Source: Candidatus Altarchaeum sp. (GTDB lineage: Archaea; Altiarchaeota; Altiarchaeia; Altiarchaeales; Altiarchaeaceae). Taken from it: 64,000 nucleotides of DNA. The DNA is taken from positions 1,981-65,980 of the forward strand of contig JAGWDQ010000060.1 in NCBI GenBank assembly GCA_018260615.1. Reading direction: 5' to 3'. Numbering within the stretch: position 1 is the first letter of the stretch; every line of letters starts with the position of its first letter. Of the stretch, positions 1 to 64,000 are shown one piece after another. A program made the position numbers and the translations under genes. Under the pieces are notes generated by a model. The model ran no database searches. It had not been told where the DNA came from and saw only the letters and a list, made by a program, of their open reading frames with translations.

Positions 1-2
1 GT

Positions 3-434
3 GCAAATATCTTTGCTTATGACCCGCTGATTACGGATGAAAAAATTTATGAAAATTTAAACGCAAAACACTGCAAAAATATAGATGAAATTTTAAAACA
101 ATGTGATTTCATTTCTATTCATGTTCCTTTGCTCAATGAAACTAGAAATTTAATAAATGGGAATAATATAAAGATACTAAAGAAGGATGCAATTATGATA
201 AATACTTCAAGGGGAGGTATAATCAACGAATCCACACTGATAGAAGCGTTAAAGAACAAATTAACAGGAGGTGCATGCTTAGATGTTTTTGAGAACGAAC
301 CAAATCCGAATCCGGAATTTAGAAATTTGGAAAATGTGATTCTTACTCCACATATCGCAAGTGCAACGGAAGAAGCGCAGAAGAGGGCGGGAATGGATGT
401 TGTTATGCAAATTGAAAAATTTTTTAAGGGATAA
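3..434 (+). CDS. D-isomer-specific 2-hydroxyacid dehydrogenase (phosphoglycerate dehydrogenase/glyoxylate reductase-like), C-terminal part; 5' end outside window
   Basis: Frame is open from the window edge. Translation carries family motifs: SIHVPL, INTSRGG, ACLDVFENEP, LTPHIASAT. Confidence 0.8.
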   Translation, partial: ANIFAYDPLITDEKIYENLNAKHCKNIDEILKQCDFISIHVPLLNETRNLINGNNIKILKKDAIMINTSRGGIINESTLIEALKNKLTGGACLDVFENEPNPNPEFRNLENVILTPHIASATEEAQKRAGMDVVMQIEKFFKG

Positions 435-758
435 TTTTAAATTTTTTCTATTTTTTGAGACCGTCTGACAATATAAATTTAACAACAGGCCAGTTATGAA
501 AAAACAAAAATTTTATGCTTATTCGGTTAAAGGAAAAACAGGTATTGTGAATACAAGAGTAACACAAATGAGGTTGATTTGTATCAGATGTATCCGGAGA
601 TAAACAAGAGAGAGATTGGCAAATGTGACAAAAATTGGGTAATTTTGTCAAACTTGTCAAAAATACCGTAAAATTGATAAGTTTGAAAAGTTTATAAAGC
701 AAGCAAAACAAGAAAGACAAAAAGGATAAGGTGGATTCATGACACTAAAACAAAGGAA

Positions 759-1064
759 TTGCTAGCAAGTGTCAGGGCAAGTGACCATTTCATTATTCCT
801 CATAAAATGCTGGCATTGGAACTGCATAAATTTTTCAAATTTCCAAAGTTGCGAATTGCTATTAACGATGAAGCGGTTCCTTTTGTTAAGGAAGGAAGAA
901 ATGTATTTGCAAAATTTGTTATTAATGCGGATAAAAATTTAAGGGCGGGAGATGAATGTTTAGTTGTTGATAAGGATGATAATTTAATTGCTACGGGAAC
1001 ATTGATGCTTGCTCCGGGAGAATGCACGAGTTTTAAGAGGGGAGTTGCTGTCAGAGTAAGGTAA
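759..1064 (+). CDS. PUA-domain protein, possibly a truncated remnant of an archaeosine-TGT/ArcS-like gene
   Basis: C-terminal FVKEGRNVFAKFV...LRAGDECLVVD...LIATGTLMLAPGE...KRGVAVRVR is a typical PUA domain. The frame is open from 687, but the first start candidates are only TTG at 759 and ATG at 804. There is no convincing N-terminal domain upstream. Confidence 0.5.
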   Translation: MLASVRASDHFIIPHKMLALELHKFFKFPKLRIAINDEAVPFVKEGRNVFAKFVINADKNLRAGDECLVVDKDDNLIATGTLMLAPGECTSFKRGVAVRVR

Positions 1065-1954
1065 TAGTAAGATAATCCGGGAAAATTTAAATTTACTGAT
1101 TTATCTTCACCCCCACTATTTGCGAGACCCCGTTTTGCATTGAAACACCAATTGCAGCATCTGAATTAAATGAAATAAAGAAACATAAGGACAACCCAAT
1201 AAAGAAATATAAAAAATCCAATGTTTCTGAATCTTTGACTTTTTCTGCATTTTTCAGAGTACGAATAAAGGATAATATAAACAAAGATTGGTAAAAAAAG
1301 CAAATATGCTAAAAAAGGTGAAGTGATGCTTATAAACAAGCACAACAATAATCCAAGCGGACCAAAAAATTTACCCAATTTAGCAAAAAATTTTCCTATG
1401 CTTGTATCTACGAGGGGGTAGTCCTTTTTTATATCTGCCAGATCTATCAGGGGTAGTTTTTTGCTTTCGCTTTCAGGAACTTCAGGAAAAAGAGATATGT
1501 CTGCAACATATCCGCACCGCATACATCTCCATGAATTTAGCGCACCAAAATTTATTCCAGCAGTGTTTGAAAAGTCGGGAGATGTATTTTCGCTGTGACA
1601 TTTTGGACATATATTTATAAATTTTTCCTCTGTTTTGTCCTTTTTTTCTTTTTCGTTAATAGTCATTTTGATAGATTTATTCTAATTTGTAAAGATATTA
1701 TTAATGCGGATAAAAATTTAAGGGCGGGAGATGAATGTTTAGTTGTTGATAAGGATGATAATTTAATTGCTACGGGAACATTGATGCTTGCTCCGGGAGA
1801 ATGCACGAGTTTTAAGAGGGGAGTTGCTGTCAGAGTAAGGTAATAGTAAGATAATCCGGGAAAATTTAAATTTACTGATTTATTTACTGATTTATCTTCA
1901 CCCCCACTATTTGCGATATGCCATTCTGCATTGAAACACCGATTGCAGCATCTG
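921..1954. mobile_element. Cassette bracketed by about 245-bp direct repeats (921-1163 and 1700-1954) that duplicate the convergent 3' ends of the PUA gene and smc
   Basis: About 185 bp (921-1105 vs 1700-1884) look identical by eye. The smc-derived part is diverged. Copy 2 has an extra 11-bp duplication, tttactgattt. The interior carries the zinc-ribbon membrane ORF. Confidence 0.6.
1166..1666 (-). CDS. Zinc-ribbon membrane protein (hypothetical)
   Basis: N-terminal CPKC...CMRC zinc-ribbon pair followed by C-terminal hydrophobic helices. The ORF lies exactly between the two direct-repeat copies. Confidence 0.55.
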   Translation of the reverse strand: MTINEKEKKDKTEEKFINICPKCHSENTSPDFSNTAGINFGALNSWRCMRCGYVADISLFPEVPESESKKLPLIDLADIKKDYPLVDTSIGKFFAKLGKFFGPLGLLLCLFISITSPFLAYLLFLPIFVYIILYSYSEKCRKSQRFRNIGFFIFLYWVVLMFLYFI

Positions 1955-4900
1955 CGTATTTCATTACATTTTCATTATGGGTTATCATTATAAATTGTCC
2001 GTCGCTCTCTTTTAGTAATCTGGCGATTTTTACCGAATTTTCAGAGTCCAAGGATGCGTCCATTTCATCAAGAACATAAAACGGTGCCGGAGAGTACTGC
2101 TGAATTGCCAGCAAAAATGCCGCACATGTTAATGCCTTCTCTCCGCCGGACATCGCATCAAGTTTTGAGACCTTTTTTCCTTTCGGAGATGCGTGAATGT
2201 TCAGGCCCGATATTGAAATATCCCTCGGATTATCTAATGTCAGGGTTCCGTAACCATCAGTAAGTTTTTTAAAAATTTCTTCAAAATTAGTCCTTATTTT
2301 TTCAAAGGCATCCATAAAGACCTCTCTCCTTCTCCTTTCAACAGATGCAATAAAATCATAGATTGCCTGTCTTTCATTCTTCAAAGTTTCAACCCTGTTA
2401 AAAATTTCATCGTGGCTTTTCTTTGCTTCGTCATAATTCTCAATTGCCCTCTGGTTGATATTTCCCATTGCCTTCAGTTTTTCATTTAGTCCGTTTATTC
2501 TGTCCATAACACTTTCTTTGCTATCTTGAGCATCAGTTATAATTTTATTGAGCTCTTCATCTGTCGTGTTCTCCGCATCCGCCGGACTTTTATTCGTTTC
2601 CTTATTCATTTTTTCAATATTCTCCGAGATCATTTTCTTGTGCTCTTCCAATTTTCCCTTCTCAATCAAAATTTTCTCAATTTGAGCCCTTACTTCTTCC
2701 TTCGCATTTAAAATTTTCTCTAATTCTATATTCAATTTTGCGATTTCTTCTTCAACATTTTTCCGTTCACCCTCTTGTCTTTGAATTGCCAGTGTCAGTT
2801 CTTTATTTTCTTCCTCTTTTTTCTTCAACTCCGCTCTTATTTTCTCTATTCTTTCGGATGTCTCTCTAATCACATCTTCGGACTGCTTTCTTTCAGCAGA
2901 CAGTTCATCAATTTTCAAATCCGAAATTTGTGTATTTGCAAAATCAGCATCCTTCTCTTTCTTCGCAAGTTCAATCTCTAAATTTTTCTTTTCATTTTTT
3001 AAATTTTCAAGCCGCTTATATTCTTCGCCCTTTATTTCCTTTTCCTGCCTTTCTAAATTTTTTCCCAGAACTTTCAGGTCATTTTCCACTCTTTCAATTT
3101 CCAGTAATAATTTTTTTCCTTCCTCCTCACTCGCTTTAATTTCACTTTCAAGGACTTTGATTTCATCTTCTTTTTCTTCCCGGTCTGCAGTCAGTGTCTT
3201 TTTTTCAATCTTTAATTTTTCAATCCCAATCTGAGCATTCGTGAGGTCTTTTTCCAAATCATCCGCACTTGCATTTTTTCTTTCCCTTACTCTTTCAATT
3301 TCTTCTTCAATTGCACTTAACTTTCCTTCAAGGGCTTTGATTTCATCGGAAATTTCGTTAAAATTTAATGTTTCTTTTATAAATCCGCCGCTTATGCTTC
3401 CTTCTCTTTCGGCAATGTCCCCGTCAAGGGAAACCATTCTGTATCTTCCGATTAGCGGTTTAAAGTCATCGGGATTTTCCACAATGATAGTATTTCGCAG
3501 TATGTATGCAATTATATTTTCAAATTTTTCATCATAAATTAAAAAGTCCCTCGCAAAGCCCAGGCCATCGGGGTTTTCATTGGGTAAATTTATATTTATT
3601 TTATTAATCGGCAGAAATGTTGCTCTTCCAATTCTTCCGGTTTTTAACAGATTTACACATTTTACCGCTGTATTTTCGTTTTCAACAACGATATTTTCCA
3701 TACGGTTTCCCGCAGCAGCATATATTGCTTTCCTGTATTTTGCATCCGAAACCCTGCACAATTCAGAAACAGTTCCATAAATACCATTCGTTGCTTTTTT
3801 CAGATAATCCGCAATTAAATTTTTTCGTAAATTTTTTAAAATTTCCTTCTTTCGCACATACTCACTCTTTATTTTTTCATAGTTCTCAATTAATTGTTCA
3901 TACTCCTTCTCTGCATTAAATTTTTCCTTTCGTATCCGTGAAAGTTTCTCAAAAATTTCTTTATATGCATAACTCTGGGCATCTATTCCTCTTGCTAATT
4001 CCTGCTCTCTCGCAAGGTATTTGGAAATTTCCGTATTATTCAGTTCAATTTTTTTGTGCTTTTGAGCAATGAATTTTGTCTGATTTTCGTATTTATTTCT
4101 CGCATCGCTGCCAGCTATTTTTTGGTCATAAATTTTGTCCTTCAGTTCCATAACATTGCTTTCAATTTCGGAAATTTTTGTGTCTTTCAATATCCGGGCA
4201 ATTTGTTCTATTCGCCCGGAAAAATTTTTTATTTGCAGAGATGAGGAAGTGAATATATTATTTAACTCGTCCTTTCTTTGGACTGCAAAATTTATTTTTT
4301 GCTCAATTTCCGACAGTTTTTTATTTTCTGCTTTTAAATACCTTTGTTCGGCATTCAGCAAAGACGCTCCATCCGATTCGCCGCGCTTTTTTTCGTTTTC
4401 AATAAGCTGTTTATTGAGGTATGAAATTTTTGTTTCAAGTTCTGTCTTCTTTGTTTTAATGTTGCTTTCACTGACTTTATACGAATCACGAACACTACAC
4501 AATTCCCTGGCTGACATCTCGCAGTCGTTAATTTTCGCCTCCGCCCCTCTTAAATTTATGTAATTAAACACTCGCTCAAGCGTCCAAATTTCCTTTTTGA
4601 TTTCTTTAAATTTTATTGCATCCTCTTTTTCTTTTTCTAAAATTTTTAAATTTTCCAGCCGCTCGTTGAGCTGGACATTTGCCCCGGAAATTTTTTCTTC
4701 AACAGATGCAAGTTCCTTAATCGCTTCGCTTTTCTTTTCATCGTAGTCGGAAATTCCGCAAATTTCATCAATAGCACCTCTCCGTTCTTTGGGACTCATT
4801 TCAATAAAATTTGTTATATCATTCTGGAGAAGTACATTATACTCATTGTCACCTATTGTTTCAAGGACTTTTTCTTTTGAGATATTTTTGTCATTTTTGG

Positions 4901-5258
4901 ATAAAATAGGGTCGTTCAGCGATGACTTGTAATTTATTTTATATTGTGTTTTTCCGTCACGCCGGACAATGCGGGTTATTTTTACAATTTGTTTTTGTTC
5001 ATCATCCGTTGAAAAATATGCAGAAACAATTGCTTCATCGGATGGTTTTCCATCTGTTCCGCCGTTATAAATAAGTTCCGCTAATCGGTCCGTTCTCATT
5101 CCTCTTGACCGGCCAATTACAAAACATAATGCATCAATTAAATTACTTTTACCGCTTCCGTTTGGGCCTACAATGGCAGTATATTTATACGGCAGCTCAA
5201 TATTTTGTCTGTTTTTGAATGTTTTAAATCCTTCAACAGAGACCTTTTCTAATCTCAT
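1884..5258 (-). CDS. smc: Chromosome segregation protein SMC
   Basis: 1124 aa with N-terminal Walker A GPNGSGKSN, long coiled-coil K/E-rich arms, a hinge, and the C-terminal LSGGEKALTCAAF signature plus Walker B VLDEMDASLD. Confidence 0.95.
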   Translation of the reverse strand: MRLEKVSVEGFKTFKNRQNIELPYKYTAIVGPNGSGKSNLIDALCFVIGRSRGMRTDRLAELIYNGGTDGKPSDEAIVSAYFSTDDEQKQIVKITRIVRRDGKTQYKINYKSSLNDPILSKNDKNISKEKVLETIGDNEYNVLLQNDITNFIEMSPKERRGAIDEICGISDYDEKKSEAIKELASVEEKISGANVQLNERLENLKILEKEKEDAIKFKEIKKEIWTLERVFNYINLRGAEAKINDCEMSARELCSVRDSYKVSESNIKTKKTELETKISYLNKQLIENEKKRGESDGASLLNAEQRYLKAENKKLSEIEQKINFAVQRKDELNNIFTSSSLQIKNFSGRIEQIARILKDTKISEIESNVMELKDKIYDQKIAGSDARNKYENQTKFIAQKHKKIELNNTEISKYLAREQELARGIDAQSYAYKEIFEKLSRIRKEKFNAEKEYEQLIENYEKIKSEYVRKKEILKNLRKNLIADYLKKATNGIYGTVSELCRVSDAKYRKAIYAAAGNRMENIVVENENTAVKCVNLLKTGRIGRATFLPINKININLPNENPDGLGFARDFLIYDEKFENIIAYILRNTIIVENPDDFKPLIGRYRMVSLDGDIAEREGSISGGFIKETLNFNEISDEIKALEGKLSAIEEEIERVRERKNASADDLEKDLTNAQIGIEKLKIEKKTLTADREEKEDEIKVLESEIKASEEEGKKLLLEIERVENDLKVLGKNLERQEKEIKGEEYKRLENLKNEKKNLEIELAKKEKDADFANTQISDLKIDELSAERKQSEDVIRETSERIEKIRAELKKKEEENKELTLAIQRQEGERKNVEEEIAKLNIELEKILNAKEEVRAQIEKILIEKGKLEEHKKMISENIEKMNKETNKSPADAENTTDEELNKIITDAQDSKESVMDRINGLNEKLKAMGNINQRAIENYDEAKKSHDEIFNRVETLKNERQAIYDFIASVERRRREVFMDAFEKIRTNFEEIFKKLTDGYGTLTLDNPRDISISGLNIHASPKGKKVSKLDAMSGGEKALTCAAFLLAIQQYSPAPFYVLDEMDASLDSENSVKIARLLKESDGQFIMITHNENVMKYADAAIGVSMQNGISQIVGVKINQ

Positions 5259-5339
5259 ATTAAAATGAATAATGAATTATTAAAGTGAATTTTTAACTTT
5301 TGGTTATTTGTTTTGAATTATACTTTGAGATGAATTTTT

Positions 5340-5870
5340 GTTTTATCAAAAATGCTTCAAGCATTTTTAAATTGTAGAGATTTGAAATACTGAAAATCTG
5401 CAAGATTTTCAATCTTACAAAATGTTCTGAACATTTTGTAAATCTCCGAACGATAGCGAGGTGATTTTTGAATATCTCAAAAATCTTGTAGATTTTTGCG
5501 ATGAATGAAGTAAATTAACTAAAATGGTAAATTTGTTTTTAAATTTCTGAGGTTTAAAATTTCTGTGAGAAATTTTAAATAAAGGTAAAATCTCTGAAAT
5601 TTTATGGTAATTTGTAAAATTTTAGGAGGTGATTTTTGAAATTTTTCGGATAACTCTTTGTCACCTCATTTTTCAAACGATTTTCAAATTGCAGAGATTT
5701 GAAAATTTCCGAACGAAGTGAGGTAAAGTTTGAAAAATTCACGAACGATATCAAAAATGCTTGAAACATTTTTGAATATCCTAAAAACCTTGAAGGTTTT
5801 TACGAAAGTGAGCGGACTTCGTTCGGAGATTTAAAACAAAGTTTTAAATACCCTTCAAATAGTTACTTAA
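5340..5870. repeat. Array of short hairpin-plus-tail repeats (REP/BIME-like)
   Basis: Perfect hairpins with different stems: aaaaatgc/gcattttt (5348-5368), gaaaatct/agattttc (5392-5410), acaaaatgtt/aacattttgt (5417-5439), caaaaatct/agatttttg (5478-5498). They are interleaved with the tail motif ccgaacga[at]ag[ct]gaggt. Confidence 0.7.
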
Positions 5871-6009
5871 AAATTTTGATTACATTTAAAAATTTGTGTA
5901 TTTGATTTTGTCTTTGACCTCAACATTACAATAACAATTCTTGTAGTTATGTTCTTTTATGTTCTTTTTTATTTTTATTTGTATATTTAATTATATTTAA
6001 TGTCTTAAT

Positions 6010-6160
6010 TATTTAATTTATTTATATGAATATCTAATTTATTTATATGAATATCTAATTTATTTATATGAATATCTAATTTATTTATATGAATATCTAA
6101 TTTATTTATATGAATATCTAATTTATTTATATGAATATCTAATTTATTTATATGAATTCC
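6010..6160. repeat. Tandem repeat, 21-bp unit (tatctaatttatttatatgaa), about 6 perfect copies plus degenerate ends
   Basis: Unit starts at 6031, 6052, 6073, 6094, 6115 and 6136. Located in the 1.3-kb divergent smc/ftsZ intergenic region. Confidence 0.9.
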
Positions 6161-6282
6161 AAATTATTTAAGTTTATATAAGTTCATTAGAATATTTAAA
6201 TTCATAATTTAAATTAATAATATATGAAACATAATTTATTACAAAATTTAAAAAAAACAATCAAAAATATAAAAAAGGTAAA

Positions 6283-6453
6283 ATGGGGTTGCAAACACAG
6301 TTATATTTTACGGATGAGGACTCATTAAAAACGCACGAGGCATGGGGCAAGGCGTTAAAGGACTTGGGTAAAGAAGGGTCACAATATGCATTGGCACAAT
6401 TTATTAAAGATGTGTTTTTTTTTCGTCATAAAGGACGAGAAGAAAATTGCTGA
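6283..6453 (+). pseudogene. Small-protein family member (MGLQTQ...), probably frameshifted copy
   Basis: The first 47 codons match the 66-aa ORF at 26845-27045. After the T9 run (6415-6423) there is one extra c relative to the other copy, which shifts the frame and gives an early stop. The alternative frame restores VIKDEKKIAEFTGTQKTKQE. Confidence 0.45.
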
Positions 6454-6597
6454 ATTTACAGGAACACAAAAAACAAAGCAGGAATAAACAACAAATTTAC
6501 TAATTTTAAGAGGCATGAATTAATGTATAGGTACATAATCAATCATTACAAACTATCAGAATAAATATATAATAAACGATAAAATAATAAACAAATT

Positions 6598-9096
6598 TTG
6601 AAAATGGAACCTTTTGTTTACGGAAATAGTGAAGAAGTATTTAAAATGGGAAACCAAAGCAGCAATAAAAATATTGGACAACAAAGATCTACAATTTTGG
6701 GTGCTGAAGGAGTATCTACCGAAAACCCGAAAATATGCGTAGTTGGTGTCGGGGGCGGAGGATGTAATACTATTAGAAGATTATCTGAAATGGGGGTTGC
6801 ACATGAGGTTGAGTTAATAGCAATAAATACTGACATAAAACAATTGCGGATGATAGATGATTTGAGAATAAAGAAAATTTTAATAGGTGCAAAATTAACA
6901 GGGGGACAAGGTGCAGGTGGTTATCCTAATATTGGTGAAGAAGCAGCAGTAGCAAGCAATCAGGATATTGTACAAGCACTTGAAGGGGCACGAATTGTAT
7001 TTATCTCTGCAGGTATGGGAGGCGGAACAGGAACAGGTGGAGCACCCATAGTAGCAAAAATTGCAAGAAATATCGGAGCAATAGTTATAAGTGTTGTAAC
7101 ATTTCCTTTCAAACTTGAGCGTGCAAGGGTTATAAAGGGAAGAGAAGGTATTGATAAGTTAAAGCAGGTCTCACACACAGTCATTGTTTTGGATAATAAC
7201 CTGTTAGTTCAGTATGCACCGAATTTACCGATGGATGAAGCATTTAAAATTGCAGATGATGTTATCGGAAAGGCAATAGACGGAATAACTCATTCTATAC
7301 TTGTTCCAAGTTTAATAAATCTTGATCTTGCTGACTTTATGGCAATAATGAAAACAGGTGGAATGGCAATGATAAGTGTGGGCCGGGGAAGAGGTCCAAA
7401 GAAGATTGAGGATGCAGTAGCAGCAGTTAAAAACCAGCCTTTACTGGAAGTCGATACTATGGGTGCAACAGGTGCTTTGATTCACATTACGGGAGGTTCA
7501 ACGCTTTCGCTGAATGATGCAAATAAAGCAGGAACTAATCTTACAGAAAATGTAAGTCAAAATGCTCCTGTGATATGGGGTGCAAGAGTAAATGAAAAAA
7601 TGGGGGACGAAGTGGAGATTGTTTTAATTATGACAGGAATAAAGAGTAATCTCCTGTCAGGAGAAAGTAATGTTCCAATAGGGAGAAGTAGAATTAATGT
7701 ACAATCCCAACCGGCACAGCAGCAATTTCAACCGCAGCAAACACAGCCAAAAAAAGTATATGAACCAGCATGGCCAGCAGGTGGAGCCGGAAGCTACTCT
7801 CAACCGGAACAACAACAGCCTGGTTATCAGCCACAGAATCAGGGTTATACGCAACCGGAACAGGGATATGGAGTTCAACAAACACAGCCTGGTTATCAGC
7901 AACCCCATGGAAATATCCCTCAACCGCAGCAGGAATATGTACAACTACCAGAAGCACAAACAAGGCAAAGGCCGGTTTTAATTGAAGATGCAGAAGCACT
8001 TGCGAGGGAACAGGAAGCGTTGAAAAATATTTTGGGTGCAGAAGGTATTGAACTTGAAGATCCAAAGATTGATGTAATAGGTGTTGGTGGAGGAGGATGT
8101 AATAGTATTACCCGTCTTTCAGAAGCAGGACTTTCGCCAACATGTAAGAAAAGTACCCGGTTGATTGCTATAAATACGGATAAAAGGGCATTAGTTGAGA
8201 TGGTTAAAGAAGGCAAAGTACCTATTACAAAGGTATTGATAGGGGGAAAGATGACAAGAGGCATGGGAGCAGGCGGTTATCCCGAGGTTGGTGAAAAAGC
8301 AGCAGAAGAGTCCTTTAATCTTATACAGCAAGCAGTGGGAAAGCCCAATCTTGTGTTTTTGGGAATAGGTATGGGCGGTGGAACAGGAACAGGTGCGGGA
8401 CCTGTAGTAGCTAAGATAGCAAAACAGGCAGGTGCAATCGTTGTAGGAATAGTAACCTATCCGTTTAATCTTGAAAGAGCAAGAAAAGAGAAGGCGAAAG
8501 AAGGGATAGCACGACTAATGCAATACTGCGATACTGTTGTTGTAATAGACAATGAGAAATTGCGTACTGTTGTGCCAAATATGCCGATGAATGAGGCATT
8601 TATGTTCGCAGACAAAGTGATTCAGGATGCTGTTCAGGGCATTACAGAGACAATTATGACTCCGAGCTTAATAAATCTGGACTTTGCAGATATAAGATCA
8701 ACAATGGGAAATAAAGAAATTTCTTTGATTTGTGTCGGTGAAGGTGATGGTCCGGATAAGGTCAAGCAGGCAATCTCATCAACATTGAACAGGCCTTTGC
8801 TTGATGTGGATTACAGTGATATTAAAGGTGCATTAATTCACATAACCGGAGGAGCAAATATGACTCTGAATGAAGCACATGCTATTGGAGATGGCATAAG
8901 TAAGAGTGTCAAAAAGGACGCAAATGTTGTATGGGGCGCAAGAATTGATGAAAAACTTGGAGACAAAATTAAAGTAGTAGCAATACTTACGGGTGTAAAA
9001 GGGCTGAGTATTCCTGTTGCAGGAAGTGGGAAGGGCAGTAGATATGCCTCTTCACCAATAAGTATTTTTGATGATCTGGGAATAACCTACTTATAA
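6598..9096 (+). CDS. ftsZ: Tandem-fused double FtsZ (two complete FtsZ cores joined by a Q/P-rich linker)
   Basis: Core 1 has GVGGGGCN, AGMGGGTGTGGAP and SLINLDLAD. Core 2 has GVGGGGCN, IGMGGGTGTGAGP and SLINLDFAD. The low-complexity linker spans about nt 7650-7990. The real start is probably ATG at 6604 or 6646. Confidence 0.9.
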   Translation: MKMEPFVYGNSEEVFKMGNQSSNKNIGQQRSTILGAEGVSTENPKICVVGVGGGGCNTIRRLSEMGVAHEVELIAINTDIKQLRMIDDLRIKKILIGAKLTGGQGAGGYPNIGEEAAVASNQDIVQALEGARIVFISAGMGGGTGTGGAPIVAKIARNIGAIVISVVTFPFKLERARVIKGREGIDKLKQVSHTVIVLDNNLLVQYAPNLPMDEAFKIADDVIGKAIDGITHSILVPSLINLDLADFMAIMKTGGMAMISVGRGRGPKKIEDAVAAVKNQPLLEVDTMGATGALIHITGGSTLSLNDANKAGTNLTENVSQNAPVIWGARVNEKMGDEVEIVLIMTGIKSNLLSGESNVPIGRSRINVQSQPAQQQFQPQQTQPKKVYEPAWPAGGAGSYSQPEQQQPGYQPQNQGYTQPEQGYGVQQTQPGYQQPHGNIPQPQQEYVQLPEAQTRQRPVLIEDAEALAREQEALKNILGAEGIELEDPKIDVIGVGGGGCNSITRLSEAGLSPTCKKSTRLIAINTDKRALVEMVKEGKVPITKVLIGGKMTRGMGAGGYPEVGEKAAEESFNLIQQAVGKPNLVFLGIGMGGGTGTGAGPVVAKIAKQAGAIVVGIVTYPFNLERARKEKAKEGIARLMQYCDTVVVIDNEKLRTVVPNMPMNEAFMFADKVIQDAVQGITETIMTPSLINLDFADIRSTMGNKEISLICVGEGDGPDKVKQAISSTLNRPLLDVDYSDIKGALIHITGGANMTLNEAHAIGDGISKSVKKDANVVWGARIDEKLGDKIKVVAILTGVKGLSIPVAGSGKGSRYASSPISIFDDLGITYL

Positions 9097-9220
9097 GAAC
9101 CACGGGTAATAACAATAAAGGCAGCAAAACCAAAGAAAAATTTATTTTTTAATTTTTTTAATCTTTTTTAATTTTAAATTAACATACTAGTATAAAACAA
9201 ATAACATTAAATTTATAAAA

Positions 9221-10282
9221 ATGGCAGAAGAAATATTTAAAGGACAAGGAATAATCGGAGATATCGGGACTTATGCGGCTCCAAAAATTATGGTAGTTGG
9301 TGCAGGGGGCGCAGGAAGTAATAATATTGAACGACTGGCAATTGCAGGTCTTGGAAATGAAGGAGTAAAGTTAATAGCAACAAACACGGACAAAGTTCAC
9401 CTGATGAATTTAAAAGGAAACATGACGAGGATTTTAATCGGAGCAAAGACCACGGGAGGAATGGGTGCAGGAGGATTTCCTGATGTCGGGGAAGCAGCGG
9501 CAATAGAGAGCAACCAGTTACTTGCCCAACAGATGGAAGGGGTTGATTTGTTATTTTTGACAGCTGGAATGGGTGGAGGAACAGGTACGGGTGCAGCACC
9601 CGTAATAGCAAAAATTGCAAAAGATATGGGTGCTTTGGTTGTTGCAGTTATAACCTTTCCGTTTAAATTAGAAAGAGCAAGAACACAAAAAGCAAGAGAA
9701 GGGATAGAAAACCTGAGAAAGTATGCAGATACGGTTGTTATAATAGATAATAATAAGCTTTTGGAATATGCACCAAATGTTCCCATCAATGATGCATTTG
9801 CAGCTGCGGACAAGATAACAGCTACTTCGGTTAGAGGAATCTCAAAGACAATTTTAGAACCAAGTTTGATTAATATGGATTTCGCCGACCTTAAAGCAGT
9901 TATGACAAACGGAGATATATCAACAATCAGCGTCGGAAGAGGAGCAGGTCCCGATAAGATCAACCAGGCAACAGATGGTGTCTTATATCACCCGCTTCTA
10001 AATATGGAAATTAACAAAGGGCGGGGAGCGTTAATTCATATAACCGGAGGCCCAAATACAAGTTTAAACGATGTTACAAAAGTTGGAGAACTTATAACTC
10101 AAAATTTCCCGCAGGATGCAAATGTAGTATTCGGAGCAAGAGTTGAGCAGGGAATGGGTGACGAGCTGGAAGCAATAGCAATTTTAACAGGTATTTCAGC
10201 GCCGGATATGGTCAAAAGCCCATCGTTCCATGGACAAACAGGTTATGAAAAGAGCAATATAGGTAATATAAGGATGATATAA
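9221..10282 (+). CDS. ftsZ: Cell division protein FtsZ (third FtsZ core in the locus)
   Basis: 353 aa with GAGGAGSN, AGMGGGTGTGAAP and the T7 loop SLINMDFAD. Confidence 0.92.
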   Translation: MAEEIFKGQGIIGDIGTYAAPKIMVVGAGGAGSNNIERLAIAGLGNEGVKLIATNTDKVHLMNLKGNMTRILIGAKTTGGMGAGGFPDVGEAAAIESNQLLAQQMEGVDLLFLTAGMGGGTGTGAAPVIAKIAKDMGALVVAVITFPFKLERARTQKAREGIENLRKYADTVVIIDNNKLLEYAPNVPINDAFAAADKITATSVRGISKTILEPSLINMDFADLKAVMTNGDISTISVGRGAGPDKINQATDGVLYHPLLNMEINKGRGALIHITGGPNTSLNDVTKVGELITQNFPQDANVVFGARVEQGMGDELEAIAILTGISAPDMVKSPSFHGQTGYEKSNIGNIRMI

Positions 10283-10450
10283 AGATATGCAGAATGTTAT
10301 ATGGCTAACCATAACTGACTTTAAATTTTTTATTTTATTTTTTTAAATTTTTATTTTTACCTCTTATTTTTGATTTGTGACATCAGTATGAAATTTTAGA
10401 AAATTTTGCTGCACAAATTTCAACATAATATTTTTCTAATAGGTGAATAA

Positions 10451-11506
<1,056 letters not shown>

Positions 11507-11557
11507 GACCGCCTTTTTTTGAGTCATGATTGGTAAAAAAATGCAGGCGAAAAAAGA

Positions 11558-12057
11558 TGCAAAAATCTATGATTTTACTGAAAACTACAAGTTTTCAATC
11601 TTTAAAAATCTACAAGATTTTTAAATTGGAAATTTTTCCAGTATAAGTAAATTTAATAACTAAAAAAGTAAAACGCAAGACATCAGTTAACAATATAATT
11701 ATGGATTTTTTGAAAATTTTAGAGGAATACCGGGAAAGGGTCTTTGCTCATTTAATAAAGGAGATTCAACACCCACCTTTTTTTAGATTACATAAGTAAA
11801 AAAGTTGGACCAAAAAAAGATCACCTCGCTGACGTTCGGAGATATTCAAAAATTCCTTTTGAATATGCAAAAATCTACGATTTTACTGAAAATCTACAAG
11901 ATTTTCAATCTTTAAAAATCTACAAGATTTTTAAATTGGAAATTTTGAAATTTTTTATCTGCTACACAAAAAACTATAAATTTATAACTATGGATTTTTT
12001 GAAAATTTTAGAGGAATACCGGGAAAAGGTCTTTGATAAGTTAATAGAGGAGATTCC
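11558..12057. repeat. Imperfect tandem duplication of about 300 bp covering the promoter region and first 23 codons of the prenyl synthase gene
   Basis: 11558-11636 resembles 11867-11945 (hairpin-rich). 11701-11768 resembles 11990-12057. The upstream copy reads as a 32-codon decoy ORF, MDFLKILEEYRERVFAHLIKEIQHPPFFRLHK*. Confidence 0.7.
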
Positions 12058-13003
12058 GCAAAAAGAACCTGCTGACCACTATAAAATTTTAATGGAATAT
12101 CCGCTACGAAAAGGAAAATATCTGCGTCCGTTTCTGGTTTTAAGTACAAATGAGATGTTCGGAGGAGATGCAGACAAAGCAATAAATACCGCTGTTGCGA
12201 TGCAACTGAGCGAGGAATGGATTTTGATTCACGACGACATTGAAGATGATTCCGATATACGGAGAGGAAAACCTGCATTGCATAAAATTTACGGAATCCC
12301 GATTGCAGTGAATGCAGGCGACGCATTGTACTTAATAATGATGAATGTGCTTCGTAAAAACCGGGAAATTTTAGGCGACGATATGACTTTTGAAATAATA
12401 GATATTATGTACAACTCGCTTGAAAGGACTGCCGCCGGACAGTATCTGGAAATTTACTGGACGGAAAATGTCAAAGAGGACTTTTCAGATGGTGACTTCT
12501 ACAATATTGTTGAAGGCAAGACATGTCTTTATTCAATTATAACTCCTATGATTTTAGGCGCCAAAATTGCGGGTGTTGATGCGGAAATGACTAAATTTAT
12601 TCAGCCATTCGGAGATGCAATCGGCAAGGCATTCCAGATACAGGACGATGTTTTAAATTTAACCGGAGATGAAAAAATTTACGGAAAGGAAATTGCAGGA
12701 GACATAAGAGAGGGAAAGCTTACTCTGATATTCGCCGATGTTATAAGAAAATGCACTGCGAGTGAGAAAAAGAAAGTCATAGAAATATACCGAAAAAAAA
12801 GAACCGATAAGACGGATGATGATGTCAGATATGTTTTAAATTTAATGAAAAAGTACAAGTCCATTGATTATGCAAGGGAAAAGGCAAATGAATTCGCAAA
12901 CAAAGCAAGAGAAATTTTTACGGGAGCAACGGCAGATATTAACAACGATAGCAAGAATGTGCTTCTGAATTTAATTGATTTTATAATTACGAGAAAGGTG
13001 TGA
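11990..13003 (+). CDS. idsA: Polyprenyl (geranylgeranyl) diphosphate synthase
   Basis: First aspartate-rich motif is LIHDDIEDDSDIRRG and the second is FQIQDDVLN. I chose the ATG at 11990 (MDFLKILEEY) rather than the ORF-track start at 11936 because the duplicated upstream copy also begins at this ATG. Confidence 0.88.
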   Translation: MDFLKILEEYREKVFDKLIEEIPQKEPADHYKILMEYPLRKGKYLRPFLVLSTNEMFGGDADKAINTAVAMQLSEEWILIHDDIEDDSDIRRGKPALHKIYGIPIAVNAGDALYLIMMNVLRKNREILGDDMTFEIIDIMYNSLERTAAGQYLEIYWTENVKEDFSDGDFYNIVEGKTCLYSIITPMILGAKIAGVDAEMTKFIQPFGDAIGKAFQIQDDVLNLTGDEKIYGKEIAGDIREGKLTLIFADVIRKCTASEKKKVIEIYRKKRTDKTDDDVRYVLNLMKKYKSIDYAREKANEFANKAREIFTGATADINNDSKNVLLNLIDFIITRKV

Positions 13004-13065
13004 CCTGCTGCATCATTTGCAAAATTTAATGTTTTTGGAAATTTTTATTTAAAAACAAGAAGACA

Positions 13066-13680
13066 ATGACTGTTTATAAGTTGATACCCACGGATGATTA
13101 TCCCGCACTGATGATTGACGGAATTCTTATGCACTGCATAAAATGGACATCTCCGAAAAGGGACGCCGAAAACAAGGTAAAAATTTTAGGGATTAAGAAA
13201 GGAAGGGTTCTGGATATATGTACCGGACTGGGATATACGACAATTGCGGCATCACACTGTGCGGAGGGAGTTGTTACGATAGAAAAAGATGAAAATGTAA
13301 TTGAAATTGCGAAGAATAATGAATATTCAGCGGAATTATTTACCGGTAAAAACATAAAATCAATTATGGGTGAGGCATACGATGAAATAGAAAAATTTGA
13401 TGACGAATGTTTTGATTACATTATTCATGACCCTCCCACACTTTCAAGGGCGGGAGAGTTGTACGGAGAAAAATTTTATAAAAATTTATATCGCGTATTA
13501 AAGTCAGGCGGAAAATTATTTCATTATGTTTCTAAACCAGGCAGCAAATACAGAAATAAATCAGTTGAAAAAGGAATAATGAACAGGTTGAGAAATGTCG
13601 GGTTTGAGGTTAAATTTTATGAAAAGGTAAGCGGGGTTGTTTGTGTAAAGGAGAAAAAGAATATAAAAAGCAGAGCATAA
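13066..13680 (+). CDS. Class I SAM-dependent methyltransferase (DPPT motif, N-methylase/RNA methylase-like)
   Basis: Motif I is VLDICTGLGYTTI and motif IV is IIHDPPT. Confidence 0.7.
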   Translation: MTVYKLIPTDDYPALMIDGILMHCIKWTSPKRDAENKVKILGIKKGRVLDICTGLGYTTIAASHCAEGVVTIEKDENVIEIAKNNEYSAELFTGKNIKSIMGEAYDEIEKFDDECFDYIIHDPPTLSRAGELYGEKFYKNLYRVLKSGGKLFHYVSKPGSKYRNKSVEKGIMNRLRNVGFEVKFYEKVSGVVCVKEKKNIKSRA

Positions 13681-13715
13681 AAACATAATTGCAATTCCAT
13701 AGAAATTTATAAAAT

Positions 13716-14168
13716 TTATTCGTGAAAATTTTGTAAAATCAAAAATTTATATAATTTTATATTCTGTATTAAGTCATAAGTTGAAAACACAGGTATTTTG
13801 TTTTGTTTCTTAAATGATTTTTCTTCCGACCAGACAGGACACTTAAATTTTACTGCAAGAGCAAAATATTGTATATCTTTTATATGCGGAGACAATTCCT
13901 CCGCTTCTTTTACACATTCGTTGAACTCGTTAAATGGTATAAAGTCAATTTGGTCTTTAATAAATTTAAATGTCTCGCCAAGCACTTCTGAAGATAACTT
14001 GCTTCTTGTGACAATTTCTCCAAAATTTCTGCCGATTTCAAAAAACATAAATTCCGGGGCAATGAATTCGTATCTTTTAAAAGAAGCATTTGATAAAAAT
14101 ACATCAAATGACCCGCTTTTTGATAATAATGCAGAAAGCACTTCATTGGTATCAACCACTAATAACAT
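13716..14168 (-). CDS. PIN-domain protein (VapC-like toxin)
   Basis: N-terminal LLVVDTNEVLSALL and a PIN-like acidic residue pattern. It sits directly downstream of a small antitoxin-like ORF. Confidence 0.7.
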   Translation of the reverse strand: MLLVVDTNEVLSALLSKSGSFDVFLSNASFKRYEFIAPEFMFFEIGRNFGEIVTRSKLSSEVLGETFKFIKDQIDFIPFNEFNECVKEAEELSPHIKDIQYFALAVKFKCPVWSEEKSFKKQNKIPVFSTYDLIQNIKLYKFLILQNFHE

Positions 14169-14174
14169 TTTAAT

Positions 14175-14411
14175 TTATCCTGATTGTATGGATTCTATAA
14201 ATCTCCTGGAGAGGTCTTTATTGATTTTATCAGATAGTTCCTTTACATCACATTCTGTAAATTTACTCCCTGATAATTTTTCCTTTAACTCCAACATTTT
14301 TTCTATTTCTGACTTGAGCAGCCTTCTTACAACCAGATTCCAGTTTACTCCTGAAAATTCTTTCATATCCTGTTCCAGTTCTTCGGGGATAGCCACAACT
14401 AATTCGGCCAT
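14175..14411 (-). CDS. Putative antitoxin partner of the PIN protein
   Basis: 78-aa charged helical protein 6 nt upstream of the PIN gene and co-directional with it. Confidence 0.55.
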   Translation of the reverse strand: MAELVVAIPEELEQDMKEFSGVNWNLVVRRLLKSEIEKMLELKEKLSGSKFTECDVKELSDKINKDLSRRFIESIQSG

Positions 14412-14804
14412 GTTAAGTAATCAGATTAAGTTAGATTATAAATAATTAAATTGTCATTAATTAAGAATAACTAATATTGAATTACTAAAACAGGAAGTTC
14501 CATATTTATATTTTAATGTTAATTTTTTAATGTTAATTTGACAATGGATTAATAAAATTTTCAAAACGCAAGACATCAGTTTGTAATAGAAAATAACTTA
14601 TCTTTATATCAAAAATGACGGATATTAACAAGATCGAAAAACAAAAGTGATTGAACAACAACAAGAAATTTATGCCGATGAGGAAATTTATGAAATTTTG
14701 CACCCCGCAGTTAAGGAATTGTTTAATTAAAAATGCCAAATATCAAAATTCATATATGGTTAACACAATCTAATTTATAGCCCAAATACAAAAAATAGGG
14801 AAAG

Positions 14805-15290
14805 ATGAAAAATAAAACTAAAAACAGGTTGGAGCGAAAGTGGCAGAATTTGCCATTACATCATATAGATGCGTGTGTTGTAATAGAAGTTTTAATACAA
14901 CAAAAAGAATGCGAAGATTGTAAAAATTATTTGAACAAGGTTGGCTACAAATGCAGGAGTGCTTTATCTGTTTCTGCTCTTGGTGAAATAGTTATGTGTT
15001 CAATCAAAAAATTTGAGGAAGAAACAGAAGGCGGCAAAGTATCACTTTTTATTACTGACTTAGTAAATAAAAGAAAAATTGATTTTTCAGCACCGCAATT
15101 TGAGACATATGCAATAGTTGAAAAAATAAAAAAAATTGAAAGCAGAGTAGAACCAATGGATGCTTTAAATCTCGCAACTGCAATAACAGAAAACGCTGAT
15201 GTGTTTGTAACAATGGATAGCAAACTCGTGGGAAATAAGAAACTTGAATCCGCGTTTAAAATCAAAATTAAACACCCGCGCGATGTGTAG
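14805..15290 (+). CDS. PIN-domain protein
   Basis: Shows the PIN acidic quartet pattern: HHIDACVVIE, GEIV, MDALNLATAI, FVTMDSKL. Confidence 0.65.
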   Translation: MKNKTKNRLERKWQNLPLHHIDACVVIEVLIQQKECEDCKNYLNKVGYKCRSALSVSALGEIVMCSIKKFEEETEGGKVSLFITDLVNKRKIDFSAPQFETYAIVEKIKKIESRVEPMDALNLATAITENADVFVTMDSKLVGNKKLESAFKIKIKHPRDV

Positions 15291-15584
15291 TTTCTCTCCT
15301 CATTCTTTTTATAAGTTCTACTGCACTTTCATCTTTGTATTCGTCTTGTTTGATGCTTTTGTGAATGCTTTCCAACAGATCATCCAGTTTGGGATCTCCA
15401 AATCCTGTTTTTTTGTGTTCCATTTTATAAAATTGATGAAAAAATTTGATATTAATTAAGATTGAACTTAAATATAGAAATAAAAAACCTGAATTTGCCT
15501 TTGTAACAAGAAAAGCCCTTCGGGCAAATCTTACTGAAATCTTTGAGATTTCAATCTTTAAAAATCTGTAAGATTTTGAAATAA

Positions 15585-15745
15585 CTAAAATTGTATCCTC
15601 TCAAAATTTCAGGGCAATTTTAAATTTATAATTTAAAATACACGAAGAAAGTGAGCGTAAATATAAAAATTTAGTATTTTTCACTCGTAAAGTAGATATA
15701 GATAATTCAATTTACCTTGTTTTATTGAGAGGATACTAAAATTGT
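15585..15745. repeat. MITE-like element with terminal inverted repeats (gtatcctctcaa / ttgagaggatac)
   Basis: Left TIR at 15593-15604 and right TIR at 15725-15736. Only one copy in the window. Confidence 0.45.
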
Positions 15746-15905
15746 TATTTTCAAAACGTAGAGTTTTGAAAATATCTGAGCAACAGCGAGGTGATTTTCA
15801 AAAACGAAGTTTTTGAAAATATGAGAGCGAAGCGATTTCAAACTTGTTTGAAATACGGGAACGAAGTGAACGTAACTTATTTTCAAAACGCAGAGATTTG
15901 GAAAT
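15745..15905. repeat. Hairpin-plus-tail repeat array (four units)
   Basis: Hairpin units are attttcaaaa..ttttgaaaat, attttcaaaaac..gtttttgaaaat and atttcaaac..gtttgaaat. Each is followed by a tail such as gagcaacagcgaggtg, gagcgaagcg or gaacgaagtgaacg. Confidence 0.7.
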
Positions 15906-16024
15906 ATCCAAATGAAATGGGGTTATACTTTCCAGATAAGAGAATCTTATACTTTCCCGATAAGTAAATCGCATACTATTTATAATACTATAAAAACATA
16001 AATCTTTAAGATTGAAAAACAAAA

Positions 16025-18664
16025 GTGATTGAACAACAGCAGGAAATTTATACTGACGAGGAAATTTATAAAATTTTGCACACGATAGTAAGGGAATGGT
16101 TTATGGCTAAATTTGGTAAATTTTCCGTTCCCCAGAAGTATGCCGTAATGGATATCCATAATCGGCAAAATGTTTTGATTTCTTCTCCGACCGGAAGCGG
16201 GAAAACACTTGCAGCATTTCTTTCAATTTTAAATGAATTAATCAAACTTGCAGACAGGAACGAACTGGAAGATAAGGTCTATTGTATTTATATTTCTCCG
16301 TTAAAAGCACTTGATAATGATGTTGAGAAAAATTTAAATGAGCCGTTAAATGAGCTTGAAAAAATTTCGGGAAAAAAATTTGGCATCAGGGTTGCAGTAA
16401 GGACAGGAGATACAACGCAAACAAAGAGAACTGAAATGTTAAAAAAGACCCCCCACATATTAATAACAACTCCTGAAACGCTTGCAATAGTTCTTTGTGC
16501 CCCTAAATTTAAGGAGAAATTAAAAGATGTAAAGTATGTTGTCGTTGATGAAATTCATTCTCTTGCGGAAAACAAAAGAGGAGTACACTTAACTCTAACA
16601 CTTGAACGACTGCAAAATTTAGCCGGAAGATGGACAAGAATCGGATTAAGTGCAACGGTTGCACCGCTTGAAAAAATAGCCGAATTTTTGGCCGGATATG
16701 AAAGAGGAAAACCAAGGGACTGCAAGATTGTTGATGTAAATTTTTTAAAGCAGATGGATATTAAGGTTGTTTGTCCGGTTGAAAATATAATGGAGTCCAC
16801 TCCGGAAGAGTTAAGTAATGCCACTTATTCCCTGCTGCACCGCCTGATTCAGGAACACAAAACAACATTAGTATTCACAAATACAAGAAGCGGGACAGAA
16901 AGCGTTATATTTCATTTAAAGGAGAAATTTAAAAATTTTTACAATGACAATATAATGGCTCATCATTCCTCGCTTTCAAAGGAACTGCGATTGGAAGCTG
17001 AAAATAAATTAAAGGAAGGAAAATTAAAGGCGATTGTCAGCAGCACATCACTCGAACTTGGCATTGATATTGGCTATATTGATTTGGTTGTTCTTATAAG
17101 TTCTCCGAAATCAGTTGCGAGGGCACTCCAGCGAATCGGACGAAGTGGACATCGTTTGCATGAAAAATCAAATGGAATAATTATCGTTATTGACAGGGAT
17201 GACCTTGTTGAATGCGCAGTAATACTTAAAAACGCCGTTGAAGGAAGGATTGACGAAATTGATATTCCTCAAAATTGTCTTGATGTTCTTTCGCAGCAAA
17301 TTTTCGGGATGGCAATTGAAGATGACTGGGATATTGATAATGCTTATGATTTAATAAAGAGAAGTTACTGCTACAAAAATTTATCAAAAGACGATTTTAT
17401 GGGCGTGATGAGTTATCTTGCCGGAGAGTACAGCAGTTTAGAAGAAAGATATGTTTACGGAAAAATCTGGCTCAATTACGAAAAAAATTTATTCGGGAGA
17501 AGGGGAAAATTAGCAAGGGTTCTGTACTCAACAAATATTGGCACGATTCCCGATGAGTCATTCGTTCTCGTTAAATTAGCAAGTGAAAATAAAGTAATCG
17601 GAAAGATTGATGAGGACTTTCTTGAAAAATTAAAGAGCAAGGATATATTTGTTCTTGGCGGAAAAATTTACAGATTTGAATATACTCGGGGAATGATTGC
17701 TTATGTTAATAATTGCTCTGGACCTCCGACAATTCCGTCATGGTTTTCAGAACAATTGCCGTTATCTTTCGGACTCGCACTTGAAATTCAGAAATTTCGC
17801 TCGCTTTTAGAGGAAAAATTTAAAACATCGGATAAAAATTTAATAATAAAATTTATCGCCGACTATTTATATGTTGATTTCAATGCGGCAAATTCGGTCT
17901 ATGAATATTTCAGGGAGCAGTTTTTATACGCAAAAATTCCGCATGCCAGTCGTCTGCTCATTGAGTTTTACACCGGCTACGGAAACCGGAAATTTGTTAT
18001 ATTTCATTCATTATTCGGAAAAAGGGTCAATGATGCTTTATCAAGGGCGATTGCTTATATCATTTCAAAGACGGAAAGAAAGGACATAGGTATTTCAATA
18101 TCTGATAATGGATTCTATTTAAGTGCTGAGGGAAAGATTAAGGCGCTGCAGGCATTTGAAAATTTAAATCCGGAAAATCTGGTGGAAATTTTAATTAAGG
18201 CAATTGACAAAACAGAGGTATTGACGAGAAGATTCAGGCACTGTGCGGGTCGTTCTCTGATGATTTTGAGACAGTATAAAGGAGTGCGAAAGAGCGTGGG
18301 GAAGCAGCAGTTTAGCAGTAAAATTTTGCTGAATTTTGTGAAGGAACTGAATGAAAATTTTCCCATTTTGAAGGAAGCGAGGAGAGAGGTTATTGAGGAT
18401 TTTATGGATGTGAAAAATGCAGGTAAAATACTAAGGTGGATCGGGGAAGGAAGGATTAAAGTTGAATATATTAATACGACAATTCCTTCGCCGTTTGCAT
18501 TTAATTTAGTTGCACAGGGATATATGGATGTTCTGAAGTATGAAGAGCGGATTGAGTTTATAAGGAGGATGCATAAGGCAATACTTGAAGCGATAAAGTA
18601 TAAGGATAACGAATATAAGGATAACGAAATGAATAATTCAGAAGAAAATTTTGGTTTGGGATAA
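16025..18664 (+). CDS. lhr: Lhr-type ATP-dependent DEAD/DEAH-box helicase
   Basis: 879 aa with PTGSGKT (motif I), VVVDEIH (motif II), [11 protein letters not shown] and QRIGRSGH (motif VI), plus a long Lhr-like C-terminal extension. GTG start. Confidence 0.9.
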
Positions 18665-18770
18665 ATTTTAAAATTTTTAGTAATTTGGCTTATACATACT
18701 CTGCCAATACTAGCACTTCTATCTCTTTAATCCTCTTTAACTCCTTATCATTTGTTATAAAAAGAGTTGC

Positions 18771-18903
18771 ATTATAGTAAATTTATCAACTTTAAGTTCG
18801 CTTCGCTCTCATATTTCAAATTCTCTGCGAATTTGAAATTGCTTAAATTTACTATACTCGTGAATTCACTTCAAAGGTATCAAAAGTTAGTGAATTCACT
18901 ATA
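18771..18903 (+). repeat. 133-bp structured interspersed repeat (family R2), copy a
   Basis: Near-identical to 61625-61757. It contains nested palindromes: atttcaaattc..gaatttgaaat, tagtgaattcacta, and tatagtaaattt..aaatttactata. Confidence 0.85.
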
Positions 18904-19268
18904 TTTTCTATTGCCACTGCAAGTTGAATGGCATCCGGTGTCTTTATCGCATATTGTGCTCTCAGTTCTGCCGCTTTTTCTGCAACTATCGGATCTATGG
19001 AATAGATTGTAAAATTACTTGCATTCAGAAGAAACTCCCTATATTTTTTCACCAGATCCATTCTTGATTTTTTAAAGGGTTGTGTCAGAACTTCTATGAG
19101 CGTAATTACTGATGAAAAGGGATAATAATAGCCATGGGAGTCATTTATTAATTTGAATATTTCATCAGTGATATTGCTAAAATCTTTATTCTCCTCAATG
19201 AAGTACACAATCGGAGCAGTATCAAACATTATCCTTCTGTGTTTCCCAATTACACTTTTTATTTCCAT
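18852..19268 (-). CDS. vapC: PIN-domain toxin VapC (C-terminus replaced by repeat R2 sequence)
   Basis: N-terminal MFDTAPIVYFIEE and the DAIQLAVAIE motif. The last 17 codons and the stop lie inside repeat R2. Confidence 0.75.
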   Translation of the reverse strand: MEIKSVIGKHRRIMFDTAPIVYFIEENKDFSNITDEIFKLINDSHGYYYPFSSVITLIEVLTQPFKKSRMDLVKKYREFLLNASNFTIYSIDPIVAEKAAELRAQYAIKTPDAIQLAVAIENIVNSLTFDTFEVNSRV

Positions 19269-19495
19269 GATTCCCTTTGTTCATTAACATATTCCTGGGC
19301 ATCAATACCTTCCCATATTTCCTTACCCACTCCTTTTATGTCATAGATATTGATTTTTTTACCTCGCTCCAAATGTCCATAAATATCCAACGCTAATTTA
19401 TAGAGAACGAGTATCTTTTCGTTATGTGTAAGCTGTGAAATTCCTGCATATATCGTTTGAATGTTTGTATTAATCATTTTTACACAGTATAACAA
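19259..19495 (-). CDS. VapB-like antitoxin
   Basis: Overlaps vapC by 10 nt. Its C-terminal KGVGKEIWEGIDAQEYVNEQRESW is typical of small PIN-partner antitoxins. The real start may be the internal MINTN. Confidence 0.6.
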   Translation of the reverse strand: MLYCVKMINTNIQTIYAGISQLTHNEKILVLYKLALDIYGHLERGKKINIYDIKGVGKEIWEGIDAQEYVNEQRESWK

Positions 19496-19681
19496 ATTTA
19501 TTTAGATATTATATTGGTTAAATTAATTGAGATTTAAAGATATTAAATGGATGTTCTGAAATATGAATAACGGATTGAATTTATAAGGAGGATGCATAAG
19601 GCAATACTTGAAGCGATAAAGTATAAGGATACGAGTGATGCTGATGCAAATAATGATGCAGATGCTGATATGGAAGAAAAT

Positions 19682-20338
19682 TTATAAATCCAGCATTTCA
19701 TAAAATTTTCCTTTTTTCAATATCATCCCGTTTTTTTCCATAACTATTTTCTTTATCTGTTTGGGTGCATTGTATGTTACAACCGGAACATCTGCGTATT
19801 TTAAAATTTCAACATCGCTGTTTCCATTGCCGAGCACAATCAATTTTCCGCAGTCCTCTCTGTTGCAGATTTCCTTCAATTTCATTAATTTATCGTTTGC
19901 AGTCATTATGTCTCTTCTTATTTTCCACCGGTTTTTGCTTCTTTCAAGTAAATTTCCATAGACATTAATTTCATAGTCCTTTAAGGCAATTTTTATTAAA
20001 TTTTCAATCCCTCTGCTTATGATAATCTTATTTTCTAAATTTTTTAATGTCTGAGCAACATCTTCCGGAACCGAAAATTTATCCGATGATTTTTTCATAC
20101 ATTTTTCAATCTCTGCTTCCTTCAAATTCAGGGTATTAAGGCAGTCCTCAAAAACATTATAAATTTCGCTCAAATCGTCTTTTTTTTTGTGAATGTACAT
20201 ATCTGCCAGACGCAAAAACAGTTCCGCCTTTATCTTTAGACCTTTGTTTGCAAAAATTTCCTGATAAAATTTATATTCCAGATCATAGCCCTTTACGATT
20301 GTGCCGTGAAAGTCAATTATGTATGTTTTTGTTTTCAT
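19682..20338 (-). CDS. HAD-superfamily hydrolase-like protein (atypical motif I)
   Basis: Motif I-like IIDFHGT and motif IV-like GNGNSDVE. Size and helical cap are consistent with a phosphoserine-phosphatase-like HAD. Confidence 0.5.
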   Translation of the reverse strand: MKTKTYIIDFHGTIVKGYDLEYKFYQEIFANKGLKIKAELFLRLADMYIHKKKDDLSEIYNVFEDCLNTLNLKEAEIEKCMKKSSDKFSVPEDVAQTLKNLENKIIISRGIENLIKIALKDYEINVYGNLLERSKNRWKIRRDIMTANDKLMKLKEICNREDCGKLIVLGNGNSDVEILKYADVPVVTYNAPKQIKKIVMEKNGMILKKGKFYEMLDL

Positions 20339-20365
20339 TTTAAATTTTAAAATTTTTATTTAAAT

Positions 20366-20977
20366 TTAATTTTTCCACCTTTTGACAATATTGTGTTCAA
20401 TATCCAGATTGTCCAAAATTTTTCCTATTGTAAAGTTAATCATATCTTCTATTGTTTTCGGCTCGTGATAAAATGTCAGCACAGGCGGAATAATCACTAT
20501 ATTCAGTCCTTTCAGTTTTAACAAATTTTCCAGATGGTTGTAATTAAGAGGGCATTCTCTTGGAACAACAATTACCTTTTTGTTTTCTTTAAGCATAACA
20601 TCACATGTCCTTAAAATCAGGTTATCTGAAATCCCGCCGGCAAGTTTTGCAACTGTATTCATTGAACATGGAATTATAACGAGCGCATCCCTTTTGTTTT
20701 TTCCATAACAATTAGAACCGCTCGCAATATCTGCTGAAAAATCATTTATGTTAAAAATTTTTGCTGCCAGATTTTCAATTTCTTTTAGTGCTTCATTGCT
20801 GGTTGTTTCATTTCTTATTTCATTCCCTGTCTCATTGTTTATTTCATCTTTTATTACTGCTCTGCCCTCATCCGTGATGATCAAATCCGTTTCTATTTTT
20901 AAATTTTTCAAAATTTCCAAAAATCGCTTGGCGAGTATTGCCCCGCTTGCTCCCGTAATTCCAACTATGATGCGCAT
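20366..20977 (-). CDS. ubiX: Flavin prenyltransferase UbiX
   Basis: N-terminal MRIIVGITGASGAILA and IIPCSMNTVAKLAGGISDNLILR. There is a low-complexity insertion, NNETGNEIRNETTSNE. Confidence 0.88.
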   Translation of the reverse strand: MRIIVGITGASGAILAKRFLEILKNLKIETDLIITDEGRAVIKDEINNETGNEIRNETTSNEALKEIENLAAKIFNINDFSADIASGSNCYGKNKRDALVIIPCSMNTVAKLAGGISDNLILRTCDVMLKENKKVIVVPRECPLNYNHLENLLKLKGLNIVIIPPVLTFYHEPKTIEDMINFTIGKILDNLDIEHNIVKRWKN

Positions 20978-21572
20978 TTTATGTAATATTTTAAATTTTA
21001 TAAATTTATTCCGGGGTTTACTTTTTTTCTAAAAAAGCATTTCCAAAAATCGCATAGCGAGGATTAATCCGGTAATCCCGATCATAGTGGTACGCTTTCT
21101 TTTATTACACTTTTAATTATACTGCCAATCACATTTTTTCGTTCCTCTACTTCCTTTTCCGATCTAACCAACACATCACAAGGCATATAAAATTCTGCGA
21201 GGCGTTTTCTTATCTTGTGTGCTACCTCTCTTTTTCTCGTTAATGTCATGTTTTCTTTAACGACAATTAAAAAATCCCAATCACTATATTTATCATATTT
21301 GCCCGTTGCCCTTGAACCAAAAAGGAGTATATTTTTTACATTTGTTCCCATTTCATTAAGGCATTTTAAAATTTCTGCTTTTATATCTTTATCTTCAATA
21401 GTTTTTTCTTCCATGGTTATGATTTGATTGAATAATTATAAATTTTAATCTGTAATTAGGATTTAATAAAATTTAATATTGTGTTTAAATTTTTAAAAAT
21501 TTCCAAAAATCGCATGGCAATGACTGCTCCGCTTGTCCTGTAATTCCAACCGTTATACGCATTTTAAATTTT
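20901..21572. mobile_element. MNT cassette upstream of ubiX, bracketed by degenerate copies of the ubiX 5' end
   Basis: Resident ubiX 5' end is 20901-20985. Degenerate copies lie at 21037-21095 and 21487-21572. The MNT stop and last codons (VPL*) fall inside the 21037-21095 copy. Confidence 0.55.
21082..21414 (-). CDS. Minimal nucleotidyltransferase (MNT-type, usual partner of HEPN)
   Basis: LLFGSRATGKYDKYSDWDFLIVV matches the GS-x10-DxD pol-beta nucleotidyltransferase motif. No HEPN ORF is adjacent. Confidence 0.85.
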   Translation of the reverse strand: MEEKTIEDKDIKAEILKCLNEMGTNVKNILLFGSRATGKYDKYSDWDFLIVVKENMTLTRKREVAHKIRKRLAEFYMPCDVLVRSEKEVEERKNVIGSIIKSVIKESVPL

Positions 21573-21598
21573 TAGACAATAAATTTTAAATTATAACC

Positions 21599-21753
21599 TA
21601 TATCCTACATTCCGCACATCCGATCAAATTTTTTTAATTTAATCTCATTTTTTGGAATAATTTTACAAACTTTTGACTTTTTTGAAAATAATCTGCGAAA
21701 TCTTACAGGTAAATCCAATTTTTAATTTAAAAGTGCGGAATGTATGCTATATA
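21599..21753. repeat. MITE-like element with about 20-bp terminal inverted repeats (tatatcctacattccgcac / gtgcggaatgtatgctatata)
   Basis: TIRs at 21599-21617 and 21733-21753. The interior shares cttacaggtaaat with family R3. The right TIR contains the stop codon of the AAA ATPase ORF. Confidence 0.55.
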
Positions 21754-23234
21754 AATGAAAATATTGTAAACGGAATATATACAAGATTGCCGTCTTTTTT
21801 GATTCTCTGACATTCGCTGACGATTACTCCCCATTTTGAATTATATTTTTCAATTGCCATTTCAATCTGACGTTTATCTTTTTTTCCGTAACCGACTTCT
21901 ATTGGAATTATGTTTCCTTCTCCATCCTGAATCAAAAAGTCAACTCCTTCTTCATCAGGATCATAAAATATTCCTATAAATGAATTTGATGTTTCTTTCA
22001 TTCTTATTAAGGATGAAGCAACAAGGGTCTCAAGAAATATCCCAAACATGTGCCCATCAGTTATATCAAAATGTCCAAGTTTAGACCTTATTGCAACATT
22101 TATTGAAGGAGAAAGAAAATAATATTTCCACGGCTTTCTTATTGTTTTGCCAGCTCCACCATAGGGTTTAATACTAAAAATGAGGTGGGTCTTTTCAATA
22201 GCGTTCAATATACTCTGCACTAATGTTGGTGACACACCAAGATATTTGGAAAGTTTAGCATCAGATGTTCCCCCCGGAGATTGTAATGCCAAAAAACTTA
22301 ATATTCTAAAGACGGTATTTCGTGTGTTTGTATTAAAGGACTGTATAGAAAATACATCTTTTTCTACAACTCTTTCAATCATAGCATATATTTTTTCATG
22401 CGATTCAGTTTGAGTCATATTTAAAGTAAATGGAAATCCATTAAAGCAAACAAAATCATCCCATTCCTTCTCTATCGGTTTCCTTATTTTTAAAGATAAG
22501 AGTTTTTTTATGAGTTCTGTTTCTTTTAGAATAACGTTTTCAACAAAAAGGTCATCATTGCTGTGAAAAATCAGGTCCATAATACTTTCAGATGTGTTTT
22601 TCGGTAAAACCAATCCGTACTTTAATATCAAATATTCTGAGAAGTTCATTGGAAAGACCATTTCTTTCGTTGCTCGTCTGGCTGCATCCACATTTAATTC
22701 TAAACTTAATGCAGATGATCCTGTAAAAATCATAAAAATTTTCCTGCTTTTATCAAATAAGACCTTTGCGGTTTCGCTCCATTCAGGATCATAATGCGCC
22801 TCATCAACAAAAATAAATAACTTTTCTTCCAGATACGTAGGAGAAGTTCTATGAATGTCACGAATAAATGTGTCAATAACATCAAGAATTTTTTTACCCA
22901 AATATGCTTTTAACTCATCAGCTGAAAAATACAAGATTCTATCGTGAGAGATTTTTTTCTCAGTTGTCAGATAATCGTAAATCTGAAAAACCATAGTAGT
23001 TTTCCCAACACCTCTTAAGCCAGGCAACACAATGATCCTTTCGGCATTCTCTGAGTTTTCGTCCTTCATAAAGTTATCTGTATACCTCTTGAGTTCAAAG
23101 TAGGCATTCCTGTGTCCATGTATATGTTTCAAATAGGTTTCAACAAGCTTCGGTGCTTCAGCTAACTTTTCAAATGTATATTTCAACAAATGTTCTTTTT
23201 CATCTATGTTCATTTTGTTGTTAACTTTATACAA
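21747..23234 (-). CDS. AAA+ ATPase (DUF4143-type archaeal ATPase)
   Basis: Walker A PGLRGVGKTT and Walker B IFVDEAH. The 495-aa architecture with a C-terminal nuclease-like or wHTH region is typical of this family. Confidence 0.8.
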   Translation of the reverse strand: MYKVNNKMNIDEKEHLLKYTFEKLAEAPKLVETYLKHIHGHRNAYFELKRYTDNFMKDENSENAERIIVLPGLRGVGKTTMVFQIYDYLTTEKKISHDRILYFSADELKAYLGKKILDVIDTFIRDIHRTSPTYLEEKLFIFVDEAHYDPEWSETAKVLFDKSRKIFMIFTGSSALSLELNVDAARRATKEMVFPMNFSEYLILKYGLVLPKNTSESIMDLIFHSNDDLFVENVILKETELIKKLLSLKIRKPIEKEWDDFVCFNGFPFTLNMTQTESHEKIYAMIERVVEKDVFSIQSFNTNTRNTVFRILSFLALQSPGGTSDAKLSKYLGVSPTLVQSILNAIEKTHLIFSIKPYGGAGKTIRKPWKYYFLSPSINVAIRSKLGHFDITDGHMFGIFLETLVASSLIRMKETSNSFIGIFYDPDEEGVDFLIQDGEGNIIPIEVGYGKKDKRQIEMAIEKYNSKWGVIVSECQRIKKDGNLVYIPFTIFSFI

Positions 23235-23249
23235 TTACGAGTATATGTA

Positions 23250-23350
23250 TTTATATCTTTATACTCTAAAATGTATAAGCACATCTGTATTCTTATATTC
23301 TAAAATGTATAAGCATTTGCCTATCCTTATACTGTTAAATGTATAAGCAT
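23250..23350. repeat. Tandem repeat, about 34-bp unit x 3 (..cttatact.taaaatgtataagca..)
   Basis: The core aaatgtataagca recurs with a 34-bp period (g at 23273, 23307, 23341). It lies immediately upstream of the AAA ATPase start. Confidence 0.8.
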
Positions 23351-23364
23351 TCATCCAATTTTTC

Positions 23365-24576
23365 TCAAAATAAATGGACATCAACTTCTTCAGACATTTC
23401 AATCACCTTTTTATCTGTTGGAATCTCAATGAAACCATCCGCCTCGCTCATACTCGTTATTGCCCCCGATGTTTTATAGACCGCTTTTGCATATCCGTTT
23501 TCCAGTTTTACGGTAACAAATAAGTGCCTGTCTGATTTTGAAATAAATTTTTCAGACATTTTTGCCTTTACGATTTTTCTTTCAAAAGGAAGATGAGCAA
23601 TTTTTCGCAATGCCGGAAGTAAAAATATATAAGCATTCATCAGGCATGATGTGGGATTTCCAGGCATTCCGAAAACCGGTCTGCCATTCACATTCCCAAA
23701 TAATGTCGGCTTTCCGGGTTTAATATTGACGCCGTGAAATAAAATTTTTCCATTACCTTCAACAATTTTGCTTAATAAGTCCTTTTCACCGACAGAACTC
23801 CCTCCGGAAATTATGACAACATCGTATTGTAGTGCTTCCTCAAGCCGTTTTTGTAAAATTTCTTCTTTATCTCCTGCAATTTTAAGCACAACGGGAATAC
23901 AACCTGCTTTTTTAATAACGGCTGCGAGCGTATAAGAATTTATATCATAAATTTTTCCGGGCGTTAAATTTTTTCCGACATCAATAATTTCATTGCCTGT
24001 TCCGAATATTGCCACTTTCGGGATTGAATAGACCTCTATATTTTTAACTCCGATTGCCGCCAATACGCCGATTTTTGCAGGTGTTAAAATTTCCCCTTTT
24101 CTTAACACAACAGTGCTTTTTTTTATATCTTCTCCTTCTTTTCCTATATTTTCCAATAATTTCAACGATTTAAAAATTGAGACATTATTTCCATCTCTTT
24201 TTGTATCTTCTATCATAACAACTGCATTGGCGTTAACCGGAAGCACAGAACCGGTTGTAACATACATGCACTCTCCGTTTTTTAATGCTGTTGAAATTCT
24301 TTGTCCTGCAAAAATGCTCGCGATAAATTTTAACTCTGCGGGATTTTCTAAACCTGCTTTTTGTGTATCCTCAGACATGACAGCATATCCGTCCATTGCT
24401 GCTCTATCAAAAGGAGGAATATTAAGGCATGCAACAACATCATCTGCTAAAACTCTGTCTGCAAATACATTAAATTTGAGCATGTCTTTTATTTTTAAAA
24501 TTTCAGTTCTTTGAATCGGAGTAATATTTGCACCTGTAATTTTTTTTGCTTCTTCCAATGAAATAATTTTTGACAT
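23365..24576 (-). CDS. moeA: Molybdopterin molybdenumtransferase MoeA
   Basis: 403 aa with the MoeA N-terminal, MoCF-binding (SGGSSVGEKD) and C-terminal domains. Confidence 0.9.
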   Translation of the reverse strand: MSKIISLEEAKKITGANITPIQRTEILKIKDMLKFNVFADRVLADDVVACLNIPPFDRAAMDGYAVMSEDTQKAGLENPAELKFIASIFAGQRISTALKNGECMYVTTGSVLPVNANAVVMIEDTKRDGNNVSIFKSLKLLENIGKEGEDIKKSTVVLRKGEILTPAKIGVLAAIGVKNIEVYSIPKVAIFGTGNEIIDVGKNLTPGKIYDINSYTLAAVIKKAGCIPVVLKIAGDKEEILQKRLEEALQYDVVIISGGSSVGEKDLLSKIVEGNGKILFHGVNIKPGKPTLFGNVNGRPVFGMPGNPTSCLMNAYIFLLPALRKIAHLPFERKIVKAKMSEKFISKSDRHLFVTVKLENGYAKAVYKTSGAITSMSEADGFIEIPTDKKVIEMSEEVDVHLF

Positions 24577-24698
24577 TTTGAGTTTTAAAATTTGAGGTTG
24601 AATAAATTAAATTAATATCAAATAAATTTAAATTAACAACAGAGTGTAACGGTATCCATTCGGAATTACGACCCAGAAAATTTAGCCCGATAGTCATG

Positions 24699-25562
24699 TT
24701 ATTTTAATTTTGCCGGATTTCCACAGCATTTTTTATATTTTTTCCCGCTTCCGCAAGGACAGGGATCGTTTCTTCCTGTTTTTTCTCTCTTTTTGTTTTT
24801 CTCGTCGCTCACAACATCAGGGTATTTTTCTGTCTTTCGTCCACCATAATATCTTTCAAAATAATAGTTCAGATTTTTATCCGAGAAATGATCCCACAGA
24901 TTACTTGTGCATCGAATATACTCTTTATGTGTGCCTGTTCCTTCATAAAGATCCTTCAGATCATCCATATCACATATTCGGAATGGTCCCGTGTCACATC
25001 GTTCGTGTGATTCCTTTACCAATTCAAATAATTCCTTATTTCTTATCTCGGCTATATCTGGCAGAGCAAGAGATATTAGAAGTTTATCTTCCTCCTCTCT
25101 TAAAAATTGTTTGCACAATTCAACAGTTCTCTCCTTAACATCCGGATTTAAAATTGCCTTTGCACACAATGTTTCAATTGCGGCAATTCTAACATACATA
25201 TCCGAAGATTTATCCAGTGCGATACTTTTGATGTTGTCATAATATCCCAGACCAAAAGAATACAATATAGCCGATAAATGTTCTGTAATCCAGTCATCCA
25301 ATTCTTCGGTTCTCTGACTTATCATATATTTCAATATTTCAAAGGACTTTTCATCTCCCTTCAAACCCAGTATAAAAAATACATGATACGGACACCATGA
25401 GTCTCCTGGTCCATCTCGCTTCCAGTAATCATCTTTTTGCACTATCTCAAACAATCCTTTATAAATTTCATCATCTTCTCGTTTTACAATTTCTTCTATT
25501 ATTTCTCTATCAACCATAAGTCCGGATTTTATAAATTTTCCAATTAATTGTTTTGTGTCCAT
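24699..25562 (-). CDS. SEC-C motif protein (hypothetical)
   Basis: C-terminal [16 protein letters not shown] is the SEC-C metal-binding motif. Confidence 0.6.
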
Positions 25563-25614
25563 CTTGCTTTAATTTTTAACAGCAAATATTTCATAATTCG
25601 TTCAAATAACTTTC

Positions 25615-26832
25615 TTATTTAACAACCCATTTCACAATCTCACCGGCGTTTATTCTCGCATTTGGATAAATAACAGTTCCGGGAAGAATTGTGGTATTTA
25701 TTCCCGTCTTTACATTATCTCCGATTATTGCCCCCAGCTTAATTCTTCCGCTGTCTATTACTTTGTCATTGAGCGTAACCTTTATGCATGCATTATCGTG
25801 CCGTAAATTTGCGATGTTTGTTCCCGCCCCCAAATTGCAGTGTTCTCCGATTATTGAATCTCCTACATAACTTAAATGAGGGACATTTGTATTGCTCATA
25901 ATTACTGAATTTTTGATTTCAACTGCGTTTCCGATGTGGCAGTTGTTTCCGACTGAAGTATAAGGCCTTATAAATGTATTAGGCCCTATTTTACAGTTCT
26001 TTCCAATGTAACAGGGTCCGATAATATAACTTCCATTCAAAATTTCCGTGCCTTCACCAACGATGATGTTGCCTTTAATTGTTACTCTTTCTTCAATATT
26101 TCCGTAAATTTCGCTTTTAATATTTTTAAGTAAAATTTCGTTTGCAGCAAGTAAATCCCACGGCTTTCCAACATCCATCCAGAATTCATTATTGTCCATC
26201 GCATAGCCATAAATTTCCTTGTTTTTTATTAAAATTTTTATTGCGTCTGTGATTTCGTATTCCGCTCTTTCACTTTTTCCCAGATTTTCTGTTAAATGAA
26301 AAATTTCCTCGTCAAATAAGTAAATTCCAGCATTGATGAGATTGCTTTTCGGGTTTTTCGGTTTCTCTTCAATGAGCGATATTCGGTGACTTTCGTTTTC
26401 AATTTCAACGACACCGTAATCAGAAGGGTTTTCAACTTTTGTCAGGCACATTGCATTTTTTTTGTTGCCTTCATCTGCGAAATTTATAAAATTTTTTATT
26501 ACATTTTCACTTACAACAATATCTCCGTTCATAACGATAAATTTGTTCTTTATTTTCTCCTTTAAGGTTAATATAGCATTTGCGGTTCCGAGCTGTTCTT
26601 TTTGTTCAATGTATTCGAGCTCTGCATTATTAAATTTATTTCCGAAGTGCTGCATAACAACTTCTTTTTTATATCCGACGACAACATAAATTTTTTTGAA
26701 AAATTTTGAAAGGACTTCCAAATTTCTCTCTAAAATCGGCTTTCCTGCAACGGGAAGCATTGGTTTTGGTTTCGTTAATGTTAATGGTCGCATTCTTTTG
26801 CCCTCTCCGCCTGCTAATAATACGCATTCCAT
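25615..26832 (-). CDS. Bifunctional sugar-1-phosphate nucleotidylyltransferase/acetyltransferase (archaeal GlmU-like)
   Basis: N-terminal LLAGGEGKRMRPLTLTKPKPMLPV, with C-terminal left-handed beta-helix hexapeptide repeats. Confidence 0.85.
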   Translation of the reverse strand: MECVLLAGGEGKRMRPLTLTKPKPMLPVAGKPILERNLEVLSKFFKKIYVVVGYKKEVVMQHFGNKFNNAELEYIEQKEQLGTANAILTLKEKIKNKFIVMNGDIVVSENVIKNFINFADEGNKKNAMCLTKVENPSDYGVVEIENESHRISLIEEKPKNPKSNLINAGIYLFDEEIFHLTENLGKSERAEYEITDAIKILIKNKEIYGYAMDNNEFWMDVGKPWDLLAANEILLKNIKSEIYGNIEERVTIKGNIIVGEGTEILNGSYIIGPCYIGKNCKIGPNTFIRPYTSVGNNCHIGNAVEIKNSVIMSNTNVPHLSYVGDSIIGEHCNLGAGTNIANLRHDNACIKVTLNDKVIDSGRIKLGAIIGDNVKTGINTTILPGTVIYPNARINAGEIVKWVVK

Positions 26833-27091
26833 TTTGATAATTTTTTATTTTTTTGTTTTTTGTATCTCTGTAAATTCTTCAATTTTTTTATTATCTTTTA
26901 TGACAAAAAAAAACACATCTTTAATAAATTGTGCCAATGCATATTGTGACCCTTCTTTACCCAAATATCTTAATGTCTTACCCCATGCTTCGTGTGTTTT
27001 TAATGACTCTTCATCCGTAAAATATATCTGTGTTTGCAACCCCATTTTGTTTTTGTTTTTTTGATTCTGCTAATAATACGCATTCCATTTT
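26811..27091. mobile_element. Micro-cassette bounded by a perfect 25-bp direct repeat (26811-26835 and 27067-27091) duplicating the first 7 codons of the GlmU-like gene
   Basis: ctgctaataatacgcattccatttt occurs twice, 256 bp apart. The interior is essentially only the 66-aa ORF. Confidence 0.65.
26845..27045 (-). CDS. Small protein, 66 aa (MGLQTQIYFTDEESLKTHEAWGK... family)
   Basis: A paralog lies at 6283-6453. It is co-directional with and immediately upstream of the GlmU-like gene. Confidence 0.45.
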   Translation of the reverse strand: MGLQTQIYFTDEESLKTHEAWGKTLRYLGKEGSQYALAQFIKDVFFFVIKDNKKIEEFTEIQKTKK

Positions 27092-27116
27092 TCTGTATAT
27101 AATTTGTTTTTTAAAT

Positions 27117-27172
27117 TTATTTGTTTATTTTATTTGTTTATTTTATTTGTTTATTTTATTTGTTTATTTATT
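27117..27172. repeat. Tandem repeat, 13-bp unit (atttgtttatttt) x about 4
   Basis: A g recurs at 27123, 27136, 27149 and 27162. The array lies upstream of the paralog array. Confidence 0.8.
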
Positions 27173-27268
27173 TTAAATCTTATTTATATAATAACAACTT
27201 TAATCTGATTAAAGTAGGTTTTTAAAATTTAAATTTAAAATTTAATAAAAATTTAAGAGGTGAAAAAA

Positions 27269-28192
27269 ATGAATGAAACGAAAAGCAACAAAACAATAAC
27301 GGAAAATTTTTTTGAATATTTAAGGTATCATCCGATAAGCAGTAAATCGTTTATCTTATATTTTTTGGGTTTGCTGGGGGCAATTATTATTTTCTTTTTA
27401 ACAGGAGAAACATACATTTTTAGTATTGTTCAGATTACCTGTACTCTATTATTATTTTGGTTTTTGGTTGTTCCAATCGCATTAAAAACGAGAAGTAAGT
27501 ATATGGTTTATTCTACTCTCTTTCCGTTTGTGTTTTTAGGTTTGTTCATTGTTGCGTACCTATTTTTCATGCTCATCAACATAAACATCGCTGAACTGAT
27601 TAAGTTATTGGTAAGAGAACAGCCATTAGTCGGTGCATTTGTTATGTTAGCAATAATTCTCGGCTCTGTTGCATTTTTTATTTACCTTTTGATAAAATAC
27701 CAAAAATCAGATGTGTGGTTTCAGAGTTTATGGATACAAGAAGGAGGAGTTATTGTAAAGACCGCTGATAAAATTTATTCGACACAGGACGGATACAGCG
27801 AAAGACCTTATTCCTGTCAAATGAAAATTTCTAATTTAAATTTTTCAGATATTGAAAATTTTGCGAAATTGCTCGCTAAAAATTTAATAATTATCAACTG
27901 GAAAAACCGGGAAAATTCGGTTAAGATGTGGCTTCTTGTGAGGAGAAGTTTCATTACCTATTTTGATGTATTCTATTCGGAAAATCTCGGCTCGTGGATT
28001 GAAATAAACAAGGATTGAAAACTTGTGGTTTTTATTGCAAAGCCAGATTATAAAATCATCGGAAAAGAGATAACTTATCATATACTTTGCAGTAATATTG
28101 CAGAAAAATTTGAACAGTCATTTACTGAATTTGCGAAAGGAAGCAACGATAGCAAAATTAATTCAATTAAAATTTTAAAAGGTGAAAAATGA
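27269..28192 (+). pseudogene. Membrane-protein paralog 1 of the five-gene array, interrupted by an in-frame TGA
   Basis: TGA at 28016-28018 is in frame. Downstream, the same frame continues KLVVFIAKPDYKIIGKEITYHILCSNIAEKFEQSFTEFAKGSNDSKINSIKILKGEK*, matching the family C-terminus. The start at ATG 27269 is chosen by homology to paralog 2. Confidence 0.6.
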
Positions 28193-29124
28193 ATGAAACA
28201 GGAAAAAGCAACAAAACAATAACGGAAAATTTTTTTGAATACTTAAGGTATCATCCGATAAGCAGTAAATTACAGATATTATTTTTTGTTGGATGTTTGG
28301 GCATACTTATTGCTTCTTTCTTATTCCCAAATATTTCCTCTTTTATGTCATTTCCTATTTGGATAGTATATTTCTTTTTGATGTGGCTTCCTATTGTTCC
28401 GATTGCATTGAAAACGAGAAGTAAATATGCCATTTCTCTCGCTATTGCTATAATTGGCTTTTTGTTGTTGTTTATCTTATTATCTGTCATACAATATTTG
28501 TTTCCGGATATTATATCTGCCATAATTTCAAAAGCAATTATATTAATGACAAGGGAACAGCCGTTATTTGGTGCATTGCTTATCACAGCAGTAATTGTTG
28601 GATTTTTTGGGCTTTGGATGAAATACAGTAAATCAGAGTTTGGGATTCAGGATGTATGGATACAAAAAGGAGGTGTTATTGGAAATGCAGCCAGTCAAAT
28701 TTATTCAACCCAGGATGGATATAGTGAAAGACCATATTCATATCAAATGAAAATTTCCGGTTTAAATTTTTCCGATATTGAAAATTTTGCGAAATTTCTT
28801 GCGAAAAATTTGATAATCATCAACTGGAAAAACCGGGAAAATTCGGTTAAGATGTGGCTTTTTGTAACGAGAAGCTTCATTAGTTATTTTGATATATTTT
28901 ACTCTAAAAATGAAAATCTTGGCACATGGATTGAAATAAACAAAGAGGGAAAAATAATCGTTTTCATAGCGAAGCCGGATTATAAAAATATTTATCGGGA
29001 AGTAACTTATCACACATTATGCAAAAATTTAGCAGAAAAATTTGAACAGTCATTTATTGAATTTGCGAAAGGAAGCAAGGATGATAAAATTAATTCAGTT
29101 AAAATTTTAAAAGGTGAAAAATGA
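28189..29124 (+). CDS. Membrane-protein paralog 2 (unrecognised family)
   Basis: About 4 hydrophobic helices followed by the conserved C-terminal domain. ATGA overlaps with both neighbours. Confidence 0.75.
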   Translation: MNETGKSNKTITENFFEYLRYHPISSKLQILFFVGCLGILIASFLFPNISSFMSFPIWIVYFFLMWLPIVPIALKTRSKYAISLAIAIIGFLLLFILLSVIQYLFPDIISAIISKAIILMTREQPLFGALLITAVIVGFFGLWMKYSKSEFGIQDVWIQKGGVIGNAASQIYSTQDGYSERPYSYQMKISGLNFSDIENFAKFLAKNLIIINWKNRENSVKMWLFVTRSFISYFDIFYSKNENLGTWIEINKEGKIIVFIAKPDYKNIYREVTYHTLCKNLAEKFEQSFIEFAKGSKDDKINSVKILKGEK

Positions 29125-30128
29125 ACGAAACAACATTTTTGTATTTATTTGTAGGGGCAATAATAATATTAATTATAATTATGACTGTAATAATCGGATG
29201 GAAATTTAATCTGTGGAGAAGACAAAAATTTGTAAAAAATTTGAATGAAAGGGAAAAGAAAAGATGGCAACGACTTGAAAAATACCGAGTATCCAAGGGA
29301 GGTTATAAAAAAGGTTTTGTAATTTTGTTTGCTGCTATGATTATTCCCTGGATATTGATGTTGGTTTTTCACATATCTTTTAAAACAACGATGTTGTTTG
29401 GGGCAGTAATATTTATTCCGGTTCTCATTCCTCATCTTTGGTTTGTATTTAAAAGAAAGAACAGGGACGAAATAATAACTGTTATTTTTTTATTTGGGAT
29501 ATATATGGGTGTATGTGTGTGGTATCTCGGATATGAATTTGTTAAATACTTTTTACAAATTACCCTTTTCATTTTTATTTTTTACTGGCAGCTATTCAAA
29601 ATGAAAGGTGAACAGGAACAAATGGCAATATACTGTAATCTGATTGTAAGTGCCGGATTGGATATGGACTCACAACTTGACGGCTATTCTCAAAGACCAT
29701 TCAGTAAAGAATCTGCTGCGATAAAAGAAATATTCAAAGCAGGCGAAAATAATTTAAATTTAAATTTCAAAAAAATCGCGGATGATTTTGGAAAAACAAC
29801 AGGTAAAAAAATGATATTGATGGACTGGAAAATTAATGATAATGAAGCGGTGTTTTATCCGGTTACTGCTTATCTGCTTATCGCGCAAATTTATTTAATA
29901 TTGCCGTCACTTGGAAAAGATAAAATTTCGTGGATTAAATTAAGTAGTGATGGAAGAATAACTGTTTTTGTATCAAAAGGCGATTATGATAGAATTCTGG
30001 AGAAAGTAACTTATCACACTCTATGCCAAATCCTCATAGAAAGATTTGAACGAGCATTCATTGAATTTGCGAAAGGAAGCAATGATGATAAAATTAATGC
30101 AATTAAAATTTTAAAAGGCGAAAAATGA
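29121..30128 (+). CDS. Membrane-protein paralog 3 (unrecognised family)
   Basis: Same architecture, with the basic loop REKKRWQRLEKYR after the first TM helix. ATGA overlaps. Confidence 0.75.
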   Translation: MNETTFLYLFVGAIIILIIIMTVIIGWKFNLWRRQKFVKNLNEREKKRWQRLEKYRVSKGGYKKGFVILFAAMIIPWILMLVFHISFKTTMLFGAVIFIPVLIPHLWFVFKRKNRDEIITVIFLFGIYMGVCVWYLGYEFVKYFLQITLFIFIFYWQLFKMKGEQEQMAIYCNLIVSAGLDMDSQLDGYSQRPFSKESAAIKEIFKAGENNLNLNFKKIADDFGKTTGKKMILMDWKINDNEAVFYPVTAYLLIAQIYLILPSLGKDKISWIKLSSDGRITVFVSKGDYDRILEKVTYHTLCQILIERFERAFIEFAKGSNDDKINAIKILKGEK

Positions 30129-31123
30129 ACGAACAAATATCCGAAATTATTTTATCTGTCGTATTGCAGATAGTATTTGCAGGACTTATTGTCGGAATGG
30201 TGTTGCTAATGATATATTATTATGACAAAAGAGAGAAATGGATAAAAAGTATGAATGATTCGGAGAGAAAGAAATGGGAACAATATCAAAAATATAAAAA
30301 ATCTCAAGGGGGCGGATTGAAGGGAATAATATTTGTTTTCTCTTTTATTGCAGTTATTGTTTTGGGGGCAGTTTTCCTGGATATCAAAATAATAATGCTT
30401 TTCCTCGCAATAATTTATACACTCTTCTTTCTTATCCATGTGCGATTTGTATTAAAAACAAGAAACAAGGACGGGGTTATCTTGATTATAGGGATAATAT
30501 TTATGTTGATTTGGATTGTGTCTTTCCTATTTGAAAAACATTCTGGTGATGCGTTATTTATGTCGATAGGAATGCTTCTGCTAATGTATGGGAATAGTGG
30601 TGTAAAGGCGGAAAAAAGAAATATGAATTTGCATCATAATCTCGTTGTAACCTCAGGGTGTGAAATTGATTCGCATTTAGACGGTTATTCTCAAAGACCT
30701 TTCAGTATGGAATCCAATGCCATAAAAGAAATTTTTAGGGATGATAAAAACACATTGAAATTAAATTTTATGAAAATTTCAGAAAATTTTGCAAAAACAA
30801 TGGGAAAGGACTTAATTTTTATGGACTGGAAGGTTAGCGAAAATGAAGCATTATTTTATCCTGTTGTGTTTCCCATGTCCCAGATATATTTGATGTTTCA
30901 CTCGCTCAGGAAAAACAAACTTTCCTGGATAAAGATAAATAACGAAGGAAGGATAACTGTTTTTGTGTCAAAAGATGACTATAAAAAAATTTTAGAGCAG
31001 GTAACTTATCACGCATTGTGCAGGAATATTGCAGAAAAATTTGAACGAGCATTTATTGAATTTGCGAAAGGAAGCAAAGATAATAAATTTAATGCAATTA
31101 AAATTTTAAGAGGTGAAAAATGA
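30125..31123 (+). CDS. Membrane-protein paralog 4 (unrecognised family)
   Basis: Same architecture and closest to paralog 3. ATGA overlaps. Confidence 0.75.
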   Translation: MNEQISEIILSVVLQIVFAGLIVGMVLLMIYYYDKREKWIKSMNDSERKKWEQYQKYKKSQGGGLKGIIFVFSFIAVIVLGAVFLDIKIIMLFLAIIYTLFFLIHVRFVLKTRNKDGVILIIGIIFMLIWIVSFLFEKHSGDALFMSIGMLLLMYGNSGVKAEKRNMNLHHNLVVTSGCEIDSHLDGYSQRPFSMESNAIKEIFRDDKNTLKLNFMKISENFAKTMGKDLIFMDWKVSENEALFYPVVFPMSQIYLMFHSLRKNKLSWIKINNEGRITVFVSKDDYKKILEQVTYHALCRNIAEKFERAFIEFAKGSKDNKFNAIKILRGEK

Positions 31124-32046
31124 ACGAAATCAATAAAAAACAAAAGGAACTTGAAACAAATTATGAAATTTACAGACAGAATAAATCTTTGAGGTCAGGT
31201 GCGTTACTTTTTCTCTTCATATCATTTCTTTGTATTGGGATGTGTGTTTTATTATATTTTGTATTTCACATTTCAATTAATCCCGTTTATGGAATGATGT
31301 TTCTATTGATTTTGGCGATGGGGTCTATGTCAATCATCGCTGGAAAAATTGCGTTAAAAACAAGAAATGTTGTTGGGATTATGCTGTTTATTATATCATT
31401 TGCAACGACAATTGAGTTGATACTTCTTATGTATTTTTCTGAACTTAATGAATGGGAGATGGTGGTAAGAGCATACATTCTGTTCGCTGTAATCATAATA
31501 TTTGTGCTTTATATTGCCAAGAAAAAATTTAATATAAAAATGTATGGAAGTCAAGCAATGCTCCTTGATTATAGAAATGTGATAATCAAAGAAGGCGAGC
31601 AAATTGATATTCTGACAGACGGATATTCCCAGAGGCCATTTAGCAAGGAAAGTGAAGCAATAAAAAATGTGGAAAATTTTAAAAATAACGCAGAAAATTT
31701 TGCAAAAATTTTAGGAAAAGAAGGGATAATTATGGACTGGAATACAAAGGAAAATTCAATAACTTTATTTCCGCCAATATTTATGGAAGATTTATTCGTA
31801 TCTGTCTTATATCTGATTCAATTAACATTCCGAAAAAAGAAACTTTCTATGGTTAAAATATCTTCTGACGGGCAAATAACTGTATTCATATCAGATGATG
31901 ACTATAAAAGAATAACAAGACCTGTTGCTTATCATCTCCTGTGCAGAGGATTGGCGGAGAAATTTGAACGAGCATTTGTTGAATTTGCGAAAGGAAATAA
32001 AGATAGCAAAATTAATACATTAAAAATTTTGAAAGGTGAAAAATAA
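31120..32046 (+). CDS. Membrane-protein paralog 5 (unrecognised family, most divergent)
   Basis: Retains DGYSQRPFSKESEAIK, MDW, ITVFISDDDY, AYHLLC and AEKFERAFVEFAKGNKDSKINTLKILKGEK. Confidence 0.75.
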   Translation: MNEINKKQKELETNYEIYRQNKSLRSGALLFLFISFLCIGMCVLLYFVFHISINPVYGMMFLLILAMGSMSIIAGKIALKTRNVVGIMLFIISFATTIELILLMYFSELNEWEMVVRAYILFAVIIIFVLYIAKKKFNIKMYGSQAMLLDYRNVIIKEGEQIDILTDGYSQRPFSKESEAIKNVENFKNNAENFAKILGKEGIIMDWNTKENSITLFPPIFMEDLFVSVLYLIQLTFRKKKLSMVKISSDGQITVFISDDDYKRITRPVAYHLLCRGLAEKFERAFVEFAKGNKDSKINTLKILKGEK

Positions 32047-32065
32047 AAATTGTTAAAATGTTAAA

Positions 32066-33361
32066 ATGGACAAACTAAAAAAGTATGCTACATTGATGTT
32101 GACCTGCCTAAAAGAATATGAAACAACGGGGCAAAAGATGCCCTGCATTTTGAACTATGCGGACTGCGCCAGAGAGATGGGATATTTACATTTTTCAATC
32201 AGAGTATACGAATGGCTGCTTGACGAATATCCTGATAATATGGAAGTAAAAAAATCCCATAAAAAAGCAAAAGATATGCTGGAGTTAGACAGCGCTGGTG
32301 CATTTATGCAAAAATCTGGTTTTCCGGAACCAGATCTTTTGATAAGGGAAAATTTTCACGGGATAACGCTCAGTTTGTGTATGATCGCCAAAAACGAGGA
32401 AAATAACATCAAACGGGCGATAGAAAGCGTGCGTCTGATAGCAGACGAAATGATTGTAGTAGATACCGGATCTACTGATAATACCCCTAAAATCGCGAAG
32501 GCGTATGGCGCAAAAGTGTTTGATTACAAATGGAATGATAATTTCAGCGAAGCCAGAAATTTTTCCCTTGAACAGGCAGGTATGGAATGGATTTTAGTTC
32601 TCGATGCTGATGAGACGATAGCGTATGAAGATCTGTTCTATATAAAAGAGACCATAAAAGAAATGGAAATAGCAAAGAAATCGGGAAAGCTCGAAGGTAA
32701 AAGAGCTGATGGATTCGCACTCGCCATAAGAGAATACACTTATTTTAATATGCTTGGTGGGTTTGACACGAAAGATGACTTTTATGCAGAGAGCAAACCC
32801 TACAAATCATGGATAGAACAACGGCTCGTTCGTCTCTTTCGCAATATGCCTCACATAAGGTATATGTATCCGGTCTATGAAATAATTGAGGAATCGATAT
32901 GCACAAATGGGGGTACTTTTTATCATGTAGGCATTCCCATACATCATTTTGGACGCACCGTCAGCATGGAAAAACAGCGGAGCAAAAGGAGGTACTACAT
33001 CAAAATTTTAGAGGAACATTTGAAGATATCGGAGGAATGCGATAACTATAAGGCAGTTTATTGCACCAATCTGGGCAACGCATACACTTTTATGGGCGAA
33101 CTTGAGAATGCTATGAAATACTTCAAAAAGGCGCTGGAATACGATGATAGTATATCCGTTACTTATGTTTGTATCGGTAAGAATGCGATGATGAGGAAAA
33201 ATATCATTGAAGCAATCAAATATTTTGAGAAAGCCATTGAAATGGAGAAGAACAACCCCGAGCCGTTTCGTCTTCTCGTCCAATGTTACAATAGTTGTTA
33301 TAAGTTTAGTGAAGCCAAACGTGTAATGGAGGAAGCACATCGCGAGGGGCACGAAATTTAA
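32066..33361 (+). CDS. Family 2 glycosyltransferase with flanking TPR-like regions
   Basis: GT2 core: SLCMIAKNEENNI...VVDTGSTDNT...NFSEARN...LDADE. C-terminal TPR repeats: LGNAYTFMGELENAMKYFKKALEYD... Confidence 0.8.
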   Translation: MDKLKKYATLMLTCLKEYETTGQKMPCILNYADCAREMGYLHFSIRVYEWLLDEYPDNMEVKKSHKKAKDMLELDSAGAFMQKSGFPEPDLLIRENFHGITLSLCMIAKNEENNIKRAIESVRLIADEMIVVDTGSTDNTPKIAKAYGAKVFDYKWNDNFSEARNFSLEQAGMEWILVLDADETIAYEDLFYIKETIKEMEIAKKSGKLEGKRADGFALAIREYTYFNMLGGFDTKDDFYAESKPYKSWIEQRLVRLFRNMPHIRYMYPVYEIIEESICTNGGTFYHVGIPIHHFGRTVSMEKQRSKRRYYIKILEEHLKISEECDNYKAVYCTNLGNAYTFMGELENAMKYFKKALEYDDSISVTYVCIGKNAMMRKNIIEAIKYFEKAIEMEKNNPEPFRLLVQCYNSCYKFSEAKRVMEEAHREGHEI

Positions 33362-33417
33362 ACGAATTCCAAAAATTAGCGAATAAGCACGAAATAAAAA
33401 AAAGAAAAATAAAAAGA

Positions 33418-33981
33418 ATGAACTACATAATCATAGATTTGGAAGCAACATGCGACGATAAAGTTAAGAACATGGTGCATGAAATAATTGAAATCGGGGC
33501 TGTAAAAATAAACGAAAACGGAGAAATTATTGATGCATTTGACGAATTTGTCAAGCCAATTATCAATCCGACATTAAGCGAATTTTGCAAAAATCTTACC
33601 CAAATAAACCAGTCGCAAACAGATAAAGCGGAAAATTTTTTAACAGTTATTGAAAAATTTAAAAGGTGGCTCAATGATGATTATTTCCTTTGCTCCTGGG
33701 GACATTATGATAGAAAGCAACTGATAAATGATTGTTCATTGCACAATCTTGACAGCAAATGGACAGAAAGGCACATAAGCATTAAGCACGAGTATGCAAA
33801 AATCAATAAATGCAAACCATGCGGCATGTCAAAGGCATTAGAAAAAGAACACATAACGCTGACAGGAACACATCACAGGGGCATTGATGATGCAAAAAAT
33901 ATTGCAAAAATTTTTATAAAGTATTTTGAGGTATTCAAGAAAATCATAAATGAACAGGTCTCACAAAATAAAGAAATTTAA
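33418..33981 (+). CDS. DEDDh 3'-5' exonuclease (KapD/ERI-1-like)
   Basis: Exo I is IIIDLEAT, Exo II is SWGHYD and Exo III is HRGIDDAKN. Confidence 0.8.
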   Translation: MNYIIIDLEATCDDKVKNMVHEIIEIGAVKINENGEIIDAFDEFVKPIINPTLSEFCKNLTQINQSQTDKAENFLTVIEKFKRWLNDDYFLCSWGHYDRKQLINDCSLHNLDSKWTERHISIKHEYAKINKCKPCGMSKALEKEHITLTGTHHRGIDDAKNIAKIFIKYFEVFKKIINEQVSQNKEI

Positions 33982-33995
33982 TAAAAAAATTTCCA

Positions 33996-34604
33996 ATGAA
34001 TAAAGAACAATTTGCCCGGACATTATCTATATTGGGCAAGGAACACTGCATTGATGTAATTGAAACATTATACATTAAGGAATGGTGCACTGCAACCGAA
34101 ATTTCAGAGGAATTGAAAATTCACACGGCAACAGCAGTAAGTTATTTATCTGACCTGCACGATATTGGGCTTGCGGAAAGGAGAATAAGGGGGGGAAAAT
34201 ATAAGGATGCTTATGAATATTCCTTAAAAAGCACATCAATAAATTTAAATCTAAATTTTAAGGAAATAGTTGAAGAGGAAGGTAAGGGCATAACCGAAAG
34301 AGCAGGACTTATAAAAGTGAAAGAAATCGTGAGTGATAATTTGAATTATGAATGGGATGATGAGAAGCAAAAAATTTTAAAGATCAATATTGTCAGTGCA
34401 GGAATCAGGCGGGGTGTCCAGGAATCAATTGAATTAAATACATTAGAAGGAAGGTTTTTGTGGTGTGTGCCTTACCCGTCTGAAGAAGGTCTGTCGGTAG
34501 AACAAATTTGCGAAAATGCGGGAATAAAAAATCCGATAGAAATTAAAAAGATTTTGAAATTTGTTGAGATTTTGAAAGAAAAAAGAGTTATTGAAATTTT
34601 ATAA
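33996..34604 (+). CDS. Winged-helix (ArsR/TrmB-like) DNA-binding protein
   Basis: The N-terminal IDVIETL...CTATEISEELKIHTATAVSYLSDLHDIGLAERR region is wHTH-like. The function of the C-terminal half is unknown. Confidence 0.6.
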   Translation: MNKEQFARTLSILGKEHCIDVIETLYIKEWCTATEISEELKIHTATAVSYLSDLHDIGLAERRIRGGKYKDAYEYSLKSTSINLNLNFKEIVEEEGKGITERAGLIKVKEIVSDNLNYEWDDEKQKILKINIVSAGIRRGVQESIELNTLEGRFLWCVPYPSEEGLSVEQICENAGIKNPIEIKKILKFVEILKEKRVIEIL

Positions 34605-34639
34605 ATTTTTGTGCATATCGGGTTGATTTTATGAAGCCA

Positions 34640-35608
34640 TCAAATTCTTTCAATAACTGATATTAATTTTGTATAAAACATCCTGTTTACAACCAAAGGA
34701 GAGACCTCTTTAGGTAAAGCGTGTATGTAATCAGAATACTTTTTCTTTATGATGAAAACATCTATTGTTTTTATTATCGTCTTTGTTATTTCATGAGTCC
34801 TGTTTTCCTCACCTAAAATATGTTTCATTTTTAATCTGCAACTTTCAATGTCCTCATCGGTAATTATTACGGATAACATACCAAGGTCATATAAATCCTT
34901 AAACTTTTCTCTATTCCTAAAAGCAATTAATTTATCTGCAAATAAATCTCCAACAGACAAACATTTAAATTGTAATTCCTTCTTATATTCCTGATATTTA
35001 TAAATTTTCAACCTAATATCCTGCATATTCCACTTTAATGCAGGTGGTTTATGTTTTATATTTATCTGAACAAGAATGTGATTAAAAATGCCTGACAAAT
35101 ACTCTTTGTTTACAAGGTCCTTTCTATAAGCAATTCTTAAATTTCTTGCTACGACTTTGGATGGAAACACTCTTGCAAAAGTTATAGTTCCTGAAATTTT
35201 ATCAAAATACATAGGATAAAATTTTCCATAGATTAAATTTTTCGAACTCCTGTTTTTATACTTCGAATCAATGGAGGAAATTAACAAATCCATTTCCTTT
35301 AATTTCTCATTTAATTCATCAAACTTCTCCAAAACAAATTTGTTTGTTCTGCTCTCTGTTTCTATGTTAAAATCCAAATCTACCGAAAACCTCTGAAGAT
35401 TTAATGGCAAGAGGGATTGTATGCATGTGCCTCCTTTAAAGAATAAATCCATATTTGAGAATTCTTTTAAAATGAACATTGTATCATATTCAAATATTTG
35501 TTTTTCAAAATCCATGTGATTTATTCCTTCACGATTAGAATATTCTCTTATTTTTGCCCCGTTAAATGCCTCTTTTCCCCAAAATAACGACTTAATATCC
35601 TCTGACAT
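34640..35608 (-). CDS. Nucleotidyltransferase AbiEii/AbiGii-family toxin (DUF1814-like)
   Basis: The motif FFKGGTCIQSL...QRFSVDLDFNIE matches the family pattern GGTAL...R.S.DiDF. Confidence 0.72.
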   Translation of the reverse strand: MSEDIKSLFWGKEAFNGAKIREYSNREGINHMDFEKQIFEYDTMFILKEFSNMDLFFKGGTCIQSLLPLNLQRFSVDLDFNIETESRTNKFVLEKFDELNEKLKEMDLLISSIDSKYKNRSSKNLIYGKFYPMYFDKISGTITFARVFPSKVVARNLRIAYRKDLVNKEYLSGIFNHILVQINIKHKPPALKWNMQDIRLKIYKYQEYKKELQFKCLSVGDLFADKLIAFRNREKFKDLYDLGMLSVIITDEDIESCRLKMKHILGEENRTHEITKTIIKTIDVFIIKKKYSDYIHALPKEVSPLVVNRMFYTKLISVIERI

Positions 35609-36371
35609 TTTTTCCGGATTTTTTTATAATTTTCAAAATATTTACAGGAATATTTTTATCCCCATCAAAATATTTTTTTAAATAATACAGATTAGGTTTC
35701 TTTTCACATAACTTTTCAAATTCATCATTTGTCATGCCATAGTCAAGTGCTTTCATAGTATATTCAAACAGGTCATTTTTTGGAAAATCAATTTCTTCCA
35801 ATATGATTTCTATGTCAGGTAAATTTAAATCACCATTAAATTTTAATTTTCGGATATTATGTGAAGATTTTCTTATAATTATCGCATATCCTCTTGTTAG
35901 TGCGTCAGTTATAATTTTGTTTTTATTACAATGTTTTGGAATTTCATAAGGTAAAATTGTCGCAAATTTACTTAAATTTTCAACTATTCTCCCAGCCAAC
36001 ATGTTATATTTGTTTTTTGGCAGAGCAATATCTATTTTTCTTTGATACATCGCATGATCAGTTAACCCGTGCAAAAACAGGGCAGATTCTCCGGTTATAT
36101 AGTAATTCCTCATAAGGAGCTTGTCTATCCCGGAAAGTATATTCACCTCTTTCTTTTTTATAGTTTGTCTATTGTATTTAAACAACTGTTGTCTTTCTTT
36201 GCCGGGCTTCCATAAAAGGATATCTTTACCGGCTAATGTCCAGCACACCCTTTCTGCTTTTGGATAAGTGATTCTAAGAGATAAAGCTATTTTTCCCAAA
36301 CTGGTCCATTCTGTAAAGTGTTCTAATCCGTTTACAATTTCCTCATCTATTTTTATAGGGATGAAGTCCAT
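35592..36371 (-). CDS. Putative AbiEi-like antitoxin/transcriptional regulator
   Basis: Overlaps the AbiEii gene by 17 nt and lies upstream and co-directional. It is 259 aa with a wHTH-like N-terminal region. The assignment is based on context. Confidence 0.5.
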   Translation of the reverse strand: MDFIPIKIDEEIVNGLEHFTEWTSLGKIALSLRITYPKAERVCWTLAGKDILLWKPGKERQQLFKYNRQTIKKKEVNILSGIDKLLMRNYYITGESALFLHGLTDHAMYQRKIDIALPKNKYNMLAGRIVENLSKFATILPYEIPKHCNKNKIITDALTRGYAIIIRKSSHNIRKLKFNGDLNLPDIEIILEEIDFPKNDLFEYTMKALDYGMTNDEFEKLCEKKPNLYYLKKYFDGDKNIPVNILKIIKKSGKNVRGY

Positions 36372-36758
36372 GGTAAAAATTTATCAAAATTATTATAAAA
36401 TTAAGAATGTATTATAAAATTACATGCATAGCAATTAATAATTTTCGTTAATTGCCTGTATATGTATGTGCTTCATTTTATTAAATCTATAATTATGTTT
36501 CCTCCATTATTTTATAAATTAAGCAGAGTTCATATAAAGGAGAACATAAGGGATGATGTGAATGTAAATCAATTTATCAGCAGAACAAATTTGCGAAAAT
36601 GCGGGAATAAAAAATCCGATAGAAATTAAAAAGATGTTGAAATTTGTTGATGTTTTGAAAGAAAAAAGAGTTATTGAAATTTTATAAATTTTTGTGTCTA
36701 AATTTAATTCTTTAAATTCAAATTTTAAATATTGTAAAAACAAAAATATAAAAGCAAA

Positions 36759-37022
36759 ATGTATTATGATGTTGTTATTGTCGGAGCAGGTCCCGGTGGC
36801 TCAATTGCAGCAAAAACATTAGACGATTCAAATTTATCCGTATGTCTGATAGACGCAAAACCAAAAGAAAAAATCGGTGAAAAGGTCTGCGGTGATGCTG
36901 TCGGAAAAGAATTCTTTGACTTTTTACATGAAAAGATAAATTTGGACTATCCTGATGAAGAGGTAAAAGACAGAATAGACGGAATAAAGGTGGTTGTGTT
37001 TGGGTTTGAATGCTTTAAATAG
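36759..37022 (+). pseudogene. Truncated N-terminal fragment of a geranylgeranyl-reductase-family flavoprotein
   Basis: Has the YDVVIVGAGPGGSIAAK FAD-binding fold and KVCGDAVG but stops after 87 codons. Full-length relatives are about 400 aa. Confidence 0.65.
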
Positions 37023-37210
37023 TTTCAATGTTAAGTATATAAATGAAAAAAAATTTTGTTCCAATTGAGGGGCAATAATTAATTCGGTTAATTTTTTGGA
37101 TTAGCCGATGGTCCGGTAATAAAAATAATTAAATTACATACTTTTGTCAACAATAATCATTTTGTTATAAAATCTTAATCAATTCAATAGTTGTCTATTT
37201 AAATTTAAAG

Positions 37211-37378
37211 ATGAAAGTAAATTATAATAAGTGTTGTTACTGTGGTGGGTGTGTTGGGGTATGTCCACAAAATGCACTAGAATTACAAGAAACAGTTTTA
37301 GTGGTGGATAATGATAAATGTACTAACTGTGGAATTTGCACAAAATTTTGTCCAATGGGAGCAATAAAAAACGAATGA
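37211..37378 (+). CDS. 2x[4Fe-4S] ferredoxin (55 aa), not in the supplied ORF track
   Basis: My translation is MKVNYNKCCYCGGCVGVCPQNALELQETVLVVDNDKCTNCGICTKFCPMGAIKNE*, with two CxxCxxCxxxCP motifs. It ends 4 nt before the GGR gene. Confidence 0.8.
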   Translation: MKVNYNKCCYCGGCVGVCPQNALELQETVLVVDNDKCTNCGICTKFCPMGAIKNE

Positions 37379-37382
37379 AAAA

Positions 37383-38582
37383 ATGAATGAGAAATATGAT
37401 TATGATGTCGTGATAGTAGGAGCAGGACCTGCTGGAAGCATATGCGCGAGATATTTAGCAGAGAAAGGTGTTAAGGTATTGGTAGTTGAAAAACGACAGG
37501 AGATTGGTGCGCCCAAAAGATGCGGAGAGGGCATTGTTGTGGAAAGTTTAGAAGGTTTTAATTTCGATCCAAATGCAAACTGGATTACAAACAAGATTCA
37601 TGGCTTTTCTATATATTCCCCAAATAGAAAAAGAGTTAGTATGAGTTGGAACGAACCTAAAGGATGGATCGTTGAAAGAAAAATCTTTGAGAAATACTTG
37701 GCAGTTGATGCAATAAACGCGGGCGCACGATATATGGTCAAAACCAGAGCAATTGAGATAATGAAAGAAGGTGAAAAAATTTATGGAGTAAAGGTAGAAA
37801 ATATGGGTGACAAATTTGAGATAAGATCAAAGATAGTCATTGCGGCGGATGGTGTTGATTCAAAGATCGCAAAGAGCGCTGGTATCAATACAGTGAACAA
37901 GTTGTCAGATTACCATTCAGGTTTTCAGTATGAAATGGCAGGAGTAAAAAATTGTGATTCAAAACAAATTCATATATATGTCGGCAATACGGTCGCACCA
38001 AAAGGTTATATATGGATATTTCCAAAGGGGGAAAGAGTTGCTAATGTAGGCATTGTAATTTTAGCAAAAGAGTCTTCTGACAAGAGACGAGCGAAGGACT
38101 ATCTTGATAAATTTATAGAAACGCATTCCGAAATTTTTGAGGGCGCTAGTCCTATTGAAATTAATGCAGGAGGCGTTCCCGTAAGTGGAGCTGTTGAAAC
38201 ATTTGTCCATGATAATTTTATGATAATTGGTGATGCGGCACAACTTGTAAATCCCATACACGGCGGAGGGATTGTCCTTGCTATGAACTCTGGAAATATC
38301 GCCGCAGAGGTCGCTTCTGAGGCGTTAAAAGAAGGTAACACATCAAAAGAGAAACTTTATAGATATGAAAAAATATGGCGTGAAACTATAGGTGTTAAGA
38401 TGCAAAAGCTTCTGCAGATAAGAATGGTAATTGAAAAACTGTCTGATGATGATTTCAACCTTCTTGGAGATATCCTTTCTGGCGAAGATGTTACAAAATT
38501 GATAGGGGGGAAATACAAGTTCGTGTTGAATATGCTTGTAAAGAACCCGAAGGCAATGCTTTTATTAAACAAATTTATGTAA
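37383..38582 (+). CDS. Geranylgeranyl reductase (digeranylgeranylglycerophospholipid reductase family)
   Basis: YDVVIVGAGPAGS, KRCGEG, AADGVDSKIAK, GYIWIFPKG and IGDAAQLVNPIHGGGI. Confidence 0.9.
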   Translation: MNEKYDYDVVIVGAGPAGSICARYLAEKGVKVLVVEKRQEIGAPKRCGEGIVVESLEGFNFDPNANWITNKIHGFSIYSPNRKRVSMSWNEPKGWIVERKIFEKYLAVDAINAGARYMVKTRAIEIMKEGEKIYGVKVENMGDKFEIRSKIVIAADGVDSKIAKSAGINTVNKLSDYHSGFQYEMAGVKNCDSKQIHIYVGNTVAPKGYIWIFPKGERVANVGIVILAKESSDKRRAKDYLDKFIETHSEIFEGASPIEINAGGVPVSGAVETFVHDNFMIIGDAAQLVNPIHGGGIVLAMNSGNIAAEVASEALKEGNTSKEKLYRYEKIWRETIGVKMQKLLQIRMVIEKLSDDDFNLLGDILSGEDVTKLIGGKYKFVLNMLVKNPKAMLLLNKFM

Positions 38583-38589
38583 TAAAATT

Positions 38590-39657
38590 ATGGTCAAAAT
38601 ACTTGGCGCAGGATTGAGTGGATTAAGTGCGGGGATAAATCTTCTAAAAAAAGGATTGCTAGTTACCTTTTATGAAAAAAGAAAAGACGTTGGAGAACAG
38701 ATATTGCCTAATTACCAAGGGCTGTTGAACATAGAGGGAGATATAAAAAAATACTTAAATTCCTTGAATTTAAATCCTGATTTTGACATGCAGGTATTTT
38801 CAAAAGCATATATCTGCACAAGGAAAAGAGACATACCCGTAAAGTTAGCAGAATCCATTCCTTTTGTTCTGAGAGGCGGTAAAAATTCACTTGAATACGG
38901 ATTATATAAAGAAGCACTTCAACTGGGCGCCAAATTTGAGTTCAATTCAAATAAAAAAGATAAGGATGTAGACATTGTTGCAACAGGGCATACAAGGTGT
39001 GATATGGTTGCATTTGGAGCAGTATACGAAAATCTAAATTTCGAAAGAGATTGTTTTCTTTATATGCATGACGACAGATTATCGCCAATTGGATGGTATT
39101 TATATCTCATACCATATACAGACGGAAAGTTTGAAATTGTTAATTGCGTATCACAGCCATATTGTAATCAAGCAAAAAAATTATTTTTCAAAGGAATAAA
39201 AGAGAGAAAAATTTTAAGGGAAATAGTTGGCCAAAACAAACCCCTTCATTATTTTGGTGGCTTTGGGGGCGTAGATATACCTAACTCTGCAATTAAAGCG
39301 AATAAAATATATTATGTTGGGGAAGCTGCTGGGTTCCAAGATATCTGTAGGGGTTTTGGGATGAAGTATGCTCTTGAATCAGGACATCTGGCCGCGAGGT
39401 CACTACTTTTTCATAAAGAATCCTATGATAATATGTGGAAAGAGAAATTCAAAAGACAATTTAAAAAGGATTTTTCTATAAGGTTTGCGATGACATTGCT
39501 TAAAGACAAACTCCCTGAATGGTATTTTAGAAATGTTAAAGATAACGACATAGTAGATTTTAATAAAATAACGCCCAAAGGAGTAATTATAGAATTGTTA
39601 GAGGAAATTTGTTATGAGTTGGAATTTGTTAGAAAGAAATTTACTGGACATTGGTAA
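38590..39657 (+). CDS. Divergent FAD-dependent oxidoreductase of the geranylgeranyl-reductase superfamily
   Basis: N-terminal ILGAGLSGLSAG with EKR, and C-terminal VGEAAGFQD...GFGMKYALESGHLAA. It starts 8 nt after the GGR stop. Confidence 0.65.
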   Translation: MVKILGAGLSGLSAGINLLKKGLLVTFYEKRKDVGEQILPNYQGLLNIEGDIKKYLNSLNLNPDFDMQVFSKAYICTRKRDIPVKLAESIPFVLRGGKNSLEYGLYKEALQLGAKFEFNSNKKDKDVDIVATGHTRCDMVAFGAVYENLNFERDCFLYMHDDRLSPIGWYLYLIPYTDGKFEIVNCVSQPYCNQAKKLFFKGIKERKILREIVGQNKPLHYFGGFGGVDIPNSAIKANKIYYVGEAAGFQDICRGFGMKYALESGHLAARSLLFHKESYDNMWKEKFKRQFKKDFSIRFAMTLLKDKLPEWYFRNVKDNDIVDFNKITPKGVIIELLEEICYELEFVRKKFTGHW

Positions 39658-39956
39658 AAATTAGTAGTAATTGACACCTTATATATGAATAGAAATATTA
39701 AAAGGAAAGCGTTTGCATCTATTTGTTTAAGATGTTGAACCCTGATACTAAAGGTGTTGATAATATAATTATAATGCTAATATGTCTCTAAAAAGGTAAA
39801 ATTTAGAACACCTGATAAATATTCAAAAATTGGTTTATTTGGTTTTCAATTGATATATTTCGAATATTTAATCTTTTAAGTTAAATTTAATAATTGGAAT
39901 CTAAAAAAATTATTAATACAACTACAATCACAAACATATAACATACTTTTATTAAT

Positions 39957-41135
39957 ATGATCACAGAAGCAGTTATTATTTCACTTGCAATCCTTTTTTT
40001 ATTTGTGGGATTCTTGTACCTTATATATAAAGACAAAATAGATAAGGACTCTTATTTGTATGAAAGTATTCATGTTTACTTACTTGATAAAATTGAGGAA
40101 TTATTTAAGAAAATTAGTATTAATATCAGTATTAAAGAACATTATACTTTTGGTGTGATTCTCTTATGGTTCTTAATATTGTGGGGCGGCGGATTTATTA
40201 TTTCACTAATTGAAGGATATGTAGAAGGTTATGTGATGGATCTCAGGTGGTACATGGGATTTATTAGTTTTGGCATTGCTTTTTTGTTTATCGGCGAAGC
40301 ATCAAAATATATTAAACGGTCAATAAATAAACTAAACGATATAATGGCTGAAGACATTGAACTGAAACTGAACATATCGGATATCATAAACAATAAAATG
40401 GGTTTTTGGGTAATTTGGATCTTGTTGTCCCTAATTCCAATTGGTAAGTTTCTTATAGGTGGTGATATTCGAACTGTTTGTTGCGGAGAGTACGGTTCCT
40501 CGTATTTATTATCTTTTTGGGCAATGTTGATGTGGATATGCTCTTGCTTTTTTACTGCAACATGGGTCTATTTCAACATAAGATTTATTCAAAAGTATGT
40601 TTGGAGATTGCCTAAACTGAAATATAAATATGTATACGCTCCCGCCAGAGTATCTCAGATGTTTTTGCCAACCTCTAACATATCATTCGGAATTCCACTT
40701 CTATGGGCGATTGGAATGTTTTATGTATTTATTATCTTTACTGAAAATACATTTAATCCTGGTTACATTGATGCTATTGAAAGTATTATTTTTATTATTG
40801 GTACTTTATTATCTCTCTTGGCTGTTTTCATTCCTTTTTTGAAGATCCATGAGACAATAGAAAAAATTAAAAACACATCTATAGAAGAATTTTCTAATCT
40901 TTATGAAAAAGAGATTGTTTCAACCATTAAAGAAAAAAAAGAAAATAGTACGAAAGCAATTGTGTACAGAAACCACATCATTGATATTCAATCAGTGCCT
41001 GATATTACAATCCGTTTTTCATCCTCTATAATCGTGATATCTTTGACTATTTTGATAAATATTGTCAATTCTCTAAATGTAATTAGAATTTTAATAAATA
41101 CGTTGTCAATTCTCGTAACTACTCCCCTATCCTAA
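39957..41135 (+). CDS. Polytopic membrane protein (hypothetical)
   Basis: Multiple hydrophobic helices and no recognisable motif. The last codons and the stop lie in the left end of repeat R3. Confidence 0.5.
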   Translation: MITEAVIISLAILFLFVGFLYLIYKDKIDKDSYLYESIHVYLLDKIEELFKKISINISIKEHYTFGVILLWFLILWGGGFIISLIEGYVEGYVMDLRWYMGFISFGIAFLFIGEASKYIKRSINKLNDIMAEDIELKLNISDIINNKMGFWVIWILLSLIPIGKFLIGGDIRTVCCGEYGSSYLLSFWAMLMWICSCFFTATWVYFNIRFIQKYVWRLPKLKYKYVYAPARVSQMFLPTSNISFGIPLLWAIGMFYVFIIFTENTFNPGYIDAIESIIFIIGTLLSLLAVFIPFLKIHETIEKIKNTSIEEFSNLYEKEIVSTIKEKKENSTKAIVYRNHIIDIQSVPDITIRFSSSIIVISLTILINIVNSLNVIRILINTLSILVTTPLS

Positions 41136-41218
41136 AAAATTACAGGTAAATTTTTGATTTTTTGTATTTTTTTTAAAATTTTTACAGGTAAATTTCCTAC
41201 CCAATGAGTAGTTACCAA
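41115..41218. repeat. MITE-like repeat family R3, copy a (TIR gtaactactc / gagtagttac)
   Basis: Matches 55418-55523, with a shared core cctaaaaaattacaggtaaatttttgattttttgtatttttttt...acaggtaaattt. Confidence 0.8.
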
Positions 41219-41222
41219 TTCT

Positions 41223-42431
41223 CTAAATCAAAAATTTCTTGACGAGCGGTAAAAAATGTGGCGCTTTTGTCAACATCGTTTTGGGAAGGAATCCATAATC
41301 CCCGTCTGCCAATTTCATTATCTCCTCTGGAGTAAGAATATCTGCAAGCATGTTGAGTTCATTATCGTTCAATTTCTCAAAGAACATCCTTACTTTAAGA
41401 GCCATATTTATCTTCTTTTTAAACATATCATCCCACTTCCTCTTATATTCGTGTAATCTTTCCTCAGATAAATCCCCTTCCTTTAATGCTCTCGTTCCGA
41501 CTTCTGCAGCAAGTATTCCTGATTTAAGTGCAATCGCAATACCTCCCCCATGTATAGGACTCACATGCTGCGCGGCATCACCGATGGCTATTAGACCACC
41601 ATATACAAATTTATTTACGCCGCCACTTAATGGTATTCCGCCAGCATTGACCTCAATTGGACTCGCATATTCAAAAATTGTCTTGTGTTCTTTTATAAAA
41701 GCATCAAGATATTCTTTTGTTCTTTTTCCATTAGAATTTATGTTGTTTGTGTTAATGCCAATACCAACATTTGCGATACCTTTACCTTTAGGAAAAATCC
41801 ATATATATCCCTTCGGGGCAATATCGTTTCCAAAATATAAATGAACGCAACTAAAATCCAAATTTTTGAGTCCAGCCATCTCGTATTGAAACCCGGATAC
41901 ATAATCTTCCAATTTGTTTGTCGTATTTAAACCAGCAGATTTTGCGATCTTTGAATCAACTCCGTCTGCCGCGATAACCAATTTTGATCGTATTATAATC
42001 TCTTCATCCATATATTCTGCGCGAATGCCAGAAACTATGCCCTCATCCTTTATGACTTCAATCGCCCTTGTTTTTACCATATATTTTGCACCAGCATTGA
42101 TAGCTTCAATTGCCAGATGTTTTTCAAATATTTTCCTTTCAAGTATATAGCTTGTTGCTTTGTTCCACTTTACATTGATACTTTTCTTGCCGTTTGGCGC
42201 GTACAATGTAGTTCCATAAATCTCACTATCCACCCATGCACGATTTGGTTTTATTTGTGCTTCTGTGAGAGATTCACACGCAACCATTTCACCACACCGT
42301 TTTGGTGCCCCAATTTCTTGTTTCTTTTCAACAACAAGAACACAGTTACCTGCAAAGGCAAAATCTCGTGCTGATATGCTTCCTGCCGGACCAGCACCAA
42401 CTATAACAACATCTACATGTTTTTCTTTCAT
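41223..42431 (-). CDS. Geranylgeranyl reductase, inverted paralog of 37383-38582
   Basis: Same motif set: VDVVIVGAGPAGS, KRCGE, AADGVDSKIAK, GYIWIFPKG, IGDAAQHVSPIHGGGI. Long identical peptide stretches are shared with the other copy. Confidence 0.9.
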   Translation of the reverse strand: MKEKHVDVVIVGAGPAGSISARDFAFAGNCVLVVEKKQEIGAPKRCGEMVACESLTEAQIKPNRAWVDSEIYGTTLYAPNGKKSINVKWNKATSYILERKIFEKHLAIEAINAGAKYMVKTRAIEVIKDEGIVSGIRAEYMDEEIIIRSKLVIAADGVDSKIAKSAGLNTTNKLEDYVSGFQYEMAGLKNLDFSCVHLYFGNDIAPKGYIWIFPKGKGIANVGIGINTNNINSNGKRTKEYLDAFIKEHKTIFEYASPIEVNAGGIPLSGGVNKFVYGGLIAIGDAAQHVSPIHGGGIAIALKSGILAAEVGTRALKEGDLSEERLHEYKRKWDDMFKKKINMALKVRMFFEKLNDNELNMLADILTPEEIMKLADGDYGFLPKTMLTKAPHFLPLVKKFLI

Positions 42432-43074
42432 TTTGTTATGAATTTAGTATCTACTTAGATAATTACATTTTTATTTTATTATGCTTGATTTTGTTTTAAC
42501 ATTGAAATTGCTTTGATAGTATTTACACTTATGTCTTTGTATTTCCCTTATAAATCCTCAAAGTAATGTTTCCATAATACTGCTCTGTATTGCGAATTTC
42601 CTTTGCAAGTTTGGCTTGATATTTGCCGAACATTAATTTATTCTTGTGTGCTTAAAATTAAATTGACCTGTTTATTAGCGATGTTGTCTTTGACATTGCC
42701 CCCCCATAAAAATACATGGCATTTATTTACTTGTGTGTAATTAATTATTTTATGGAAGTTTATTCATTCAATTTTCTGTTTCATTGCTTACGACTCTTTT
42801 TGATTTGCAATATCACATCACATCGTTCGGAGATTTTTCAATAAAATTGAAAAAAGTGCAAAAAACGCCATTTTTCATCATCTTTGCTGTAACTTCTCAC
42901 TACAATCTTTTTCTGCAAGATTAAATATGCTTTTTTTTGCATTTTTATTTTCAAATATAATTTTATAAAAGTTATAATTAACTATTGAAGTTATAAATTA
43001 ATTACGAATTAAAGCAAGAACCAAAAATTAAATTTATTTTAAAATATCAAAGATTTTAACATTATAATGTAAAA

Positions 43075-43494
43075 ATGGTCGTAATCACAAAATTTCTGGA
43101 ATTTCACACAAAAGGAGAGAATGACATTAAAAACATCACGGAAGATGTCCGAAATGCCCTGAATGAAACAAATTTAGAGAACGGAATAATTCTGGTCTTT
43201 GCTGTTGGTGCAACAGGTGCAATTACAACAATTGAATATGAAAACGGATTATTAAACGATTTCGGGGATGCTTTGGCGAGGATTGCTCCGAAAGATATTG
43301 ACTATGAACACGGCAAAAGATGGAATGACGACAATGGAAGAAGCCATGTTAAAGCAAGTTTATTAAAACCGGATTTAACTGTTCCGTTCAAAGATAAAAA
43401 TTTAATTCTCGGCACTTGGCAGCAGATTGTTTTTGTGGAATTGGATACGAAAGCAAGGGAAAGAAAAATTGTTGTGCAGATTATGGGAGAATAA
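43075..43494 (+). CDS. YjbQ/UPF0047 family protein (secondary thiamine-phosphate synthase-like)
   Basis: 139 aa with HVKASLL...TVPF...LGTWQQI.FVELD, typical of the family. Confidence 0.85.
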   Translation: MVVITKFLEFHTKGENDIKNITEDVRNALNETNLENGIILVFAVGATGAITTIEYENGLLNDFGDALARIAPKDIDYEHGKRWNDDNGRSHVKASLLKPDLTVPFKDKNLILGTWQQIVFVELDTKARERKIVVQIMGE

Positions 43495-43518
43495 ATTTTT
43501 ATAAATTTTAAATTTAAA

Positions 43519-44085
43519 ATGATTTTAATCATAGATAACAAAGAACAATATGTCCATCGTATAAAGACAACTTTAAGGGATATTGATGTCCGGGCAGAGA
43601 TTGTTGCTAATACAATTGACATAGATGAAATTTTAAAAAAATCACCGGACGGAATAATATTAAGCAGAGGTCCGAATTCCGCATGGGAGGAAAAAGAAAT
43701 CGGAAATTGCGGAAAAATTTTGAACATGGACTTTCCAATATTGGGAATATGTCTGGGACACCAGATAATTGCCTGTCATTTTGGCGGAAAGGTAAAGATA
43801 TCAGGAACTGCCGAATACAGAAATACGGAAATTTTTGTTGATAAAGATGATGAAATTTTTAGAAGTATGAACAAGCGATTTACTGCGTGGGCATCACACA
43901 GGGACGAGGTCTGTGAAATTCCGCAAAATTTTGAAATTCTGGCACATTCGGAAATATGTAAATGCGAAGCAATGAAGCATAAAACCAGGCCGATTTATGG
44001 TGTTCAGTTCCATCCGGAGGTTGTGCATACGGAAGAAGGATATAAAATTTTTGAAAATTTTGTGAATGTGTGCAAAAAAATATAA
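43519..44085 (+). CDS. guaA: GMP synthase subunit A (glutamine amidotransferase)
   Basis: Class I GATase triad context: ILGICLGHQ and QFHPEV. At 188 aa it has the size of the archaeal split subunit. Confidence 0.88.
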   Translation: MILIIDNKEQYVHRIKTTLRDIDVRAEIVANTIDIDEILKKSPDGIILSRGPNSAWEEKEIGNCGKILNMDFPILGICLGHQIIACHFGGKVKISGTAEYRNTEIFVDKDDEIFRSMNKRFTAWASHRDEVCEIPQNFEILAHSEICKCEAMKHKTRPIYGVQFHPEVVHTEEGYKIFENFVNVCKKI

Positions 44086-44092
44086 AAAAATG

Positions 44093-44191
44093 CTCACACA
44101 AAGCCACAAAGTCACAGAGTGTATTTCCCCTTTGTGTCTCGGTGTCTCCGTGTGAGGATAATAAAACGAACTTTCCTGTACTATAAAAAAT
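44093..44191 (+). repeat. Structured interspersed repeat family R1, copy a
   Basis: ctcacacaaagccacaaagtcacagag...ctttgtgtctcggtgtctccgtgtgagg followed by ataataaaacgaactttcctgtactataaaaaat. It starts 8 nt after the guaA stop. Confidence 0.85.
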
Positions 44192-44356
44192 TTGACAACA
44201 AAAAAGGTATGGCTTAGTCCTGCGTAGTAGAATATCGTTTTGGCTGATTGTAATATAACATCTGCACAAAACCAAACCCTACCGATAAAAATAAGGAATG
44301 CAAATAAATATCTTTAAAATTCGGAAAAATTTAAATTTCCAATAGCTTACTCCAAC

Positions 44357-46222
44357 CTATTCCACTGTAACGCTTTTTGCCAAATTTCTCGGCTTGTCAA
44401 CATTTCTTCCTAATTTTAACGCACAAAAATACGCAAATAACTGTAGCGGAACGACTGTTAAGAAAGGATAAAAGAGCGGGTGCGTTTTAGGAACGGATAT
44501 TACCTTGTTTTTATCATCTCCTTTCAAAATTTTTTTAACTTCTTCGTCTCCTTCAGTTATAATTGCTATAAATCTTCCGTGCCTTGCTTTTATCTCCTCC
44601 ACATTACTCATTATTTTATTATAAACATTATCTTTGACCAGTATCGCCATCGTCGGAAAATTTTCATCTATCATCGCTATCGGCCCGTGCTTCATCTCTC
44701 CTGCGGGATAACCCTCTGCATGTATGTATGAAATTTCCTTTAACTTTAATGCCCCTTCCAGGGCAATCGGAAAATTATAGCCCCTTCCGAGATATAAAAA
44801 GTCCCCGTAATTATAAAACTCATCCGCAATATCTTTTATGACATCTGCATCATCTAAAATTTTTGAGACCTTCCCGGGAATTCTCGCGAATTCTTCAACG
44901 AGTTCTCTTAATGCAAAGCCGGAAATCGTATTTCTTATCCTTCCGAAATACATGGAAAGCAAATACAAAGCAGTGATTTGTGCGGTAAATGCCTTTGTTG
45001 ATGCAACGCCAATTTCAGGGCCTGCATAAACATAGACACCTTTTTCTGCTTCTCTTGCTATTGTACTACCGACAACATTGACAATTCCAAGGGTATTTGC
45101 ACCTCTTTCCTTTGCTTCTCTTAACGATGCAATCGTATCTGCTGTTTCTCCCGACTGACTTATCGCTATAACTAATGTGCCTTTGTCTATCACGGGAAAT
45201 TTATATTTAAACTCAGATGCATACTCTACTTCCGTGGGAATTCTGGCGATTTCTTCCATTAAATACTTGCCCAACATTCCGGCATGTAAAGAAGTTCCGC
45301 AGGCAATAAACACGATTCTGTTTATATTTCTTATTTCTTCCTTCTTCATTCTCACTCCTCCAAGTTTCGCAATTCCTTCTTCAAGTCGCAATCTTCCCCG
45401 CATTGTTTCATTTATCACTCTTGGCTGTTCAAAAATTTCTTTTAGCATGTAATGTGCATATTCACCCTTTTCCGCCGACTGTAAATCATGTAAAATTTTT
45501 TCTATTTTCTTTTGTACCGGAAGTGCGTCTTTATTTATAATCTTATAGTCATTTTTTGTTAATATTGCTATTTCTCCGTCATTCAAAGGAATTGTTGAAT
45601 TTGTATATGGAAGTAAAGCATTTGTATCCGAAGAAATAAAATATTCATCTTCGTCCTTTCCGATTCCTATGATAATGGGACTTCCCAATCGTGCCGCCAC
45701 AATCTTTTCCTCTTTACTGCTTATTACCGCAATTCCGTAACTTCCTCTTAATAATGCAATCGCCTGCCTGATTGCTTCTTCTAAATTTAAGACATCGTCT
45801 TTATTATAAAATTCTTCTATCAAATGTGATAACACTTCGCTGTCTGTTGCAGAGATAAATTTATGCCCTTTTTCTTCAAGTATCTCCTTTAAAGAAACAT
45901 AATTCTCTATAATGCCGTTATGTACAACTGCTATCTCCTGCTTACAGTCAAGATGCGGATGAGCATTTATCTTTGACGATTCTCCGTGTGTTGCCCATCT
46001 TGTATGTCCGATACATAAATCAGAATGCTCGGGAGTATATTGTTTTTTTACATCCTCAACCATTCCTTTGTCCTTGACAACGAAAATTTTATCCTGTTTT
46101 CCTTCCTTTACATAAGCAATACCTGCCGAATCATAGCCCCTGTATTCCAGACGGGAAAGCATATTAAATACGATTTCCGCTGCATTATTTTCCTTTCCTA
46201 TATAAGCACTTATTCCGCACAT
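44357..46222 (-). CDS. glmS: Glutamine--fructose-6-phosphate aminotransferase
   Basis: Begins with MCGI (N-terminal nucleophile Cys), contains two SIS domains, and ends with the KSVTVE terminus. Confidence 0.95.
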   Translation of the reverse strand: MCGISAYIGKENNAAEIVFNMLSRLEYRGYDSAGIAYVKEGKQDKIFVVKDKGMVEDVKKQYTPEHSDLCIGHTRWATHGESSKINAHPHLDCKQEIAVVHNGIIENYVSLKEILEEKGHKFISATDSEVLSHLIEEFYNKDDVLNLEEAIRQAIALLRGSYGIAVISSKEEKIVAARLGSPIIIGIGKDEDEYFISSDTNALLPYTNSTIPLNDGEIAILTKNDYKIINKDALPVQKKIEKILHDLQSAEKGEYAHYMLKEIFEQPRVINETMRGRLRLEEGIAKLGGVRMKKEEIRNINRIVFIACGTSLHAGMLGKYLMEEIARIPTEVEYASEFKYKFPVIDKGTLVIAISQSGETADTIASLREAKERGANTLGIVNVVGSTIAREAEKGVYVYAGPEIGVASTKAFTAQITALYLLSMYFGRIRNTISGFALRELVEEFARIPGKVSKILDDADVIKDIADEFYNYGDFLYLGRGYNFPIALEGALKLKEISYIHAEGYPAGEMKHGPIAMIDENFPTMAILVKDNVYNKIMSNVEEIKARHGRFIAIITEGDEEVKKILKGDDKNKVISVPKTHPLFYPFLTVVPLQLFAYFCALKLGRNVDKPRNLAKSVTVE

Positions 46223-46289
46223 TTTTTACGCTGATTTTAAATTTTTTGTTGGTATCACAAAATTAAAAATGAGATTTAAATAATTAAAA

Positions 46290-46694
46290 CTACCATTTCT
46301 CAATATTCAATCCCTCAATCCTGCTGTAGTGTTTCACATTTCGGGTTATTATAGTTGCATTATTTACTATACAGATTGCTCCGATTAGAACATCTCTTAA
46401 TCCGATATTCAGACCTGATATTTCTAATTTGGAATAAATTTCTCCTGCCGCTTTAGAGGACTTCTTGTCAAAATTGATAATGGAATAAGAAGAAAGCAAA
46501 CTGTCAACTTCCTTAATATTTTCTGATGCCCGTTCCGATTTAAATGCCCCATAATATAGTTCAAATGCTGTGATGGATGTTGTGGTAATATCCTCGCTGC
46601 TTAAATAATCAAGTAAATCCTGTGTGTCTTTCTTTCCCCTCAAAATAGCAACTAAAATATCAGTGTCTAAAATTTTCATCTTGTTGTTAATCAA
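46290..46694 (-). CDS. vapC: PIN-domain toxin VapC
   Basis: ILDTDILVAIL, FELYYGA, DVLIGAICIVNNATIITRNVKHY. Confidence 0.85.
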   Translation of the reverse strand: MINNKMKILDTDILVAILRGKKDTQDLLDYLSSEDITTTSITAFELYYGAFKSERASENIKEVDSLLSSYSIINFDKKSSKAAGEIYSKLEISGLNIGLRDVLIGAICIVNNATIITRNVKHYSRIEGLNIEKW

Positions 46695-46926
46695 TTTTCC
46701 AATTATCCCACAAGATATTTATGTTTTTGAAGATGCGTTCTTCTTCTTTATCGCTCATTTTCCATTTTCCATAGAAATTGCTTAATTTTGGTTTCGGTTT
46801 TTCTCTTTTTATGATTCTTAAAAACAAATCTGAGAATGATTCATTTCTTTTCTTTAATGCGAAAAGGTTTAAGTAAACTTCCTCTGATATACTTATTGTT
46901 TTGTATGCCATTTTTAATTTTTTCAA
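46687..46926 (-). CDS. Antitoxin-like small protein (TISISEEVY...ESFSD type)
   Basis: Overlaps vapC by 8 nt. The motif KTISISEEVYLNL...ESFSDLFLRI is typical of archaeal VapC partners. Confidence 0.6.
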   Translation of the reverse strand: MKKLKMAYKTISISEEVYLNLFALKKRNESFSDLFLRIIKREKPKPKLSNFYGKWKMSDKEEERIFKNINILWDNWKID

Positions 46927-47159
46927 TCATCTTTGAGCACATCTTCCTGTGTTATTCCCTTCTCTTTTGCAAATTTTATTCCAAAGTCAACGAGTTTCTC
47001 AAAGTCATCGGATAATTGTGGTTTGTATATTCTCTTCAATGTCAAAGAGTCCTCACTCTCAAGAATAATAAACTTCGTGTTTGGGTTTAAATACATTCTC
47101 TGCCTTATTTTTTTTGGAATTTCAATGCTGCCTTTTTTATTTAGAGTTACGGTTTGCAT
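46923..47159 (-). CDS. AbrB/MazE/SpoVT-family antitoxin-like protein
   Basis: The N-terminal TLNKKGSIEIPKKIRQRM is a swapped-hairpin AbrB motif. It overlaps the next gene by 4 nt. Confidence 0.7.
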   Translation of the reverse strand: MQTVTLNKKGSIEIPKKIRQRMYLNPNTKFIILESEDSLTLKRIYKPQLSDDFEKLVDFGIKFAKEKGITQEDVLKDD

Positions 47160-47200
47160 CTTTATTTTTTCATTATTTTTTTAAATTATTGTGTCAGTTT

Positions 47201-47890
47201 TTATTTTAAAATTTTTGTCTCAACATCCCCTTTTGTTAATGCACTCAGTTTTCCAAGCACTTCGGTCTGTATCCCTGCAGGAACTTCCACCATAATCAAT
47301 ACACTGTCAGAAGTATATTCTTCTTTTAAAATTTTTATATCTTTTAAAGTATAATGTATTCCTCCCGCATATTGAAACGGAATTTTTGCCGCAATCTTTA
47401 CCTTTTCAAACCTTATCGGAACAAATTCCCTTATTTTCTTCAGCACACCTTCAATCTGCTGTTCTGCCGTCTTCTCAAATTTTATTTCAGCTCTTGCCTG
47501 TTCAATTGCAGCTTCAATCCTCGCCGGCGGATTCGGAGCATTTGTCTGCGGATTCATAGAATTTCGGACAATGTATTCAATGATTTGTCTTTTTCGTTCT
47601 TCAAGCATATTTCTCTTTTGTGCCGTTGTCAGCTCAATTTCACCTTTCTTTATAATTTCTCCGGCAATAAAACCTACATCTTCTGTCTTAAAGACCTTTT
47701 GTAAATTTGATGTTGCTGCTTTCTCGGCTTTTTTTGCATCTTTAAAAATAAATTCGCTTGCTATTACTTCTGTTGCATCTGTTATTTCATCCTGTTTATA
47801 TTTAAATGCCAAATCCGGATCTACTAAAATTTCAAAATTTTCTCCCTGTATTTTTAACCGGGCTGTAACCGCTTTATCCAAACTTATCAT
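47201..47890 (-). CDS. Ribosome maturation protein SBDS/Sdo1
   Basis: 229 aa. The N-terminal AVTARLKIQGENFEILVDPDLAFKYK FYSH domain is typical of archaeal SBDS. Confidence 0.9.
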   Translation of the reverse strand: MISLDKAVTARLKIQGENFEILVDPDLAFKYKQDEITDATEVIASEFIFKDAKKAEKAATSNLQKVFKTEDVGFIAGEIIKKGEIELTTAQKRNMLEERKRQIIEYIVRNSMNPQTNAPNPPARIEAAIEQARAEIKFEKTAEQQIEGVLKKIREFVPIRFEKVKIAAKIPFQYAGGIHYTLKDIKILKEEYTSDSVLIMVEVPAGIQTEVLGKLSALTKGDVETKILK

Positions 47891-47961
47891 TTTAGACCTT
47901 TTAGGAAAATTATTTTAAAATTTAAAATTTTTGTAATTGTTTAGATAATTAAAATGTAATT

Positions 47962-48017
47962 CCTCACATGGAGACACAAAGAACTATGAGATATATGCTC
48001 TGCGACTTTGTGTGAGG
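47962..48017 (-). repeat. Repeat family R1, partial copy d (reverse orientation)
   Basis: The reverse complement reads cctcacacaaagtcgcagag...ctttgtgtctccatgtgagg. Confidence 0.6.
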
Positions 48018-48220
48018 TTTTTTTAAAGGACTAATAAAGACAAAAATTAGACATAAAATTATTTTCTCTGTGCCTCTGTGGTGCTAAACAAATACAAATT
48101 TTTGTTTAAAATTTTTCTTTTCGCCCGTGTTTTCTTTATAAGAAAAGGCGGATTTTAATATCGGAGTGGGTCAGGATAAATTTATTTTAAAAATGAAAAT
48201 TTATGAATTTTCTTATTTTC

Positions 48221-49006
48221 TTACTTCTTTCCTTCCCTCTCCTTATTTTTTTCCTCTTTATCTTTTCCTTCCTTCTCTTTTGCTTCTTTGAGCTCTTTCT
48301 TTACCTCTTCTAAAATTTTACTTATATCTTCTTTGTTTATCTTTTCAACCTTTCTTTCTATTATAGTTATATCTACATTTTCTGCTTTTGTCTTTCCGTC
48401 TGCAACAGAATTTAAAGCAAACAAAGCCAGCTTCATCGCCTCGTCTTTACTCATGCCGGATTCATGCTTTTTCTCAAAAATTTCTTCAACTTCTTTTTTT
48501 TTCATTCCTATTGCCGTGGCGTAACACTGGGTAAATGCACCGCTCGGGTCTGTCTCAAATAGATGCCATTCATTATTCACAACACCGGCAATTAACAAAG
48601 AGATTCCGAATGGTCTTGCACCGCCCCATTGCGTATATATCTGCTTTTCTTCACAAATCTGGGATGTTAATGAAAACGGCGTTATCGGTTCACTATAGAG
48701 CATACGGTGTCTTTGCGACATCAGTCGTGCATCGGAGACCAGTTTTCTCGCGTCTGCAACTAATCCCGAAACAGCAACTGTGATATGTTCATCAATCATA
48801 AAAATTTTTTCTATTGAACTCGGAACTATTAATTTAGACATTATATTTTTATCAACTGCCAACAAAACTCCTTCTTTAAAACAAATTCCAAGCGTTGTCG
48901 TTCCTCTTCTGACTGCCTCTCTTGCATACTCAACCTGAAATAACCTTCCATCCGGGCTAAAGATGGTAATTCCTCTGTCATAAGCCGACGGTCCCTGCGG
49001 GTACAT
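48221..49006 (-). CDS. psmA: Proteasome subunit alpha
   Basis: N-terminal YDRGITIFSPDGRLFQVEYA, with a K/E-rich C-terminal tail. Confidence 0.95.
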   Translation of the reverse strand: MYPQGPSAYDRGITIFSPDGRLFQVEYAREAVRRGTTTLGICFKEGVLLAVDKNIMSKLIVPSSIEKIFMIDEHITVAVSGLVADARKLVSDARLMSQRHRMLYSEPITPFSLTSQICEEKQIYTQWGGARPFGISLLIAGVVNNEWHLFETDPSGAFTQCYATAIGMKKKEVEEIFEKKHESGMSKDEAMKLALFALNSVADGKTKAENVDITIIERKVEKINKEDISKILEEVKKELKEAKEKEGKDKEEKNKEREGKK

Positions 49007-49023
49007 TTTTAAATTAAATTTTA

Positions 49024-49071
49024 TAATAAGTTTATATTACAATAAGTTTATATTACAATAAGTTTATAAAT
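49024..49071. repeat. Tandem repeat, 16-bp unit (ataagtttatattaca) x 3
   Basis: Lies directly upstream of the psmA start, between the aIF2-alpha stop and psmA. Each unit contains a TATA-like core. Confidence 0.75.
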
Positions 49072-49089
49072 TTGATTTGTTTAATAAAT

Positions 49090-49869
49090 TTATTTTTCGT
49101 GCTGTAATAATTCAGTCACTTCCTTTGCGTATCTTGCGGTGCAGTTCATTTCTTTTGCAGCATTTAAAATTTTTTCGGATATTGTTTTCAGTTTTTTTTC
49201 TGCTGTTTTGTATTCATCTGAAATTACATCTATTTTATAAACCGGCGCTCCGATATAGGTTATAGTTACATTCTTTGCATCGGCCATTTTAAAAATTTTC
49301 TTTATTCGTTCAACTCCGTCGGCATCGTAACTTTTTAACATAACAAATCCGCTTACTTCAACCTTTTTAGCCTTTACATTTTTGTTTATTAATCCGACTA
49401 AATTTTCCAGCAGTGTATCTTCGCAACTCAAAATTTCTACATTTGTATTATCGCTGGCTATTTTCTCAATTCCTTCATAAATTGTTCCGTATTTATCTTC
49501 AAGCGGTTTTAAAATTTCTCTTATTTTGTCCCCGTTTATTTTCAGTTCATTGCTTACGAACCCGATAAATTTTTCCTCTTTTTGAACTCTCTTGATATCT
49601 TCTGTTTTTGCCTTTCTTTCGGCATCAGAGACACTTCGTAAGGATAAATTTATTGCTCCTCTCTCCCGGTCAACCCTGATTACCTTTAAAACGACCTTTT
49701 GTTCCTCTCTGACATAATCGTGAATATTTTTTATCCACTTAAGCGAAATTTCTTTTAAGGAAAGATAACCTTCCCTGTTATACTCGTCAAGGGTAACATA
49801 TGCCCCCTGGTCAAATGTTTTTTTTATAGTGCATAAAACGAGTTCGCCTTCCTCCGGAAAATTTTCCAT
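49090..49869 (-). CDS. eif2a: Translation initiation factor aIF2 alpha subunit
   Basis: N-terminal S1 domain (PEEGELVLCTIKKTFDQGAYVTLDEY...GYLSLKEIS), a helical domain and a C-terminal alpha-beta domain. 259 aa. Confidence 0.9.
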   Translation of the reverse strand: MENFPEEGELVLCTIKKTFDQGAYVTLDEYNREGYLSLKEISLKWIKNIHDYVREEQKVVLKVIRVDRERGAINLSLRSVSDAERKAKTEDIKRVQKEEKFIGFVSNELKINGDKIREILKPLEDKYGTIYEGIEKIASDNTNVEILSCEDTLLENLVGLINKNVKAKKVEVSGFVMLKSYDADGVERIKKIFKMADAKNVTITYIGAPVYKIDVISDEYKTAEKKLKTISEKILNAAKEMNCTARYAKEVTELLQHEK

Positions 49870-50001
49870 TATGATTATTTTGTAAATTATGGTTCTAATT
49901 ATGATTTATACATAATACTTTTTGTATTATTTTAGTTTTCAAGTAATTTCAGGAATTTTTTAAATAATTCAACTGACTTTAACTTATTAAATTTTAATTC
50001 T

Positions 50002-50226
50002 TTAACCCTCTTCTCTATGGTCAGATACAACATTCCTGTATCCCCACCACTCTGTAAACGGATTATCAGCCCTTTCAACATAAATCTTCTTTAATAATTT
50101 AAAAATTTCCACTAAATTTGACTTTCCGCTTGCATTTGGTCCGACAACAACATTAAATTTTCCTAATTTAATCCTGCACTTTTTCAGCGACTTAAAATTT
50201 TCAACATAAATTTCCCTCAATTCCAT
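50002..50226 (-). pseudogene. N-terminal fragment of an AAA/ABC-type (RecF/OLD-like) ATPase
   Basis: IYVENFKSLK...VVVGPNASGKSNLVE contains a Walker A motif, but the ORF ends after 74 codons. Confidence 0.5.
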
Positions 50227-50235
50227 TTTAAATTT

Positions 50236-51321
50236 TTACTTCTCAACAATCGTCTCATCAACCTTTGTCCCGAAATGCCTCCCTCCTTTTTCAAGATAGC
50301 CAACAACTTCGTCTCCGACCTTTAACTCTGTAATAGAAACCGGCTTTCCATCTTTATCAACTAATCGTATTGTTTCTGCATTCTGAAGTAAAATTTTTAT
50401 TGTCCTTTCTTCAGTCAAACCATTTTCTTCTATCTTTCCAACCGCTTCAACCAGCATTAACGGCCTGCTTTCAATCTTTGACCTTACAACATACGCTTTT
50501 CGGGTATTTCCATTCAGGTCAACAACCAGCATCTCATCACCCGCACTTACTTCGCTTAAATATTTTGTTTTTCCGCCGGGACATAAAATGTATGAGCCGA
50601 CTGCACCCGCATTTACCCTGAAAGGTCTTGAATTTACATATTCCGATTCAAGTGTTTCGCTGTGAATCAAAAACAATCCGTTACTTTGCGAACCAATAAG
50701 CATTCCCTCTCCGACTTTGAGCATTGATGCCGTATCAATACATACCCTGTCACCCATATCTAATTTCTTTATATTTTTAATCTTTACAAGAGTTAAAGGC
50801 ATTGCTGCGGTTGTTTTGTATGTTTCGTTTACATAGTCAGCGATTTTTTTAATTTCATTTATATCAAGGGTATTTATTGCTATTCCGTCGCATCCCTTTT
50901 CAAGAGTGCGTAAAGCAGTCATTGCGTCATCAAAATTTCCAACTTCAACTATTATTCCGCTCTTAATCTCCGAAATTAAATTTTCCAGCGGAATAACCTT
51001 CCAGTTACTTGTTTCAATCAAAAAATATTCGGCAAAATTTTTCATAAATACAACTTCTCTTTCGTCATCCTTATTTTCTATCCTTTTGTAAAATGCCCTC
51101 TTTTTATCCAGCCGCTTCAAAATTTCCGCATCCGATGTAAGCACATAATCGGAGTTTAAATTTTCCGAAATCACATTTATTTTTCCTAATTTTCTTATCT
51201 TTTCCAGGTCATCCGAATCGCCAATAATTCCGTCAAAATTTTTCTCAATTGCGTAAGTTATGTATCTCTTCTTTACATCCCATTCAATGCCCCTTAAATC
51301 TATAAAAATTTGCTTGGTCAT
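50236..51321 (-). CDS. 3-dehydroquinate synthase II (archaeal type)
   Basis: 361 aa. Overall similarity to the archaeal AroB-prime family, with a TIM-barrel-like N-terminal half and the C-terminal GDEVVGYLEKGGRHFG. Confidence 0.85.
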   Translation of the reverse strand: MTKQIFIDLRGIEWDVKKRYITYAIEKNFDGIIGDSDDLEKIRKLGKINVISENLNSDYVLTSDAEILKRLDKKRAFYKRIENKDDEREVVFMKNFAEYFLIETSNWKVIPLENLISEIKSGIIVEVGNFDDAMTALRTLEKGCDGIAINTLDINEIKKIADYVNETYKTTAAMPLTLVKIKNIKKLDMGDRVCIDTASMLKVGEGMLIGSQSNGLFLIHSETLESEYVNSRPFRVNAGAVGSYILCPGGKTKYLSEVSAGDEMLVVDLNGNTRKAYVVRSKIESRPLMLVEAVGKIEENGLTEERTIKILLQNAETIRLVDKDGKPVSITELKVGDEVVGYLEKGGRHFGTKVDETIVEK

Positions 51322-51381
51322 TTTAAAATTTATTAAAATTTGGTTAAATTTAAGTTAAAATTTAAATTAGAAGACAAAATT

Positions 51382-53736
51382 TCAAAAGTGCTTCTTACAA
51401 ACATAAGTTAATTTTCCCGGATCACCCTGCACCTCTTCGGGAAAGTATATTGCATTTATTTCATTCATATCAACAAAAACATCATCTCCTTTTTCTTTGC
51501 TACACATATCACATCTGATTTTGAGATCTGGCAATAAAATTTTCATTCCTATATCACCGGGAATACATCTTTTTGTTCTCCTGTCTTTAACAACGCCTTC
51601 AATTGCTTTTGATATATCTACTCTTAAACTTCCAAGTTCTTCCCCGAATTCCGAAATAACTGCAAGTTTTGGAGACGCATCTTTGATAATTTTCGTTGTT
51701 CCTATCAGGCCAAGGTGATTTTTATAAAGCCGTTCATTTAAATTTAAATTCAGGTCAAATTCTTTCTCCTTTATTGAACCGATATGTGCAATTAAAATAT
51801 CACTGTCCTTAAATTGTGCCCCTATTTCGCCAGTATAGCCGGTATCTACTGTCATTCCCAGCCGAAATTTTTTCTTATTATTTTCTATAAGGTCAAATAT
51901 TAGTCCTACTGAATATTCATCCCCCCACAACTCCCTGTGTTTTGCCTTTGTCGGCGTAAGAACAAAACCGTATTTCCCGCTCATGTCAACAGGAATTCCG
52001 GGCTGGATTATATAAATTTTTCTTACCGCCGACTTATCAAGGGACAGCAAATTCGCAAATTTATTCAGCGATGAAAAATTTAAAAACAAATCAATTTGTT
52101 TCTTTTCCTCCGGCGGAAGATTATCATTACGTTCAAAAATCAGAGTCATTAACGATTCAAAATCACTCGTATGGTCAAGGTGGCTGTGAGAAATGAATAT
52201 TGCATCTATATCCGAAATGTTGAACCCGTTCGCAAAAAAATTTTCTATAAAGTTAAATCCCGGGTCTATAACAAATCCCTGCCCGTTCCATGACAGAAAA
52301 TAACCGCCTCCTTTCCTTCGTTCAATATCAGACGACAGTGCAGGAGTGTAAGAATTCCACCTTCTTAAAACAACTACGAAATTTTGGGTCTTTGTTATTG
52401 TCTTTTTTGCAGAAACAAAATTTTTAAATTTGCCTTCTTTTTCGTTAATGTAGCGGAATAACCGCTCTTTTCTGTCCCTCAAATCCTCAACAATTACCTC
52501 AATAACATTTTCTTCCGCACTTCTTACTGTCTCGTTATCTTTGCCCCCGATATTTTGTATCCACCAGTTTGCATCAATTGCCCGTGAATAATTTGTCTTT
52601 TCATAAAATTCAAGTGATTTTTTAAAATTCTCAATTGCCCCGGTTAAATTTCCAATATTTCTTAATGCCACCCCCATGTCAAAATACGCATCGGCAAAAT
52701 TTTTATCTATTTCTATACATTTTGTAAATTCTTCCTTTGCGGCAGGGTAGTATTTTAACTCATTATATATAAATCCGAGAACATAATGCGCAAATAAAAA
52801 ATTTTCCTCCCTTTTTATTGCTTCTTTTAAGAAGTCAATCGCATCTTTTTTTTCTTTATATATTTTTAGCCGGTTGTTCTCTTCTTCTAAAAGGTACTCG
52901 TATGTCTTATGATCGGCGGTCTTTAGAGTCACTTTCTTTTTTGTTTTGTTAAGTTTGAATACGAGCGAGTTGCTATCGTTCATGATATTTATTGTCCGGT
53001 TATTATTGTCTTTACTGATTGCCGCATTTTTGTATATTTTGAGCTTGCCTTCCTCTTCTTTTAGAATAAGGATATATTCATAAATTTTTCCGCCCGTAAT
53101 TTCCAAACTTACCTTCTTTTTTGCTTTGTCAGCCCTTAACAGGAGTGAATTATTTCCATTTGTAACAGTTATTGTTTCATTATTATCACTTTTTTTGATT
53201 GTCGTACTCCCGAGCTCGTTTTTGGAGTCCTTGAACAAAGTAGGTTGATTTTCTATCCAGTCCGTTTTTAAGTCGTCCTTCAAAAATTTTATGAATTCCG
53301 CATTGTTTTCAGGAACATCCTCCCAGCAAAACAAATACTCCTCCACCCGGTCCGTTTTTAAGTCGTCCTTCAAAAATTTTATGAATTCCGCATTGTTTTC
53401 AGGAACATCCTCCCAGCAAAACAAATACTCCTCCACCCGGTCCGTTTTTAAGTCGTCCTTCAAAAATTTTATGAATTCCGCATTGTTTTCAGGAACATCC
53501 TCCCAGCAAAACAAATACTTGTCTTTCTTAGTGTCTGCACAATAATTAAGAACACCTTTAAAAAAATCTATATCTGCATTCTCTTTAGCACTTTCGGCCA
53601 TAAGAATTCCTTCCATGCAAAGTTTTTCAATACCTTTAATATCCTTATGGTCTTTATATTCTTTTGCCTGTAATTTGGCTATGGCTTTTTTTTCTAATTC
53701 AATAAGATTACTGTCTTTAAATGGATTAATTGGCAT
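51382..53736 (-). CDS. Multidomain protein: TPR, 3 x 30-aa perfect repeats, 2 x about 58-aa beta-rich modules, TPR, MBL-fold hydrolase and a C-terminal zinc ribbon
   Basis: The repeat is YLFCWEDVPENNAEFIKFLKDDLKTDRVEE x3. The MBL motif is ISHSHLDH. The C-terminal cysteine pair is CDMC...CKKH. Confidence 0.75.
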   Translation of the reverse strand: MPINPFKDSNLIELEKKAIAKLQAKEYKDHKDIKGIEKLCMEGILMAESAKENADIDFFKGVLNYCADTKKDKYLFCWEDVPENNAEFIKFLKDDLKTDRVEEYLFCWEDVPENNAEFIKFLKDDLKTDRVEEYLFCWEDVPENNAEFIKFLKDDLKTDWIENQPTLFKDSKNELGSTTIKKSDNNETITVTNGNNSLLLRADKAKKKVSLEITGGKIYEYILILKEEEGKLKIYKNAAISKDNNNRTINIMNDSNSLVFKLNKTKKKVTLKTADHKTYEYLLEEENNRLKIYKEKKDAIDFLKEAIKREENFLFAHYVLGFIYNELKYYPAAKEEFTKCIEIDKNFADAYFDMGVALRNIGNLTGAIENFKKSLEFYEKTNYSRAIDANWWIQNIGGKDNETVRSAEENVIEVIVEDLRDRKERLFRYINEKEGKFKNFVSAKKTITKTQNFVVVLRRWNSYTPALSSDIERRKGGGYFLSWNGQGFVIDPGFNFIENFFANGFNISDIDAIFISHSHLDHTSDFESLMTLIFERNDNLPPEEKKQIDLFLNFSSLNKFANLLSLDKSAVRKIYIIQPGIPVDMSGKYGFVLTPTKAKHRELWGDEYSVGLIFDLIENNKKKFRLGMTVDTGYTGEIGAQFKDSDILIAHIGSIKEKEFDLNLNLNERLYKNHLGLIGTTKIIKDASPKLAVISEFGEELGSLRVDISKAIEGVVKDRRTKRCIPGDIGMKILLPDLKIRCDMCSKEKGDDVFVDMNEINAIYFPEEVQGDPGKLTYVCKKHF
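53261..53520. repeat. Perfect intragenic tandem repeat, 90-bp unit x about 2.9
   Basis: tccgtttttaagtcgtcctt recurs at 53261, 53351 and 53441, and the units look identical by eye. Confidence 0.9.
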
Positions 53737-53868
53737 TTGGAAATTTATTTAAAAATTTAAAAATTTTTGTTTAAAAATAAATTAATATTTAGTAAAAAAA
53801 TTATAATTATTATGTATAAAAATTTAACAAAATAAAAAATTTATCCGTTTAAATTTAAATCTGTCTAA

Positions 53869-54039
53869 ATGGCGAAATTACGAAAAATGGGGAGGGAGGG
53901 ACCACCAGGTGTTGCCGGACTTGTCCGATATTTTGATGTTGATGAAGGAGGACCAAAGTTAGAGCCAATGCTTATTATAGGGGTAATTGTGGTTATTATA
54001 GTTGTGGAGGTGGCATTGGGGACATTGCTGAAGGTTTAA
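53869..54039 (+). CDS. secG: Preprotein translocase subunit Sec61-beta (SecG), 56 aa, not in the supplied ORF track
   Basis: My translation is MAKLRKMGREGPPGVAGLVRYFDVDEGGPKLEPMLIIGVIVVIIVVEVALGTLLKV*. The AGLVRYFDE...GPK motif plus a single C-terminal TM helix is characteristic. Confidence 0.8.
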   Translation: MAKLRKMGREGPPGVAGLVRYFDVDEGGPKLEPMLIIGVIVVIIVVEVALGTLLKV

Positions 54040-54055
54040 AAAAATCAGAAGAATA

Positions 54056-54204
54056 CTCACACAAAGCCACAAAGTCACCAAGTTACAGAATATAACTTCT
54101 TTGTGTCTCGGTGCGATTTTCAAAACGCAGAGTTTTGAAAATATCCGAGCAACAGCGAGGTTAGAGACCAAAAATAAAACGAACTTTCCTGTACTATAAA
54201 AAAT
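54056..54204 (+). repeat. Repeat family R1, copy b, with a hairpin-plus-tail unit nested inside
   Basis: The R1 left half runs up to cggtg. Then comes cgattttcaaaacgcagagttttgaaaatatccgagcaacagcgaggtt (about 54113-54162). The R1 right part, ataaaacgaactttcctgtactataaaaaat, follows. Confidence 0.8.
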
Positions 54205-54418
54205 TTTGACATTTTTTCACTTTTGAATTTGTGATATTCTACCTTCCCCGATTTTAAAAATTAATAACAAATTTGGAAATATATTTTAGGTAAGCAATGC
54301 GACTGGCGGACTAATTGAAAATTCAAAGCCACCCCTGCTCAAATGCCGCCCTTTAAAAAGAGGGTGATGGTTTTAACTACCTCCAACCTGAATTCCTATT
54401 TGCCGTCAAAAAGGAGTT

Positions 54419-55393
54419 TCATTTGCAAATAGAAACAATCTTTTTAGTAAGTGTTTCAAAATCATCATAACATTTTTGAACAGCATATAAATGCATGCCG
54501 ATTGCTCCATCTGCCTGCCTGAGCATAAACATGGGCTTATGAGTTTCCATTGACATTGGTGCCAAGCTGTGATAATGCTTTAATAATCCTATACAATTAT
54601 TGTCTTCTTCAACTGTTTGAGATGACGGTTGATTGTTGTTTAAAACATATCTAGAATAAAAATATGGAATCCTATTTGCCCATTTTAAATATGATTGTAC
54701 AGGTCTGCTTTGTTTTGCCGTATATTGCATAATAATATATCCCGCAGGCGATGCTTTCCCTTTCGGAATTTCAAAATTTGATGATTGTGGCTTTCTGTCA
54801 ATTCTGTCTTGCCAGTCCTTTTTCCATGTGTTTAATGTTATGCCAAGGTTTTTTATCCCCTGAAGTGAAAACAAATCAGATGCTACGGGCATTATTATAT
54901 AATCGGAACTTATCGTAACCGCTCTGTTTATTGCCCCTAAATTCGGACCTACATCAATTAGAATTACTTCTGCATTTTGCTGTCTGGCAGCATCATTTAT
55001 AATTGTATTAAAAATGCCCGTAATCTTAAATGAATAAATATCACTCCCCAAACACTCTAACCACGCTTTACTTAATTTGTCTTCAAATGTTGATAAGGAT
55101 AAATTGCCAATAATTAAACCGAGATTTTCAGTAATCTGTTCAACATGTACGGGAATGTAAGGGTCACCCGATACTACCGGAGTTATTGACTCTAAAACAG
55201 TTAGCTTTGATTCATTTTCATATATCTCTTCAAGTCGTTCTTCATTAAGAAACATGGATGTAAGATTTGATTGCGGGTCTAAATCTACGGCAACTGTTTT
55301 TACCCCCAATTGCGACAACATCCATGCAACATGATATACGGTTGTAGTTTTACCCACTCCACCTTTGTTATTAAAAAAAGTTATTGTTCTCAT
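54419..55393 (-). CDS. ParA/Soj-family ATPase (orphan)
   Basis: Deviant Walker A NNKGGVGKTT and DLDPQSN. 324 aa with a C-terminal extension. No parB-like gene is adjacent. Confidence 0.85.
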   Translation of the reverse strand: MRTITFFNNKGGVGKTTTVYHVAWMLSQLGVKTVAVDLDPQSNLTSMFLNEERLEEIYENESKLTVLESITPVVSGDPYIPVHVEQITENLGLIIGNLSLSTFEDKLSKAWLECLGSDIYSFKITGIFNTIINDAARQQNAEVILIDVGPNLGAINRAVTISSDYIIMPVASDLFSLQGIKNLGITLNTWKKDWQDRIDRKPQSSNFEIPKGKASPAGYIIMQYTAKQSRPVQSYLKWANRIPYFYSRYVLNNNQPSSQTVEEDNNCIGLLKHYHSLAPMSMETHKPMFMLRQADGAIGMHLYAVQKCYDDFETLTKKIVSICK

Positions 55394-55417
55394 ATTACCA
55401 CTCTTTATTTATTAGAA

Positions 55418-55523
55418 TTGGTAATTACTCAGCCATCCTAAAAAATTACAGGTAAATTTTTGATTTTTTGTATTTTTTTTGAAATTTTCGCAGGTAAATT
55501 TCTTGCCCCTGAGTAGTTACCAA
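55418..55523. repeat. MITE-like repeat family R3, copy b (TIR ttggtaattactcag / ctgagtagttaccaa)
   Basis: Matches 41115-41218. The 15-bp imperfect TIRs are visible. Confidence 0.8.
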
Positions 55524-55605
55524 AAATTTTAAAATATTGAATTAATCTGTTTGATTAATATTTAATCATTATGTAATTGGAAGATTGAAAACAATGTTTT
55601 TCTTT

Positions 55606-57288
55606 TTATTTCTTTTCAATCATTTCAAATAATTTCCCTCCCGGCCTCACCATAGGAAGAATATGCTCTTCTCTGTCAACAGCAACATCTATTATTGTCG
55701 GCTTTCCACACTCCATTGCATCCTTAAAAGCAGGTCTTATTTCATCCGGTTTTTCAACCCTGATTCCTTTTGCGCTGAATGCCTCTGCAAATTTCACAAA
55801 GTCAGGAACCTCTCCGAGATAAGTTGCAGAATATCTTTTATCATAAAACAAATTTTGCCACTGCTTTACCATTCCAAGCCATCTGTTATCAAGCAATAAA
55901 ACAACAACGGGAATTTTTTCAACAACACATGTTGCCAAATCCTGACAAGTCATTAAAAAAGAACCCTCGCTTCCGACATCTATCACATTACATTCGGGTC
56001 TTGCAACCTTTGCACCGATAGATGCGGGAAATCCGAATCCCATCGTTCCCAAGCCCCCTGAACTTATGAACTGTCTCGGATTTTTAACATTCAGATAATG
56101 CGCCGCCCACATCTGACACTGGCCAACTTCTGTGACAATTATTGTTTTATCATCAATTAATTCATTTAATTCCTTCATAACCCTTTGCTGTTTTACCGGA
56201 ACATTGTCATAGTCATAAAAAGGAGCATATTCCTGCTTATATTTCTTTACTTTTTCGCTCCATGCATATTTCTCTTTACTTTTTAACTTACCGACAACTT
56301 CCGTAATCTTTTGCAATACATTTTTTGCATCGCCGACTATTGGCACATCCGCTCTTACATTTTTGCCTATTTCTGCTGCGTCAATGTCCGCATGAATAAT
56401 CTTTGCATAAGGAGCAAAGGACTTAATATCTCCGGTAACCCTGTCACTGAATCGGCATCCGACGGCAAATAAAACATCGCACTCGCTGATTAAGTAATTT
56501 GCCGCCTTTCTTCCGTGCATTCCAACCATTCCCAAAGCAAGAGGATGTGTTTCAGGAATTGCTCCCTTCCCCATTAATGTTGTTGCTATCGGAATATTAA
56601 GCGATTCGGCAAATCGTATTAATTCGGATGATGCATTTGATGATATGACTCCTCCTCCGGCGAGAATTAAAGGCATTTCCGCATTCAAAAGCAATTCCGA
56701 GGCGGCTTTTACGGGACCGGGATGAATTTCTGATTTTATATCTTTATAACCTCGCAAATCAACATCATTCGGATAAAGAAATTTATTTGTTAGTTCCTTT
56801 CTTTGCATATCTTTTGGAAAGTCAATTAAAACAGGACCCTGTCTTCTCGTTGATGCAATTTTAAAAGCCGACTTCACAACAGTTGGAATTGTCTCAGGAT
56901 CTCTTATCTGAAAATTATGTTTTGATATTGGCATTGTGATTCCCATGATGTCGGCTTCCTGAAAAGCATCCTTCCCTATCATATATGTCGGAACCTGCCC
57001 GGTTACTGCAACAACAGGTACGGAGTCCAGAAATGCGTCTGCAATTCCCGTAACTAAATTTGTTCCTCCGGGTCCGGATGTGGCAAAACAAACACCTGTC
57101 TTTCCGGATGCCCGTGCATAACCCTCTGCTGCGTGTGCGGCAACCTGCTCGTGCCTGACTAAAATATGCCTTATATTTGAGTCCAGAATTTTGTCATAAA
57201 CATCCAAAATTGACCCGCCCAATATTCCAAATATATTTTTAACTCCTTCACTTTCAAGTGATTTTATAAGTGCTTCCGCTCCATTCAT
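55606..57288 (-). CDS. ilvB: Acetolactate synthase large (catalytic) subunit
   Basis: 560-aa ThDP enzyme with GILGGSILDVYD, the TPP-binding motif GLGTMGFGFPASIGA...DG and the N-terminal MNGAEALIKSLE. Confidence 0.93.
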   Translation of the reverse strand: MNGAEALIKSLESEGVKNIFGILGGSILDVYDKILDSNIRHILVRHEQVAAHAAEGYARASGKTGVCFATSGPGGTNLVTGIADAFLDSVPVVAVTGQVPTYMIGKDAFQEADIMGITMPISKHNFQIRDPETIPTVVKSAFKIASTRRQGPVLIDFPKDMQRKELTNKFLYPNDVDLRGYKDIKSEIHPGPVKAASELLLNAEMPLILAGGGVISSNASSELIRFAESLNIPIATTLMGKGAIPETHPLALGMVGMHGRKAANYLISECDVLFAVGCRFSDRVTGDIKSFAPYAKIIHADIDAAEIGKNVRADVPIVGDAKNVLQKITEVVGKLKSKEKYAWSEKVKKYKQEYAPFYDYDNVPVKQQRVMKELNELIDDKTIIVTEVGQCQMWAAHYLNVKNPRQFISSGGLGTMGFGFPASIGAKVARPECNVIDVGSEGSFLMTCQDLATCVVEKIPVVVLLLDNRWLGMVKQWQNLFYDKRYSATYLGEVPDFVKFAEAFSAKGIRVEKPDEIRPAFKDAMECGKPTIIDVAVDREEHILPMVRPGGKLFEMIEKK

Positions 57289-57402
57289 TTTATGTTTGGT
57301 TATTTTAAATTTTCTTATTTTATAGATTTCTAATTAGGATTATAAATTTTCAATTATAATTAAAATTTTGAATAAAAAACTAAATTTATAAAAAACTTAA
57401 AA

Positions 57403-58185
57403 ATGTTAAATTTAGGTATCATCGGATGCGGAAATATCGGGAGAACGATAATTAGGGCAATTTACGAAGGAAAGATTGACTGCAAAGTTATCGGTGTTTT
57501 TGATGCAAATAAAGACGGATATAATGCACTTTCAGACGAAATAAAAAGGCAGCTCAAATTTTTTGATGACTTTGATAAATTTATTAAAGAGGATGCAAAT
57601 TTAATATTAGAGGCGGCATCACAGCAGGCGGTAAAGGAGTATGCGGTTAATGTCCTGAATCACGATAAAAATTTAATGCTCATGAGTGTTGGGGCATTGG
57701 TTGACAAAAATTTATCTGATGAAATAAGGCGAATTGCAAAAACAAAAAATTTAAAAATTTACATTCCGTCGGGAGCAGTTGTAGGCATTGACGGAGTTAA
57801 GGCGGCGATGCTCGGAGGTATTGAAAGCGTCACGCTTACAACAAGAAAAAACCCGAAAGGTTTAGGAGTTACCGCAGACAATGAAAAAATTTTGTTTGAC
57901 GGGAATACGAATGAAGCAGTTGTTAAATTTCCGAAAAATATCAATGTAGCGGCAACTTTGAGTTTGGCGGGAATCGGATTTGAAAAAACAAAGGTTAAGA
58001 TTATTGCAAACCCGAATGTTAGTGAAAACATCCACGAGATTCGTATCAAGGGAAATTTCGGGGAAATTTTAACAGTTGCAAGAAATTTACCTTCTCCGGA
58101 TAATCCGAAGACATCTTATCTTGCTTCACTGGCGGCGATGGCGTGCCTTAAACGGATAACGTCTGAAATTGAGATTGGGACATAA
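57403..58185 (+). CDS. nadX: L-aspartate dehydrogenase
   Basis: GIIGCGNIG, IPSGAVVGIDG and NPKTSYLASLAA. 260 aa. Confidence 0.88.
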   Translation: MLNLGIIGCGNIGRTIIRAIYEGKIDCKVIGVFDANKDGYNALSDEIKRQLKFFDDFDKFIKEDANLILEAASQQAVKEYAVNVLNHDKNLMLMSVGALVDKNLSDEIRRIAKTKNLKIYIPSGAVVGIDGVKAAMLGGIESVTLTTRKNPKGLGVTADNEKILFDGNTNEAVVKFPKNINVAATLSLAGIGFEKTKVKIIANPNVSENIHEIRIKGNFGEILTVARNLPSPDNPKTSYLASLAAMACLKRITSEIEIGT

Positions 58186-58191
58186 AAAATG

Positions 58192-58290
58192 CTCACACAA
58201 AGTCACAAAGTCACAGAGTGTATTTCCTCTTTGTGTCTCGGTGTCTCCATGTGAGGATAATAAAACGAACTTTCCTGTATTATAAAAAAT
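58192..58290 (+). repeat. Repeat family R1, copy c
   Basis: Starts 7 nt after the nadX stop and is near-identical to copy a. Confidence 0.85.
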
Positions 58291-58519
58291 ATATAAAAAA
58301 TATATAAAAATGCCAGATTCATTAATTGAAGAACTACCTAAAACAGTAGCACAAGGAAAAAAAGAAACGCAGAGGATATTAGATAATATCTCAACAAGAA
58401 ACAGAATTTAATTATTTGTATTCTAAATAGTAATTTGTTATAACTTTAAAAATTTATTTTGTTTGTCATCAAAATTATTTGTATGATTTAGAAATTTTCA
58501 TTTTAAAAAAATAGAGATA

Positions 58520-59116
58520 ATGAATAATTTGTTTAATGATTTGGAAGATGACGAAAGAATCGTGATTTATGCACTTGGAGCTTTAAATAACACTCCTATA
58601 AGAAGTAAAATAAAAATTCAAAAATTACTTTTCCTGATTTCAAATGTATTTAAGAAATATAAAGACCTTCTTGAATTTGAGCCACACTTATTTGGTCCAT
58701 ATAGTGAGAGATTAGAATATATTGTCCAGGATATTCAAAAATTAGGACTGATTGAAATTGAAGGCAGTAAATATAAATTAACTCAAAAGGGCTTTGATTT
58801 ATACCTGCATCTAAAACCAAAGAAAGACTTATTGAAGGTTATAGAAGACTTCAAGGACTTTTTAAATGATCTGCCAGATGATGAGATATTAGCATTTATA
58901 TATGTTTCCTATCCCAAATATATTGGAGAGTCAGCTAAATGGGATGATCTAAAAAAAGACTGCGTTGAAATTGCAATCTCTTTGTTAAAAAAGGAAAAGG
59001 TTAGCTTTGGAAAAGCTGTGGAAATTTCCGGATTATCTTCTTTTGACTTTGAAGAGTTGCTGAAAAAAAAGAATATAAAATGGAAAAAAATAACCTCACT
59101 TTGTTCGGATATTTAA
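58520..59116 (+). CDS. Fusion protein: SocA/Panacea-like N-terminal region, wHTH-like segment and UPF0175-like antitoxin C-terminus
   Basis: KIQKLLFLISNVF...FEPHLFGPYSE is Panacea-like. KLGLIEIEGSKYKLTQKG is wHTH-like. VSFGKAVEISGLSSFDFEELLKKKNI is UPF0175-like. Confidence 0.6.
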   Translation: MNNLFNDLEDDERIVIYALGALNNTPIRSKIKIQKLLFLISNVFKKYKDLLEFEPHLFGPYSERLEYIVQDIQKLGLIEIEGSKYKLTQKGFDLYLHLKPKKDLLKVIEDFKDFLNDLPDDEILAFIYVSYPKYIGESAKWDDLKKDCVEIAISLLKKEKVSFGKAVEISGLSSFDFEELLKKKNIKWKKITSLCSDI

Positions 59117-59130
59117 AAATAAATTTTTAA

Positions 59131-59691
59131 ATGACTACCAAGATTTTTGATAATACTGTAATTAGTTCAAGCATAAATGAAATTGAAAGTATAAATCTAA
59201 TAGAGAAATGTTTAGAACGATATTCGATAGTTACCTCTATTGAAGTATATGAGGAGACAAAAAAAGGATTTCCTGAACAATCCAAAGAGAGTTATAAAAA
59301 AATAAGTATTTTTGATTTGAAGGATAACAAGTTGTTTGCTATTTTAATAGAATACTTATCAGATAGATATCCTTACTTGCATAAAGGCGAACTATCCTCT
59401 TTTTTAGTATCTCTTATTGAGTATGAAATGAAGGATAAAGAATACTATTTTGTAACAGATGACAACAGGATGAGAAAAGCAATTTCAAAGATATTTGAGG
59501 ATAACTTATTTGTCTCTAAACTAACTCATAAACCTTTAAAATTTAATATGACGGGAACGGTTGGATTACTAAAAAGGCTTTGCCAACGAAATATTCTAAC
59601 AAAAAAGGATGTTGAAAAAGTAATAGCTGATTTAGAAAATAGTTCATTTTATATAACTCCGGAACTAATCAAATATTTAAAAGCGTGTTAA
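59131..59691 (+). CDS. DUF3368-type PIN-domain protein (usual partner of UPF0175)
   Basis: IFDNTVISSSIN...LIEK, SIEVYEETKKG, HKGELSSF, VTDDNRMRKAI and GTVGLLKRLCQRNILTKKD follow the DUF3368 pattern. Confidence 0.7.
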   Translation: MTTKIFDNTVISSSINEIESINLIEKCLERYSIVTSIEVYEETKKGFPEQSKESYKKISIFDLKDNKLFAILIEYLSDRYPYLHKGELSSFLVSLIEYEMKDKEYYFVTDDNRMRKAISKIFEDNLFVSKLTHKPLKFNMTGTVGLLKRLCQRNILTKKDVEKVIADLENSSFYITPELIKYLKAC

Positions 59692-59692
59692 T

Positions 59693-60775
59693 ATGAAAAT
59701 AAATGTAAAACTTGACAATTTTGATGAAGAATTGATGTTTAAAAGATTTAATTTAAAAGTAGGAGATAAACAAATAGTTACTCCAATAAAGGCAAGTTAC
59801 AAACTAAATCCTGTAAGCAGTATAAATGAGATATACAAAAAGTTTGATTTCAATAAAATAAACAAGTGTATTACTAATGAAGGATTTGAAAGGATGGTTA
59901 ATGCGGATGTCAAAAAAGATATGACTTCTGGAATTAATATTTGCTTAATTGAATATAATGCTTTTGAAATGCCTGATGATAAGCAAATTGAAGTTTTATC
60001 AGACTTACAATATGAACATAGTGATATTGTTGTAACGCCAATTTTATCAAAAATAACTCGTGAATTAACAGAAGATAAACTTTTGAACTCTTTCAATACA
60101 ATCACAAATAAATATATGGAGATAGTTGAAACATTAAATCATAAAAGCATAGTGGGGATTATACCTTCCAGGATGCCAAGACAATTTTTAGAACCCATAA
60201 TAAAGAATTACAAATCAAAAAACATTACTTCATTCGTTATAGATTTTGATGGAAGATCTGTTGACACAAATGAAAGTTGGATAAGAAAGCTTTTCAGGTT
60301 ACTGAAAGATAATGATTTACTGGAAGAATCTTTTCTTTATTCTATCAATGCTAACACAGGTAAATTTATGAAACAAACAAACGAAATATTAGCAAAGGAT
60401 TTTATTTGCAGCGGTTTCGGGATAGATATTTTAGGGCTGAATCATATTCCGCCAAGAATGCCTTCCGAAGCATGGACTAAAATTAAACAACAAAGAAGAG
60501 AAAATACATTTAGAATGTTTAATAGAAATTCTTATGGCTATTTGAAAAGAACAGAAACAGAACTAAAAAACGAGGGAATAAACAATCGTGAGGATAGAAA
60601 TAATTTCAATATTACTGAACAATTCAATGAATCAAAAGTCCTGCAATTAAAATTAAAAGAAGAGAATAGCATAGAGCCATATATAAGAACAAAATCACAA
60701 GTTACAGAAAATATTATAAAGCAGATTAAAAAAATCAGAAAGGACGTATTCAAAGGAACTAATTTATATTTTTAA
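59693..60775 (+). CDS. Hypothetical protein, 360 aa, no family recognised
   Basis: The start is 1 nt after the PIN stop. An alternating strand/helix pattern (IVVTPIL, VGIIPSR, TSFVIDFDGRS, LYSINAN, SGFGIDILG) suggests an alpha/beta barrel-like fold. Confidence 0.6.
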   Translation: MKINVKLDNFDEELMFKRFNLKVGDKQIVTPIKASYKLNPVSSINEIYKKFDFNKINKCITNEGFERMVNADVKKDMTSGINICLIEYNAFEMPDDKQIEVLSDLQYEHSDIVVTPILSKITRELTEDKLLNSFNTITNKYMEIVETLNHKSIVGIIPSRMPRQFLEPIIKNYKSKNITSFVIDFDGRSVDTNESWIRKLFRLLKDNDLLEESFLYSINANTGKFMKQTNEILAKDFICSGFGIDILGLNHIPPRMPSEAWTKIKQQRRENTFRMFNRNSYGYLKRTETELKNEGINNREDRNNFNITEQFNESKVLQLKLKEENSIEPYIRTKSQVTENIIKQIKKIRKDVFKGTNLYF

Positions 60776-60781
60776 TCTAAA

Positions 60782-60991
60782 ATGAACGACAAACAAAAGG
60801 AAATTTTATACTGGGCTTTGGGAATAGTATTTGCAATTGCATTTGTTGTAGTATTTGTTTATATTTTATATCACCCCGAAATTGACTTTTTGATCCAGAT
60901 TTTTCTTATGGTTATAACATCTCTTATATCTTCGTATTTTTTGAGTTTGGCATATCAGTATCACAAAATAAATAAAATTTCAAAGAAATGA
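60782..60991 (+). CDS. Small two-TM membrane protein (69 aa)
   Basis: Two hydrophobic helices. It lies 6 nt after the previous gene, and its stop overlaps the next start in ATGA. Confidence 0.5.
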   Translation: MNDKQKEILYWALGIVFAIAFVVVFVYILYHPEIDFLIQIFLMVITSLISSYFLSLAYQYHKINKISKK

Positions 60992-61482
60992 AAATTTTAT
61001 GGTGCATTACAGGTGCGGGGCAGTTTTTAAAGGAATGTGTTGAAATTTTGGACAAAAACAATGATGTAAAGACGGTGGCAATTTCGGAAGCGGGAGAGGA
61101 TGTCCTGAAAATGTATGGAATTAAACCAAAGACAGAACATAAAATTTTGGAAAAAGAGCAGGGTAAGGCATTTCCATTTTGCGGAAAGGTTTGTAAAGGC
61201 GATTATGATTTGATTATTGCCGCTCCTGTTACATCAAATACCGTTGCAAAACTTGCTTACGGGATTTCCGATTCTTTGATTACCGTAATAATTACGCAGG
61301 CAATAAAATCGGCAATTCCGGTTTATTTGTTGCCCACAGATATTTCGGAGGGGTATTCAATAACGCCAAAGGGGAGGAAAATTTATGTGAAAGTAAGGGA
61401 AATAGATAAAAAGAATATTGAAAGAATAGCAAAACAGGGAATTAAAATTTTAAAAAGTCCGGAAGAAATTAAAAATTTGTAA
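60988..61482 (+). CDS. Flavoprotein-family protein (AfpA/HFCD-like)
   Basis: MKILWCITGAGQFL and APVTSNTVAKLAYGISDSLIT are typical of the PF02441-type flavoprotein fold. Confidence 0.7.
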   Translation: MKILWCITGAGQFLKECVEILDKNNDVKTVAISEAGEDVLKMYGIKPKTEHKILEKEQGKAFPFCGKVCKGDYDLIIAAPVTSNTVAKLAYGISDSLITVIITQAIKSAIPVYLLPTDISEGYSITPKGRKIYVKVREIDKKNIERIAKQGIKILKSPEEIKNL

Positions 61483-61499
61483 TTGTTTAGATAATATTA

Positions 61500-61620
61500 T
61501 CAAAAATTCACCGCAGAGGCGCGGAGAACGCAGAGGAATTTTTAAATCTATAAGATCTAAAATCTCATAGCAACAGCGAGGTGACCGCTCTGTCTCTGCG
61601 GTGCTAAACAAATATAAAAA
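61500..61620. repeat. GC-richer long hairpin (caccgcagag ... ctctgcggtg) with a hairpin-tail unit in its loop, plus the shared tail ggtgctaaacaaata
   Basis: A 10-bp perfect inverted repeat flanks ..atagcaacagcgaggtgac... The right half recurs at about 48066-48100. Confidence 0.6.
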
Positions 61621-61624
61621 TTTA

Positions 61625-61757
61625 ATTATAGTAAATTTATCAACTTTAAGTTCGCTTCGCTCTCATATTTCAAATTCTCTGCGAATTTGAAATTGCTTAA
61701 ATTTACTATACTCGTGAATTCACTTCAAAGGTATCAAAAGTTAGTGAATTCACTATA
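61625..61757 (+). repeat. 133-bp structured interspersed repeat (family R2), copy b
   Basis: Near-identical to 18771-18903. It ends 3 nt before the K+ channel start codon. Confidence 0.85.
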
Positions 61758-61760
61758 AAA

Positions 61761-62114
61761 ATGAATAACGAGGTTAAAAGTGAAAGAATAAGAATATTTG
61801 TTGTAGTCTTTTTAATCGGAATTTTGTTGATTATAGGAACCTTTACATATCATGATCTGGAGGGTTGGGATTATGTTGATTCGTTTTATTTTTCAGTAGT
61901 GTCTTTAACTTCCGCAGGTTACGGAGATATTTGCCCGACAACAGAAATTAGTAAAATTTTTACATCGTTTTATCTTTTATTTGGTGTTTCAATATTCTTT
62001 TACAGGCTTTTTATAATCGGAGAACATGTAATCAACAAGAGAATGGGCAGATTAGAGAAAATGATGCAAAGAAAGGTAAAGGAAGAAAATGAGGAAAGTA
62101 AAAATAAGATATAA
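61761..62114 (+). CDS. Two-TM potassium channel (pore-only, KcsA-like)
   Basis: Selectivity filter TSAGYGD between two hydrophobic helices. 117 aa. Confidence 0.8.
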   Translation: MNNEVKSERIRIFVVVFLIGILLIIGTFTYHDLEGWDYVDSFYFSVVSLTSAGYGDICPTTEISKIFTSFYLLFGVSIFFYRLFIIGEHVINKRMGRLEKMMQRKVKEENEESKNKI

Positions 62115-62160
62115 TGGAGTTGAATTGCATTTTTAACTACACATTTCTCCGTTCTGATTT

Positions 62161-62565
62161 TTATTTACTCCAATTTTGTATCTCTAATTCTTCAATTTGT
62201 TGAAAATGCTTCTCATTTCCTGTGACCAAAACAAGATTATTGGCCAATGCTATGCCGGCAATTAAAATGTCAATATCATCAATCAAATATCCGGTTTTGC
62301 GTAAATTTGCATAAATATCACCGGAAATTGAAATGGACTGAATAGTTAAAGGTAAAATATTGCTGTAATTAGCAAAATTTAAAAAATGATTGAGTTGCTT
62401 ATGGGCATCTCTGTATTTTAACCCGGATAGGATTTCATAATAGGTGACAATACTAAAATTGATGCTTTCGTATTCTTTAAGGTATTTTTTGAACTTATCT
62501 ACTACCTGATGATGTTCCCGAAAAAACAAGGACAAAATATCCGTATCAACTAAAACATGTTTCAT
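62161..62565 (-). CDS. vapC: PIN-domain toxin VapC
   Basis: VLVDTDILSLFF, YYEILSG, DILIAGIALANNLVLVTGNEKHF. Confidence 0.85.
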   Translation of the reverse strand: MKHVLVDTDILSLFFREHHQVVDKFKKYLKEYESINFSIVTYYEILSGLKYRDAHKQLNHFLNFANYSNILPLTIQSISISGDIYANLRKTGYLIDDIDILIAGIALANNLVLVTGNEKHFQQIEELEIQNWSK

Positions 62566-62807
62566 CTTTCTCTGCTTAAAAATGCCTGTTTACGGCGTTC
62601 TCCTATTTCTTTGGTAAAACTATTAAATTTTTCATCAGGCATATCTTTCCAGCAACCTGCAAATTCCAGGATTTTATTCGTGTCTGACTTAGATCTTTCT
62701 AATCCTACCCTGAAAAAATGAATAATATCATAAACAGCATTTAGTTTCTCCAAAGGAATAAGGCAGATTTCATTCATAACCTTTTCCTGTAATGGATATG
62801 ATTCCAT
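62562..62807 (-). CDS. VapC-partner antitoxin
   Basis: 4-nt overlap with vapC. The FAGCWKDMPDEKFNSF...RRKQAF motif is typical of this antitoxin family. Confidence 0.65.
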   Translation of the reverse strand: MESYPLQEKVMNEICLIPLEKLNAVYDIIHFFRVGLERSKSDTNKILEFAGCWKDMPDEKFNSFTKEIGERRKQAFLSRER

Positions 62808-62890
62808 TCTTTTTAATTTAATTAATAAATAGGAAAATTAAATTAAGATATTAAGTAAATTAAAAACCAATAAATAACAAAGTTGATAAA

Positions 62891-63910
62891 ATGAAAGAAG
62901 CGATGCTTTATGAAAAATTAGCGAAAGGAAAAAATTTGGTAAAATGTAATTTGTGCAATCATCATTGTGTAATTGCCGATGGAAAAAGAGGAATCTGTGG
63001 CGTGAGAGAAAACAAAAACGGAACTTTATATTCTTTAAATTATGGAAAAATTATTGCTCATAATGTTGACCCGATTGAGAAGAAGCCGTTTTTTCACTTT
63101 TTTCCCGGAAGTGAGGCACTTTCAATTTCAGGCGAGGGATGTAATTTTTCCTGCAAACACTGTCAGAACTGGGAAATTTCGCAATTAGTCAGGGAAAGGA
63201 AAGAAATTTACGGGGAAAATTTTAAGCCAGAAGAAATTGTTGAGATGGCAAAAAAATATAACTGCAAAAGCATTTCATATACTTATACCTCACCCACGAT
63301 ATTTTTTGAATTTGCCTATGAGACAGCAAAAATAGCAAAAAAAGAAAAAATTTATAATAATTTTGTGTCAAACGGATATATGAGCGAGCAAACGATAAAT
63401 TTAATGAGCGGACTGATTGATGCGGTAAATGTTGATATTAAGGGATTTACCGAAAAATTTTACAGAGAAATTTGCGGTGCTTCACTTGAAAAATTGCTGA
63501 ATTCGGTTAAATTGCTGAAGAAAACAGGAATGTGGATTGAAATTACAACATTGCTCATTCCGACCTTAAACGATGGTGAGGAACAAATTAAAGGAGTTAT
63601 TGAGTTTGTTAAAGATGAACTTGGGAAGGAAACACCTTTGCACTTTTCGCTGTTTTATCCTTACTATAAACTGGTACATCTTCCTCCGACACCAGTTGAA
63701 ACGGCAAGAAAGGCGAGAGAGATGGCTTTGGAATCCGGTTTGAGATATGTTTATACGGGAAATTATCCTGGTGATGAAGGTGAAAATACTTATTGCTATA
63801 ATTGTAAAAATTTACTTATAAAGCGATGCGGATTTATGGTTGAGAAAAATTTAACTGAAAAAGGAAGGTGTCCTCACTGCGGGGCAAAGATTGACGGGAT
63901 TTTTGAATAA
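62891..63910 (+). CDS. amrS: AmmeMemoRadiSam system radical SAM enzyme
   Basis: CNFSCKHCQNWEIS radical-SAM cluster, N-terminal CNLCNHHC...CGVR, and a C-terminal CYNC...CPHCG zinc ribbon. Confidence 0.88.
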   Translation: MKEAMLYEKLAKGKNLVKCNLCNHHCVIADGKRGICGVRENKNGTLYSLNYGKIIAHNVDPIEKKPFFHFFPGSEALSISGEGCNFSCKHCQNWEISQLVRERKEIYGENFKPEEIVEMAKKYNCKSISYTYTSPTIFFEFAYETAKIAKKEKIYNNFVSNGYMSEQTINLMSGLIDAVNVDIKGFTEKFYREICGASLEKLLNSVKLLKKTGMWIEITTLLIPTLNDGEEQIKGVIEFVKDELGKETPLHFSLFYPYYKLVHLPPTPVETARKAREMALESGLRYVYTGNYPGDEGENTYCYNCKNLLIKRCGFMVEKNLTEKGRCPHCGAKIDGIFE

Positions 63911-64000
63911 TATGAAATCACTTTGAAAATACTAAAATATAAAATAAGATATGGTGCAGATACCGCAGAATATTTTGGATGTTGTTGTTTTCACAGTTTA

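What the first reader, a model, noticed from the sequence alone, without database searches (positions are those of the whole stretch)
58520..61482. Tightly packed operon: Panacea-wHTH-UPF0175 fusion, DUF3368 PIN, unknown 360-aa protein, 2-TM peptide and flavoprotein
Seen: five + strand genes separated by 14, 1 and 6 nt and then a 4-nt overlap. Gene 1 combines three regions. The N-terminal region resembles the SocA/Panacea (DUF4065) signature (KIQKLLFL...FEPHLFGPYSE). A wHTH-like segment follows. The C-terminus resembles UPF0175 antitoxins (VSFGKAVEISGLSSFDFEELLKKKNI). Gene 2 follows the DUF3368 PIN pattern, which is the canonical UPF0175 partner. Gene 3 (360 aa) has an alpha/beta repeat pattern and no motif I can place. 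Established: Panacea is described as a promiscuous antitoxin domain found next to many unrelated toxin families. Inference: a single dual-module antitoxin may control two toxins, the PIN protein and the unknown 360-aa protein, making the latter a candidate new toxin or effector. The downstream membrane peptide and flavoprotein may or may not belong to the unit.
Basis: partly seen in the sequence, partly recalled or inferred. Interest (0 to 1): 0.68.

Follow-up and report, generated by a model that had tools for sequence, protein, structure and literature searches.

The report
Three-gene archaeal PIN–TGT-like toxin module
The first three genes form a mobile cassette found in many archaea: an antitoxin-like regulator, a PIN RNase toxin, and an uncharacterised protein whose predicted fold is that of tRNA-guanine transglycosylase; the last two genes are unrelated neighbours.

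Summary
The five ORFs and their spacings (14, 1, 6, -4 nt) are exactly as described. Only genes 1-3 form a unit. The triplet recurs in the same order, usually with overlapping stop and start codons, in 29 non-redundant complete loci. These come from Altiarchaeota, Methanosarcinales/ANME-2, Methanococci, Methanomicrobiales, Methanofastidiosa, Thermoplasmata and Asgard archaea. Genes 4 and 5 occur in none of them.

Gene 1 has a C-terminal UPF0175 domain that passes Pfam's threshold. Its N-terminal winged-helix domain is not a Pfam DUF4065/Panacea member. It is related to the toxin-binding C-terminal domain of DarG, which the literature links to Panacea. Gene 2 is a DUF3368/COG2405 PIN protein with its acidic active-site residues intact.

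Gene 3 belongs to an unannotated family of about 520 clusters. Its confident model (pLDDT 92.5) matches only tRNA-guanine transglycosylases in the PDB. It lacks the zinc site and apparently the family's three catalytic aspartates, and it has its own invariant polar residues.

Gene 2 and gene 3 are never separated. Gene 1 homologues also pair with HEPN or Schlafen-type partners.

Best reading: a tripartite toxin-antitoxin or defence module with a PIN plus TGT-fold effector pair. Whether gene 3 is toxic was not tested. This is a new variant of a known kind.

The parts
58520..59116 (+). Gene 1 (198 aa): antitoxin/regulator-like protein with two modules
   Evidence: ORF. 98 homologous clusters found. 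AF2 model pLDDT 91.4. Always immediately upstream of the gene 2 and gene 3 homologues.
58520..58924 (+). Gene 1 N-terminal module (about aa 1-135): DarG-C-terminal-domain/Panacea-like helical domain that includes a winged helix (about aa 61-100)
   Evidence: PADLOC PDC-M19A E 5.7e-12 (aa 14-147) and DarG E 1.5e-6. NCBIfam DarG E 1.6e-4. Foldseek best hit 7yk3 DarG C-terminal domain, E 1.2e-3, probability 1.0. Sso10a winged helix E 3.6e-4. HTH_45 in 40/45 members. Pfam DUF4065 gives no hit. The domain boundary is approximate.
58937..59083 (+). Gene 1 C-terminal module (aa 140-188): UPF0175 (COG2886) HTH antitoxin domain
   Evidence: Pfam PF03683 E 7.2e-9, 35.7 bits against a cutoff of 27.9. Hit in 45/45 family members. 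Also matches PADLOC PDC-S70 models.
59131..59691 (+). Gene 2 (186 aa): COG2405/DUF3368 PIN-like nuclease, the putative toxin
   Evidence: Pfam PF11848 E 1.1e-6, above cutoff. PADLOC PDC-S70 E 4.3e-6. Invariant D7, E42, D110, D111 and near-invariant E87, S89, T109 in 22 homologues.
59693..60775 (+). Gene 3 (360 aa): divergent tRNA-guanine-transglycosylase-fold (beta/alpha)8 barrel protein from an unannotated family
   Evidence: No hit in Pfam, NCBIfam, PADLOC or PHROGs. 522 clusters at 50% identity. AF2 pLDDT 92.5, pTM 0.91. All 50 Foldseek PDB hits listed (158 reach E<=0.001) are TGT/QTRT, best E 1.2e-7. Family invariants: T30 P31 E46 P116 K151 G155 D184 N219 D236 D245 G248 H251 F276 Y281 Y283 E313 K334.
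58412..58519 (+). A+T-rich upstream region, presumed promoter/operator of the cassette (inferred only)
   Evidence: Position only. Nearly the same sequence precedes gene 1 in Altiarchaeales A3 (L005). No conserved operator was found across more distant loci.

Best explanation
Genes 1-3 form a horizontally mobile, tripartite toxin-antitoxin-like (probably abortive-infection or defence) module of archaea.

Gene 1 is the neutralising and DNA-binding component. Its UPF0175 domain is the cognate partner of the COG2405/DUF3368 PIN protein. Its N-terminal DarG-CTD/Panacea-like winged-helix domain offers a second protein-binding surface.

Gene 2 is an active PIN-type RNase.

Gene 3 descends from the tRNA-guanine transglycosylase fold. 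It has kept the structural core but replaced the catalytic apparatus. It is basic (pI 9.0) and I infer that it still acts on a nucleic acid, most likely tRNA.

Gene 2 and gene 3 are inseparable, while gene 1 is exchangeable. I therefore read genes 2 and 3 as a two-part effector, translationally coupled, that gene 1 holds inactive. When gene 1 is lost or titrated, the PIN nuclease cleaves RNA, and gene 3 either presents the substrate or damages it itself.

Shown here: the domain identities, the fold, the conserved active-site residues of the PIN protein, and the linkage statistics. Inferred: neutralisation by gene 1, toxicity, the substrate, and any physical complex of genes 2 and 3.
For: Synteny:
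- All 13 loci seeded on gene 3 carry homologues of genes 1 and 2 in the same order. These include distant members at 29-33% identity.
- Of 46 assessable metagenome loci seeded on gene 1, 38 have gene 2 directly downstream. All 27 of those with enough contig left have gene 3.
- There are 29 non-redundant complete triplets, mostly with stop/start overlaps (gaps of -4 to -25 nt when each ORF is started at its first possible start codon) or +1-nt spacing.
- Flanking genes differ between loci. Neighbours are often other TA or defence genes: KAP NTPase, HD, DUF4411 with M78 peptidase, an MNT-type nucleotidyltransferase, PanA.
- Pairwise distances of the three proteins correlate, r 0.76-0.87.

Domains:
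- See for gene 1, and for gene 2.
- PADLOC lists the UPF0175 and DUF3368 models as candidate defence system PDC-S70. That system is enriched in archaea and not experimentally validated (PMC12988326).

Gene 3:
- AF2 model pLDDT 92.5. Every PDB hit listed is a TGT.
- The best local profile alignment to E. coli Tgt pairs DLQYxxSDIV with EIQYDLGSDIV and LNHKSIVGIIPS with LGNKNALFGIIQG.
- By eye, the N-terminal three-stranded sheet ending in T30-P31 corresponds to the ETP of TGT.
- About 20 positions are at least 90% conserved across 187 members, about ten of them polar or aromatic side chains, as expected for an enzyme.
Against: - Nothing here measures toxicity, neutralisation or binding.
- Gene 3 lacks the defining TGT catalytic features, so its chemistry and substrate are guesses.
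- Gene 1 is the most conserved of the three proteins (mean distance 0.75 against 1.21). That is unusual for an antitoxin and could mean it is more than a neutraliser.
- A distant gene 3 relative on a Haloarcula plasmid has no gene 1 or gene 2 nearby, so the family can work in another context.
- One MAG (L005) has a frameshifted gene 2 beside intact genes 1 and 3.
- No member was found on viral contigs, and there is no direct link to phage defence.
Confidence: 0.5

Rival explanations
1. Gene 3 is an independent second toxin. The two halves of gene 1 divide the work: UPF0175 neutralises the PIN protein, and the DarG-CTD/Panacea-like domain neutralises the TGT-fold protein, perhaps by mimicking nucleic acid as DarG does for DarT.
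For: - The N-terminal domain is related to a domain whose known job is to bind and inhibit a nucleic-acid-modifying toxin (PMC13621843).
- Every locus with gene 3 and its partners has the long, two-module form of gene 1.
- In partial correlations, the C-terminal half tracks gene 2 and not gene 3 (0.68 against 0.12). The N-terminal half tracks gene 3 somewhat more (0.31).
Against: - Full-length gene 1 homologues with both modules also sit in front of HEPN plus ATPases, or a Schlafen/AlbA_2 protein, with neither PIN nor gene 3 present. The modules are therefore not dedicated to these two partners.
- The N-terminal half correlates better with gene 2 (0.60) than with gene 3 (0.31).
- Toxicity of gene 3 is untested.
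Confidence: 0.25
2. Gene 3 is not an effector. It is a sensor, a protective modifier or another accessory factor. For example, it might recognise or modify a host or viral nucleic acid or protein and so trigger or tune the PIN toxin, as Cap10 (a TGT-fold protein) works on a protein partner in type IV CBASS.
For: - TGT-fold proteins have already been re-tooled for DNA (DpdA) and for a protein substrate (Cap10) (PMC10164549; bioRxiv 10.1101/2025.04.06.647259).
- The canonical catalytic residues are missing from gene 3.
- Strict linkage to gene 2 fits any obligatory partnership.
Against: - No 7-deazaguanine biosynthesis genes or other supply genes appear in any locus listing.
- The many conserved polar residues suggest catalysis rather than mere binding.
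- Nothing discriminates this from the best explanation without an experiment.
Confidence: 0.2
3. All five genes form one functional operon, with the 2-TM peptide and the flavoprotein belonging to the system.
For: Tight spacing in this window (6 nt and a 4-nt overlap).
Against: - Homologues of genes 4 and 5 are absent from all 78 fetched loci, while genes 1-3 recur.
- Gene 5 resembles the AfpA and dihydromethanopterin-reductase families of archaeal flavoproteins (TIGR02699 E 2e-37, TIGR02700 E 2e-35; both scores are below the curated cut-offs). I read it as a host gene.
- G+C rises to 35% within gene 5.
Confidence: 0.03
4. Gene 3 is an unrelated or housekeeping neighbour of an ordinary two-gene UPF0175-PIN pair.
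For: None beyond the absence of any annotation.
Against: - Linkage held wherever it could be checked, across several archaeal phyla and with differing flanks.
- Stop/start overlaps with gene 2.
- Patchy, mobile distribution.
Confidence: 0.02

Closest known systems
UPF0175 (COG2886) - COG2405/DUF3368 PIN toxin-antitoxin pairs (PADLOC candidate PDC-S70)
   Same: Gene 1's C-terminus and gene 2 match both Pfam families above threshold and match the PDC-S70 models. The antitoxin-first order is the same. The archaeal enrichment is the same (PMC5499597, PMC2701414, PMC12988326).
   Different: Here the antitoxin carries an extra N-terminal domain of about 135 aa, and an obligatory third gene follows. 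PDC-S70 is catalogued as a single-gene PIN system. The PIN survey's 'three-component' variants involve HTH plus a DUF955 protease, not this protein. Gene 1 homologues also pair with HEPN, so UPF0175 is not exclusive to COG2405 in this subfamily.
DarTG (the C-terminal domain of DarG)
   Same: The gene 1 N-terminal domain matches the DarG models over DarG's C-terminal, DarT-binding domain. Its best structural match is that domain in the DarT-DarG complex 7yk3.
   Different: There is no macrodomain and no DarT. Similarity is remote (14-17% identity, TM 0.4-0.5). The partner proteins are unrelated to DarT.
PanAT systems (Panacea/DUF4065 antitoxins)
   Same: The helical, winged-helix-like antitoxin domain shares the KxxKLLY/F and GP motifs. 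Like Panacea, it is found with several unrelated effector types: PIN plus TGT-like, HEPN, Schlafen.
   Different: It fails the Pfam PF13274 model in all 45 members. The direct profile comparison is not significant (E 0.11). Here the domain is fused to a second antitoxin domain.
tRNA-guanine transglycosylase superfamily (TGT, ArcTGT, DpdA, Cap10)
   Same: Predicted (beta/alpha)8 barrel with the N-terminal three-stranded sheet. All PDB matches listed are TGTs. Structural motifs at the bottom of the barrel appear retained: SD before strand 4 and N-x-K before strand 5 in the profile alignment; TP and G-I-D before strand 8 by eye.
   Different: No PF01702 hit. No conserved cysteines, so no zinc subdomain. 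The three aspartates that are invariant in TGT and DpdA appear absent or variable. A different set of invariant residues takes their place (E46, D184, N219, D236, H251, Y281, Y283, E313, K334). The genomic context is TA-like, not queuosine or archaeosine synthesis.
Tripartite TA systems (for example HTH-DUF955-PIN, or toxin-antitoxin-chaperone)
   Same: Three co-transcribed, co-inherited genes built around a type II-like pair.
   Different: The third component belongs to a different and previously undescribed family, and its role is unknown.

Membership tests
UPF0175 (PF03683) antitoxin | Match to the Pfam model above the gathering score | tested here: met
   35.7 bits against a cutoff of 27.9, aa 140-188. 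Matched in 45/45 family members at E<=10, best E 4.5e-12.
UPF0175 (PF03683) antitoxin | Encoded immediately upstream of a COG2405/DUF3368 PIN gene | tested here: met
   14-nt gap in the window. 38 of 46 assessable gene 1 loci have the PIN gene directly downstream.
UPF0175 (PF03683) antitoxin | Neutralises its toxin and binds its own promoter | not testable with these tools
   Needs co-expression, pull-down and EMSA.
COG2405/DUF3368 PIN-like nuclease | Match to PF11848 above the gathering score | tested here: met
   28.8 bits against 27.3, aa 141-181. PADLOC PDC-S70 model E 4.3e-6.
COG2405/DUF3368 PIN-like nuclease | Conserved acidic PIN active-site residues (D, E, D, D) | tested here: met
   D7, E42, D110 and D111 invariant, E87 near-invariant, in 22 homologues. 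The assignment to PIN positions is by sequence pattern. No structure was predicted for gene 2, and its profile has no PDB sequence match.
Panacea / SocA (PF13274, DUF4065) | Match to the Pfam model | tested here: not met
   No hit at E<=1 for gene 1 and none at E<=10 in any of 45 family members. A genuine Panacea protein in L015 scores E 5.9e-20 with the same tool.
Panacea / SocA (PF13274, DUF4065) | Detectable remote homology of the domain | tested here: inconclusive
   hhalign against one genuine Panacea protein gives E 0.11 with the expected motifs aligned. The indirect link is through DarG's C-terminal domain plus the literature statement that DUF4065 is homologous to it (PMC13621843).
Panacea / SocA (PF13274, DUF4065) | Association with many unrelated toxin families | tested here: met
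   Gene 1 homologues precede PIN plus TGT-like, HEPN plus ATPases, or Schlafen/AlbA_2 proteins.
DarG | N-terminal macrodomain (ADP-ribosyl glycohydrolase) and a DarT partner | tested here: not met
   Only the C-terminal-domain region of the DarG models is matched (model positions 165-237). The score of 21 bits is far below the cutoff of 250. No DarT is present in any locus.
tRNA-guanine transglycosylase family (PF01702; TGT/DpdA) | TGT-type (beta/alpha)8 barrel fold | tested here: met
   AF2 pLDDT 92.5, pTM 0.91. All 50 Foldseek PDB hits listed are TGT/QTRT, best E 1.2e-7, probability 1.0, TM up to 0.62; 158 hits reach E<=0.001.
tRNA-guanine transglycosylase family (PF01702; TGT/DpdA) | Sequence match to the family model | tested here: not met
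   No PF01702 hit in any of 50 members at E<=10. The gene 3 HMM against E. coli Tgt is not significant. hhalign E 0.12.
tRNA-guanine transglycosylase family (PF01702; TGT/DpdA) | Three invariant active-site aspartates: general acid/base, base recognition and nucleophile (PMC10164549) | tested here: inconclusive
   No residue-level superposition was available. In the best local profile alignment, the Tgt 'IFDEC' segment that I take (from memory, not from a tool) to hold the base-recognition Asp falls in a gap of gene 3. By strand order, the general-acid position is variable (E/D/N/S/A at residue 87), and the nucleophile position aligns by eye with a 98%-conserved glycine, G248. Most likely not met.
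tRNA-guanine transglycosylase family (PF01702; TGT/DpdA) | Zinc-binding Cys/His cluster in the C-terminal subdomain (from my own knowledge of the TGT structures, not checked in a paper here) | tested here: not met
   No alignment column has cysteine in more than 20% of 187 members. In the model the C-terminus is a beta-hairpin followed by long helices.
Type II toxin-antitoxin system (generic) | Toxic protein neutralised by direct binding of a co-encoded antitoxin | not testable with these tools
   Only architecture, linkage and mobility are shown.

The most novel reading that the evidence does not exclude
Gene 3 founds a new functional class of the TGT superfamily. It would be a nucleic-acid-targeting toxin or effector (for example a tRNA or DNA base-excising or base-modifying enzyme) with a re-invented active site. 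It would work together with a PIN RNase and be held in check by a DarG-CTD/Panacea-like domain. This would be the first TGT-fold protein used as a weapon in a toxin-antitoxin or defence module, and it is widespread in archaea, including Asgard lineages.
Probability: 0.2. Interest if true: 0.85.

Novelty: new variant of a known kind. Interest (0 to 1): 0.62.

Why it matters
COG2405/DUF3368 PIN proteins (PADLOC PDC-S70) are among the most common candidate defence genes of archaea. They are thought to be of archaeal origin, yet none has been characterised (PMC12988326). This result shows that one large branch of them is really a three-gene system. Its third member is an unannotated protein family of about 520 clusters, derived from the tRNA-guanine transglycosylase fold. 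That gives a concrete, testable handle on how these systems work. It also adds a possible fourth use of the TGT fold, after tRNA, DNA and protein substrates. Finally, it shows a DarG-CTD/Panacea-like antitoxin domain fused to a second antitoxin domain and reused with several effector types. The system is present in Methanosarcina barkeri (gene 3 = MSBRW_1867), a cultivated methanogen whose genus I know (from my own knowledge, not checked here) to have genetic tools, and in a Methanocaldococcus strain with a complete genome.

Tried and rejected
- Family libraries for gene 3 (Pfam, NCBIfam, PADLOC, PHROGs) found nothing. The only weak match was DUF7570, in 15 of 50 members. The Haloarcula relative does not share it.
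- A sequence profile of gene 3 against PDB sequences gave only chance hits.
- Foldseek against viral models gave two weak uncharacterised hits, plus hits annotated queuine/queuosine tRNA-ribosyltransferase at E about 0.01-0.02. No relative was found on IMG/VR contigs.
- hhalign of gene 3 against E. coli Tgt was not significant as a single sequence or as a small family alignment, though the local alignment is sensible.
- My last large homologue search, on E. coli Tgt, returned only relatives at 83% identity or more. It did not give the diverse TGT profile I wanted.
- A genuine Panacea protein against PDB sequences gave no hit, so I could not reproduce the Panacea-DarG link myself.
- The gene 2 profile against PDB sequences gave no hit.
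- No repeats flanking the cassette or conserved operator upstream of gene 1 were found. The only feature is an A+T-only 16-nt inverted pair that may be chance.
- Rfam found nothing in 57000-64000.
- Literature searches for this triplet, for YwgA and for TGT-like toxins found no description of it.
- Rejected readings: the five-gene operon and the housekeeping-neighbour explanation.


Full report
**Observation.** The window holds five + strand ORFs at exactly the stated coordinates. They are 58520-59116 (gene 1, 198 aa), 59131-59691 (gene 2, 186 aa), 59693-60775 (gene 3, 360 aa), 60782-60991 (gene 4, 69 aa) and 60988-61482 (gene 5, 164 aa). The gaps are 14, 1 and 6 nt, followed by a 4-nt overlap. 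The stretch holding genes 1-4 has 25-30% G+C, against 35-40% in most of the flanking windows. Exact matches name the source as Candidatus Altiarchaeales archaeon HGW-Altiarchaeales-1. The flanks are ordinary genes: acetolactate synthase, aspartate dehydrogenase and a K+ channel, plus a separate VapBC-like pair.

**Which genes belong together.** I collected 78 related loci from several sources:
- exact-protein look-ups;
- a species-representative genome scan seeded on gene 3;
- a metagenome scan seeded on gene 1.

All 13 loci seeded on gene 3 carry gene 1 and gene 2 homologues directly upstream, in the same order. This includes two distant members with only 29-33% identity in gene 3: ANME-2 locus L013 and locus L014.

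Of 46 assessable loci seeded on gene 1, 38 have gene 2 immediately downstream. All 27 of those with enough contig left also have gene 3. The other 11 contigs end too early to tell.

Twenty-nine non-redundant complete triplets were recovered. When each ORF is started at its first possible start codon, the gene junctions are mostly overlaps of 4-25 nt or 1-nt gaps. Flanking genes differ from locus to locus. The hosts span Altiarchaeota, Methanosarcina barkeri, ANME-2, Methanocaldococcus, Methanoregula, Methanofastidiosum, Thermoplasmata, Heimdall- and Hodarchaeota, and a Nanoarchaeota MAG.

Genes 4 and 5 occur in none of these loci. Gene 5 resembles the AfpA and dihydromethanopterin-reductase families of archaeal flavoproteins (TIGR02699 E 2e-37, TIGR02700 E 2e-35). 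Both scores are below the curated cut-offs, and I read gene 5 as a host gene. The unit is therefore genes 1-3. In Altiarchaeales A3 the cassette lies at the same place, just after the aspartate dehydrogenase gene.

**Gene 1.** The C-terminus (aa 140-188) is a UPF0175 domain above Pfam's threshold. It is found in all 45 aligned family members.

The N-terminal two thirds do not match Pfam's SocA_Panacea/DUF4065 model in any member, even at E<=10. They do match:
- PADLOC's PDC-M19A (E 5.7e-12) and the C-terminal-domain part of the DarG models (PADLOC E 1.5e-6, NCBIfam E 1.6e-4);
- an uncharacterised PHROG (E 1e-8);
- the Sso10a winged helix, for the middle part (E 3.6e-4).

A confident AF2 model (pLDDT 91.4) has as its best PDB matches the DarG C-terminal domain bound to DarT (7yk3; E 1.2e-3, probability 1.0, TM 0.47).

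A 2026 paper states that DUF4065 proteins are homologous to this DarG domain (PMC13621843). I compared the gene 1 profile with a genuine Panacea protein that happens to lie next to the triplet in Methanofastidiosum (PF13274 E 5.9e-20).

I conclude that gene 1 has two modules: a DarG-CTD/Panacea-like winged-helix domain and UPF0175. It is not a member of the Pfam Panacea family.

**Gene 2.** DUF3368 scores above threshold at the C-terminus, and the PDC-S70 PIN model also hits. In 22 homologues D7, E42, D110 and D111 are invariant, and E87, S89 and T109 are nearly so. This is the acidic pattern expected of an active PIN nuclease. The literature places COG2405/DUF3368 in the VapC-like group of PIN domains, with UPF0175 as its characteristic partner (PMC5499597, PMC2701414).

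**Gene 3.** No library recognises it. It has 54 full-length homologues at 90% clustering. An exhaustive profile search finds 522 clusters at 50% identity, of which 357 have E<=1e-10. Full-length members run about 320-420 aa, and the ten distant members I scanned had no Pfam domain.

The AF2 model is very confident (pLDDT 92.5, pTM 0.91). It shows an N-terminal three-stranded sheet, eight strand-helix units, a beta-hairpin and long C-terminal helices. Foldseek against the PDB returns 158 hits at E<=0.001. The 50 listed are all tRNA-guanine transglycosylases or QTRT1/2 (best E 1.2e-7, probability 1.0, TM up to 0.62, about 9% identity).

Sequence methods see nothing significant. Even so, the best local profile alignment to E. 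coli Tgt pairs DLQYxxSDIV with EIQYDLGSDIV, and LNHKSIVGIIPS with LGNKNALFGIIQG. By eye, the sheet ending in T30-P31 matches the ETP of TGT, and GIDILG matches GIDMFD. These are residues at the bottom of the barrel, which fits divergent descent from a TGT ancestor.

The catalytic face differs:
- TGT and DpdA have three invariant aspartates (PMC10164549).
- The Tgt 'IFDEC' segment, which I take from memory to hold the base-recognition Asp, falls in a gap of gene 3.
- The general-acid position is variable (E/D/N/S/A at residue 87).
- The nucleophile position aligns by eye with a 98%-conserved glycine, G248.
- No cysteine is conserved, so there is no zinc site.

Instead, 187 members keep E46, D184, N219 (100%), D236, D245, H251, Y281, Y283, E313 and K334. 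The protein is basic (pI 9.0). I could not obtain a residue-level superposition, so the mapping of catalytic positions is inferred.

**Partner logic.** Gene 2 of this subfamily and gene 3 are never found apart where this can be judged. Gene 1 is exchangeable: eight gene-1 loci lack both.
- In three of them (L040, L050, L051) gene 1 overlaps a HEPN gene; where the contig continues (L040, L050), ParA-like and AAA/ORC-like ATPases follow.
- In one (L064) it precedes a Schlafen AlbA_2/HATPase_c_4 protein.
- The gene 1 proteins of L040 and L064, the two I scanned, keep the UPF0175 domain.

Pairwise distances of the three proteins correlate (r 0.76-0.87). In partial correlations, the UPF0175 half follows gene 2 (0.68) and not gene 3 (0.12). 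The N-terminal half follows gene 2 (0.60) more than gene 3 (0.31).

Gene 1 is the slowest-evolving of the three. A distant gene 3 relative on a Haloarcula plasmid stands without genes 1 and 2.

**Interpretation.** The best-supported reading is a mobile, tripartite toxin-antitoxin or defence-type module. Gene 1 would be the neutraliser and regulator. Genes 2 and 3 would form a coupled effector: a PIN RNase plus a re-tooled TGT-fold nucleic-acid enzyme or substrate-binding subunit. I give this about 0.5.

It is not favoured by the promiscuity of gene 1 or by the correlation data. A non-effector role for gene 3 (sensor or modifier, by analogy with Cap10) gets about 0.2. The five-gene operon and the chance-neighbour readings are rejected.

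**Novelty.** PADLOC lists the PIN and UPF0175 models as candidate system PDC-S70. That system is treated as single-gene, is enriched in archaea and is untested (PMC12988326). The PIN survey's three-component variants involve a DUF955 protease. I found no paper describing a TGT-fold third gene or this fused antitoxin. It is therefore a new variant of a known kind, built around a protein family that has not been described. All functional statements remain predictions.

Noticed in passing
window 62161-62807 (- strand): A separate VapBC-like pair. A 134-aa PIN protein (PF01850 E 1.5e-11) is preceded by an 81-aa protein with a weak VapB-antitoxin match, with a 4-nt overlap.
   Followed up: no
window 58186-58411: About 200 nt between the aspartate dehydrogenase stop and the cassette's upstream region hold a G+C-rich element of about 70 nt (58190-58265) and a 33-aa ORF (58310-58411). 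This stretch is absent at the same spot in Altiarchaeales A3 (L005).
   Followed up: partly
window 61505-61600 (also 48066-48083): An element of about 90 nt downstream of gene 5 has the terminal inverted repeat CACCGCAGAG...CTCTGCGGTG. A similar motif lies at 48066. There is no Rfam match. It may be a small repeated element or a structured RNA.
   Followed up: partly
window 58445-58460 and 59116-59131: A perfect 16-nt inverted pair (TTTAAAAATTTATTTT / AAAATAAATTTTTAAA) brackets gene 1. One arm is upstream of gene 1 and the other fills the gap between genes 1 and 2. It is A+T only, so it may be chance, and it is not conserved in other loci.
   Followed up: partly
L040 3680-7550; L050 322-4204; L051 3968-5018: Gene 1 homologues (50-58% identical to those of other non-triplet loci, UPF0175 intact) overlap a 143-146-aa HEPN protein. 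Where the contig continues (L040, L050), a ParA-like ATPase of about 450 aa and an AAA/ORC-like ATPase of about 500 aa follow. This is a different candidate system using the same antitoxin-like protein.
   Followed up: partly
L064 3953-6288: A gene 1 homologue sits directly upstream of a 562-aa Schlafen AlbA_2 / HATPase_c_4 protein.
   Followed up: partly
L015/L016 2704-3664 (- strand): In Methanofastidiosum, a genuine SocA_Panacea protein (PF13274 E 5.9e-20) with a 133-aa partner lies divergently next to the triplet. This is a small cluster of TA modules.
   Followed up: partly
L077 3998-5212 (Haloarcula sp. JP-L23 plasmid CP050016): A distant gene 3 relative (404 aa, 24% identity, family motifs kept) has no gene 1 or gene 2 nearby. 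Two small overlapping unannotated genes lie about 540 nt upstream.
   Followed up: partly
L005 4369-4924 (Altiarchaeales A3): Gene 2 is split over two frames (a frameshift or an assembly error), while genes 1 and 3 are intact.
   Followed up: no
L004 and L006, about 150 nt upstream of gene 1: A small ORF ending just before gene 1 encodes a conserved peptide (...YCKKKGL(V/I)ISRQFEIF...). To my eye it looks like a ribbon-helix-helix protein, though no search was run. It may be a fourth gene in some loci.
   Followed up: no
L004, P0070, P0093 (record titles): Some cassette-bearing contigs are labelled Gammaproteobacteria, Patescibacteria or Clostridia MAGs. Given 72-77% identity to the Altiarchaeales proteins in two of them, this is probably mis-binning, though transfer to bacteria is possible.
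   Followed up: no
29 triplet loci: Gene 1 evolves more slowly than genes 2 and 3 (mean distance 0.75 against 1.21). This is the reverse of the usual antitoxin-toxin pattern.
   Followed up: partly
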